DNA of 64,000 nucleotides from Octopus vulgaris (lineage: Eukaryota): NCBI GenBank assembly GCA_951406725.2, contig OX597818.1, positions 55,118,001 through 55,182,000 on the forward strand, in the 5' to 3' direction. Made by a program: the position numbers and the translations under genes. How positions within the stretch are numbered: position 1 is the stretch's first letter; each line of letters begins with the position of its first letter. Below the pieces are notes generated by a model that saw only the letters and a program-made list of their open reading frames with translations, searched no databases and was not told where the DNA came from. This document shows positions 1 to 64,000 of this stretch, one piece after another.

Positions 1-531
1 CGGCACAGAATGCTTTCACCTCAATAGACGGTCATTGATTGGTTAAAATTGCCGAAATGCAAGAAATAAAAGACGAAATATGTTACAAACTACAGAATTT
101 TCTCAAAAAAGCCAAGGGAAAACGTTGTTTTATAAACACATTCTACCAGAATACGAAGATTAAAATTTTTTAGTTACCTAGAAGATCCATCTATTGCATT
201 TCAATCAGTTTTAGGGTTAGGGTTGGTTTGGGGTGGGGGAAAGGTATCTTTTTTTCTTCAGAAATGTAAATAAACCCAATCTGTTTCTTAAACGAGGGAC
301 ATATTCATACGGCACAGAATGCTTTCACCTCAATAGACGGTCATTGATTGGTTAAAATTGCCGGAATGCAAGAAATTAAAGACGAAATATGTTACAAACT
401 ACAGAATTTTCTCAAAAAAAAGCCAAGAGAAAAAGATGCTTTATAAGCACATTCTACCAGTATACGAAGTTTAAAATTTTTTAGTTACCTAGAAATTATG
501 TTAAAAACTGCCGTTCAAACCGAAAAGATCC
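1..531. mobile_element. Non-autonomous TIR element (MITE family F), left end outside window, with internal tandem duplication
   Basis: Ends in AAAAACTGCCGTTCAAACCGAAAAGATCC, the same TIR as the complete copy at 19353-19770 (opposite orientation). Bases 1-180 are repeated at about 310-490. Confidence 0.75.
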
Positions 532-751
532 GAAATTTGAATTCTACGAGAAGACCTCTGATATTTTCTTACGACGCCATTTTACTCTGACGGTATAATT
601 CTTTGATTCATTGTATTTATTATATCTAATGTTTTCCTCGTTGATAATGCTTCAGGCTGTACTTCACTGAAGGCAGCATGTTTGCAGGAACACAGATATG
701 TCCCGGTGCGATACAAAAGATCTCGTTGTAATACAAATACATATGTGTCAA

Positions 752-948
752 GGCGTTGAGCTGGCAGAATCGTTAGCAGGACGGGCGAAATGCTTAGCGG
801 CATTTCGTTCGTCTTTACGTTCTGATTTCAAATTCCGTCAAAGTCGACTTTGCCTTTCATCTTTTCGGAGTTGATCAAATAAATACCAGTCAATCGATTT
901 AGCCCCTCCTCTCCCAAACCTACTGGCTTTGCCAAAATTTGAAATCAA
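752..948 (+). mobile_element. SINE family B copy
   Basis: GAGCTGGCAGAATCGTTAGC...TTCAAATTCCG...GTCGACTTTGCCTTTCATC, recurring many times in the window. Confidence 0.75.
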
Positions 949-1060
949 TATGATTATATATATAGGGGAAGAATTCACGAAAAAAAAAAAAAAAAGACGA
1001 AAACAGGTGGTGTAGACAACAAACAGATATATTAGTATAACGCTCGGGAAGTGAAAAAGT

Positions 1061-1096
1061 CTTTAACGTTTCGAGCCTACGCTCTTCCACAGAAAG
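1061..1096 (-). ncRNA. Minimal type I hammerhead-like motif, family H1 (variant core CUGUGGA), within a short repeat at about 965-1165
   Basis: Minus strand reads CUUU CUGUGGA A GAGC-GUAG-GCUC GAAA CG UU AAAG. Confidence 0.55.
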
Positions 1097-1347
1097 GAAC
1101 ACAGAAAGAAACAAGGAGAGAAACAAGGAGAGAAAATATATTTGTGTAGTGGCTAGCGATCTATCACACACACATATGTGTTTATGTGTATGTATGTGCA
1201 TATATTCATGTATGTCTATGTGTGTGACACACGCTCGCGCGTGAATATGTATGTATGGTTCAAATTTATAGAAAAGCAAAAGACGAAGACAGGTGTAATA
1301 TACAAGAAGCAAGTGTATTAGTTTGACGCTCGGGAAAATGGAAAAGT

Positions 1348-1383
1348 CTTTTACGTTTCGAGCCTACGCTCTTCATCAGAAAA
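1348..1383 (-). ncRNA. Minimal type I hammerhead ribozyme motif, family H1 (canonical core)
   Basis: Minus strand reads UUUU CUGAUGA A GAGC-GUAG-GCUC GAAA CG UA AAAG, with palindromic ACGU in place of stem III and a GUA cleavage triplet. Confidence 0.7.
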
Positions 1384-1436
1384 TAACAAGAGGAAATAGA
1401 GAGAGAAGGGGGGAAACGTGTAGGGTTCAGCGGTCC

Positions 1437-1765
<329 letters not shown>

Positions 1766-2921
1766 GACAGACGGACGGTCAGACAGATAGACACACACGC
1801 ACATACACACACACACAGTGCCATACTCTCCTAGGAATCCAATAGAATTTAGTGTTACGATTTGTAGCGCTAAAGCCGGTTTACTTGTGTACCCCCGTGG
1901 AAAATGCATTCCTAGTGTGCTTTCATTAATCACTACATAAGCAACCCTCGTGACTGATTGACATTAAATCACTAACAAATAAGCTCCAGCCTCTAACCCC
2001 ACAGACATGATGATGTCCTCTCTCTCTCTCCCTCTCTCTTCTACCGCTACTACAACGAGCGCTGCCACGAGGCGCTGGCTGGTTTTATACCTCCTCGATC
2101 GATCCATTCGTCTGTCAATCCTATAGCATTTACCCACACGTCCCTGCACTTATCTATCCTACAGGTCACCGGTCTCAGAGAACTATCAACCACCACCTTG
2201 CCCTCAAGAATCAGAAGGGAATATGTGTATGTACGGGTTACGAAAGCAATGAACACGAAAAGTATGAGGAGAGTGAAAGAAAAAGTGTTTGGAGTTAAAA
2301 GAAGAATGGGCAATGTCTTTCATGTTGTGCTCATTGCTTTCATTATACACGCGCAAGCACGCACACATATACACACATATTGATATATACATGCATATAC
2401 ACGATGTGTGAGAGTGCGCACGTGTGTATATGTGGAAGAGAGGAGGATAAATGAGAGACTAATATATAGGAGAGCGTATGAAACGATAATGGTTTGAAAA
2501 CGTTACCTACCAAATATGAAGTATTATTATAGATCGTAGAGAGATCACGAGCGCCTATTTGTGTGCTAAAACTGAAGAGAGAAATAGTGATTACATTTCT
2601 GGTGAATAATGTTGATATTGAGATATCGTATAATCCGGAAATACATTTAGAATGATTCTGACTTGAAAATATCAAAGACTCTTGAGTCAAACATATTGTG
2701 AAGTCAGGAATGTCTGTTAATGCATTGAATCCGAGATAAAGGGTAATTGTTTGGGGTAAATACTCAAGTATTGATTTATTCAATCTGATTTTACTGTGAT
2801 TTTTTCCAATGAGTCAATGAGGATACTTGTCGAAGTGGCGACATTTAGTGAAGTTATCTGATCTGATATTTAGATAGAAGATCTGATTCGTTCTTTCTGT
2901 TTTTTTTTAAATACTCAGTGC

Positions 2922-3050
2922 CTGCAAGAACATCACAAAAAAACTGCTATTCAGTTTCATGTTCCCGTTCATTGAAGGGTCGTGATCAAGAATGCCCGAC
3001 GAACGGGAACGGGAAACTCTTAGTAGCAGTCTTTTGTGATGCTCTTGCAG
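2922..3050. repeat. Fold-back inverted repeat carrying family H2 hammerhead motifs (degenerate)
   Basis: Arms at about 2922-2972 and 2999-3050 are reverse complementary. The + arm reads UGC CCGACGA ACG-GGAA-CGG GAAA CUC-U-UAG UA GCAG. Confidence 0.65.
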
Positions 3051-3244
3051 TTGTAATTTTAAAAAGTGTGTGTGTGTGTGTGTATATATATAGTGACTCA
3101 AGAGCCGATAGTTTCGTGATAAGAGTCTTGAACGAAACTCTCAGCTCTTGAGTCACTTTGTAGCTTCTGCCGATTAAAAACAAAATATATATATCTTTGT
3201 ATGCGTGTGTGCATGCGCATGCGTGAATATATTATTGCAACATT

Positions 3245-3521
3245 TTACTTGTTTCAGGTATTTGACTGTGGCCATGCTGGGGCACCGCCTTGAAGTGCTG
3301 AGATGACTAAATCGAAGGAAACAAACCTATTACTTGTTTTAAGCGTGATCTTATTATTGTGTCGGTCTCGTTTAGTTGAACTGCTCAGTTTCTGAAGACG
3401 TAAACAAACCAATATCGGTTATCGAGCGCTGGAGAGAATAAACGCAAGTGCACGCGCACACGAAACACACACACATACAGAAGCACATTTGCACGCACAC
3501 ACGGAAGCACGAACATGCACG

Positions 3522-3573
<52 letters not shown>

Positions 3574-3851
3574 GTGCTTATTCTATCGGTTTCTTTTGCC
3601 GAACCGCTAAGTTACGGGGGACATAAACACACCAGTATCGGTTGTCAAGCGATGTTGTGGGGACAAACACAGACACACACACATGTATATATATATAGGA
3701 CGGGCTTCTTTCAGTTTCCGTCTACTAAATCCATTCACAAGGCGTTGGCCGGCCCGAGGCTATAGTAGAAGACACTTTGCCCAAGGTGCCACGCAGTGGG
3801 ACTGAACCCGTGGTTGGTGGGCAAGCTACTTACCATACAGCCATTCCTGCG

Positions 3852-3886
<35 letters not shown>

Positions 3887-4352
3887 GACGAGCTTCTTTC
3901 AGTTTCCGTCCACTCATAAGATTTTGGTCAGCCCAAGGCTGTAGTAGAAGACACTTAACCAAGGTGCCACGCGGTGGGACTGAAACCCGAACCATGTGGT
4001 TGGGAAGCAAGTTTCTTACCACACAGCCACTCCTGCACATATACATATATACATACACATTTACTCTTTTACCTGTTTCAGTCATTTGACTGCGGCCATG
4101 CTGGAGCACCGCCTTTAATCGAGCAACTCGACCCCGGGACTTATTCTTTTGTAAGCCCAGTACTTATTCTATCGGTCTCTTTTGCCGAACTGCTAAATGA
4201 CGGGGACGTAAACACCCCAGCATCGGTTGTCAAGCAATGCTAGGGGGACAAACACAGACACACAAACACATATATATATATATATACATATATACGACAG
4301 GCTTCTTTCGGTTTCCGTCTACCATATCAACTCACAAGGCATTGGTCGGACC
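3245..4352 (-). mobile_element. Cluster of SINE family A copies/fragments (tRNA head plus CORE-like GGCACCTTGGGCAAGT domain)
   Basis: Reverse complements of the family A consensus at about 3245-3853, 3885-4037 and 4060-4352. Confidence 0.85.
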
Positions 4353-4416
4353 GATATATAATTATATTATGCAATAGAAATTATATATGATTATATAGAT
4401 TTGCTCTGTATACCTG

Positions 4417-4815
4417 CATGTATGTATGTATGTATGTATGTATGTATGTATGTATGTATGTATGTATGTGTGTGTGTATGTACGTATGTATGTATGTATG
4501 TATGTATGTATGTATGTATGTATGTATGTATGTATGTATGTATGTATGTATGTATGTATGTATGTATGTATGTATGTATGTATGTATGTATGTATGTATG
4601 TATGTATGTATGTATGTATGTATGTATGTATGGTTACGTATGTATGTATGTATGTATGTATGTATGTACGTATGTACGTATGTATGTATGTATGTATGTA
4701 TGTATGTATGTACGTATGTATGTATGTATGTATGTATGTATGTATGTATGTATGTACGTATGTATGTATGTATGTATGTATGTATGTATGTATGTATGTA
4801 TGTATGTATGTATGT
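4417..4815. repeat. (TATG)n microsatellite
   Basis: Direct reading. Confidence 0.98.
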
Positions 4816-4939
4816 ACGCATGTATACACGCGTGTACACAGTAAATACATTTATTCTATATATGTATGTATATTCATACGGAGACCGTTGCTGGCAAGAC
4901 CCACCTATTACTTAATTAAAAATAACAATCGACTAATCA

Positions 4940-5060
4940 GCGGGCCTTTAACAATAGCTGTTAGGTGCTGGCTCCGCCCGACTGGTGTTTGTAAACAAAG
5001 ATGACCAATTAGAGCGAAGCTTGTATTCGTGTTTCGGTTACGCTTGAAGTTCGGGTTCAT
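4940..5060 (+). promoter_or_regulatory. Candidate promoter/enhancer motif cluster
   Basis: Non-repetitive, CpG-containing stretch with a GC box CCGCCC (4974), overlapping Fox/Sox-type TGTTTGTAAACAAAG (4986-5000) and CCAAT (5005). Confidence 0.3.
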
Positions 5061-7926
5061 AAATTACTTTTTGGATAAGGCTTGAAAAAAGTTGCGTGTT
5101 TTTAAGAAGGCGGCGGTGGAAAACTGGTTAATTTCTTTAAAACTTTGTATTTTTTGGATCATCTAAAAAAGGAACTAAGGAAAAAGGAAGAGAAGAAAAC
5201 AGTAAGATTGAGCAAGGAGAACTTTAATAACAACAACAAGAGAAATATTACGCACACACACATACATACATTTACATACATTTATATCCATCTACATACA
5301 CCAAACACTTTCTTTCCTTCCTCTCTCTCTCACTCATACACAAATATATTTTTTTTCGTCTACGTAAATGCATTCTTTCTCCCTTATATAGTGACACAAA
5401 CACAAACATATATATATTATATTATAAATATATACGTCTATAAATGTGTGTGTCTATCTGTTTAACATCTATGTGTGAATTTACCAAACTCTCTTCGGCT
5501 CAAGTCTGCAACTTGCTCTGCAAGACGGTAGCAAAATCCCCACCAACTCCGCTTCTCTCTCCATAATATTCTCTCCTCAAATATCTTTTTCTTTTCTAGT
5601 TCCTCAAGTCTTAAAGTTTACTCACAAACTCACCCACTCCCCATTCATTCACCCATTGAGACACGCATATATATCCGCATTAATAATATATATATATATA
5701 TATATACACACCTCTATTAATAAGGTGTTTTTTTTTTCAAACAAAATATCACATTTATAATTATTTGGCAAACACACTTGCCTTACAAAAATTGTTTTAT
5801 AACCAAGCTGAATAATTATAATAACTTTTTTTAATGCTATTTGACATTAATATTCTAATAGTTTATTAAATCTAGCTTAACCTTATTATTTTCCTTGTTA
5901 TTATAAATATATATATATATATAAAATTATCTCTGAACTGACCTCGTATACAACACTTACGCAGGTTTATGAGCATATATATCCGTTTCGTGTTGACTGT
6001 TGGAAAAAAATAAGTATTCGGTGCCACCCTAGAAATAATATTTAAATTTAGGTGAGTTAGTCTCTTGCTACTCAGAGTTTCGCCTGAGGGTACTCGGGGA
6101 CTAATATATATATACATATAAACACACACTCGTGTACCATTCATATTCAAATAAAATATATATATACTTTACGTCATATATATACATGTATACACACGCG
6201 TGTAGGATACTCTACTTTATAAATATATACACAATATAAAAGATAGCTATATATATGTATGTGATATATATATACTCTACAGAAAAAGATAGGCTGTTTT
6301 AATTATTTTTCTACACAATTGAAGGTAGCATTATCTAGTTCAAATTTTACCTCTGCAGTCTAACACAGCTAAGCTATTTAACTTTCAAACTAGTTGACAG
6401 GACTTGTTGACTCTCATCTTAGCCTAAACAGCTCTTTTTGTGTGTGTCCCCCTCCGTTCTCCCCTTCTGCCCTTAAGTTTCTCGCTCCCATTTCTTCATC
6501 TGCCCCATTATCATACATAACATATATATATATTATCCCTCTCACTGCAAAAACAGCTCCTTAAAACTACTTTTTTTTTCAAAGGTTTAGGTACTGTGTA
6601 CAACGCTTAACGAGAATTCTGAAGACAATTTATTTGTTATACGCTTTACCAAGAAGACAGACAGACAAGCAAACGTGGAAGAAACGGGAAAATATATTTT
6701 AGCAATTGTTTTGCCTTGATTAAAAAACAAGTCAGAAATCTCTATAGATGTAGACAGAAAAATACATATATATATATACATATTATAAAATATATCTTGT
6801 TTAGTTTCACGTCTCCGCTGTTTTTGTGTCACAAGTGGTTTATTTTAAACTGCAAACTCCAAGGAAAATACGAGAAACTTTGTCGAAAATAATAATTATT
6901 AATTAAACCACAAAAGAAAGTGTGTATATTATTATCTAAACCAAAAGTTACACCAGCAAGAAACTTTAAAAAACTATACAGACATCTATATCGATCTTTG
7001 CGTGTCTATATACATATACATATATTTTTTAATATACATCATACATATATAGCGGGAAAAAATCGTACGTAAAAAAGGTGAGGTGTGTTTTTAATTACCC
7101 CTATAACAAAATATATACGCCTATGTTTATGTTTTAATATATATATGTAGTACCTATATACACACGTACACACAACGGAGTCCGCTTATTATCACCACTG
7201 GGGGACGAAACCTTGTAAGATCACAATAACCGGTTGATCATTATGAAAACAGTTTCGGGACACAAATTTTGATAAAAATAACAACTATCATTATCTATTA
7301 TAATAATAAGCGGCTTCCACTCTGTATGTGTGTATATATGTATATACACTCGTAATATGATTTTAAAATATATGTCCGCATTACCCAAGTATTCTATTGC
7401 ATGTACATGTATTTCTAATGTTTAGTGTGTGCGTATAATCTGTGTGTATAGCCTGTGTTTGTATAACTAAAGGAAGACATGTATTTAAATAACTATACAT
7501 ATTTAAATATGTATATACATATTTACATACGTGTGTATATGTTTATATTGCGTGGGTGTTGTACGTGTATGTATAGATGAATATATGTATGTATACACAT
7601 TGTATAGCCACATGGATATATTTATATATGGCTGTATGTATTGCGTGGGTGTTGTACATATGTGCGTGCATGTAAAATAGCTAATATATATGCATGCATG
7701 TATACACAAATTAAATACTCGCACATACACACACATGTATGCGTGTGTGTGTAAAATAGTTATGCATGTATATACGCACATGTATTTTGTGTTATTGTAC
7801 GTATATAAATGTATGAATATATAGAAAATGTATATATATATATATACACACACTGAATTTATATATCTCTGTTTAAAATAACTTATAACAAATATGCATG
7901 TATCTATGTATGTATATATATATATA

Positions 7927-7954
7927 TACGTACATGCCTTTTGCATGGTTGTAC

Positions 7955-8007
<53 letters not shown>

Positions 8008-8181
8008 CGCACATGCCTTTTGCATGGTTGTACGTGTATATATATATATATACGCACATGCCTTTTGCATGGTTGTACGTGTATATATATATATATATAT
8101 ATATACGCACATGCCTTTTGCATGGTTGTACGTGTATATATATATATATACACGCACATGCCTTTTGCATGGTTGTACGGG
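7927..8181. repeat. Minisatellite: five copies of a 31-nt unit separated by variable (TA)n
   Basis: Unit TACGCACATGCCTTTTGCATGGTTGTACGTG at 7927, 8006, 8051, 8104 and 8151. Confidence 0.95.
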
Positions 8182-8242
8182 TGTATATATATATATATAT
8201 ATATATTTAAAGTAACAAGTATGTATAGGCGCACGTCATTTG

Positions 8243-8280
<38 letters not shown>

Positions 8281-8600
8281 TAGATAGATAGATATTTGTC
8301 CATATATGTATATATAAATTAATGTGTGTGTATGTATGTATATTTATATATATATATTTATATGTGTGTGTGTGTATGGAATGAGGTTGATGTATTATCG
8401 CCTACTTAACGTGTTGTACAGTAACAGGCTGGTCATGTCATTATCTCCATAGCATTAGAGGAATATTGCCTCCACAACACTTCTCTTATCTGTTGATCGT
8501 GTTATTGCTGTTTAGCCCTAGGCTGGTCTTGATCGAGTAGACCAATGATCATAGGCATTCAACTGCCTTTTTGTCTGTGTGTGTGTTTTTTTTTCCAGAC

Positions 8601-8652
8601 AGCATTGTCATTTTCCAAGCTGCCGATTCGGGTTCGACTCTCGGTCGACGCA
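8601..8652 (+). pseudogene. Degenerate tRNA-Gly(TCC)-like 3' fragment
   Basis: AGCAT...TTCCAAGC...GGGTTCGACTCTCGGTCGACGCA matches the anticodon-to-acceptor part of metazoan tRNA-Gly(TCC). The 5' half is missing. Confidence 0.5.
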
Positions 8653-9944
8653 TCAGTTTGTTTCCGTAGACGCTGATATGAGTGTGTGGTTGATAAGTTC
8701 GCTTTGTAACCACGAGGTTCCGGGTTCGGTCCTACTGCTCGGCTTTTTTCTACCAAAAAAACCCGGGTCGACCAATGTCTTGCGAATACATTTACCGCGT
8801 TTTTTTTTTTTTTTTGACAGAAACCTATGGGGCAATCCTTCGGTTTAACTCGACAAAACAATAACAAGACCCGGTTGTTTCCAAAGATTGCCACCTATGG
8901 AAGGCCCTGGTGTGTGTGTTTATGTATGTGTAGCCCTGTAGCTTGACAACCGGTGTTGATTTGTTTACGTCCCCGGAACTTAGCGGTTCGGCAAAAAATA
9001 CCGATAGAATACCAAAATAAGTATCAGACTAATAATAATAATAATAAAAGGACAGTCAAGGCGGTGCCCCAGCATGGCCGCAGTCCAATGACTAAAACAA
9101 GGAATAGAAAAAAGTAAATACATTCTCTCTAGAAACACAATCACCCGTGTTTTTTAACACTCTGGCTGCTATTTCTAGCATATTGAGCGACTACGTCAAA
9201 ATGCCCTCGCTGCTTTCTGATAATGTTGTTTATTTAATGTGAGCGTCTGATAGTATTTCATGATAATGTTGGGATTATGGTGTGGAGGCGCGAGCGGATT
9301 GTGGTAATAATGTTGTTCAGATACGGAACAACAACTAGGTAATCAAAGGCGTTCCAGCCGTGACCATTCCATTTTCTATTTAATTATAAATAGCATATCG
9401 AAGATTACATTTTTTTTGCGATCTTTCGGTGTGTGTACGTATAATGGCGTACAGCCAAGTGAAAGAAGTGAGCAATTCTTGGGTCGTTGCACAGTAAAGC
9501 GAGACCTTATGTTTGGGGAAGTGATACCCCAGGGTATCCATGCCACTGTTGCGGTATTTACCGTTAATACAGTTTAATCTCCCGTCTGTTGTGTTTTGTA
9601 TGTGACGTTGCACAGTTATTCATCATCATCCGTTTAACGTCCACTTTTCCATGCTTGCATGGGTCAGACAGAATTTTTCTTATGGCCAGATGCCTTTCTT
9701 GTCGCCAACCCACACTCGTTTCCAGGCAAAGTAATATTTTCCCATGACCAAACATGCTTTCCACGAAAGACTGGAAATGAACAGAACAGCTTGTATGAAG
9801 GTGATTCTCGCTTACAATCATTACGCAATGACAGAATAAATGTGTAAACACACACACACATGTTCATCGTGTTGAACCGTTATTCCCAACACGTTTTTTC
9901 TCTGTCTTTTTTTGTTTTCATTCTCTCCTTTTTTCCTCTTAATC

Positions 9945-9980
9945 CTTTCTGGTGAAGAGCATAGGCTCGAAACATAAAAG
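9945..9980 (+). ncRNA. Hammerhead-like motif, family H1 (variant core CUGGUGA)
   Basis: CUUU CUGGUGA A GAGC-AUAG-GCUC GAAA CA UA AAAG, followed by the same 3' tail as the copies near 1-1.4 kb. Confidence 0.5.
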
Positions 9981-11011
9981 ACTTTTCCATTCTTCCCAAG
10001 TGTTAAAAACTAATACACCTGTTTGTTGTTCCTGCACCAGGTCTTCTCAAGCACAGCATCTTGCCCAATGATTGAAGAGTACTCTTAAATGGGCCAGTTA
10101 TGCGACATACTTCATGATTGCATGGGTCAAACTAAATTCTTTGAGGCACTTTTTCTATGCTCAAATACCCTTCCTGTTGCTAACCCTTGCCCGTTTCCAA
10201 GCAAGGTAATATTTCCCCATGATTTGTACAGAAGATTGGAAAGGGCCAACACTTACCTACAAGCATTGTGTGATATTAAAATTAGGGTCCCTACCATATA
10301 TATGTATGTGTGTATGCTTATATATGTATATATATATATATATCCTATGTTGGTGTTGGTGCCACGTGTAATGTACCCAATACACTCTGTAAAGTGGTCA
10401 GCATTAGAAAGAGCATCCAGCCATAGAAACCATGCTAAAACGGAAAATTGGAGCATGGTGCACTTTTTAGTTGGTCAACTCCTGTCAAACCATCCAACCA
10501 TGTCAGCATAGAAAATGGACATTAAATGATGATGATATCACTTAATAAATGACAAAAGAACAAGAGTTAACAATCATTTCGTTAACTTTCAGTCGTGGCC
10601 ACCATTGCTAATTCTCTCTAATTTCCTTGTTTCACTTTGTCTTTGATGCCATTGGGATAAGCTGAAGTCAATACCAGCGATATACCATGGGTCATTTAAA
10701 TTAACTCTGCCCAACCCACTTTTCACAGCTCACCAGATTCCGACAGACTGACCAACCCATACCAGCATGGATGATGGCCATCAAATGATGACTTACAATA
10801 ATATTTTATGCTTAACTTGTTTCAGGGATGTAAACAAACCAACACCTGTTATCAAGTGTTGGGGTGGGTAGACAGGCATGAAGACACACACATCATGTTG
10901 AACTGTTAATCCATACACATTTTTTTCTATCTCCGTTATCACCCCGCTCATCCTTTTCTATCAAAAAACCTAGTCTCAAAATGTCCAAGACTTTAACCAT
11001 TCTTCCTGAGT

Positions 11012-11317
11012 GTGGAGGCACATGGCCTAGTGGTTAGAGTTAGAGCAGTGGACTCACGGTCGACGGATCGCGGGTTCAAATCTCAGACTGGGCGATGTGT
11101 GTGTTTATGAGCGAAACACCTAAACTCCACGCGGCTCCGGCAAAAGGTAATGGCAAACTTCTGCTGACTCTTTCGCCACAACTTTCTCTCACTCTTTCCT
11201 CTTGCATCTTGCAGCTCACCTGCGACGGACCGGTGTCCCATCCAGGTGGGGAACCTATACGCCAAGGAAACTGGGAAACTGGCCCTATGAGCCAGGCGTG
11301 GCTCTAGAAGGAACAAA
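11012..11317 (+). mobile_element. tRNA-derived SINE family C, full length, with 11-bp TSD
   Basis: A box TGGCCTAGTGG and B box GGTTCAAATC. TSD TTCCTGAGTGT at 11003-11013 and 11322-11332. Confidence 0.85.
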
Positions 11318-11739
11318 ATTTTTCCTGAGTGTTAAGCTAATACACCTGCTTGTTCTTCCTTCATCTGTCTTCGTCTTTTGTTCAGAAGACATAGGTTCAC
11401 ACCCTACCCTCATGAAGTACATCACTGTGCCAGTGGGGCTGCATTAAAGGGGTTGCTGAGCTTGCTAGAAATAGTAGACAAATCTCCAAATCACACCTCA
11501 CCTTCTTCAAAATGAATGCTACATTGGATGATGTGATCCTGAAGGGTGGGCATAGCTAGAATGTCTCTAATCATAAGTTTGCTTGATTAGGATTAACTGA
11601 CAACTAAACTAACACCATGGCAACAACAAAAGTCCTTGATGTTAAAACATTGGACCATCAGTTGTTGTTAAGCAACAAGATGGGTAAGGGAGATTAGGTG
11701 ATTGTCTAGGGCTTAGGGGCGGGAGACCCCCAGACCTTA

Positions 11740-11845
11740 AAAAAAAAAACTTTGGCCGTCTTGTAGTTGAGAGCTCTTCGTTGACGCCCGACACCACTGG
11801 GAGGTGGCCCTCGAAGTCGCTGGAAAGGGAGATCTCCAGGTTCAA
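11740..11845 (-). pseudogene. Possible decayed LINE endonuclease-domain fragment
   Basis: GC-rich island. Minus frames give SSDFEGHLPVV and RRALNYKTAK, resembling the APE-domain SDHxPV motif and the downstream NYKKA motif. Confidence 0.3.
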
Positions 11846-12038
11846 ATTCTTGAACAGTGGACAATCAGCCTGCTAAGAATGGAATCTAAATCAACCTCAT
11901 ATCCATATGTATGCAACCATGTTGAAAGAAGGATTTTCCAGTAGTCCAGAATAGTCACAACCAGAATGACCTACAATCATTGTGTGATATCAAAACTAGG
12001 GTCCCTACCATATATATATGTGTGTGTGTATATGTTTA

Positions 12039-12420
12039 TGGCTGTGTGGTAAATAGCTTGCTTACGAACCACATGGTTCCGGATTCAGTCCCACTGTGTG
12101 GCACCTTGGGCAAGTGTCTTCTACTATAGCTTCAGGCCAACCAAAGCCTTGCGAGTGGATTTGGTAGACGGAAACTGAAAGAAGCCCGTCGTATATATAT
12201 ATGTATGTGTGTGTATATGTTTGTGTCTGTGTTTGTCTCCCCAACATCGGTTCACAACTGATGCTGGTGTGTTTACGTCCCCGTAACTTAGCGGTTCGGC
12301 AAAAGAGACCAATAGAATAAGTACTAGGCTTACAAAGAAAAAGTCCCGGGGTCGATTTGCTCGACTAAAGGTGGTGCTCCAGCATGGCCCGCAGTCAAAT
12401 GACCAAAACAAGTAAAAGAG
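12039..12420 (+). mobile_element. SINE family A copy
   Basis: TGGCTGTGTGGTAA...GGCACCTTGGGCAAGT...GCTCCAGCATGGCC...ACAAGTAAAAGAG. Confidence 0.9.
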
Positions 12421-12966
12421 TGCTTTCCATGCTGGCATGGTTTAGACAGCTTGATATGGAGCTTTTTAGCAGGGAGCTGTCCAAACTCTGATTGTCTGTT
12501 TTGGCATGGTTTCTTTGGCTGGATGCCTTTCCTAACACCAACCACTTAACAGTATGTACTGGGTGCTTTTTATGTGCCACCAGCACGGGGCTTTTTAAGT
12601 GGCACCGGTTACTGAAAGGACAAACCTTTATGTGTGCAAGTCAGTGGTTTTACTTAGCTTGATGTGCCTTATGAAGTACAGCAAATCACCACATCTCCCG
12701 GCCCCTTGTCATTTCCTCACTGAGGCCCAACATTCAAAGATCCTTTCTCAACCCTTCAGTAGAAAACAAAAGTAGTTTTTATTGCTGTTTGGCCCTAGGT
12801 CTACCCTAATTAGTAAAGCTATGATCAGATCTTCTAGACATGACTACCAGTAATTGTTTTTTCTGTTTTCAGGCATTATGTACAAATCATATATATATAT
12901 AAATTTTCTTTTGTAATGAGATAAAAAAATCAAGGCTGTATAGATTTTAGAACATTTATAAATAGG

Positions 12967-13010
12967 TCTTACAGCTGTTTCCAGGATTTTTATTATATCC
13001 CTTCATTGAA
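12967..13010 (-). ncRNA. Degenerate hammerhead motif with palindromic stem III
   Basis: Minus strand reads UUCAAUGA A GGGAU-AUAAUAAAA-AUCCU G GAAA CAGCUG UA AGA. The first core box is decayed; ACAGCUGU is a palindrome. Confidence 0.45.
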
Positions 13011-13174
13011 TAGTTAATTTAGATAAGATACAAAATAGAGAGTGAGGTGGACGAAAGAATATAGATGTGAGATATGTAGGAATATTGTATTTGGAATTCA
13101 ACTATGGTCTATCTATAGCACTTATTCAGCATTACCTGACACTATTGGGTCTCAATGACACCACTACCTCTCAT

Positions 13175-13246
<72 letters not shown>

Positions 13247-14352
13247 CATTATTTTTATACTGGTAGGGTCTTATTTTAAGAGAAGTTTTATATGCATGGC
13301 CATGTGGGTAAAAGTCTGCTTTCCAACCACATGGTTCTGGGTGCAGTTCCACTGTGTGGCATCTTGGACAAGTATCATCAATGACCTTGGGGTGATCAAA
13401 GCTTTGGGAGTGGATTTGGTAGACGGAAACTGAAAGAAGCTTGCTGTGTATATACATACATATATTTTTATATATTACACTCTTGGAGTGGTTGGCACAT
13501 TAGGAAGGGCATCCAGCTGTAGACACCAAAACAGCTTATCAGTTTCAGTCAAATTGTCTAACCCATGCCAGCACGGAAAGCAGACACAAAATGATGTTAA
13601 TGATATGTGTGTATGTGTTTGTGTCCCACATGTGTACATGTTTGTGTCCAACCATTGCTCGACAACCATTGTTAGTTTGCTTATGTCCCTGTCACCTAGC
13701 AGTTTGGCAAAAAGAGTTCAATAGAATAAGTACCAATTTTTGAAAGAAAAGTATATACTGGGATTGATTCATTTAACCAAGAAATTCTTCAAAGCAATGC
13801 TCCAGCATGGCTGTAGTCTAATGACTGAAACAAGTAAAAGATACACTTTTATATATATATATATATATATATATAAATCATCATTTAATGTCCCCTTTTT
13901 TCCCTGCTGGCATGGGTTGAATGGGTCAGTAAGAACAGACAAGCCAGAGGGCCATACCAGATTCTATTGTTTGCTTTGGCAATATTTTTTGCAGCTTGAT
14001 GCCCTTCCTAACACCACCCCCTAAACAGTATACTGGGTACTTTTTATGTATTGGGTTGTCTGGAAAGTTCATGCCAATTTTTTAAAGGGAAGAAACTACT
14101 TGGTAAAATTATTAATTATTTATTAATTAATTAATTTTACCCTTTATTATTGTTGAAGATATATATATATGTATATATCAATGTGTGTGTCTTTGCGTCC
14201 AATAGAATAAGCATTAGGCTTAAAAAATAAATCCACTTTGTTCGACTGAAACCCTTTGAGTTGGTGCTCCAGCATGGCCACAGTCAAATGACCGAAACAA
14301 GTAAAAGAACACACACACACATATATATATATTATATACACACACATACACC

Positions 14353-14400
<48 letters not shown>

Positions 14401-14814
14401 AAAGTGGTTCAAAAAGTAATGTGGTTTTTAATTGCATTACTTTCTGACTCTTCCTCCTATGTGTGTGTGTATATAATTATATGTATGTATAATTGTGTGT
14501 GTGTGTGTGTGTATATAATTATGTGTATGTATGTATAATTGTGTGTGTGTGTTTAGATTCCCCTTTTTTTGCTGGGGTACACAGAACGATGGAAAGAATT
14601 AAGGGAAGAAACCTCCCCCCGCTGTCTGCTGTCTGTCTCCTCCTGTGCCTGAGTCCTCTTCCTCCTCCCTCCTTCCCCTTATCTCACATTAAAGAATAAA
14701 ACATCAAAACACAGGAGATGATGGGAAGGGTTAAGGAGGAGGAGGAGGAAGAGGACAAGATAGCTTCTTGCAGTAGATTCCCAACTAGGAGGAAATTGTT
14801 CTACTCCAGGCCCC

Positions 14815-14847
<33 letters not shown>

Positions 14848-15016
14848 AACTATACAGACCATCTTCCCTACCACCGCCACCACCTACCATCAGCCATCTT
14901 TGTGATATGTCCTTGTAATGTTGCCTCATTCATCACACTTGTGGCAAATAAATTGTGTGTATATGTGTATGACTGTTTGGATATGTGTATATGTAATACA
15001 TAATACACACACACAC

Positions 15017-15060
<44 letters not shown>

Positions 15061-15062
<2 letters not shown>

Positions 15063-15444
15063 TGCAGGAGTGGCTATGTGGTAAGTAGTTTGCTAACCAA
15101 CCACATGGTTCCGTGTTCAGTCCCACTGCGTGGCATCTTGGGCAACTGTCTTCTACTATAGCCCCGGGTCGAACCAATGTCCTTGTGAGTGGATTTGGTA
15201 GACGGAAACTGAAAGAAGCCCGTCGTATATATATATATATGTTTGTGTGTCTGTGTCTGTCTCCCAACATCACTTGACAACCGATGCTGGTGTGTGTACG
15301 TCCCTGTAACTTAGCGGTTCGGCAAAAGAGACCGATAGGATAAGTACTGGGCTTTACAAAGAATAAGTTTCGGGGTCGATTTGCTCGACTAAAGGCGGTG
15401 CTCCAGCATGGCCGCAGTCAAATGACTGAAACAAGTAAAAGAGT
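15061..15444 (+). mobile_element. SINE family A, full length
   Basis: Complete head, CORE-like domain, internal (TA)n and tail. Confidence 0.9.
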
Positions 15445-15989
15445 ATATATATATATATATATTATATACACACACATACGAATATGTGTATATGTGAGTG
15501 TGTATATATATATATTTTTGTTTGTGTATTTACATGTAAGTGTGGGTGTATATATATGTATGCTTGTATCTGTGTGGACATTAATGTATACACACACACA
15601 CACACTCACACACACACATCCCCTCCAGTGGACCCTAAGCTCCTTGATATCTCCTTCCTATCTTTATCATTCAAACTTCTTTCTCTCTCGCTTTTCCCTT
15701 CTCTTTTCTCCCCCTCCTCTCCCCACTCCCTCCATTTCTTATCTCCACCAACCCCGTCCCCACCCACAGTCATCTCCTGCAGTCATAACTTGTTCTCTGT
15801 ACCATGCATCATAAATTTGTTTCGTAAACGCACACAGATGTATACAGGGTGATTGAAAAATAACCCCCTATTTTTAAATATTTATAATTTATTTATTAAC
15901 TATAGGTACACGAGTGGCTGTGTGGTAAGTAGCTTGCTTACCAAGCACATAGTTCCAGGTTCAGTCCGACTGCGTGGTACCTTGGGCAG

Positions 15990-16204
15990 TCCATCGCAGC
16001 GTTACTCAAGAAACAGGAAGAAAGAGTGAGAGAAAGTTGGGGCGAAAGAGTACAACAGGGGTGCCCACCACCCTCTGCTGGAGCCTCGTGGAGCTTTAGG
16101 TATTTTCGCTCAATAATCACACACAACGCCCAGTCTGGGAATCGAAACTACGATCCTCCGACTGTGAGTCCGCTGCCCTAACCACTGGGCCATTGCACCT
16201 CCAC
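15990..16204 (-). mobile_element. SINE family C (5' part), fused to a family A head at 15905-15990 in the opposite orientation
   Basis: Reverse complement of GTGGAGGTGCAATGGCCCAGTGGTTAGGGCAGCGGAC... Confidence 0.75.
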
Positions 16205-16598
16205 GGGTAAAATATTATTATTACTTTTAATCTGGTGTTTTAAGCATAAATTATTGATAGGTGGTTTTAATTTTTATCACTTTAACTCTATTATTATTAT
16301 CATATAGCTGTTGGAATATACCACCTTTGTTTGGTAAATAAATTAAGGTGACAATTTGATGAACGGTTTTAATTTAGATTACTTTCAAACAAGCAGTCTC
16401 AGACTGGATGGTATCAAAATGGTTAAAGCAGTATAACAGCATCTTACCACTGAAAATCAGCTATGACTGACCTATATACTATGGGCCAAGATAGCTAATC
16501 AGGCAGGTGTTATGCAAATCATGTTTGCCAGGTTCATGTCACTTGTCTCCAATGATCATCGCTGCCAAATTAGTAAATTCTGGATTATCACGGTTTCA

Positions 16599-17155
16599 CC
16601 CCTTAGCATTTAAACCAGCCATAACCAGCCAAAATATTTTACCTGTTTTTATGTTTACCGCATCGCCTTACTGGCACTTGTGCTGGTGGCACGTGAAACA
16701 TTCGATCGAGGTCGTCACCAGTGCCGCTGGACTGGCTCCTGTGCAGGTGGCACATAAAAAGCACCATTTGGGCATGGCCATTGCCAGTACCACCAAACTG
16801 ACTCTCGTGCCAGTGGCACGTAAAAGCACCCACCACACTCTCGGAGTGGTTGGCATTAGGAAGGGCATCCAGCTGTAGAAACTCTGCCAGATTAGATTGG
16901 AGTCTGGTTTGCTAGACCTCAGTCAAATCGTCCAACCCATGCTAGCATGGAAAGTGGGCGTTAAATGATGATGATGATGATGATGATGTTCAAGCAAGTC
17001 AGATCTGGCCTTTCACACCTGTCCTACAATGTCATTCTAAACATAAACCACCACATCATCAAAATCTTGAAGCCACAAGATAATGCATGAGTGATTCAAA
17101 ACAATGTGAATAAGTAAGGAATACACATAACAGAGTAAATCTGAACACTAAAGGG
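16599..17155 (+). mobile_element. piggyBac-like MITE (family G2) interrupted by a family D element at about 16656-16990
   Basis: CCCCTTAGCATTTAAACC...CTAAAGGG ends, homologous to 52372-52820. The D insert ends in (ATG)n. Confidence 0.65.
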
Positions 17156-17566
17156 TTATATAAATTAACATGTTGTGTGTGGGTGTACATACATTTCCTA
17201 TGAACAAATGATGCAGTGGCTCAGTGCTTTCAAATTCCTTTGCAATGAAAAGCAAAATTCGCTTGGAAAGACAAGGGCAAACATCAGTTGCTGTCTAGCA
17301 TTCATTTGATGCACACCTCAGCTCGAATTAGCCATGATTTCCCTTGAATCTCCAGTGGGGGAAAAATAGTTTGGGTTTATGAACATTTCGAGTGACAAAT
17401 GGCCTTCAGGAACAACCTACAAAAACGAAAGTTTCACTATATATTCAAATACAGTTGCATTTCATGTGATATCTTCATATGTGCATTGTATATATACAAA
17501 ATGTAACCACATGTGAATTGTTGGCGATTTTCTTCCTCTGTTTTTCCTTCTATTTGACTTTCATCT

Positions 17567-17602
17567 GTTTCCGAAGAAGAGCGTTTGCTCAAAACATTAA
17601 AC
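17567..17602 (+). ncRNA. Degenerate hammerhead motif related to H1 (CCGAAGA core, GAAA mutated to AAAA)
   Basis: GUUU CCGAAGA A GAGC-GUUU-GCUC AAAA CA UU AAAC. Confidence 0.45.
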
Positions 17603-17695
17603 CACCTTTCTTTCCTTCCCTGAGCATCTGCTAATACTTCACATGTACCACGTCCTCGCATTGCTGTTTTTTTTTTGTATGTGTGTGTGTGTGTG

Positions 17696-17738
<43 letters not shown>

Positions 17739-17764
17739 ATGTGTAAATATATATATATATGTGT

Positions 17765-18149
17765 TCTTTTACTTGTTTCACTCATTTGACTGTGGCCATA
17801 CTGGAGCACCACCTTAGAGGGTTTTAGGTGAAGAAATCGACCTAGTACTTATTCCGTCGGCCTCTTTTGCTGAACTGCTAAGTTATGGGGACGTAAACAC
17901 ATCAGCATTGGTTGGCAAGCGATGGGGTAGGGCACAAACTCAGACACAGACACACTTGCATAAATACACACACACACACATATGTGAGTCTTCGTGATAA
18001 ATAGATGCATGACAGGCTTCTTTCAGTTTCCGTCCACGAAGTCCACTCACAAGTAGAAGACACTTGCCACAAGGTACCACGCAGTGGGACTGAACCCGGA
18101 ATAGTGTGGTTGGGAAGCAAGCTTCTTACCACACAGCCACGCCTGTGCC
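17765..18149 (-). mobile_element. SINE family A copy
   Basis: Reverse complement of the family A consensus. Confidence 0.85.
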
Positions 18150-18174
18150 TATATACATATATATATCTGGTCTC

Positions 18175-18414
18175 CGTGACATGAGTAAAAGATTCGAGCG
18201 AGGTCGTTGCCAGTACCACCTGACTGGCCCCCGTACCGGTGGCACGTAAAAGCACCCACTACACTCTCGGAGTGGTTGGCGTTAGGAAGGGCATCCAGCT
18301 GTAGAAACTCTGCCAGATCAAGATTGAAGCCTGGTGCAGCCATCTGGTTCGCCAGCCCTCAGTCATTCGTCCAACCCATGCTAGCATGGAAAGCGGACGT
18401 TAAATGATGATGAT
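18175..18414 (+). mobile_element. Family D retroposon (RTE-type 3' end, (ATG)n tail)
   Basis: GGTTGGCGTTAGGAAGGGCATCCAGCTGTAGAAAC...CAACCCATGCTAGCATGGAAAGCGGACGTTAAATGATGATG. Confidence 0.8.
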
Positions 18415-18505
18415 TATATATATATATATAATGGTGTCCCAGCATGCCCATTGCCTCTGGCTGAAGGCAATAACAATATAGGAGTGTGTTTAGGTAAATA
18501 TGATT

Positions 18506-18565
<60 letters not shown>

Positions 18566-18707
18566 TTTTCTCTCTGTGTGTGAAATGAAATTATACGCAC
18601 GTACATATTACCTTTATCTTTCTGGCTCGTTGCTTGGCTCCTGCATATATTTCCAGTTCCAACGAACTCTTTCTGCCTGGCCGGCGATTCTCATTCATTG
18701 TTTTCAC

Positions 18708-18749
<42 letters not shown>

Positions 18750-18842
18750 TTGTGTCTGTGTACGAGCGAAAGAGAAAGAGAGAATGTGTGGGTATGTGCA
18801 TGTTTTCTATAAAAACCCGTTGAAGAGGGTTTTATATTCTCC

Positions 18843-18884
<42 letters not shown>

Positions 18885-19014
18885 ATTCAGATTTTTCTAT
18901 TACATACGTACATCTATGTATATGTATCTACACAGACACAAATATATTTGTTGAATCATACACACATACATGTGTGTATCTAGCTATCTATCTCTCTATC
19001 TATCTATCTATCTA

Positions 19015-19072
<58 letters not shown>

Positions 19073-19352
19073 GATGCTAGTGTTGAATGAGATTATTATA
19101 TGTTTATTATACACGCCACACACACACACATATATACACACGTTCTATTTTCAAATATTTCAGCCGTTTGCAGTTATCAGAGAAATGTGTCGCTTTAACA
19201 CACACACAAACTAACAAATGCAAGCGTCATAACATCGCACAGAGGGTCTCCCCGCCTGCTAGAAACAACAGTCTCGGTTTAATATTTCTATATAAAGCAT
19301 ATAAGATTTAAGTGAAATTAGAGAAATAAAAGGCAATGCAATTACAACACAG

Positions 19353-19770
19353 GGATCTTTTCGGTTTGACCGGCAGTTTTTTAAAATAATTTCCACATAA
19401 CTAAAAACTTTTAAACTTCGTATACTGGTAGAATGTGTTTATAAAACATCTTTTTCTCTTGGCTTTATTGAGAAAATTCTATAGTTTATAATATATTTGT
19501 TGGGTTTTTTTCTTCAATTTCTGCAATTCAACCAATCAATGATGTCTATTGAGGTAAAAAAAAAAGCATTCTGTGCTGTATGAATATGTCCCTCGTTTAA
19601 GAAACAGATTGGGTTTATTTACATTTGTGAAGAAAAAAAAGATACCCTTGCCCCCACCCCTAACCCTAAAACAGATTGAAATGCAATAGATCGATACTGG
19701 GATCATAATTATGGGTGAAAATTTCATATGACACCGCTAGAAAAAACTGCCGTTCAGACCGAAAAGATCC
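19353..19770. mobile_element. MITE family F, complete, with TIRs of about 30 bp
   Basis: GGATCTTTTCGGTTTGACCGGCAGTTTTTT ... AAAAAACTGCCGTTCAGACCGAAAAGATCC. Confidence 0.85.
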
Positions 19771-20092
19771 GACACTTTATTTCACTCAGCCGTAGAAATA
19801 TGTTGCAAGGAGTCACTGGTGCCAAGCTGTATCGGTCCCTTTGCCTTTCTCTTGGATAACACCGGCCCCGTGCAGAGGGGGAGACTGGTACGCATGGGTG
19901 ACTGCTGGTCTTCCATGAACAACCTTACTCGGACTTGTGCCTCGGTGGGTAACTTTCTAGGTGCGACCCCATGGTCATTCGTGACCGAGGGTGGGGCCCT
20001 TACCTTTACCCTTTACAAATACGCAGACATATACACAAACACACATGCATGTATATTTAAATTATGAGGTTTAATAATTCTATAGATACAAA

Positions 20093-20229
20093 CACTAGCG
20101 TAGCTAGGGTGGTGGGGCAGTAGGGGCGGCACTTTTGGGTCTGTTGTAGGTAGTATGTGTTTTTTTTAGGGTCCGGGGTGGCAAACGGAAGGGCCGTCCT
20201 GGGCAACAAACACTCTACCTACACTAGTG
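20093..20229. mobile_element. Small hAT-like MITE
   Basis: Imperfect TIRs CACTAGCGTAGCTAG / CTACCTACACTAGTG and 8-bp TSD GATACAAA / GATACAGA. Confidence 0.6.
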
Positions 20230-20750
20230 GATACAGAATATGCATACATCTATTGATACATACACATTCAAGCACGTAAATGTGGTTGTGCGGTAAGCAA
20301 TTTGCTTCCCGACCACATGGTTTCGGTTTCAGTCCCAATGCGTGGTAATTTGTGCGTTTTCTACTTTAGCGCAGGGTTATATCGGTTCAGCAAAAGATAT
20401 CGATAGAATAAGTGCCAGGCTTTACAAAACTGAAGTACTGGGGTGGATTTGCTCGACTAAAATAGCAACTACCGCTTGCCAACCGGCGTTGGCGTGTTTA
20501 ATGATCTCTGTAACTTAGCGGTTCGCCAGTAGAAGCCTGGAAGAAAAAGTAACAGTGCTTCTATAAAATATATATGTGTGTGTGTATACACGTTTATATA
20601 TTTGTTTTGCAAGATTCTTGATGTGAAATCGTGTGTTGAAACAGATGTTGTTGTATTTAGGAATGGTCATGTTGCCAGTTTAGTCAATAAAAACAAAATG
20701 GCTGACCGTTAGTAAGGAGAGACACACAAATAAGAAAGAAGAAAGCAAAG

Positions 20751-20794
20751 GACCACTGATGAGGTCACAGAAGTGTGACGAAAGAACTCTGGCC
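20751..20794 (+). ncRNA. Type I hammerhead ribozyme motif, family H3 (intact core)
   Basis: GACCA CUGAUGA G GUCACA-GAAG-UGUGAC GAAA G-AA-C UC UGGCC: stem I 4/5 bp, 6-bp stem II, minimal stem III, CUC cleavage triplet. Confidence 0.75.
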
Positions 20795-21029
20795 GAAATA
20801 AGATTAAGATTAATGTAAAAAATAAATAAAGCTGAAGCAAAGTAACACCAAATATATAGTGCGTGTGTTTTTATTGGGTAAACTGGCAACATGACCATTC
20901 CTAAATACAACAACAACATATATATATATATAACGGGAAGGTTTACGAACATAAACAAAAGACGAAGGCAGGTCGAGTACAAACAAACAATTGTATTAAT
21001 ATGGCGCTCAGGAATAGAAATAAAACAAG

Positions 21030-21067
21030 TCTTTTATGTTTCGAGCCTACGCTCTTCGACAGAAAGA
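21030..21067 (-). ncRNA. Hammerhead-like motif, family H1 (variant core CUGUCGA), within a repeat at about 20933-21140
   Basis: Minus strand reads UCUUU CUGUCGA A GAGC-GUAG-GCUC GAAA CA UA AAAGA. Confidence 0.55.
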
Positions 21068-21146
21068 TACACAGAAAAGAAACACGGAGAGAAACAAGGA
21101 GAGAAAAAAATGCGTGCAGGAGCTAACGATTCAACATGGCGTTATA

Positions 21147-21520
21147 TCTTTATATATAAAAGAGAAGTTGTGTGTCTGTCTCCTATGATTTAGATTCCTA
21201 ACTACTCCCACATTTTGCGGTGCAGTTTAACCAAAACCGGGTATCTTATAGTCGTGATTCATATCGAGCCCTTCTGGGTATTAGCGCGCGTCTACGATAA
21301 AAAAAAAATTACCATCATTTTTTTCCATTTTAATGCATTTTTTCGCTATTATTTAAGGGAAATAACTCTCTAAAAATGTCTACGATGAGTCAACGATTTA
21401 AAAAAAAAATTTACCATCATTTTTTTCCATTTTTAATGCATTTTTTTGCTATAACTCTCTAAAAATGCTTATATAGTTATTTCCCTTACAAACCCGAGCA
21501 ACGCCGGGCGATACTGCTAG
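21147..21520 (+). mobile_element. Non-autonomous Helitron
   Basis: 5' TC after A, 3' CTAG before T, subterminal hairpin CCCG-AGCAACGC-CGGG, and an internal duplicated segment. Confidence 0.75.
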
Positions 21521-22307
21521 TATATATATATATATAAGCACTGGGGTTGATTCGATTGACTAAAAATCTTCAAGGCAGCGCTCCAGTATGGCCACAATGT
21601 AATGGCTGAAACAAGTAAAAGATGAAAGGCAAAAAATAAAAAAAAAACATCGCATAAATGTACATGGCTACGTATGTCTCAATAAATGAATGTGTGTGTG
21701 TGAGTATTTGTCCCATCATTCGTCTGTGTGTGTGTGTATGCGTTTGTACACGGTCGTACATTCAGACAAAGACACAACATTATTTATTCATACACATTTA
21801 TTCATACACATTTATTCATACACATTCATGCAACTACCAAGTCCATAGACAAATATGTAAATACATACACATATACACACACGTATACATACGTACGCAG
21901 TCCACTTTCTGATCAGGCGGTTTACTAGTCAAACATGTAAAAAGCGTCGAGAGTTTCTTTCTGTGAAAGACGAGAGAAAGTATGTTAAAATGAAATAGTT
22001 TTATTTGCTTGGCAGTTTTCATTCATAAAAAACATTTACATTCATAAAATTTATAAAAAGAATGTAGGTCTTTGTACGCCTTGCTTTCTCTTGCAGTTTT
22101 CTCTGTTCAGTAAGCTCACCCTTGTGTATACAATACAAACTTTATACACATGTATCTGCGTGTGTTTCTGTCTGTCTGTCTGTATATAGCATATATGCAT
22201 ACATACATACATACATACATACATACATACATGCATGCATGCATGCATACATACATACATACATACATACATACGTGTGTATGTATATATATATATATAT
22301 ATATATA

Positions 22308-22542
22308 CCGGAGTAAACACATAAATGTGAAACAAGGTGGAAAAAAGAGTACTCAAATACCAGTGGTAGAGTAATATGCTTTATTTAAAGTAGCAGAAAA
22401 TACAACAAAACCTGTTACTCTGAGTTTCACGTTCCCGTTCGTCGGGCAGTTTTTGCTAGAAAAAACTGTCCGACGAACGGGAACGTAAAACTCAGAGTAA
22501 CAGGTTTTGTTGAATTTTCTGCTGCTTTAAATAAAGCATATA
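22308..22542. repeat. Fold-back element in (TA)n with two divergently oriented family H2 hammerhead motifs (22412-22449 minus, 22466-22503 plus)
   Basis: Near-perfect inverted arms at 22374-22454 and 22461-22542. Consensus of the arms is CUGU CCGACGA ACG-GGAA-CGU GAAA CUC-A-GAG UA ACAG. Confidence 0.8.
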
Positions 22543-22562
22543 TATATATATATCTATATATC

Positions 22563-22594
<32 letters not shown>

Positions 22595-22607
22595 AAATAT
22601 ATATATA

Positions 22608-22809
22608 CTCTTTTACTTGTTTCAGTCATTTGACTGCGGCCATGCTGGAGTACCACCTTTAATCGAACAAATCGACCCCCAGGACTTATTCTTTGTAAGC
22701 CTAGTACTTATTCTATCAGTCTCTTTTTTGCCGAACCACTAAGTTACGGGGACGTAAACACACCAGCATCGGTTGTCAAGCGATGTTTGGGGGGGGGGAC
22801 AAACATATG

Positions 22810-22843
<34 letters not shown>

Positions 22844-22932
22844 GATACGAAGGGCTTCTTTCAGTTTCCGTCTACTAAATCCACTCAATGCTTTGGTCGG
22901 CCCGAGGCTATAGTAGAAGACACCTGTCCAAG
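22608..22932 (-). mobile_element. SINE family A, 5'-truncated
   Basis: Reverse complement of the family A body and tail. Confidence 0.85.
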
Positions 22933-23164
22933 GACAGATGAAGGTGATCAAGCGTCAGAAGTACACTTAGGGTACACGAAGGTGAGGGAGATAGGGGTAG
23001 AGGATTTAGTAAACGAAGACACTTAGCGTTATTGAGGATCTATCATGGTTAATGGGGGACACAGATGCCTCGTGCTGTATTGTGGAACGCATCTTGACTG
23101 CAACTGATTGAAAGAGACAACAGGGAAATTCAATATGAAAATATTTGGGAATTCCGATTAAGAT

Positions 23165-23391
23165 ATTTATTTCTTTATTGCCCACAGAGGGCTAAACATA
23201 GAGGAGGCAGGCAAACGGATTAAGTCGATTACATCGACCCCAGTGCGTAACTGGTACTTTATTTAATTGACCCCGAAAGGATGAAAAGCAAAGTCGACCT
23301 CGGCGGAATTTGAACTCAGAACGTAACGGCATACGAAATACTGATAAGCATTTCGTCCGGCGTGCTAACGATTCTGCCAGTTCGCCGCCTT
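23165..23391 (-). mobile_element. SINE family B copy
   Basis: Reverse complement of the family B consensus. Confidence 0.85.
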
Positions 23392-23803
23392 GACCGTTTA
23401 GGATATTATCATCGTCATCAACATTTAAGGGTGCTCCGTGAAAGTAGTTGAACAAGTTACCTTACACGTCAGTGGAGGGTAAATAAAAAAGTTTAAAAGA
23501 TTTTTTTTTCTTAATCGAAGAGAGATGAGAGTCTTGACTAATATTTGGGCAAAAATGAATTTTATATTTTCAGGTGTGCAAGGATTGCAAGGCTCGTTAC
23601 ATTTTAAGTATAAATTACATACAAACATACGTGTGTGTGAAGTTTCTAATTTAGAGGCATAACCAGCAACTTTAGGAGGGGGAGAGGAACTGATTCCATC
23701 GACCACAGCACTGCAAGGCATTTTGTCTCACCCTCTGACGATTCTGCCAATCCACCGCCCTCACACACATACGTGTGTGTGTGTGTATATATATATAAGC
23801 TGT

Positions 23804-24093
23804 GTGGAGGTGCAATGGCCCAGTGGTTAGGCAGCGGGCACGCGGTCGTAGGATCGCGGTTTCGACTCCCAGACCGGGCGTTGTGTTTATTAAGCGAAAA
23901 CACCTAAACTTCCACGAGGCTCCGGCAGTGGGTGGTGGCGATCCCTGCTGTACTCTTTCGCCACAACTTTCTCTCACTCTTTCTTCTTATCGCTTAGTCA
24001 GCAGGGTGGCGTCATTTGAAGGCTAAAACAATGCGAATGCATTGTGACCAGTGATGTGTAGCAACATCTGATAGCTTGGTCGGTAACGGTGAT
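23804..24093 (+). mobile_element. SINE family C variant
   Basis: GTGGAGGTGCAATGGCCCAGTGGTTAGG tRNA head. Body shared with the 11012 copy, different tail. Confidence 0.75.
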
Positions 24094-24099
24094 ATAAGG

Positions 24100-24427
24100 T
24101 GTGTATCTTTGTGGTTAGGGTATTCGATTCACAATCTTAATGTCGTGAGTTCAATTCCCGGCGGCGCGTTGTGTCCTTGAGCAAGACACTTTATTTCACG
24201 TTGCTCCAGTCCACTCAGCTGGCAATAACGAGTTGTACCTCTATTTCAGATCGGTCAGCCTTGTCACACACTCTGGCTCACGTTGAGTCTCTCCCTGAGT
24301 ACTACGTTAATGGTATACGTGTCTGTGGAGCGGGTGTTCAGCCACTTGCAGGTTAATTTCACGAGCAGGTTGTTCCGTCGATCACATCAACTGCAACCCT
24401 CGTCGTCGTAACCGACAGGGTGCAAGT
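24100..24427 (+). mobile_element. tRNA-derived SINE family E
   Basis: GTGGTTAGGG...GAGTTCAATTCCC...TGTGTCCTTGAGCAAGACACTTTATTTCAC. Related copies at 44885, 47990, 57665 and 62001. Confidence 0.8.
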
Positions 24428-25348
24428 TATATATATATATATGAGAGGGAAACCACTATGTGGATGCCCTTATGCTAGAAGTAGATCCGCTATGGTCTTA
24501 CCACTAAGAAATGTTCTCAAGAAATAAATTCAGCAAAATAGCCAAAACGTAATCGAGCAAGACAAAAGAAAAGCAATAAAAATATGGATTATTCACATAC
24601 ATGTTTCACTATCACCATATTACGTAATTCAACTTACGCAGGATGTCCGTAGATCTTCGGTGTGACCGTCCAAGTGAATATAATTTAAATTTATACAGTA
24701 CGAGATTGAAAACTCAGCAGCTTGCAGCTGTTGTTACGACACAGAAACAGATGTATTTCGTAATTAAAACCCGTTTCTTCCTTTTTGTATACATTTATTC
24801 TTTATTGGTTTGTGAAAACGAAGTTGATTTATTAGTTAATTACCAATATTTCCCCCTAATCACCGTATTTAATCATATTGTTACTTCTGATGTTGAAAAC
24901 AGAAATGGTTAAACCCGCTCTTGTTATTACATAGATACATAATCAACACCCGTTTATAGTTAATTACATTATTAATTAACATTATTTCCCTTGCAAACAT
25001 TACTATTTAATCAGCTTGTTAATACAAAAACAGCGAACAATGATGTACTCAATATTGCAGGCGTGGCTGTTTGGTAAAGAAGTTTGCTTCCCAATCACAT
25101 TGTTCTGGGTTCAGTCCCACTGCGTGGCACCTTGGATAAGTGTCTTCTACTATAGACTCGGCCGACAAAGACTGATGAGAATAAATACCAAACTTGAAAA
25201 AAAAAACAAAAAAAACCTCACTTAAGTACAGGGGTCGATTTGTTCTATCAAAACCCTTCAAGGTGGTGCCCCAGCATGGCCGCAATCCAGTGACTGAAAC
25301 CCACTTTAAACGATAAAGTTTAAAAGGCTAATCCATACTCTACAATTA

Positions 25349-26140
25349 GGCGCAGGAGTGGCTGTGTGGTAAGTAGCTTTCTTACGAATCACATGGTTCC
25401 AGGTTCATTCCCGCTGCGTGGAACCTTGATTGGGCAAGTGTCTTCTACTATAGCCTCGGGCCGACCAAAGCCTTGTGAGTGGATTTAGTAGATGGAAACT
25501 GAAAGAAGCTCGTCGTATATATGTATATGTTTGTGTGTCTGTGTTTGTCCGCCAACATCGCTAATTTAGCGGTTCGGCAAAAGAGACCGATGGAATAAGT
25601 ATTAGGTTTCCAAAGAGTAAGTCCTGGGGTCGATTTGCTCGACTAAAGGCGGTGCTCCAGCATGGCTGTAGTCAAATGATTGAAACAAGTAAAAGAGTAA
25701 AAAGACTAATTAAATTAGCAAATATTTATTATAATCAAATCATTAGCTGTGTGGTAAGAAGCTTGCTTCCCAAACACATGGTCCCGAGTTCGGTTCCACT
25801 GCGTGTCACCTTCAGCAAGTGTTTTCTGCTATAGCATTGGGACGACCAAAGACTTCTGAGTGGAATTGGTAGACGGAAACTGAAGGAAGCCCGTTGTACA
25901 TGCACATTCATATGACTGTGTGTTTGTGTCTATGTTTTCCCGCGCCGGTGCTGGTGTGTTTGCGTCCCCGTAACTTAGCGGTTCGGCAAAGAGAGACAGA
26001 TCGAATAAGTAGTACCAGATTTGGCAAAAAAAAAAAAAAATAATAATAAAACGGTTCTAGAGTCGATTCATTCAACTAAAAATTCTTCAAGGCTATACTC
26101 CAGCATGGCCACAGTCTAATAAACTGAAACAAATGAAAAA
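25349..26140 (+). mobile_element. Two tandem SINE family A copies (about 25349-25703 and 25745-26140)
   Basis: Two successive head-to-tail family A sequences. Confidence 0.85.
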
Positions 26141-26206
26141 TAAGAGTATTTTATATATGTACCTATCATCTCTCACTCTTATCTGCCTATCTCTCCCTCT
26201 CTCCCA

Positions 26207-26238
<32 letters not shown>

Positions 26239-26254
26239 TCTCTTTTACTTTTTA

Positions 26255-27017
<763 letters not shown>

Positions 27018-28256
27018 TCTATGTGAACTACCTTATTTCTAAATTGTCTCTCTCATTTCTTTATTCTCACCATTGTATTATAATGTCTTTTAATTACCCC
27101 TCTTCTCGTGTTTACTTTAACGTTTCGCTCCTCTAGTTTAAAAAAAAAAAAAGACTTTAAAACTCTCCCTCACCCACCTCCGCCCTTACTGCTTTCTCCA
27201 CCCCACCCCCTCCTTGTCTTTCAAACCCCCCTCCACCTTCTCGCGTAACCCATCTTTCAAACCCACTCACCCCGACCGCCTTTTCTTCTCTCTCTCTCTC
27301 CTCTGTGTCAACTCTCCAAAGATAAACTACAAGCTTTACGTCGTTCATACACAACTATCATTCATAAAAATACTTCTCTACTTCTCGTTTTAACACCGTT
27401 CCTCTCTCGCTCTCTTTCAATCTATCTATCTATCTGTTTATCTGTCTATCTATCTATCTTTCTATCTATTGTGTATGTACTTCTGTATCTCTGTCAGTTT
27501 GTCTCTCTCTCTGTATCTATGTTTCTCCTTTACTCTCAACTCTTACACTATCGCTCCATCTTTCTCTATATAGACACACATACATATATATATTCATATA
27601 TATAATCTACATGTGTATCTCTGTCAGTCTGACACTCTGATCTGTCGCGAGCTATCTTACATTGCTCTCTCTCTCTCTCTCTCTGTATGTATGTATATGT
27701 CTGTATTCTTATAGAGAGAGAGAGAAAGCGATAATAGTTTTTCTCTGTATATCTATGAAAGTTTTTTCTCCTGTCTCTCTCTCTGTCTCTCTCTCTCTCT
27801 TTCGGCGGCTGACTATCTCCTTTCCCGCTCTCTTTCTCTCTCACCTATCTCTATCAGTCTGTCTCTCGTATTCTACCCTTACTCTATCTTTCTTTCTCTG
27901 TATCTCACTCTATCTCTCCCTCCGGCCGACGTTCTATCTTGATTGTATCACTCTCTCTCTCTCCCCCCTCTATTTCTGTATGTATGTGTGTGTGTGTCTC
28001 TCTCCCTTATATTATCTCTCATGCCTTCCCCCCCCCCCCGTGTTTTATTCATCTCTCCCTTACTATCTCTTCCCATTTAAGCTATAAAGATCCATTATTT
28101 TAAACGCCATTTGTATTTACTTTATATATATGTTATATCATGAAAATGTCCTACATATCTCTCTAAGCCTTCTGTCCGTCTTAAACACATTTCTCTCTCT
28201 CACTCACTCCCTCTCTCTCTCACTCCCTCCCTCTCTCTCTCACTCCCTCTCTCTCA

Positions 28257-28287
<31 letters not shown>

Positions 28288-28688
28288 AGCCATCCATTCA
28301 TCCATTTTGCCCCATGTCCTCTTCGACGGCTTCTAGGTAAACGTTCCACTCTGTTACCCCACACTCTCACCCCACACAACTCACGTATGTATGTCGGTCT
28401 TGCCCCAGAAACCAACTTCAGGCGTCACCCCAAACTAATAAAAATCCGGTGTTGCTTTGACACACACTCAGACATGAGCCAAGGACGGCAGCCATATATG
28501 CGTGGTCGCTCAGAGTGCTAGAAACACCAGCCAAATCTGTCTCAAATCGCACCCCCAAGAATATTTATAACCAATAAGGATAATATAGTCGAAGATAATG
28601 GCTAATAAGATGGGGAAGTCACGGTTAGAGCGTCTTTGATTGTGTAAATATGTGTGTATTTGTCTATGCGTATATATTTGTATATATA

Positions 28689-29072
28689 GGCGTAGGAGTA
28701 GCGGTGTGGTAAGTAGCTTGCTTACGAACTACATGGTTCCGGGTTCAGTCCCACTGCGTGGCACCTTGGGCAAGTGTCTTCTACTATGACGTCGGGCCAA
28801 CCAAAGCCTTGTGAGTGGATTTGGTAGACGGAAACTGAAAGAAGCCCGTCGTATATATGTATGTATGTGTGTGTGTTTGTCCCCCCAACATCGCCTGACA
28901 ACCGATGCTGGTGTGTTTACGTCCCCGTAACTTAGCGGTTCGGCAAAAGAGACCCGATAGAATAAGTACTAGGCTTACAAAGAATAAGTCCTGGGGTCGA
29001 TTTGCTCGACTAAAGGCGGTGCTCCAGCATGGCCACAGTCAAATGACTGAAACAAATATAAGAGTAAAAGAG
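28689..29072 (+). mobile_element. SINE family A, full length
   Basis: Complete consensus-like copy. Confidence 0.9.
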
Positions 29073-29397
29073 ATATGTTTTCGTTCATATAACGACCGTT
29101 TTTCCATGCTTTGCACGAATTATTGCACGACTTATTTGAGACAGCAAGTTATGACCAGATGCTCTTCCTGTTGCTAACCCTCAACCTGTGATGCTTTTTT
29201 TATGCGACATCAACACAGGTACTTCTTACAGTCCACTCAGCTGGCAAAAATGAGTAATGCTGCAATGGACTGGTGTCCTGTTCAGCTGGGGAACACATAC
29301 GCCATTGAAACCGGAAAATTGGACCCATGAGACTGGCTAGGCTTTAAAAGGGCGCAAAAAAAAATAGTTTCATGCAGATTTCTGAATCATCATAATC

Positions 29398-29795
29398 ATC
29401 ATCGTTTAATGTCCGCTTTCCATGCTGGCATGGGTTGGATGGTTTAACTGAGAACTAGCAAGCCAGTAGGCTGCACCAGGCTCCAATCTGATCTGGCAAG
29501 GTTTCTACAGCTGGATGCCTGTCCTAATGATAACCACTCTGGTAGTCTAGTGGATGCTTTTTACATGTCACTAGCACAGGGGCCAGTCAGGTGGCCCTGG
29601 CATTGACCATACTCAAATGGTGCTTTTTATGTACCACTGGCACAGGGGCCAGTCAGGCAGCACTGCCATTGACCACACTTGAATGGTACTTTTTACATAC
29701 CACCGGCACAGGGGCCAGTCAGGTGGCACTGGCATTGACCATGTTCAAATGGTGCTTTTTACATGCCACCAGCACAGGAGCCAGTCAGGCAGCGT
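29398..29795 (-). mobile_element. Family D retroposon with internal ~63-bp tandem repeats
   Basis: (CAT)n tail and D body, then repeated GCACAGGGGCCAGTCAGG...CATTGACCA...ATGGTGCTTTTTA units. Confidence 0.8.
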
Positions 29796-30289
29796 AGTTA
29801 ACAAAAATCTTCAATCTTCAGCCTTACCAAAACTCTGTATATGTGCACGAGTGTATTGCAAATGGTAAATCTAGTAGTTACCATTGAGGTATCTTGAAAC
29901 AGATTTGATGAAGGATTATGGAGGGGATAGACAGCTGGAATATGTAGGTTAACTGGAACGGGTGGGGTGGGGTAGGTTAACTTCTGCTCCTACTTTGGAG
30001 GTCTCTGGAGACTTGAATGTTGGCAACTTTTTGGCATCCAGTTTTGTTGCATCTCTTCGTAAAAACTGAAACATAACAAGAGCTGCGTCTCTGAAGAAGA
30101 GTCTGCTGTGAACCTGTTGGTGGTGGTGGCGGCGGCGGTGGAATCGTCTTCGTCAAGCAGTATGTTGCATCGGTGCATGAGTGAAATGTAGTGTAGTTTT
30201 ATTTCTATCTTTAGAGTGCATGCCTTGCTATGATCACATATGGGGGTAATTTGCCATGTGTGTGTGTTTATAGATGTATGTACGTGTTT

Positions 30290-30670
<381 letters not shown>

Positions 30671-30671
30671 C

Positions 30672-31063
30672 TCTTTACTCTTTTACTTGTTTCAGTCATT
30701 TGACTGCGGCCATGCTGGAGCACCGCCTTTAGTCGAGCAAATCGACCCCGGGACTTATTCTTTGTAAGCCCAGTACTTATTCTATCGGTCTCTTTTACCA
30801 AACCACCAAGTTACGGGGACGTAAGTACACCAGCATCGGTTGTCAAGCGATATTGGGGGTACAAACACAGACACTCAAAAATATACACACACATTTACAT
30901 ATATATATACGATGGGCTTCTTTGAGTTTCCATCTGCCAAATCCACTTTGGTCGGCCTGAAGTTATAGTAGAATACACTTGCCCAAAGTGTCATACAGTG
31001 GGAATGAACCCAGAACCATGTGGTTCATAAGCAAGCAACTTACCACACAGCCACTCCTATGCC
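30672..31063 (-). mobile_element. SINE family A, full length
   Basis: Reverse complement of the consensus. Confidence 0.9.
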
Positions 31064-31281
31064 TTTAATAATAATGCTTTTTCTTTTTTATTGATAGTAT
31101 TAATAATAGCATTAGTATTGGGTATCCAAAAAGCCTCTCAGCAGTAAGTATTTTATTGCAAAATAAATATTTACAAGATGGTATAAGACTATAAAAGAAT
31201 ATATTAGATTTTACAAGACTTTGAAAAACTTTATAAGAGGTGTAAAATATATATATATATATACACATACATATATATATT

Positions 31282-31500
31282 CTCTTTACTCTTTTACTTG
31301 TTTCAGTCATTTGACTGCGGCCATGCTGGAGCACCGCCTTTAGTCGAGCAAATTGACCCCAGGACTTATTCTTTGTAAGCCTAGTACTTATTCTATTGGT
31401 CTCTTTTGCCGAACCGCTAAGTTACAGGGACGTAAACACACTACGATCGGTTGTCAAGTGATGTTGTGGAGACAAACACAGAGACACAAACATACATACA

Positions 31501-31536
<36 letters not shown>

Positions 31537-31774
31537 TATACATAACAGGCTTCTTTCAGTTTCTGTCTACCAAATCCACTCTGGCTCTGTAGTACAAATG
31601 TCTTGTTTTCATAAGTTTTGAAATAAAATCTTCCACCAAACCTTAGTCACAATTGATGTTCCTAACACTAGCTTTATGATAACTAAGTTATTTTACTAAA
31701 TTCTTTGTTATATTTAAAATTAATTGAAAGAAACACAGAACATCTCAACAGAAATACAGTAACAAAAGGGTTAA
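31282..31774. mobile_element. Chimera: SINE A 3' part (minus, 31282-31579) joined to a truncated piggyBac-like MITE G1 (31580-31770)
   Basis: SINE A sequence switches at AAATCCACTCTGGCTC into MITE G1, which ends GTAACAAAAGGG-TTAA. Confidence 0.75.
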
Positions 31775-31794
31775 AAAAACTTTATAAGAGGTGT

Positions 31795-32148
31795 TGAAAT
31801 TTAATTTCTTTTTTATTGCCGTCTGAGCACTTCCAAGGCTGCTTTCCGTTTCCCGTGACAATTTGTGTAAGGACTTTGACGGACTTGCCAACAGTTTATC
31901 AGAACTATCGGAGACTGTTTCGTCTGAAAGAATGGTAGTCCTACCGCTTCTTTCTGCATCTTCCACTGAGCCTGTGTTTCTAAATTTTCTTATCAAATCC
32001 CACACAGTGTCACGATGTGGAACAAACAGCATTTGGGAAAGTTCCACTGAATTTCTGTTTCACAGTATCTGTGTATTTGCTTCCAGCTCGAAACTACCAT
32101 TCAACTAAAAACGTACATTTTTCAATGGTTAGCATCACAGCACCCTGT
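31795..32148 (-). pseudogene. Tc1/mariner superfamily (maT/rosa-like) transposase 5' remnant
   Basis: Minus strand TA-CAGGGTG terminus. Frameshifted N-terminal HTH region VPHRDTVWDLIRKFRNTGSVEDAERSGRTT...SPSKSLHKLSRE. Confidence 0.75.
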
Positions 32149-32351
32149 ATTCATTATCATCATCATTGTCATCATCATTTAACGTCCGCTTTCCATGCTG
32201 GCATGGGTTGGACGGGCAGAGTTTCTACAGCTGGATGCCCTTCCTAACGCCAACCACTCTGAGAGTGTAGTGGGTGCTTTTACATGCCACCTACGCAGGA
32301 GCCAGTCCAGCGGCACTGGTGACGACCTCATAGTAGTATTAGTAATACTGT

Positions 32352-32561
32352 TGGTACGCCGGGCGAAATGCGTAGCCGTATTTCGTCTGCCGATACGTTG
32401 TGAGTTCAAATTCCGCCGAGGTCGACTTTGCCTTTCATCCTTTCGGGGTCGATAAATTAAGTACCAGATATGCACTGGGGTCGATATAATCGATTTAATC
32501 CGTTTGTCTGTCCTTGTTTGTCCCCTCTATGTTTAGCCCCTTGTGGGTAGTAAAGAAATAA
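32352..32561 (+). mobile_element. SINE family B copy
   Basis: Family B body and tail TTTAGCCCCTTGTGGGTAGTAAAGAAATA. Confidence 0.85.
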
Positions 32562-33382
32562 GTATTAGTAATACTAGCAATAAACCTCAGTGTTTTGTAT
32601 AAGTAAATAATCTCTGTCTGTGTTCATAGTCCAATGATATTAATTAGATTGAATGGTGTGAGAAAACCTCAACTTGAACATATTGAAACTGTGTCTTAGA
32701 AATGTGTGGATCAATGAGCAATGTTTTCGTGTTCACTGGTTCATCTTACATGGAAAATAATTGAGCTCACTTCCTCCTTTGGTTGTTCGCTGTTGAGGGT
32801 TTTTCATTGGTTCAATGAAGTCGACCAATCAGCGGGTCAGATTTCAATATTTTATTTGATACCCCAATTGCTTGGTTGTAGAGCTGCTGCTGTTGTGATT
32901 TCGAGGGTGCCTTGATATGGGGTTAAAAAGTGGAAGAGGGTGAGCTTAGCAGAAGGGCCGGATTGTTGTTGTTATTTGTAGTTGTTGTTTAACACCAGGT
33001 CAACCTTAATTAGGTAATACATGCTCTAATCACCTCAATCATCTTTGATCATACAGACCTATGATCAAAGACAATCTAAATGTGACTCTCACGTTTTTTT
33101 GTTTTTATTCAGACACATTATATCTAGGACAACATTATAAAATTTTTCTTTTCTTTAAGATAGTAGAGTACAATTTGAGGGAGATTTGGGAACATTTGGC
33201 TGCTATTTCTGTAGTTTAGGTGACTATATAGAGCAGGCCTGGCCAACTCGAATTACACTGCAGGCCACTTTAATCACAGAAAGTTTTTTGAAGGCCGCTT
33301 GTATACTTTATGTATTAATAGTCAAATAATCAAATTACAGAATCAAGAATTTTTCATACATTTCATTTACTCTTTTAGTTTT

Positions 33383-33755
33383 TTACTTGTTTCAGTCATT
33401 TGACTGTGGCCATGCTGGAGCACCACCTTTAGTTCGAGCAAATCGACCACAGGACTTATTCTTTGTAAGCCTAGTACTTATTCTGTTGGTCTCTTTTGTT
33501 GAACTGCTCAGTTTCGGGGGCATAAGCACACCAACTTCGGTTGTTAAGCGATGATGGGAGAACAAACACAGACACAAAGACACACATACATAAATATATA
33601 TACATACATAATGGGCTTCTTTCAGTTTCCACCTACCAAATCCACTCACAAGGTTTTGGCTGGTCCGAGACTTTAGTAGAAGTCACTTGCCTAAGGTATC
33701 AGGCAGTGGGACTGAACCCAGAACCATGTTGTTGGGAAGCAAGCTTCTTACCACA
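33383..33755 (-). mobile_element. SINE family A copy
   Basis: Reverse complement of the consensus. Confidence 0.85.
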
Positions 33756-34182
33756 AAGCGCCCCCTCTGTGCCTTAATTTTAATGGTTCTACAAGCTCAC
33801 CATGTTAAAAAGAAAGAAAAGCTAGGAACCCCTTCTTAGTAGTTATCACCAAATGTCAGTGGGGCCACTTTTTAATAACAAGTTGAGAACATGAGTGGAG
33901 GGTGGGATGGAGTGATTCAGTTGTCAGCAGGAGGTTGGCATTTTTTTTTCTTTACAAGCACCATTAGTTCTTACATTATTTCAACCTTCACTTCAGTGAG
34001 TGACACTTGAGAAATATAAGTGAAACTCTAGCCTCAAGCATCATTTATCCTGAGAGATAATTATATTTAAAGTAGCACCTTCCTTCTTCTGAAAAATGAT
34101 AGATAAACTCCTCTCTGGATATCTACAGAGAGATTCTGCCAGCTCACTGCCTTAATAATAATAATAACAATAATGCTTTCTA

Positions 34183-35515
34183 TTGGGTTGTCTGGAAAGT
34201 TCATGCCGATTCATAGTAGCTTGTTGAGGCAAGTGAAATCAAAACCAAAATCAATTCGATGACTGGCATCCATGCTAGCGGGGTGCAAAGAGCACCATAT
34301 GAGTGTGATCGTTGACAGAGCGGCTAACCAGCTTCCGTACTAGTGGCACATAAAAGGGCACCATTCGAGTGTGATCATTACCTATTTCTTTATTACCCAC
34401 AAGGGGCTAAACACAGAGGGGACAGACATAGGTATTAAGTCGATTACATCGACCCCAGTGCGTAACTGGTACTTAATTTATCGACCCCGAAAGGATGAAA
34501 GGCAAAGTCGACCTCGGCAGAATTTGAACTCACAACGTAACGCAGACGAAATACCGCTAAGCATTTCGCCCGGCGTGCTAACGATTCTGCCAGCTCATCG
34601 CCTTACTGGCACTTGTGCATGTGCTAGTAGGGTGCTAATCCGAGCGTGATCGTTGCCAGAGCAGCCAACTGGCTTCCGTACCCGTAGCACATAAAAGGGC
34701 ACCATTCGAGCGTAATCATTGCCAACGTCGCTTCACTGGCACGTGTAAAAAGATTCGAGCGAGGCCATTGCCAGTACCACCTGACTGGCGCCCATGCTGG
34801 TGACATGTAAAAAGCATCCACTACACTCTCGGAGTGGTTGGCGTTAGGAAGGGCATCCAGCTGTAGAAACTCTGCCAGATCAAGTTTGGAGCATGGTGCA
34901 GCCATCTGGTTCGCCAGCCCTCAGTCAAAATCGTCCAACCCATGCTAGCATGGAAAGCGGATGTTAAATGATGATGATGAGGATGATGACCTTTCCACTA
35001 AATTTAGAACATGGTTGAGTCCATAAAATAGGATTTGACTACACCTCCATTTAGAGCACAGTTTAAGCTATCTTTTCGTGGAAGAAGGTTTATGTTCCTA
35101 TTTACCTGTGTTAATTCTGTAACCCTTTCAAATGGAAGATAAGAAAGTTCATTTTCGGAACTTGATGCTTTGGGAACCAGACAAAAATTGCTGCAGCTCG
35201 GCTGGGATGTGTTACCCCACCATCCATATTCACCAGATATTGCTCCTTTGGATTTCCACTTATTCAGGTCTCTGCAGAATAGACTTAATGGTAAAAATTT
35301 CAATTCCTTGGATGACATAAAAAGGTACCTTGATGAATTCTTTGCCATGAAACCACCTCAGTTCTGGGAAGAAGGTATTTTCAAGTTAAAGGAAAGATGG
35401 AGACGCATTGTGCAACAAAATGGTTCGTATTTGGTTGATTAAAAATGTAATGGCAAGTATTTATTGACCTTTTTCTTTCCTTTAAAAATCGGCACAAACT
35501 TTCCGAACAACCTAA
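34183..35515 (+). mobile_element. Internally deleted mariner (DD34D) transposon with nested retroposons
   Basis: TA-flanked TIRs TTGGGTTGTCTGGAAAGTTCATGCCGATT / AATCGGCACAAACTTTCCGAACAACCTAA. Nested family D at about 34222-34989, itself containing SINE B at about 34381-34603. Confidence 0.85.
35132..35442 (+). pseudogene. Mariner transposase remnant (N-terminal start joined out of frame to the C-terminus)
   Basis: MEDKKVHFRNLML, then a different frame reading LGWDVLPHHPYSPDIAPLDFHLFRSLQN...GIFKLKERWRRIVQQNGSYLVD*, containing the mariner YSPDLAP-type motif. Confidence 0.9.
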
Positions 35516-35517
35516 TA

Positions 35518-35878
35518 CTATAGGCACAAGGCCTGAAATTTTGTGGGAGGGGACTAATCGATTACATCGACCCCAGTGAGTGACCCTGGAAGGATGAAAG
35601 GCAAATCAACCTTAGTGGAATTTGAACTCAAAACATAACAGCTGACGAAATACCTATTTCTTTACTACCCACAAGGGGCTAAACACAGAGGGGACAGACA
35701 AACGGATTAAGTCGATTATATCGACCCCAGTGTGTAACTGGTACTTATTTAATTGACCCCAAAAGGATCAAAGGCATAGTCGACCTCGGCGGAATTTGAA
35801 CTCAGAACGTAACGGCAGATGAAATACCGCTAAGCAGTTCACCTGGTGTACTAACGGTTCTGCCGGCTCACCACCTTA
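35518..35878 (-). mobile_element. Tandem SINE family B copies
   Basis: Two successive reverse-complement B units. Confidence 0.8.
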
Positions 35879-36304
35879 ATAATAGTGATAATAATACCAA
35901 TAATAATGATTCCAAATTTTGGCACAAGGCCAGCAATTTTAAGGGAGCAGGTAAGTCAATTGCATCATCCCCAATACTCAACTGGTATTTATCTTATTGA
36001 CTCTGAAAGGATGAAAAGGAAAGTCAGCCTTGACAGAATTTTGAACCCAGAACATTAAGGGCCAGGAGAAATACCACTGTGCATATTATCCAACTCGTTA
36101 ATGATTCTATTAGTTGCTTTCTAATTAATTTTGAGCGGGAGGAGGGCGGTTTAATTGGGGCCATTGACCCCAGTAATTCACTGGGGTACTGTTATTTTAT
36201 TGACCCTTGGATGGATGAAAGGCATGATGGGATTTGAACTCAAAACTTGAAGAATCAGAAGAAATACCCAGAGCTGGAAGTAATGCCACTAAGCATTTTG
36301 TTTG

Positions 36305-36600
36305 ACACACCAATGTTTGGGAAATGCAAGCACAATACTGCCCTCCTGGTGAAGCAGCACCAACAGAGACACCACCTTCAATGAACCAGACAGGATTGCT
36401 GAAGCACAAAGAAAACACAGACTCCACAAGTCCAGAGGTGGCACGTTGTCTTCTGTCCCAACTGTCCACCAGTGCCTGATCTGTGATAGGGCCTTCCAAG
36501 CACACATCAGACAGGTTAGCCACAGTTGGACACAATGCGAACTGGCTTCTTCTCCGATGTGATGTCCTTGGTCAACAACAATGGACAAACGAATAAAATA
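36305..36600 (+). pseudogene. RTE-clade LINE 3' end (ORF C-terminus with zinc-finger-like motif)
   Basis: Translates as EPDRIAEAQRKHRLHKSR...HQCLICDRAFQAHIRQVSHSWT, like the RTE C-terminal CxxCxRxF...SH motif, followed by a short 3'UTR and (AAT)n. Confidence 0.65.
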
Positions 36601-37408
36601 ACAAAATAATAATATAATAATAATAATAATAAAATATAGAGCTGTATTAAAATAATAATGGCTTCAAATTTTGACTCAAGGCCAGCAATTTTGAGGAAGA
36701 GGCTAAGTCGAATTACATTCACCCCCAGGGCACAACTGGTACTTATTTTATCATCATCATCATCGTTTAACATCCACTTTCCATGCTAGCATGGGTTGGA
36801 TGATTTGACTGAGGACTGGCGAACCAGATGGCTGCACCAGGCCCCAGTTTTGATCTGGCAGAGTTTCTACAGCTGGATGCCCTTCCTACAACCACTGAAA
36901 AGATGGGTGAGTGGAGGGGTTGACCAACCATGGCTGTATTTGAACCCAGAACATAGGGATGTTAATGACATTTTGTCTGCTGTGCTAACAATTGTGCCAG
37001 CGTGCCTCTTTTTATAATACTTGTCTTAAAGAGCATTCAATGTTTATTTCACTAATCATATCACTAAAACGAAACTAACGGCATTCCAGCCATGACCTCT
37101 CCAACTGTGTGGTTTTTTTTTTTTTTTTTTTTACAAGCATAGTGTTTTTTTGGACACCACTTTCCAATTTATTCTTTATGAAGATCATAGGGTGTAAATT
37201 TTAGAGGGATTTGTAATATGAGAGCCTGCTTTTTCTAGTCTGCTGGGCAACCACATAGGGTCACCCTCATTGGTTCATTCCTGGCACTGTTGTTCTTGGT
37301 TGGTGGTAAATACAGAATGGGAAACAGATTCCGGAATAAGTCATTCCGATCAGATGTCTTGGAGTTGACGCTCACCATGATAAGATGCTAATGAGAAGCT
37401 GGTAACCA

Positions 37409-37417
37409 GTGTGTGTC

Positions 37418-37461
<44 letters not shown>

Positions 37462-37908
37462 TTTGTGTGTGTGTTTTTATGTGTGTGTGTGTTTTTATAT
37501 TTGTGTGTGTGTGTGTGTGTTTATGTGTGTGTGTGTGTGTGTGTGTGTTTTTATATGTGTGTGTGTGTTTTTATATATTTGTGTATGTGTGTCTGTGCTT
37601 GTATATGTTTGTGTTTATATATTATATGTGTGTGTGTGTGTGTGTGTATACATGCACACACAGTGTGTAGTATGTATGTGTACGTATAGATATGTTTACA
37701 TGTATTTTTGTATGAATGTAGGTAAGTGTACATATAGATATATGTGTGTGTATGTATGTGTATAGATACATATATATGTGTGTGTGTTTGTAACTGTCTA
37801 TATTCATATATTTATGTATATAATATTTATGTATTTACATTTTTGTATATATATATATGTCATGTATATATTCATATATATGCTTGTGCATGTATGTATC
37901 TATATATA

Positions 37909-37952
<44 letters not shown>

Positions 37953-38000
37953 GGATAATAAAACATAAATATGTCATGTATGTTCATATATATGTTTGTA

Positions 38001-38045
<45 letters not shown>
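37409..38045. repeat. Degenerate (GT)n/(TA)n microsatellite field
   Basis: Direct reading. Confidence 0.95.
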
Positions 38046-38279
38046 AAGCCTGTGGGCATGATCTGGTCCCTTCTCCCCCACCCTCCTTATCACAAACAAT
38101 CCTTGCATTCTTCTGGTCATAACTCACTTATTATCTTTTATGATGAAGGGTGAGTGCTTATCTTTTCCTAGAATTCATTTATCTTAGTCTCCAGAGATCC
38201 CCCATCTATTAGAAGCAGAAGGGACCCCATATAACTTTCACATATACACAAGTATATATGTGCCTATATATATATATTC

Positions 38280-38332
<53 letters not shown>

Positions 38333-38334
<2 letters not shown>

Positions 38335-38512
38335 TGTTGGTGTGGCTGTGTGGTAAGAAGCTTATTTCCCAACCACATAGTTCAGTGTTCAGTCCCACTG
38401 CATGGCACCTTGGGCAAGTGTCTTTAGCTATAGTCCTACGTACCATGCAGTGGGACTGAACCCGGAACCATGTGGTCAAGAAGCATACTTCTTACCATAC
38501 TGCCATACTTGC
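38333..38512. mobile_element. Two SINE A heads in inverted orientation forming a hairpin
   Basis: 38341-38408 is reverse complementary to about 38441-38505. Confidence 0.75.
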
Positions 38513-38547
38513 ATATATCTGTGATTTTCATTTGTGATTTACGTGTA

Positions 38548-38933
38548 GGCGTTGGAGTGGCTGTATGGTAAGTAGCTTGCTTACCAACCACATGGTTCAG
38601 GGTTCAGTCCCACTGCATGGCACCTTGGGCAAATGTCTTCTACTATAGCCTCGGGCCGTCCAAAGCCTTGTGAGTGGATATGGTAGATGGAAACTGAAAG
38701 AAGCCTGTCGTATATATGTATATATATATATGTGTCTGTTTGTGTGTAGATGTTTGTCCCCCCCAACATCGCTTGACAACCGATGCTGGTGTGTTTACGT
38801 CACCGTAATTTAACAACTTAGCGGTTCGGCAAAAGAGACCGATAGAATAAGTACTAGGCTTACAAAGAATAAGTCCTGAGGTCGATTTGCTCGACTAAAG
38901 GCAGTGCTCCAGCATGGCCGTAGTCAAGTAAAA
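38548..38933 (+). mobile_element. SINE family A, full length
   Basis: Consensus-like copy. Confidence 0.9.
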
Positions 38934-39257
38934 GTGTGTGTGTGTGTGTGAATTTCACTCTCTCAACTTCTCTAAAAGACCAATTTCTTGGCTTTATGTC
39001 ACCATTGTTCTTCCATATTTGCCCTTTACAAAACCACCCATCACCATTCATACTGTCAGGTGATTGGCTAAATGATCTGATAAAATGTAGGGTCATGTGC
39101 TCCGTCTGGTCCTTTGTCACCAAGGACTTTTTGATCTCTCTAGTGTTAGTACCACAGATTCATGAAATGGTTGATTGCATGCTAATGACCTGATAAAATC
39201 TAATATAGATTTTATCCTTAATTTTAAAATAATATATATATATACACCCACACATGC

Positions 39258-39322
<65 letters not shown>

Positions 39323-39323
<1 letters not shown>

Positions 39324-39580
39324 TGATGAAAATGGTAAGACAACAAAAGAATAAAAGAGACCTTGATATTATGTAAACAGAGGAATTTATCTGCAAATGT
39401 AATTTGTGACAATTATTTAGTAGCCATGATAAAACTCCGAGTTTTGGATACTGAGGTGGAAATCCACGCCACCATCTCTTCAGTTATCCGGCTATTGGAA
39501 AAATGCTATGAAAAATAGCATTTTCCCAAAACTCGGAGTTTTATCATGGCTACCGAATAATTGTCACATATTACATTTAC

Positions 39581-39584
<4 letters not shown>
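39323..39584. repeat. Fold-back element in (TA)n containing a hammerhead motif (family H4, 39428-39488 minus)
   Basis: Inverted arms at 39389-39447 and 39526-39584. Minus strand reads GAUAA CUGAAGA GAU...AUC C AAAA CUC-G-GAG UU UUAUC. Confidence 0.7.
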
Positions 39585-39624
<40 letters not shown>

Positions 39625-39731
39625 GGAGAGAGAGAGAGAGAGCAGAGTTTGGTGTAGTGTTCTGATTTGCTTGTTCTTATCAAACTGTCCAACCCATACC
39701 CACATGGAAAATAAGCATTAAATGATTATGA

Positions 39732-40151
39732 TATGTGTGTGTGTGTGTATGTATGAGTGTATGTGTGCGCGTGTGTGTATGTATGAGTAGATGTGTGTAT
39801 GTATGTATGCATGTGTGAATGCATGCATGTGTTTGTGTACGTATGTGTGTGTATGTGTATGTGCGTGTATGTATGTATGTGTATATGTGTGTGTGTATGC
39901 ATGTGTGTGGATGTATGTAGAGATGTGTGTGGGTGTATGTATGCATGTGTGTGCGTGTGTGTGTATGTATGTGTGTCTATATGTATATGTGTGTACGTAT
40001 GTATATCTATATCTTATGTGTGCGTGTGTATATATGTATGTGTATATGTATGCATGTGTGTGTGTGTATATGTATGTATATCTCTTGTGTGCATGTATAT
40101 ATGTGTGTGTATGTATGTATCTATATGTATATCTCGTGTGTGTGTGTGTGC

Positions 40152-40182
<31 letters not shown>
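39732..40182. repeat. Degenerate (GT)n/(GTAT)n and (GA)n microsatellite
   Basis: Direct reading. Confidence 0.95.
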
Positions 40183-40607
40183 AATTAACAGCTCCCCCCA
40201 GCATTTACCTGTCAAGTCCTTCCTCACTAAATCTTCTTTATTCATGTTATTGATATTTCTATATTTCACGGTCTGATGGTTACAACAGAACAGGGAGAGA
40301 AAGTTATTAGTTTCATTCTAACCCATCCTCATTCCTTCTCCAAATTATCGCTGTTTCTATGTGGCAAAACCACTTTCCATTTCAATTCACTGATTTCCAC
40401 CTGTGTTCTTGTCTTTTACACCTGAAATATTTCCTGATTTACTCACCTTTCTATACTTTCACACCTCACTGCTTAATATTCTATCATCTCTGTTATTCTT
40501 GAATAAACCTCTTAACTGAACTAAATGTCACACCTGTCTGTTTTCTCTACCTTTACACTTTAATCATGCTTTCACCTGCATTCTCGTTAATAAATTATGA
40601 TGTAGTA

Positions 40608-41465
40608 AGGTGGCGAGCTGGCAGAATCGTTAGCGCGCCGGGAGGAATGCTTATTGGTTTTTCGTCTGCCGTTACGTTTTGAGTTCAAATTCTGCTGAGG
40701 TCGACTTTACCTTTCATCTTTTTGGGGTCGATAAATTAAGTACCAGTTATGCACTGGGGTCAATATAATCGACTTAATCCCTTTGTCTCTCCTTGTTTGT
40801 CCCCTCTATGTGTAGCCATTTGTGGGCAATAAAGAAATAAGAAACATTAGCACGCGGAGCAAAACACTTAGCGGTATTTCGTCTGTCTTTACATTCTGAG
40901 TTCAAATTCTACCAAGGTCAACTTTGCCTTTCATCTTTTTGGGGGTCAATAAATTATGTACCAGTTACACACTGGGATTGATGTAATCGACTTAATCCCT
41001 TTGTCTGTCCTTGTTTGTGCCCTCTATGTTTAGCTCCTTGTGGGCAATAAAGAAATAAGAAACGTTAGCATGCTGGGTGAAATGCTTAGCAGTATTTTGT
41101 CTGCTGTTACGTTCTGAGTTCAAATTCCGCCAAGGTCGACTTAGCCTTTCATCCTTTCGGGGTTGATAAATTAAGTACCAGTTACACACTGGGGTTGATG
41201 TAATTGACTCAATCCCTTTGTCTGTCCTTGTTTGTTCCCTTGTGGGCAATAAAGAAATAAGAATCGTTAGCACACTGGATACAATGCTTGGCAGTATTTT
41301 GTTTGTGTTCATGCTTCCGAGTTTGAATTTCGCTGAGGTTGAATTTGCCTTTCATCCTATCAAGGTTGATAAAATATGTACCAGTTGTACACTGGGGATT
41401 GATGTAATCAATTTACCCCCTCCCCCTCCAAAATTGCTGGCCTTGTGCCAAAATTTGAAACCAAT
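40608..41465 (+). mobile_element. Head-to-tail array of four SINE family B units
   Basis: Units of about 200-235 bp joined at AATAAAGAAATAAGAA|(A/T)C(G/A)TTAGCA near 40840, 41060 and 41262. Confidence 0.85.
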
Positions 41466-43246
41466 ATTTTATCTGTTGAAAGCGGCAAGCTGGCAGAATT
41501 GTTGGTACGCTTGGAAAAATGTTGATTCTTTTAATCTTTTACTTGTTTCTGTCATTGGACTGTAGCCATGCTGGAGCACCCCCTCAAAGATTTTTAGCTG
41601 AATAAAATTACCCTTGTATATATTTATTTTTTCCTTTATTAAGCCCGGTACTTTTTCTGTTGGTCTCTTTTACCAGCCTGCTAAGTTGTCAGGATGTAAA
41701 CACACCAACACCGGTTGTTAAGCATTAGTGAAGGACAAAAATACACACACACACACGATGGGTTTCTTTCAGTCATCTAATCATCATCATCGTTTAACAT
41801 TCGTTTTCCGTGCTAGCTCAGGTTGGACAGTTCGACCGGGGTCTGGGAAGCCAGGAGGCTGCACGAGGCTCCAGGCTGATCTGGCAGTGTTTCTACAGCT
41901 GGATGCCCTTCCTAATGCCACAATTGGTTGGTGCTCTTTATGTGCCACTGCCAGTCGAGGCAGCACTGGCGATGGCCTATATATCTATCTATCTATTTAT
42001 ATATATACATATATATACACCAGTCAAGAACAACGAAAATACAAATCTTGGAATGGATACGAAATCCATTCCCAAGGCTTTTGGTCAACCCAAAGCTATG
42101 GTAGAAGACACTTGCCCATAGTGCCATGCAGTGGGTTTGAAACCTGAACAATGCGATTGAAAAGCACCAATGTACAATATTTTTTGACACTGTACAGTAT
42201 ATACTATACCACACACTGTTACACAAAACAAGTACATGCATAAAAATAATTAACAATTATGGTCAATGTATGTTTAAAATTGCTATCATGATTCTTTCAC
42301 AAAGTGATTGTTACTTTAAAAAGGCAACATTTTAATAAGAAAAGGTGTGAAAAACCATGAAACTAAATCTTGTAGTGTGAGATAAATTAGAAAAATATTA
42401 TGAATGTGTGTTGGGTCTTTTTTTTTTTTTTTTTACCTGTTCTAAACGAGAAACGAGGAGAATGTAAATTTTTTGGAATAGTTTCTGGGTTAATTATGCC
42501 TTTGATCAATCTTCTGTTAGTGAAATATGGTAGCAGAAAATGTATGGAAACCCATTGTGTCTCAACATTACCATTTTGTGTTTTCTATGCTGGCATGAAT
42601 AGAACAGCTCTAGAAAAAATTCAGTGTTTTAAAGAACGCTTCTTAACTCCCAATGTCACGTTCTCCATTTGCTGTTTTCATACCAGAATGTGTGTGTGTG
42701 TGTGTGCATGTATTTGTATTTGTTGGACCCTGTTGGTGCCATGTAAAAAGCACCCATACTGGTGCCACATGCAAAGGCACCTGTGCTGGTGCCACATACA
42801 AAGGCACTGGTGCCATGTATAATAGTGTGGAGTGAAAAAAGAATTGTGGAAATTGAAAATGCTAAATGCTAAATTTTCGATTGAGATCAATGAAGGGCAT
42901 TTATTCCTTCAAGCCCCTTAAACTCCAAAAATAGGGGATTTTTGTAAATTTTTTACAATGCTAGCATGGAAAACGGACGCTAAACGATGATGATGATGAT
43001 GATGATGATTTACAATAGCAGAGTTTGGGAGGTCTTGGGGAGTAAATGCCCTTGACTGATGTAAGTGGAAATTTAGCATTTTTCTAGTAATAATATATGG
43101 TATTAGGAAGGGCATCCAGCCGTAGAAACCTTGCCAAATCAGATCGGAACCTGGTGCAGCAACCCAACCTTCCCCCCAGCTTATCAGTTTTCAGTCAAAC
43201 CATCCAATCCATGGAAAGCGGATGTTAAACAATGATGATGATGATG

Positions 43247-43605
43247 TGCAGGTGTGGCTGTTGTGGTAAGAGGCTTGCTTTCCAAATCACATGGTTCTGG
43301 GTTCAGTCCCAATGTGTGGCACCTTGGGCAAGTGCCTTCTACTATAGCCTGGGGCTAACCAAAAGCTTTGTGAATGGATTAGATGACTAGAAACTGAAAG
43401 AAACCAGTCGTGTGTGTGTGCGATAACTGGTGTTGGTATGTTTATGGCCTTATAACTTAGCGGTTCAGCAAAAGATACTAATAGAATAAGTATCCGGTTA
43501 AAAAAAAAATGAAGTCTAGGGTTAATTCATTTGACTTCAAATACTTCAACGCAATGCTCCAGCATGGCCACAGTCTAATGACTGAAACAAGTGAAAGATA
43601 AAAGA
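43247..43605 (+). mobile_element. SINE family A (older variant)
   Basis: Diverged family A head, body and tail. Confidence 0.8.
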
Positions 43606-44187
43606 TACAAACGTACATAACTATACTAGGATGGTGCCTTTTGCGATTTACTCAATAACATTGAATCCAGTTCCTATTTTATCAACTTTGTTAGGATTTG
43701 AACTCAGAATTTAAAGGGGTGTATTCTAATACACCAGGATACCAAATCTGGCATCTCCTAACTATGTTTACATATCTGTAATGGATTAGTTCTGGTCTGT
43801 TTTAGTAATCCTATAGCGCAGTGTGGCGGTGGGTGTTAGAGAGGCACTAATAATATTTGATGGTAAGGAACCCTAATACCATCCCTATGTCACTGAAGGT
43901 TTTAGTTTAAGGTTTCCTGTCATAATATATTACAATTATTGATTTGACTTAATTACTTCAGACAGTTGACATCTGACTCGGAAATGTGTTTTCATATTTT
44001 GACAAAAGGAACTCTGTTGAAGAATTGGTAAGAATTTCTCTTCAACATCATCATTATAATCATCACTGTCCAATTTACCGTGCTTGCATGGGTCAGATGG
44101 AATTTGATGAGACATATTTTCCACAGCCAGATGCCTTTCCTGTTGCTAACAGTCATGTATTTCCAAGCATGGCAAACCAAAACTCCT

Positions 44188-44228
44188 CATACTGACGAAG
44201 GCTATTGGGCTAGAAACTTGTGTCCATG
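44188..44228 (+). ncRNA. Degenerate hammerhead motif (family H5)
   Basis: CAUA CUGACGA A GGC-UAUUGG-GCU A GAAA C-UUGU-G UC CAUG. Confidence 0.45.
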
Positions 44229-44344
44229 GCTGTCCTTTTGTCTCCAAACAATAAGCCTGTTCTTTTCCTTAATGGCATGTCAGTTTTGTAGAATTTTTGA
44301 ATTTCAATATTATATGTCCCTTTCTAAATCATTATATATATTCG

Positions 44345-45190
44345 GAGACCCCCTTCGGTCACGAATGACCATGGGATTGCACCTAGGAAGTTACTCTCCC
44401 GAGCACAAGTCCGGGCAAGGTTGTTTATGGAAGACCAGCAGTCGCCCATGCATACCGGCCTCCCCTCTCCACGCCACCAGTGTTATCCAAGGGAATGGCA
44501 AAGGCCGATACTGCTTGGCACCAGTGACGTCGCAACTCATTTCTACAGCTGAGTGAACTGGAGCAGCGTGAAATAAAATGTCTTGCTCAAGAGCACAACA
44601 CACAGCCCCATCCAGGATTTGAACTGGGAACCTCAAGGTCATAAGTTCAACGCTCTTACCACTGACCCATGCGCCTTCACACACACACATATACACATAA
44701 CGGGCTTCTTTCAGTTTCCATCTACCAAATCCACTCACAAGGCTTTGGTCGAACCGAGGCTATAGTAGAAGACACTTGCCCAAGGTGCCACGCAGTGGGA
44801 CTGTACCCAGAACCATGTGATCAGTAAGCAAGCTACTTACCACAGTCACTCTTGCACCTAATATATATACTTCTGAATGTGAAAGTGCATGGCTCAGTGG
44901 TTAGAGCATTGGGCTTGCAGCTGTGAGGTTGTGAGTTCGATTCCCAGGCTGTGCTGTGTGTTGTATTCTTGAGCAGGACACTTCATTTCACGTTGTTCCA
45001 GTTCACTCAGCTGTAGAAATGAGTTGCAACATCAATGGGGCCAAGATGTATTGGCCTTGGACAACATTTATGGCAAGAGAGGGGCAGGCCACACTGTTGG
45101 TCTTCCATACACAACCTTGCGCAGACTTGTACCTCAGAGGATAACTTTCTTGGTGCAATCCCATGGTCATGCATGACTGAAATTCACAGG
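44345..45190. mobile_element. SINE family E copies in opposite orientations (44345-44678 minus, 44885-45190 plus) around a SINE A fragment
   Basis: Shared CACTCAGCTGTAGAAATGAGTTGC and GGTGCAATCCCATGGTCAT segments, inverted. Confidence 0.75.
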
Positions 45191-45262
45191 TGGCAGATGC
45201 TCTCAACTATATTCCTAGATGTGTAGGTGTATGCATACATATCTATATATGTATATGTATAT

Positions 45263-45560
45263 TGTTCCTTCTCGGGCCATGCCTGGCTCATAAGGGCCGG
45301 TTTCCCGGTTTCTTGGCATATAGGTTCCCCACCTGGACGGAACGCCGGTCCATCGCAGGTGAGCTGCAAGATGCAGGAGGAAAGAGTGAGAGAAAGTTGT
45401 GGCGAAAGAGTCAACAGAAGTTCGCCATTACCTTCTGCTGGTGCCGCGTGGAGCTTAGGTGTTTCGCTCATAAACACACACATCATCCAATCTGAGATTC
45501 GAACCCGCGATCCCTCGCCTGCGAGTCGGCTGCTCTAACCACTAAGCCATGTGCCTCCAC
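45263..45560 (-). mobile_element. SINE family C, full length
   Basis: Reverse complement of the 11012-11317 element, flanked by ATATGTATAT on both sides. Confidence 0.85.
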
Positions 45561-45604
45561 ATATGTATATATGCGTGTATGGTAATATGATTATGTGTAT
45601 TTAG

Positions 45605-45824
45605 CCCTTTCGGTACTGTATTTATTTTGAGATGCTTTGTGTTTCTTTCAATTACTTTAAATATAACAAGGAATTTAGTACAATAACTTAGTTATCATTA
45701 AGTTAGTGTTAGGAACATAAACTGTGACTAAGATTTAGTGAAAGATTTTAATTCAAAACTTATGAAAACAAGACATTTGTAGTGAGAGCCAGAGCCGGTT
45801 TCAGCCGGGTTGGTAACAAAAGGG
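45605..45824 (-). mobile_element. piggyBac-like MITE G1
   Basis: TTAG-CCCTTTCGGTAC ... GTAACAAAAGGG-TTAA, an inverted homolog of 52593-52813. Confidence 0.8.
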
Positions 45825-46434
45825 TTAATGGGGGCAGTGTCTGGTCTGTGTGTGTGGGAGCCAGTGATGGTATAACTCCCAGGGCTAACTTACAAATCAA
45901 CCGTTCACCTCACCAATATCTCTCTCCTGCCAGCAACAAGACACAACAATATCAGGCTAGAAGTTAATTTCATTCTTAAACCTATAATTAACAGCATCAA
46001 TTAGAATTCCTGAAAAACTGCAACTTTTCTTTGGAAGTATTGGGGGTGGACTCTTGCACACGTGTGTGCGTGTGTGTGTGTGTGTAAGTTTGTGTGTTTT
46101 TGTGTCTATTTCTGTGTTTTGGTAAGTCTAGTAGACGCATACATGAAAATTTATACTCGTATGTGTTTTTCTGTGTGTGTTTGTGTGTGTGTGTGTGTGC
46201 GTGTATAGATATGTATATAATACATTGGTATGCATAAGTGTGTGTGTGTGTATCTGTCTATATATGTATCTGTGTATGCTTGAGGTTGCGTGTGTGTATG
46301 TATATATATGTCTCCTATACCCATATATGCATGTATATATACATATAGATGTAGATACATATGTATGTATATATGCATGTTTTATTTATTATTTTGTTAT
46401 TATATATATGTGTGTGTGTATGTATGTGTGTATC

Positions 46435-46477
<43 letters not shown>

Positions 46478-46582
46478 ATGTATATGTATGTGTATGTGTG
46501 TGTGTATCTGGATATATATGTGTATATATATATATATATATATGTGTGTATATATGTGTATTTGCATGTGTGTGTGTGTGTG

Positions 46583-46615
<33 letters not shown>

Positions 46616-47989
46616 ATATAAACTGTATCCGTGTACACATCACCGTATGTGTGTGTTATATACCATTATTGTGTATATTTCTCTCTGGTGGTTGTTTTGA
46701 CTCTTTGGAACCATTTATTTTAATTACACAGTTTCCCCCCCTCCCCTTCCTCTCCTCCCCACCCCCACTCCCTCTCTGGTATTTTGCTTGCAACAACAAC
46801 AACAACAACAACACTTGCCATTACTGTGACTCATACAACATGCCCCCCTCCACCCACTTTCTACCTATAAAACAGTTGGTGGCATTGGAGGAGGGGGGGC
46901 AATCGGGCAATGGATTGGGGTGGGCGAGGCCGGTCTGTTTGTTACATGGACCAACTAAAATTGTTCTAGCTTCTTTTAGTGTTTTTTATTTTAATTTTTT
47001 TTGAAGGGTGGGTGTCAGTGTCATCATCACAATCAGTCATTGTCGTTATCGTCATTAGCAGCCGTAATTATCGGCACCATCGTAATCATCATCATCATCG
47101 TTGTCATTATTATCATCATAACAATCATCATCATCATCATCATTGTTATTATTGTTATTATTTCCCTAATAATCATCTTTGTCATTGTCTGATTTGTGTG
47201 TGTGTGTGTGTGTGTGTGTGCATGTGTATGCGTCTGTGTGTGTGTGTGTGTGTGTCTGTGCATGCATTTGTGAGTGCGTGCCTGTGTATGCATGCATGCG
47301 TGTGTATGCGTCTGTGTGTCTGTGCATGCATGTGTGTGAGTGCTTGCTTGTGTATGCACCTGTGTGTGTATGTGTGTCTATGCATATGTGTGTGTGCGTG
47401 TGTATGTGTCTCTGTGTATGTGTGTGCATGTGTGTGTTTGCTTGTCTTGACATCATTTGATTGTTGTAGAACAGCGCCACTTGTCATATAAACGTAGAGG
47501 TTTCCATTTCCAGTCTTGCAGGGAAAACTTTCTGGCCTCTGGGAAATATTACCTTGCTTGGAAACACATGAGGGTTAGCAGCAGAAAGAGCATCCAGCCA
47601 AAAAAAAAAAAACAAACAAATTCCATCTGACCCATGGAAGATTGGAGAAGCAGACATTCTAAGCTGATTTCAATGATGATGATACTCACACACATGCAGA
47701 AAAAGAACCAAAAAGGGGCACTCGATCAAGGGTTCCAGTTGATCCATTCGATGGAACAGACCGTTTGTGAAATTAACATGCAACCGGCTGAGTACTCCAT
47801 AGACATGTGTACCCTTAATGTTTTCCTCAGGGGTATTCAGCGTGACACAGAATGTAACAAGGCTGGCCTCTTTGAAATCCCGATACAATTAATTTTTGCT
47901 AATGGGCATGGCCCCGAGCAACATGAAATGAAGGGTCTTGCTCAAGGACACAATGCATCGCTGGGAATTGAACCCATGACCATACGTTT

Positions 47990-48640
47990 GTGGTTGGGGT
48001 ATTAGGGTCGTAATCCCAAGGTCGTAAGTTCAATTTCTGGTGACATGTTGTGTCCTTGAGTGAGACACTTTATTTCATGTTACTCCAGTCCACTCATCAT
48101 CATTTAACGTCCACTTTCCATGCTAGCATGGGTTGGACGGTTCAACTGGGGTCTGGGAAGCCAGAAGGCTGCACCAGGCTTTAATCTTGATCTGGCAGAG
48201 TTTCTACAGCTGGATGCCCTTCCTAACGCCAACCACTCCGAGAATGTATTGGGTGCTTTTTACGTGCCACCAGCACAGGTGCCAGGCGAGGATGGCAATG
48301 TCCACGAACGGATTGGTGCATTTTACATGCCACCGGCACGGAAGCAAGTCAAGGCGGCGCTGGCATCGGCCACATTCGGATGGTGCTTTTTACGTGCCAC
48401 CGGCACGGAAGCCAATCTAGGCGGCGCTGGCATCATCTGGCAAAAATGAGTAGTACCTGTATTTCAAAGGGGCCAGCCTTGTCACATGCTGTATCATGCT
48501 GAAACCTCGTGATCCCACTACGTTAACAGTTCTCATGTCTGGGTGGTACTCAGCCACATGCCCGTTGATTTCATGAACAGGCTGTTCTGTTCATCGATTC
48601 AACTGCAACCCTCATCATCGTAACCAACAGAGTGCCAGTT
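47990..48640 (+). mobile_element. SINE family E interrupted by a family D element (48097-48436, minus)
   Basis: E sequence CCAGTCCACTCA|...|CTGGCAAAAATGAG is split by D. Confidence 0.75.
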
Positions 48641-48643
48641 ATG

Positions 48644-48674
<31 letters not shown>

Positions 48675-48689
48675 CTTTCACTCTTTTTA

Positions 48690-49064
48690 CTCTTTTACTT
48701 GTTTCAGTCATTTGACTGTGGCCATGCTGGAGCACCGCCTTTAGTCGAGCAAGTGGACCCTAGGACTTGTTCTTTGTAAGCCTAGTACTTGTTCTATCAG
48801 TCTCTTTTGCCGAACCGCTAAGTAACGGGGACATAAACACACCAGCATCGGTTGTCAAGCAATGCTAGGGGGACAAACACAGACACGCACATATATATAT
48901 ATATATGCATATATACGACAGGCGTCTTTCAGTTTCCGTCTACCAAATCCACTCACAAGGCTTTGGTTGACCCGAGGCTATAGTAGAAGGTGCTCCGCAG
49001 TGGGACTGACCCGGAACCATGTGGTTGGTAAACAACCTACTTACTACACAGCCATTCCTACGCC
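48690..49064 (-). mobile_element. SINE family A copy
   Basis: Reverse complement of the consensus. Confidence 0.85.
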
Positions 49065-49129
<65 letters not shown>

Positions 49130-49360
49130 CACATGTGTAAACTGAAACATCACCTGTGTGTATATATTAAATTTGTAAACAAAGTTTGTCATATGTTTAA
49201 TAAGTATTTTCGAGTTTTCAGACTTTCTGTGAAAACATAACCCCCATGGTTAGACGCCAGGACTCTCAACAGCTAGGAAGACTGCAAGACACATAAGATA
49301 TATATATATATATATATATAGATAGATAGATAGATAGATAGATATGCACATGTGTGTGTG

Positions 49361-49396
<36 letters not shown>

Positions 49397-49407
49397 TAGA
49401 TATGCAC

Positions 49408-49446
<39 letters not shown>

Positions 49447-49470
49447 TATGTACATATATATTCATGTGTG

Positions 49471-49503
<33 letters not shown>

Positions 49504-49698
49504 TTTGTGTGTATATTTATATACATATGTGCATATATATATGCATATGCACATATATATTCATGTGTGAATGCATATGTATGCACATATGTATGATATA
49601 TATATGCATGTGATTATATTCATATATACATATTTATATATACATACACACATACATGTATATATATATACATATATATATTTATATATATACACATC

Positions 49699-49729
<31 letters not shown>

Positions 49730-49777
49730 GTAGGTCCCGGGTTGATTCGGGGTTAACCACAGTAAATAAGGTACTCA

Positions 49778-49909
<132 letters not shown>

Positions 49910-50574
49910 TCATATACACATATACATACATATGCATATATACACACACATTCTCACACACATGTGTATGAGATAGAATGTTAGTGATGATGATGATGAT
50001 GATGGTGATGGTGGTGATGATGAGACAGCTGTCTGCGAGAGAAGAATGTTGAGTGAGAATGGAAAACCACAAGGCATCAAAATTTGCCATTCAACACTGA
50101 GAACATATGTTGTGCTTTCTTCACTGTTGTCAGGTGTATCAATAGCTAATGTGATATGACAGGTGTGATAATTACATTTAGCATATGTGTGTCTGGTAGG
50201 TAGGGGTGGTGAAAGGTGTAGTGGGCATGTGCAGATTTAGGCTTTAATCCTGTCATCTGTTAATCCTGCTGACTGTGGCCATGTTCTGGCTGCTATTGGA
50301 GTAGTAGTAGTAGTAGTAGTAGTAATTGTAGTAGTTGTGTTGTTGTTTAACCCCAGGTCAGCTTCTGTGCAGTCCAGCCATGCTCACCACCAAATTTCTT
50401 TTATTTGTTTCGGTCATTTCACTGCAGCCATGCTGGAGCACCACCTTCAGTTGAACTAATCGATCCCAGGACTTATTCTTCGTAAGCCTAGTACTTATTC
50501 TATTGGGGTCTTTTGCCAAACCGCTAAGTTATGGGGACATAAACACAGCAACATCAGTTATCAAGCAATGGTTT

Positions 50575-50634
<60 letters not shown>

Positions 50635-50936
50635 CAAAATAAGCAACAAGAATGACTCCGGTAATTTGGTACAATCGTTTCGTACTACATCATTTTATTA
50701 AATATACATATATGTGTGTGTATGTATAAATGCGACAGGCTTCTCTCAGTCTCCATCTTCCAAATCTAGTCACAGTGCTTTGGTTAACCTACAGCTGTAG
50801 TAGAAGACACTTGTCCAAGGTGCCACACAGTGGGACTGAACCCGAAACCATGTGATTTAGAAGCAAACTTCTTAGCTATACAACGAAGGTTGTGTCCTTA
50901 TTTATATTCATCATTTATCTTTTCATTTTATTGTAT

Positions 50937-51046
50937 CTTCTTCTTCTTCTTCTTCTTCTTTCTGCTTCTTCTTCTTCTTCTTCTTCTTCTTCTTCTTCTT
51001 CTTCTTCTTCTTCTTCTTCTTCTTCTTCTTCTTCTTCTTCTTCTTC
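50937..51046. repeat. (CTT)n microsatellite
   Basis: Direct reading. Confidence 0.98.
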
Positions 51047-51508
51047 TTTCTGCTTTAACTGATTAGCCATTCACTCAATTGGAGAAACCACTTGAGTGTA
51101 CAGTGATACTTACTAAAGAGGGGAGACCCTACTCATTTAACCGTAACTAATGGGTTGTGAAGTAAGGTAAACCTGATAATAAGCCAGGGGAAGGCGTGCA
51201 TAAATTAATAAATTAATTACTATTAGACATGGGCAAAACCATGTTGGTGTCTTTTTGTAATTAGTGCTGGGTGGTGTTAATTAGTTAAGCTTTAGATACA
51301 ATGAGGAATGATGAAGTTTCAATTGTTTCCCCTCCGGAATCTTCAGTTCAGGTGGTTTCCTGTGCAAACTGAGAAATGAGATCCCCTGGGGTTGGGTAGC
51401 TGTGACAGCTAGTGTTGCTGGTCCTTCTCTTGTGCAATGCTTTTACAATCATGTCCGTGAAGCATGGCTGAACATGCCATTTGGTTTGAGGTATCCAAAA
51501 GGCAGAAG

Positions 51509-51905
51509 CATTAGCACGCCGGGCGAAATGCTAGGTGGTATTTCGTCTGCCTTTACATTCTGAGTTCAAATTCCGCCAAGGTCGACTTTGCCTTTCATCC
51601 TTTCGGCATCGATAAATTAAGTACCAGTTACATACTAGGGTCAATATAATCGACTTAATCTGTTTGTCTGTCCTTGTTTGTCCCCTCTATATTTAGCCCC
51701 TTGTGGGTAATAAAGAAATAGGTATTTCGTCTGTCGCTATGTTCTGAGTTCAAATTCCGCTGAGGTCGACTTTGCCTTCCATCCTTTCGGGGTCGATAAA
51801 TAAAGTACCAGTTTCGCACTGGAGTCGGTATAATTGACTTAATCCGTTTGTCTGTCCTTGTTTGTCCCCTCTGTGTTTAGCCCCTTGTGGGCAATAAAGA
51901 AATAG
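51509..51905 (+). mobile_element. Two tandem SINE family B units
   Basis: Junction AAAGAAATA|GGTATTTCGTCTG at about 51720. Confidence 0.85.
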
Positions 51906-52095
51906 GTATCCAACTCACTACTTCCTCCGTCCCTTATCTTCTGTTGCTTAATCCCTCCACTTTTTTGTCGTTATCTTTGTTTCTTTGACAAGGTAGTTAT
52001 GGGTATTTTTCTCTTGATAATTTCATATTTGATACTTCAATGTTTTTTTGTTGTTTTTTTTTTTCCTTTTCTCCCTCTAAAAATATGTTAATATA

Positions 52096-52330
52096 CAAGG
52101 TGTTCAAAAAGTCTCACCACTGAATTTTTTTCATCCTGCACATCACCATGGCACTACTTAAAGAGTTTTTCGGTGAACGGATTATTTCGAATGGTCTTTG
52201 GCCACCAAAATCACCTGATTTAACACCGCCAGACTTTTTTATTCCTGGGGAGCTAGTAAAGCATCAGTGTACAAGAATTGCTTGAAAACCATTAAATTAC
52301 TTGTTGCGGAGAAACTTTTTGAACACCTGA
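52096..52330 (+). mobile_element. Internally deleted Tc1/mariner (maT-like) element
   Basis: TIRs CAAGGTGTTCAAAAAGTCTC / GAGAAACTTTTTGAACACCTG. Residual coding GERIISNGLWPPKSPDLTPPDFF (WPPRSPDL-type motif). Confidence 0.75.
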
Positions 52331-52371
52331 TATAATCAATTAACAATTTTATGATATTAAAATTTTATTAA

Positions 52372-52820
52372 CCCTTTAACATTTAAACCAGCCATCCCAG
52401 CCTAAATAGTCTGTCTTTTTTTTGGATGTTCAAACCAGCCAGATCTAACCTTTCACACCTACCCTACAATGTTATTATAAATATATGTACTCACATCATC
52501 AAAATTGCAAAGCTATGACACAATCCATGACCAATTCCGAACAATGCGAATAAATAAGCATCACATTTTGACAGAATTATCTGAATACTTAACCCTTTCG
52601 TTACCAACCCAGCTGAAACCACCTCTGGCTCTGTGGTAAAATGCCTTGTTTTCATAAGTTTTGAATTAAAATCTTCCACCAAACCTTAGTCACAATTTAC
52701 ATTCCTAACACTAGCTTTAACGATTACAAAGTTATTTTCCTAAATTCTTTGTTATATTTAAAATAACTGAAAGAAACACAGAGCATCTCAAAATATATAC
52801 AGTAACGAAAGGGTTAAGGG
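52372..52820 (+). mobile_element. piggyBac-like MITE G2 with MITE G1 (52593-52813) nested in its right end
   Basis: TTAA-CCCTTTAACATTT ... TTAA-CCCTTTCGTTAC ... GTAACGAAAGGG-TTAA-GGG-TTAA. Confidence 0.8.
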
Positions 52821-52873
52821 TTAAAAGTAAAGGTTATTTTCTTGTGGTAGAAATCCTTTACTGATTAAGATTA

Positions 52874-53034
52874 CCGTATTTTAATATGTATATGGAACCC
52901 CCTAATTTTGGGGGCTTAAAATTTGGAAAGAAGGTTTTGTAAGGGATTATAATACTATCCATGTATAAAAAAACTCATATTTTTTTTACCTAATTTTTGA
53001 CAAAAAAGGGTTCCTTATATTCATTAAAATACAG
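52874..53034. mobile_element. Small pogo/Tigger-like MITE
   Basis: TA-CCGTATTTTAAT ... ATTAAAATACAG-TA. Confidence 0.55.
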
Positions 53035-53585
53035 TAGGTTGTAAACCTTGTCACAAAACAACCGTGTAGAGGTGAATGGTTCTAGGTTTGTAATAGGTGG
53101 CTGAGTTTGTTGTATACTTTGTGTTGGGATTTCAAGGGTAAAATTTCCGAGAATTGCGAGCTCTTATATTTATAATATTAGGGAATTGTTATATGTATTG
53201 TATTGAGATTTCAAGGGTCAACTTGGATAACAATGTTATTGGGCCCCTGTTTTGTTAATGGCTGAATTGTTATATACTTTATGTTGTAATTTCAGGGGCA
53301 AATTTACGACAGAAATAATGAGCCCTTCCATTTGTAATTTTAGGGAATTTGTTGTTAACCTTGCTTTGAGATTTTATGGGTAAAATTTGTGACAACAACA
53401 GGGTGGTGGGGGATGTGTTTATAATGTTGGTGCTTTTTACATTTCACAAAATAATGGGAATGCTTCAGAGTCAAGGAATTTGGCTGCTATTTTTGGTAAA
53501 TCAGGTAACAACATAAAATGATATAAAAATCTGTCTGGGAGATTAGAACCGTATTAACTCTTACTGTTTCTTTCTTTGCTTCCAG

Positions 53586-53717
53586 GACATGGAAATGGAA
53601 TTGTACCAAGTAGACTGTGTAAAAGATGGAGAAGATTTCTTCAGTTGCTCCCCAAGGAGTCTTCAAAGCAAGCGCGCATGCCGTCCGAAACCTGCGCATT
53701 TGCGTGACTTGTCAAAG
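53586..53717 (+). CDS. Coding exon (132 bp, probably the first coding exon) of an unidentified gene; weak resemblance to a KChIP/neuronal calcium sensor N-terminus
   Basis: Branch-like TATTAAC, pyrimidine tract and CCAG acceptor ending at 53585; AAG|GTAAGG donor at 53718. The only open frame reads DMEMELYQVDCVKDGEDFFSCSPRSLQSKRACRPKPAHLRDLSK. Non-repetitive sequence. The product identity is a low-confidence guess. Confidence 0.7.
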
Positions 53718-53736
53718 GTAAGGAAAACAAACATTT

Positions 53737-54436
53737 ATTACTTCTACCTTAGCGAGGGCAGAGGTATTGTTTTTCAGTTGTGTTTGTTTGTTTGTTTGTT
53801 TGTGGACAAGATATCTCAAGAACCGCTGGATGGATTTGGATGAAACTATCAGGGATGTTTGACCTCATGACTGGCATGAACTGATTAGATTTTGGGATTG
53901 ATCCATTACCAAACAAGAATTCTGGATTATTTTTCCTGTTTACAGTTGGGTTCATTTTTAGTATTCTCGTTTGTTTATTTCAGATATTCTCATTTTAAAA
54001 ATAATCTCTGGCTAATTGTTGAGAGAACATTGGTGTTGCCTTGGAGGAAGTTTGCGCTCTCTGAGTGTTCTTGTTATCTCCGCCTTAATGAAGGCAGCGG
54101 TATTGTTTTCAGTCGTGTTTGTTTGTCCGTGGACAAGATATCTCAAGAACCACCAAATGGATTCGTATGAAATTTTTAGGGATGTTTGGCCCCTTGACTG
54201 GCACGAACTGATTAGATTTTGGGATCGATCCAGTACCAAACAAGGATTCTGGATTATTTTTCCTGTTTTTTACTTAATTTTTGAGAGCGGTTGGGTCCAT
54301 TTTTAGTATTCTTGTTTGTGAGAGCAGTCAAGTTTATTTCAGGTATTCTCATTTTAAAAATCATCTCTGGCTAATCATTGAGAGGACATTGGTATTTCCT
54401 TGGTGGAGGTTTGTACTCTCTGAATGCTCTTGTTTA
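53737..54436 (+). mobile_element. Two tandem Helentron/HINE-like non-autonomous elements (about 53737-54075 and 54074-54436)
   Basis: Subterminal inverted repeats CTCCGCC...GGTGGAGG, (GTTT)n near the 5' end, and a 3' hairpin GCGCTC-TCT-GAGTGT followed by TCTTGTT. Confidence 0.65.
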
Positions 54437-55285
54437 TAACTTCTTGTCTTTTTTGCTTGCTGTTTTTGTTGTTTAGCCTTGAGTCAACCATGACATCCTG
54501 CAGTCCAGTATCAGACATGTATTCCAGTCACGCCCATCACGTTTTTTTTTAAGGATATGTAGGTGCAGGTGTGACTGGGTGGTAAGAAGCTTACTTCCCA
54601 ACCACATGATTCTGAGTTCTCCTGCACGGCGCCTTTGGCAAATGTCTTTTACTATAGCCCTGAGCCAACCAGACGCCTTGTAAGTGGATTTGGTAAACGA
54701 AAAATGTGTGGAAACCTGTCGTGTGTATACATTTGTAAATTTTTTACAACAGCGGATTTTGTGAGGTTTGAGGGAGTAAATGCCCTTGACTGATCTAAGT
54801 GAAAATTTAGCATTTTTCTAGTAATAATATATAGCAAGATTTTAGGCCTCAGGCATTTTCATGTTTTACAATTTTTTATTTTCACTCCACCCTAGATTGC
54901 ACAATCTATATACCCGCTCACACATACATGTGTGTTAGGGTGGAGTGAAAATAAAAAATTGTGGAAATTAAAGGTGCCTGAGAGCTAAAATGGTGGGGTG
55001 TTTGTCCCCCACCCCACCATCCAAAGTTTTGTGAGTAGATTTGGTAGATGGAAACTGAAAGAAGTCCATCGTGTATATATATATATATATATATGGTTAG
55101 GGCAGCGGACTTGCGGTCGGAGGATCACGGTTTCGATTCCCAGACCGGGCGTTGTGTGTGTTTATTGAGCGAAAAATACCTAAAAGCTCCACGAGGCTCC
55201 GGCAGGAGGTATGATCCCTGCTGTACTCTTTCACCACTCTAAAGGCGGTATCCAGCATGGCCAGTCAAATGACTGAAACAAGTAC

Positions 55286-55352
<67 letters not shown>

Positions 55353-55778
55353 ATGTATATGTAAAAAAATATAAACTGGGACAAGAATGCAAAACATTTA
55401 GAAGACAATACAAAAAACACGGACGGGACATTTGAAGCCTTCAATCTTCGGTCAAGAAACAGATCATCCTCGCAATTTCGGCTGATTAATTTTGAGATCG
55501 CTCCGATCCGGCCAGCCCCAAGGAAAAACTAAGCTACGAGCATTAGATTTCTTGGAAAAAGGATCGAATGTATACGAAACAGGGACAGAAAAACGGACGA
55601 TGCCACACGAATATAAAAATAAAAAGCAATAATAGTAATAACAGGACAAAAACAGCAGGTGTCTTACGACTATTGACAGTACAACTTAGTTTAGCTGGCG
55701 TATTTGGAAAAAAATGCCTTTTTCGGCAGACGAAGAAAACAATGTTCTCATGGCGGTGGTCGGAAGCCAAGAGGCTGG

Positions 55779-55826
<48 letters not shown>

Positions 55827-57934
55827 CCTGAGGTCATAGAAGAAGACGCTTGCCCAAAGTGCCACACAGAGGGACTGAACCCAGAACCATGTGGTTGGTA
55901 AGCAAGCTTCTTACCTCACAGCCACTCCTGCACCTATATATGCACAATCAAGAGATAGGATGATGACAATCTGAATATAGAAAACACTTAATCCTGCTCA
56001 AATGATTTGAACTTATATCCCAATACCTTTATGGAGGACCAAGTCAGCAGTGTGAAGAGCTGCTCTAAGGGGATCCCAAGGGAGCAGATATAAAGAATTA
56101 TTGTCTGGTTGTATATATATCTGTGTATGTGTCATAGCATCTCCTTGTCTTGGTATTGTTTGATGGTTGTAAACGAGCATCACCAACATACAAGCAGTGT
56201 TGTTGAGGTCTGCCTAGTAACTAGTTTAATCTACCTGGTGACTAGTCTTAATTTAATTTGTGTGTCATTTACAGGTGGAAAGAGAGAGTGTGAAGATATA
56301 GATACCATTCATTGGGCCCTACCATCTCTTTGATGTTTTTTTTTTCTTTTTGTCCTTCAAATCAGCTGACCTCTGACACGCTCACCCCTCCCCCTTGCTC
56401 TCTTTTTAACAATCAGATCAAAAGCTAATTCAAAGGTATAACTTTAGTTTTCTTTACCTGGTTGTTGGTGGAGATGGGAGTGGTGGTGCAAATACTTCAA
56501 TGAGGTATCCACACCTGTTGTACTACCTACCACTCCACACCTGTCTGGCTTGTGATCACCTTTCAAGTATATTGTCTGTTGTTCTTATTTAACCCTAGGC
56601 TAGTATTAGTCTCAATTGAGTGGATCTATGATTAGCACTGTTCCAGTCTAACTCTGTGTATTTTCAACTATATTACCCAATGTGACCTGACCTTCCTTGT
56701 TTCATATGATAAGGTGCTATTTGAAGGAGACTTAGTTATTATTTCTAGCAGGTCGAGTGGCCTCTTAAAAGTGAGAGGCCTCTCTCCTTGGCTGGTTCAG
56801 ATTATTGTAAGTGGTGATAAGAACTGATAATTGCAGTGGAGGTGGCAGTGCTGGTGGTGGTTGGCGATGTTGTTTAGCCCATGGTAAGTCCTGACTGAGA
56901 AGATCCTTGATTAGAGGCTTTCTAGCTGTGGCCATCCCATTTTGTTCCTATGTGGAGTGATCATGGGACCCCTATTATGCAGTGTGTACTCTGAGTTTGT
57001 AGTGTGTGAATTGAGAGAGATTTGGCTGCTATTTCTAGCAGATCATATTGCTACATGGAAGTAAGCGCAGGTAATAATAATATATATGGTTGGTGGTGGT
57101 GGTGGTGATGGCAGTGGTTGTGGTGATGGTGGTGGTAGAGCTTTATCTGTATTAGTAACAGTAGTGGGAGAATATCTGTATTGGTAAGTGTTGTTGGTAT
57201 AGGTAGTAGTCTTGGTGGTGGTAGTGCACTTTGCTTGCATATTGTGTTATCTAACTCCAATTATATGTCAAATTGTGTTTGCATGCGTGTGTGTGTGAAT
57301 ATATATATATATATTCTCCCCATTCATCACCCTCTTGTACTATCTTATATCCCTCCCCACCACTACACACTTAATAACACTATAAAATGGTCAAATTTTT
57401 CCCAAAAGACTTAGTTCAATTTGAAAACTCCACCAGAATGGACGAAAGCGTTAATATATGATATACGATCTAAGTTATATGATGTATAAAAACATGTAAT
57501 ATACAAATAAATATCTGTAAATATAAAACCATCCGAATTTCTGAGTACCTCTGAGTTCTTCTAATATAAAATACCTGTACATCATCTCCAAACCTTCTAT
57601 ATATATATATATATACACACACATGAAAGCATGTAACTTATGCCAAAAGCATGTAAGGGTTTTTGGCATAAGGTCATGAAATTGCAACTTCAGTTCCTGT
57701 TCCAATGGTGTGTTGTTTCCTTGAGCAAGACACTTTATTTCACATCGCACCAAACCACTCAGCCAGCCTTGTCACACTCTGTGTCATGCGGAATCTCCCT
57801 GAGAACTACATTTAGGGTACATGTGTCTGTGGAGTGCTCAGCCACTTGCACTTTAATTTCACAACCAGGCTCTTCCGTTGATCATATCAGCTGGGACCCA
57901 TGTCTTCGTAAATGACAGTGTACCAGTTTATTAA

Positions 57935-58590
57935 ACCATATTTATATGACTTGTGACCGAGACCTTTGGAAATATGCTGTGTTTGAGAAGACCCTGCAAG
58001 CCAAGTGAGACCATAACCCGTGGCCTTTGCCAGTGGTGTAACCATCCCACTTACACGTACCTTTCTTTTACAGGACACTAAACTCTGCTTGCAAAGACCT
58101 GTTGAGGCAAGTAAAATCGAAATCAAATTCGATGACAGCACCACATGACTGGCATCCGTGCTAGTGGAGCACCATCTGAGCATGATCATTGCCAGGGCCG
58201 CTGACTGGCCCTCGTGCCAGTGGCATATAAAAAGCACCATTCGAGCTTGATCGTTACCAATGTCACCTTACTGGCTACTGGTACGTGAACAAAACATTCG
58301 AGCGGGGGCGTTGCCAGTGCCACTGGACTGGCTTCTGTGCAGGTGGCACGTAAAAACACCATTTGAGCATGGCCGCTGCCAGTACCGCCTGACTGGCCCT
58401 TGTGCCAGTGGCATGTAAAAGCACCCACTACACTCTCGGAGTGGTTGGCATTAGAAAGAGCATCCAGCTGGAAAAACTCTGCCAGATCAGATTGGAGACT
58501 GGTGCAGCCTCACTGGCTCACCAGTCCTCAGTCAAACCGTCCAACCCATGCCAGCATGGAAAGCGGATGTTAAATGATGATGATGATGAT
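57935..58590 (+). mobile_element. Long family D retroposon with internal ~60-bp repeats and (ATG)n tail
   Basis: Repeated GTGCCAGTGGCA..TAAAAAGCACCATTCGAGC units, then the D 3' end. Confidence 0.8.
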
Positions 58591-59356
58591 ATATTTATAT
58601 ATATATATTCTTTTATTCTTTCACTTGTTTCAGGAGCATTGCCTATAGTCAAACTAATAGATCCCAGGACTTACTCTTTGTAAGCCCAGTACTTATTCTA
58701 TCAGACTCTTTTGCCGAACTACTGCGTTGCAGGGACATAAACTCATCAATACTAGTTGTCAAGTGATGGTGGGGGAGGACAAACACACACACAGACACAC
58801 ACACACACTTATAAACTGAGAGAATACAGTGAAGTTTCTATATATGTATATAAAACCTTCATCATCATTACTTAACTTCTATTTTCCATGCTGGCATGGG
58901 TTGGACAGTTTGACAGATTTTGGCTTGGCCAAGAGCCACATCAGGCCTGTCTCTCTCTCTCTCCCTCCCCTCCCCCCTATCTCTCTCTCTGTAGTAGCAG
59001 TACCTGTAGGAATTTGGTTTTGTGTGTGTGCAGTTCCTGCTTATTACAGCCAGGTACCTTTGCAAGACCCTTAACCTAACTTCCAACCAACAAAAACCAA
59101 ATGCCAAATAAAAAAAAAAGAAAAAAAAGAATAATAATAATAAAACAGCCATGAATGAATATGAATAAATACACCCCCACCACCACCACCACCCACCAAC
59201 ACATATACACACACACAATAAAAGACCATTCATGAAAATTATTGAATGGACTAAATATTTTAGCTGCTGCTGCTGCTGTTCTGGTTTTCTTTGTTATTGT
59301 TTCATTTTCATGGATTTTTTTTTTACTTCCTTTCATACACACAAACACACGTGTGT

Positions 59357-59400
<44 letters not shown>

Positions 59401-59943
59401 GTGTGTGTGTGTAACATTTGTAATATTTTTTCTGAATATCTTGCTTAGCCAGCCTGAAGATATTTTTTCATATTTGTTTGTTTTCTCTCTCTCTCTCTTT
59501 CTCTCTCTATCTATCTATCTGTCTATCTAACACTCTCTCTCTCTTTCTCTGGTTTGACTCTTCCTCCTCTTCCCCCCTCTTACCTATTCCACCTTCCATT
59601 CACTGAACCTTTCATTCACCATTCACACCCTCCTCCCTCTCCTCCACCTCCTCCTCCTCTCTCTCTTTCACCAACACCTCCCACCCCCTTACTACACCTG
59701 CTGCCATTGAGTAACTCCAGCCAGCCACCAAGCCAGCCTGCAAGATGTTCAGACACACAGACAGACAGGCAGGCAAGTTGTGTACAGGAATGGGGTTTTT
59801 GTTTTTTAGCTGACTGACCTATCTGGAGAGGGGGGAGAGGAGGGGTGGGCCTTACTTGATGGGTGCTGGTGTTGGCGGCGGTGGTGTGATAAGGTTTATG
59901 GGGTGGGGAGGTTGTATTTAATATTCCTGCAGATATTGGCCTT

Positions 59944-60198
59944 GTGGTGGTGGTGGTGGTGGTGGTGGTGGCGGTAGTGGTGGTGGTAGTGGTGGTAGTG
60001 GCGGTGATGGTGGTTGTGGTGGTTGTGGTGGTCGTGGTGGTGGTGGTGGTGGTGGTAGTGGCGGTCGGTGGTGGTGGTAGTGGTGGTAGTGGCGGTGATG
60101 GTGGTTGTGGTGGTCGTGGTGGTGGTCGTGGTGGTGGTGGTGGTAGTGGCGGTGGTGGTAGTGGCGGTGGTGATGGTGGTGGTTTTGTCTCTGGTGGT
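59944..60198. repeat. (GGT)n-based degenerate trinucleotide repeat
   Basis: Direct reading. Confidence 0.95.
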
Positions 60199-60332
60199 TA
60201 TATGTTGGTAGCAATAATGTAGGTCAATGGTTCCAAACTGGGGGTGCATATGGCTCTGTTAGGGGGTGGGGGTCCATATCGGATTTTGCTGTTAAAATTC
60301 ATGTGCAGTAAACTGGTTATGTCTCTATGGTG

Positions 60333-60868
60333 TGGCCCTGTGGTAAGAAGCTTTCTTACCAACCACATGGCTCTGAGTTCAGTCCCACTGCGTGGCACCT
60401 TGGGCAAGTGTCTTATTACTGTAGCCTCGGGCCGACCAAAGCCTTGTGAGTGGATTTGGTAGACGGAAACTGAAAGAAGCTCACTGTGTGTGTGTGTTTA
60501 TATATATGTGTGTGTATATATGTCTGTATACATATCTGTGTGTGTTTATGTATATATGTGTGTGCATGTTAATATATGTGTGTATTCTTTTATTATTATA
60601 CTTGTTTGTCATCTATCTGCGGCCATGCTGGAGCACAGCTTCTGTGTGTGTGTGTGTGTGTGTGTGTGTTTGTGCCTCGTCACTGTTTGACAACCACTGT
60701 TGGTGTGTTTATGTTCTTGTAACTTAGCAGTTCAGCAAAAGAGATCAATAAAATAAGTACCAGACTCTAGAAAAAAAACAACAAGTCCTGGGGTCGATTC
60801 ATTCAACTAAAATTCTCCAAGGTGGAGTCCCAGCATGGCCTCAGTCTTATGACTGATACAAGTAAAAG
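60333..60868 (+). mobile_element. SINE family A with expanded internal microsatellite
   Basis: Family A head and tail around a GT/TA tract. Confidence 0.8.
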
Positions 60869-61615
60869 GTTAAAAAATACACAAAATATTTTAACAATGT
60901 TTTTTTATATAAGTCCTAACATACTATAAATAGCGGTGCCCCAGCATGGTCACAGCTCGTGAGCTGAAACTAGATGAAATAAATACTTTTCTACTCTAGG
61001 CACAAAACCTGAAATTTTGGGGGAGGGGGCTAGTCGATTAGATTGACTCCAGTACGCAACTGGTACTTAATTTATTGACCCCGAATGAATAAAAGGCAAA
61101 GTCATCTTCAGCAGAATTTGAACTCAGAACGTAAAGACATGAAATGCCTTGGCGTGCTAACGTTTCTTATTTCTTAGTTCAAATTCCACCAAAGTCATCG
61201 GTGCTTTTCATCCTTTCAGGGTCAATAAAATAAGTACCAGTTTCGTACTGGGGTGTGAGTAATCAACTAGCCCTTTCCTCCAAAGTTTCAAGCCTTGTGA
61301 CTAATGTAGAAAGGATTATTTAAGCTGCTATTTCTAGCAGTTTGAGTGGCATTGCGATGTATGATGATGATAGTGGTGGTGATGGTGGTGGTAGTGGCAT
61401 TGTTGTTGGTGTATGATGGTGTTGGTGAGGGTTAAATTGAAGAGTGTGGTAGCAGTAACAGAATCTAGGATAGTGGTGGTGGTGGTAGCAGTGGCAGTAG
61501 TAGTAGTGGTAGTAGTAGCAGCAGCAGCAGTAGTAGTAGAGGTGATTTAGGCTATAGTAGTATTGATGAATATGGTTAGAAATAGCAGTCTAGGATAGCA
61601 ATAGTGTCAGTGGTG

Positions 61616-61647
<32 letters not shown>

Positions 61648-62000
61648 TTAATGTCACTCCATTCCTTTGCTCCCACCCCTCACCTTAACATACCCCACCC
61701 CCACCCCACCCGTTTCTGAACACGCCACAATCACCAAAGCCACCTGAAAGTGAACAGCACAAGCGCTTCCTTCCATAGCCAACCTGCTTGACTAGTGGGA
61801 TCGAAAACAAATAAATCTTGTAGTACATGTTGTAGCGCTTGTGGTGGTTGTGATAATGACGTAGTGGCAGTTGTGGTAGGTAGCAATGGGGTTAATGGTT
61901 GTGTTGGGGTGGGTGGGTGGTCGTCGTCGTCGTTATGGTGGTGGTTGTTGTCATGGTGGTCATGGTAGATATGGTCGTAGTGGTGGTAGTAGATATGGTG

Positions 62001-62320
62001 AAGGTGCATGACTTAGTGGTTAAGGCATTCGGCTCATGATCATAAAGTCGTGAGTTCAATTCCCAGCAATGTGTTGTATCCTTGGGCAAAACACTTTATT
62101 TCACGTTGCCCCAGTCCACTCAGCTGGCAAAAATGAGTTGTACTTGTATTTCAAAGGGGTCAGCCTTGTCACACTCCGTGTCACTCTGAATCTCCCTGGG
62201 AACTACATTAAGGGTACATGTGTCTGTGGAGTATTCAACCACTTGCATGTTAATTTCACAAGCAAGCTGTTTCATTGACCAGATCAACTAGAGCCCTCGT
62301 TGTAACTGACGGAGTGCTCC
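62001..62320 (+). mobile_element. SINE family E
   Basis: Homologous to 24100-24427. Confidence 0.8.
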
Positions 62321-62394
62321 TAGTGGTAGATATGGTCATGGTGGTGGTAGAAGCAGTGGTATTGGGAGGGGTCAATTATACAATAGGCTCAGAT

Positions 62395-62546
62395 TTGGCT
62401 GTGTGGTAAGAAGCTTGCTTCCCAGCCCCATGGCTCCAGGTTCAGTCCCACTTCATGGCACCTTGCACAAGTGTCTTATACTATAGACGCAAGGTAACCA
62501 AAGCTTTGTGGGTGGAATTGGTAAATGGAAACTGAAAGAAACTTGT

Positions 62547-62603
<57 letters not shown>

Positions 62604-62800
62604 ATCTGTATCCCCCTCATCTCTGCTTGACAACCAGTGTTGATGTGTTTATGTCCCTGTAACTTAGCAGTTCAGCAAAAGTGACTGATAGAATAAGTAG
62701 TAGAAGAAAAGTTCCCTGGGGTCAATTTGACAAAAGGAACCCTTCAAGGTGAAGCCCCAGCATGGCTGCAGTCAGATGACTGAAACAAGTAAAAGATAAA
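62395..62800 (+). mobile_element. SINE family A (diverged)
   Basis: Family A head, body and tail. Confidence 0.75.
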
Positions 62801-63181
62801 AGATTTCTGATATAGGTAGAAGGCCTGAAATTTTGTGGGAAAGGGGTAAGTTGATTGCATTGACCCCAGTGTGCTACTGGTACTATTTCATTAACCTCGA
62901 AATGATTAAAGTTGACTTTGATGGAATTTGAACCCAGAATGTTAATATGAGCAAAATGCCGCCAAGCAATTTGTCCAGTGCTGTAGTGATTCTGGTAGCT
63001 CACCACATTGATGATAATATATTTTTTTTACTTACCAGGGCCTATCCCCCATAGAAGGGGGTAGCCACAACAAAACACACACCATTCATTTCCCAACTCA
63101 AAGAAGCAATCCTCACCCTATGCTTGGGTCAAGGCGTAGAACGCAACTCCTGGGTTGACTCTAAACTATATCTGGTAGTGG

Positions 63182-63419
63182 AAGAAAAAGGCGGTGAGCT
63201 GGCAGAATCGTTAGCATGCCAGGTGAAATGCGTAGCCGTATTTCGTCTGTCGTTACGTTCTGAGTTCAAATTCCGCCGAGGTCGACTTTGCCTTTCATCC
63301 TCTCGGGGTCGATAAATAAAGTACCAGTTTCGCACTGGGTCAATGTAATCGACTTAATCCCTTTGTCTGTCCTTGTTTGTCCCCTCTATGTTTAGCCCCT
63401 TGTGGGTAGTAAAGAAATA
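63182..63419 (+). mobile_element. SINE family B, full length, with 15-bp TSD
   Basis: TSD TATATCTGGTAGTGG at 63167-63181 and 63420-63434. Confidence 0.9.
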
Positions 63420-64000
63420 TATATCTGGTAGTGGGACCCTTGTTCCTTGGATTTGCAGGACCTTGGTTTTCAGGGTTCTGCAAATCGTCACATTGATGAT
63501 ACTAATTTATTGTTTACCAAGGCCTATTCCCCATAGGTGGGGGTAGCCACAACAAGACACACACACCAGGCATGCCATTCATTTCCCAGCTCAAAGAGTT
63601 GAGCGACCCTTGGGCTGACTCTAAACCACATCCAATAGTGGGACCCTGAGGCCCTGGTTTCAGGGTTCAGCCAGCTCACCACATTAATAAAATTTTTTTT
63701 TTCACCAAGGCCTATTCCATTCTTTGCTCAGATCAAGGCATACATAGAAAGCAACCCCCAAGTTGACTCTAAACTGCAGCTGGTTGTGCCCCAGCCTGGT
63801 CGCAGCCAAATTACTGAAACAAATGAAAAGAAAATAGACAGAAAACAAGGAGAGCAGCTATTTGTGTTGGATGGAGGAGACTGGCACAACAACCTAACCT
63901 AACGTTCAAGCACTTTATTTTATCGAGAAGAAAACCTTCCTAAGTTCGTATTCTGTCAAACTAACTGATCCCGACCAAAAAGAGGGATGAAATATGAAAA

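Follow-up and report, generated by a model that had tools for sequence, protein, structure and literature searches.

A head-to-head pair of Penelope-like element 3′ ends with C4 hammerhead motifs in the genome of Octopus vulgaris

The window analysed here is a 64,000-nucleotide stretch of Octopus vulgaris contig OX597818.1 (positions 55,118,001 to 55,182,000). At 22308..22542 it contains a structure that an earlier note, made from the letters of the sequence, had described as a near-perfect hairpin of about 170 bp set amid (TA)n, with one hammerhead-shaped motif per strand and a CCGACGA core. That description has been confirmed. The two arms (22374-22457 and 22458-22541) are 84 nt each, meet with zero spacer, differ by 5 mismatches, are bordered by (TA)n on both sides and both carry CCGACGA. 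The predicted fold of 22300-22550 has a minimum free energy of -142 kcal/mol (z -22), and 0 of 200 shuffles folded equally well. The hairpin consists of two head-to-head copies of the 3′ end of a Hydra-clade Penelope-like element (PLE), with the following features.

22284..22307: left (TA)n target tract
22308..22378, minus strand: one-sided PLE tail of about 70 nt; 3′ ends are concentrated at +71 and +140 relative to C3
22374..22457, minus strand: tail-bearing arm, the 3′ end of the Hydra-clade PLE, starting about 14 nt upstream of C3
22412..22449, minus strand: type I hammerhead motif with C3 and C4 at 22445 and 22444 and a C-A mismatch in stem I at 22446; cleavage is predicted after 22416
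22454..22461: head-to-head junction, with a CTAG palindrome (22456-22459) and a G/A mismatch (22455, 22460)
22458..22541, plus strand: tail-less arm, a second copy of the same PLE 3′ end, running into (TA)n
22466..22503, plus strand: type I hammerhead motif with C3 at 22470 and C4 at 22471; predicted dead owing to G12A at 22487, the cut nominally falling after 22499
22538..22588: right (TA)n target tract
2927..3037: a degraded pair of the same lineage and of older date, also joined head to head, with a C4 core; its plus arm has a compensatory stem I pair (CUGC/GCAG)

The tail at 22308-22378, absent from the earlier account, belongs to the PLE and is found on one side only. The CTAG palindrome is part of the native element, where it occupies positions -14 to -11, upstream of the motif. 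Native element sequence on one arm accounts for the G/A mismatch in the middle of the hairpin. An assembly artefact is an unlikely source of the hairpin, since a pattern combining junction and tail has 406 exact matches genome-wide, junctions vary and arms are unequal at other loci, and opposite-strand joints at 22452-22453 are present in contigs of all four sequencing runs checked. The 3′ end of the family has also been found in sequencing-run contigs under three species labels. Taken alone, the locus is ordinary debris, a twin PLE stub. Repeat copies at 22609-22790 and 21569-21622, which we take to be SINE-like, lie in opposite orientations and flank the hairpin at about 1 kb.

The canonical CUGANGA core, with U4, is absent from both arms of the hairpin, which have C4 instead. 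As had been proposed, each arm bears a distinct defect. The minus arm places C2.1 opposite A1.1 (G at 22446), and the plus arm has G12A at 22487, by which it departs from the type I hammerhead core. These defects are private decay of a single copy, as G12A occurs in 6 of 123 arms with a GGAA loop and C2.1 in 4 of 123, and both arms are intact in 47 of 92 pairs. The consensus offered by the earlier note is indeed the majority sequence of the locus's own subfamily, and this majority retains the three-stem junction with G8, A9, G12, A13, A14, the A15.1-U16.1 pair and the NUH triplet. The G10.1-C11.1 pair is missing, with A opposite U, G, C or A, a feature common to many published Hydra motifs. 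The stem III sequence ACUC-A-GAGU had been thought unable to close a one-nucleotide loop comfortably and able to pair between two copies; the pairing is borne out by prediction (-7.4 kcal/mol), but Hydra PLE hammerheads, as published, normally have just such a one-nucleotide loop. The monomer hammerhead fold has a low predicted probability in all four motifs tested and is the minimum-energy fold in none. Predicted folds likewise support the idea that a read-through transcript would mask the ribozyme, an outcome expected because the antisense arm is transcribed first in read-through of either strand. Together with G12A and the stem I mismatch, this order of transcription leads to the prediction that the hammerhead of this stub is inert.

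The assembly comprises 2.8 Gb in 227 contigs. A DNA search of it gave 883 candidates, of which 40 were scored, most of them with an adjacent inverted partner. The autonomous partner for which the earlier note had recommended a census was found as a 727-aa open frame (P0001; L076:5219-7399) about 1 kb upstream of the same PLE 3′ end. It reads as a reverse transcriptase (RT) with a C-terminal GIY-YIG endonuclease in a single ORF, with the motifs FDIIDFYP, PMG, YRDD and GVVY..YTG; searches of P0001 against Pfam and PDB sequences returned zero matches. Hydra-clade elements are distinguished by RWK, DKT, CxCX5C, CxxC and CxH motifs and by insertion into (TA)n, and their N-terminal GxKF/Y is described as not conserved (PMC8557442). 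In P0001 the five motifs occur at residues 53, 129, 578, 683 and 711, and a GNKY is seen at residue 67 of the unaligned sequence. Insertion into (TA)n is preferred across the loci of the family. On the strength of the protein motifs and this target preference, the element may be assigned to the Hydra clade.

In tandem coding copies the tail runs straight into the ORF region. The locus that encodes P0001 (G000:C1:64213600-64223100) is a four-motif tandem plus inverted array, in which one unit is uninterrupted and the inverted unit is frameshifted; its tail leads directly into the open frame, whose first Met is residue 17. In the subfamily of the hairpin itself, which has a GGAA loop and a central A in stem III, no ORF was found in range of the loci examined; the link of this subfamily to the ORF therefore rests on its 3′ UTR, which is 78-90% like that of the coding C4 copies. 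At L003, L027, L036, L052, L100, L200 and L296, copies of the family have nearby ORF remnants of a more distant, Hydra-like kind (27-36% identity to P0001), and L036 contains a U4 motif with the same stem III.

The C4 core was considered by the earlier note to be a family-fixed variant, with a CUGACGA consensus or loss of the stems across the genome as evidence against it. In the same stem III context, exact matches number 5,663 for C4 and 4,966 for U4, with 0 for the reversed controls, so that C4 is not universal. U4 pairs are spaced both about 53 bp and 3-4 kb apart. Among arms from loci chosen by patterns that favour intact motifs, and which do not give genome proportions, C4 is present in 118 of 123 GGAA-loop arms and in 88 of 93 older GCAA arms, whereas in the youngest subfamily U4 is found in 110 of 113 arms and C4 in 0 of 113. 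The variant is thus inherited and not a product of decay, but it is fixed per subfamily and not in the family as a whole. It is also carried by coding copies, being present in 13 of 13 readable motifs at L202-L215 (L206 has no motif in range), where the ORF pieces are mostly 81-95% identical to P0001; L201 has T4, and at L284 a C4 motif lies directly upstream of ORF residues 1-185. The claim that C4 is common to all readable copies of the family in the window (the third at about 2991-3030) and to a further motif at 17567 is correct as to the base, but the latter motif is a member of another, unrelated family.

Midpoint rooting of a tree built from 137 tail-bearing copies yields a ladder leading from C4 (9% divergence) to U4 (1.0%). 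It starts with C4, C7 and a GGAA loop, the centre of stem III being U (9%), then C (2.5%), then A (1.5%, the subfamily of the hairpin), after which GCAA, U7, G11.1 and finally U4 (1.0%) appear; subfamilies near that of the hairpin differ little in age (1.0-1.5%), and their order rests on the tree. Given this ladder and the U4 core of published Hydra relatives, the core appears to have passed from U4 to C4 and to U4 again. Along the master lineage the motif changes at N7, the N of the loop-II GNRA, the stem III centre, 11.1 and position 4 only, with no change elsewhere in the core or in the base pairs of stems I and III (rough P 0.003, with the free sites chosen post hoc). The flanks differ among old subfamilies while the hammerhead motif persists. 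Two hairpins, one C4 and one U4, each with matching arms, are separated by 700 bp at a single locus (L050, G000:C1:4678567-4679376).

Double hammerheads and a dimer-type stem III are already known (PMC8557442, PMC4209133, PMC6765202). Hydra PLEs as described in PMC8557442 share with the octopus element the five protein motifs, (TA)n, a one-sided tail and a 3′ hammerhead in which stem II is flanked by one additional base on either side and stem III is a 4-bp palindrome closed by a single nucleotide. ACUC-N-GAGU is a published form of this stem, and the stem I and stem III arms of Hydra-2_aMil are identical to those of the octopus motif. The hammerhead list of that source comprises 26 rows and 25 families, all CUGA, as its descriptor required; the additional bases around stem II and the palindrome in stem III recur in most of the listed motifs, and the stem III loop is often one base long. 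In contrast to these elements, C4 dominates the older octopus subfamilies, stem II is shorter (2-3 bp with a GNRA loop), the tail measures about 70 nt as opposed to 30-40, and the 3′ UTR is about 1 kb. An inverted 5′-truncated copy with a second hammerhead on the opposite strand has already been published for Penelope-13_HM, and PMC8557442 presents the formation of inverted PLE insertions as an unresolved question. The curated Hydra-1_Obim is a different family, and its hammerhead differs. The minimal dimeric PLE hammerheads of PMC4209133 have in common with the octopus motif the type I topology, the pLTR site and a palindromic stem III suited to dimers; opposite-strand pairs 100-700 bp apart and low in vitro activity are reported there. 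Unlike them, the octopus motif lacks the G10.1-C11.1 pair and has a C4 core, and CCGA in the supplement file searched for that source gave two matches, both outside the core. The same core change is known from a viroid hammerhead, reportedly slower in vitro and sufficient in vivo (Ambros and Flores, 1998, via PMC3088659), where it is a variant, whereas in octopus C4 is the majority state of thousands of retrotransposon copies in several subfamilies. A literature search found no paper on a C4 PLE hammerhead, although Lunse et al. (2017) could describe one.

The junctions bear on how the twin copies were joined. A hand tally of 100 listed of the 406 matches, read with the tail on the right, gave the centre forms G..C 45 times, G..A 33, T..C 22 and T..A 0; G..A and T..C are mirror images, and in the same 100 none of these three forms is confined to C4 or to U4, the U4 class having 21 G..A against 9 T..C. 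By script, 30 loci gave 15 G..C, 12 G..A and 3 T..C. Of 88 unselected pairs, 85 have exactly one tail. The tail-less arm is the longer in 22 pairs and the tail arm in 18 distinct pairs, while 72 are within 10 nt, in a tally from which 526 of 639 rows, mostly (TA)n noise, were dropped as unclassified and in which L075 and L219 are one locus. Some tail-less arms are longer by about 1 kb (L074, L071), and the arm junctions form a continuum up to kilobase arms. In 81-88 of 92 pairs the two arms carry the same bases at diagnostic sites, and arms with two linked subfamily differences are seen at L006, L017 and L025. Outside the hot spot, 12 of 33 junctions have a 1-3 nt overlap, 5 are blunt and 16 are gapped; with a chance expectation of 48% at >=1 nt, microhomology there is not clearly above chance. 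L234, L237, L239, L256 and L263 represent older subfamilies in which the palindrome immediately upstream of the motif is TTAA or AATT and not CTAG, and their hairpins join at those palindromes.

The explanation to which we attach considerable confidence is that twin 3′ ends of a Hydra-clade PLE were joined head to head in (TA)n, likely in one insertion and from two separate cDNAs. The PLE protein would cut (TA)n on both strands and prime a cDNA from each of the two ends; the first would begin at the tail end and the second about 70 nt earlier. Both would extend to the RNA 5′ end and then anneal via the CTAG palindrome, and repair or replication of the flanking G-A mismatches would yield the G..C, G..A and T..C centres. 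Joining of two cDNAs is preferred because each core class shows three centre forms, the longer arm may be the one with or the one without the tail, and mixed-subfamily pairs exist. Junction palindromes of this sort have been read in print as the result of self-priming (PMC3846280), in which a single cDNA or an antisense template would fold at CTAG and copy itself; both the palindromic hot spot and the agreement of the arms at diagnostic sites suit it. Such snap-back nevertheless seems improbable here: starting from the tail it cannot yield a tail-less arm longer than the tail arm, as seen in 22 of 40 asymmetric pairs, it predicts no G..A, which accounts for 33 among the 100 listed, and it leaves the mixed-subfamily arms unexplained. 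In an Anolis Poseidon PLE, two internal RT start sites define the tail, and both target strands are cut and extended in vitro at an AT-rich target (PMC11167929). That element belongs to the Poseidon clade and not to Hydra, and as far as consulted the source does not take up the joining of inverted products. The junction data from octopus fit the two-cDNA model and fit self-priming less well.

It had also been suggested that the hairpin is a fold-back retroelement. Its retroelement origin stands, but the hairpin is most likely a by-product of insertion by an ordinary Hydra-clade PLE and not an element copied as a unit. That it is a non-autonomous MITE- or retrozyme-like unit that transposes whole, and functions as a masked ribozyme switch or a supplier of dsRNA, could draw on hundreds of near-identical copies with the same centre (406 matches) and on a very stable fold, but is to be regarded as highly unlikely. 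The three centre forms recur per core class, both arms are usually of one subfamily, and the continuum of junctions up to kilobase arms would be unexpected. The locus itself is a single head-to-head pair, tandem monomers of the retrozyme type were not seen in the loci examined, and the sequence upstream in longer copies is PLE 3′ UTR and ORF.

A separate matter is whether the C4 motif is catalytically dead and has been retained for a different role, for instance as an internal promoter a little downstream of the start site or as a place where the PLE protein binds, with U4 regained through neutral CpG decay in a master copy. This reading touches the ribozyme step alone, is compatible with the twin-insertion origin and has a substantial chance of being correct, if short of an even one. 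U4C considerably reduces activity in vitro (PMC3088659), hammerhead mutants had no effect on PLE insertion in vitro (PMC11167929), Penelope has a known internal promoter (PMC2377424) and Naiads thrive without hammerheads; moreover, C4-G5 is a CpG and stem II has only 2-3 pairs. Against this, the rest of the core and the pairing of stems I and III are conserved throughout the master lineage (the rough, post hoc P of 0.003 given above), the stem I and III arms match those of Hydra elements from coral and sea cucumber, and the U4C viroid variant is active enough in vivo (PMC3088659). In the preferred reading, the hammerhead would matter in the source pLTR RNA, where it would likely act as a slow, dimer- or protein-assisted cutter that tolerates C4. 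The Anolis hammerhead is protein-assisted and dispensable for insertion (PMC11167929).

The short arms may bear on the RNA 5′ end from which such cDNAs would run off. Among copies chosen to reach -17, 19 of 30 GGAA and 5 of 30 GCAA copies stop there, a position that is ambiguous with -16, as AT may derive from the target; at loci not chosen for their junction, 33 of 68 arm ends fall at -24 to -1. The RNA 5′ end would accordingly lie at -17 or -16, likely at the A 17 nt upstream of C3, where the sequence presumably resembles initiator and downstream elements. Penelope has an internal promoter in its pLTR (PMC2377424). Priming in the upstream pLTR of the transcript would give run-off cDNAs of about 85 and 155 nt. 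Stalling of the RT at the folded motif is an alternative to run-off as the source of the short arms.

Most deserving of further attention are the junction statistics and the C4 core, which appears to have persisted for long, arisen twice and reverted. As a tentative proposal, which we hold with less than even confidence, a PLE lineage ran on a U4C hammerhead over many subfamilies, a second family evolved C4 independently and the first reverted to U4. C4 would be a tuned-down state gated by dimer or protein, possibly with an overlapping internal promoter, and the stubs would record double-ended target-primed reverse transcription in which two RNAs give two cDNAs that run off at the 5′ end and are joined at the palindrome. 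If true, the joining of two cDNAs would explain the origin of PLE inverted repeats. Inverted PLE insertion is made testable by junction forms, symmetric arm lengths and mixed-subfamily arms, which separate two-cDNA joining from self-priming, and the purpose of the hammerhead by the matched C4 and U4 versions of one motif that the genome supplies in successive active subfamilies. Descriptors that require CUGANGA would miss over half of the copies (5,663 of 10,629 exact matches).

Other hammerhead families are present in the window. No hammerhead family was named among 150 listed of its 191 Rfam matches, and the Rfam miRNA matches were rejected as microsatellite noise. The motif at 17567-17605 represents an unrelated family with a 4-bp stem II, A7 and a C4 core, in which C4 is found in 8 of 25 exact matches and, with a wider pattern of 236 matches, in 50 among 100 listed. 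A hand tally of the same 100 by loop gave 32 C4 against 14 U4 with GTCT and 0 of 16 C4 with NTAG, which points to a second, putatively independent C4 subfamily tied to the GTCT loop. No P0001 match was found near this family at 10 loci and in the window. A canonical CUGAUGA hammerhead of another family, with a 6-bp stem II, lies at 20756-20790 on the plus strand. Finally, a hammerhead-like repeat with a TAG-type loop II is present in four copies (1062-1095, 1349-1382, 9946-9997 and 21032-21065), and the full core is kept in the 1379 copy alone.
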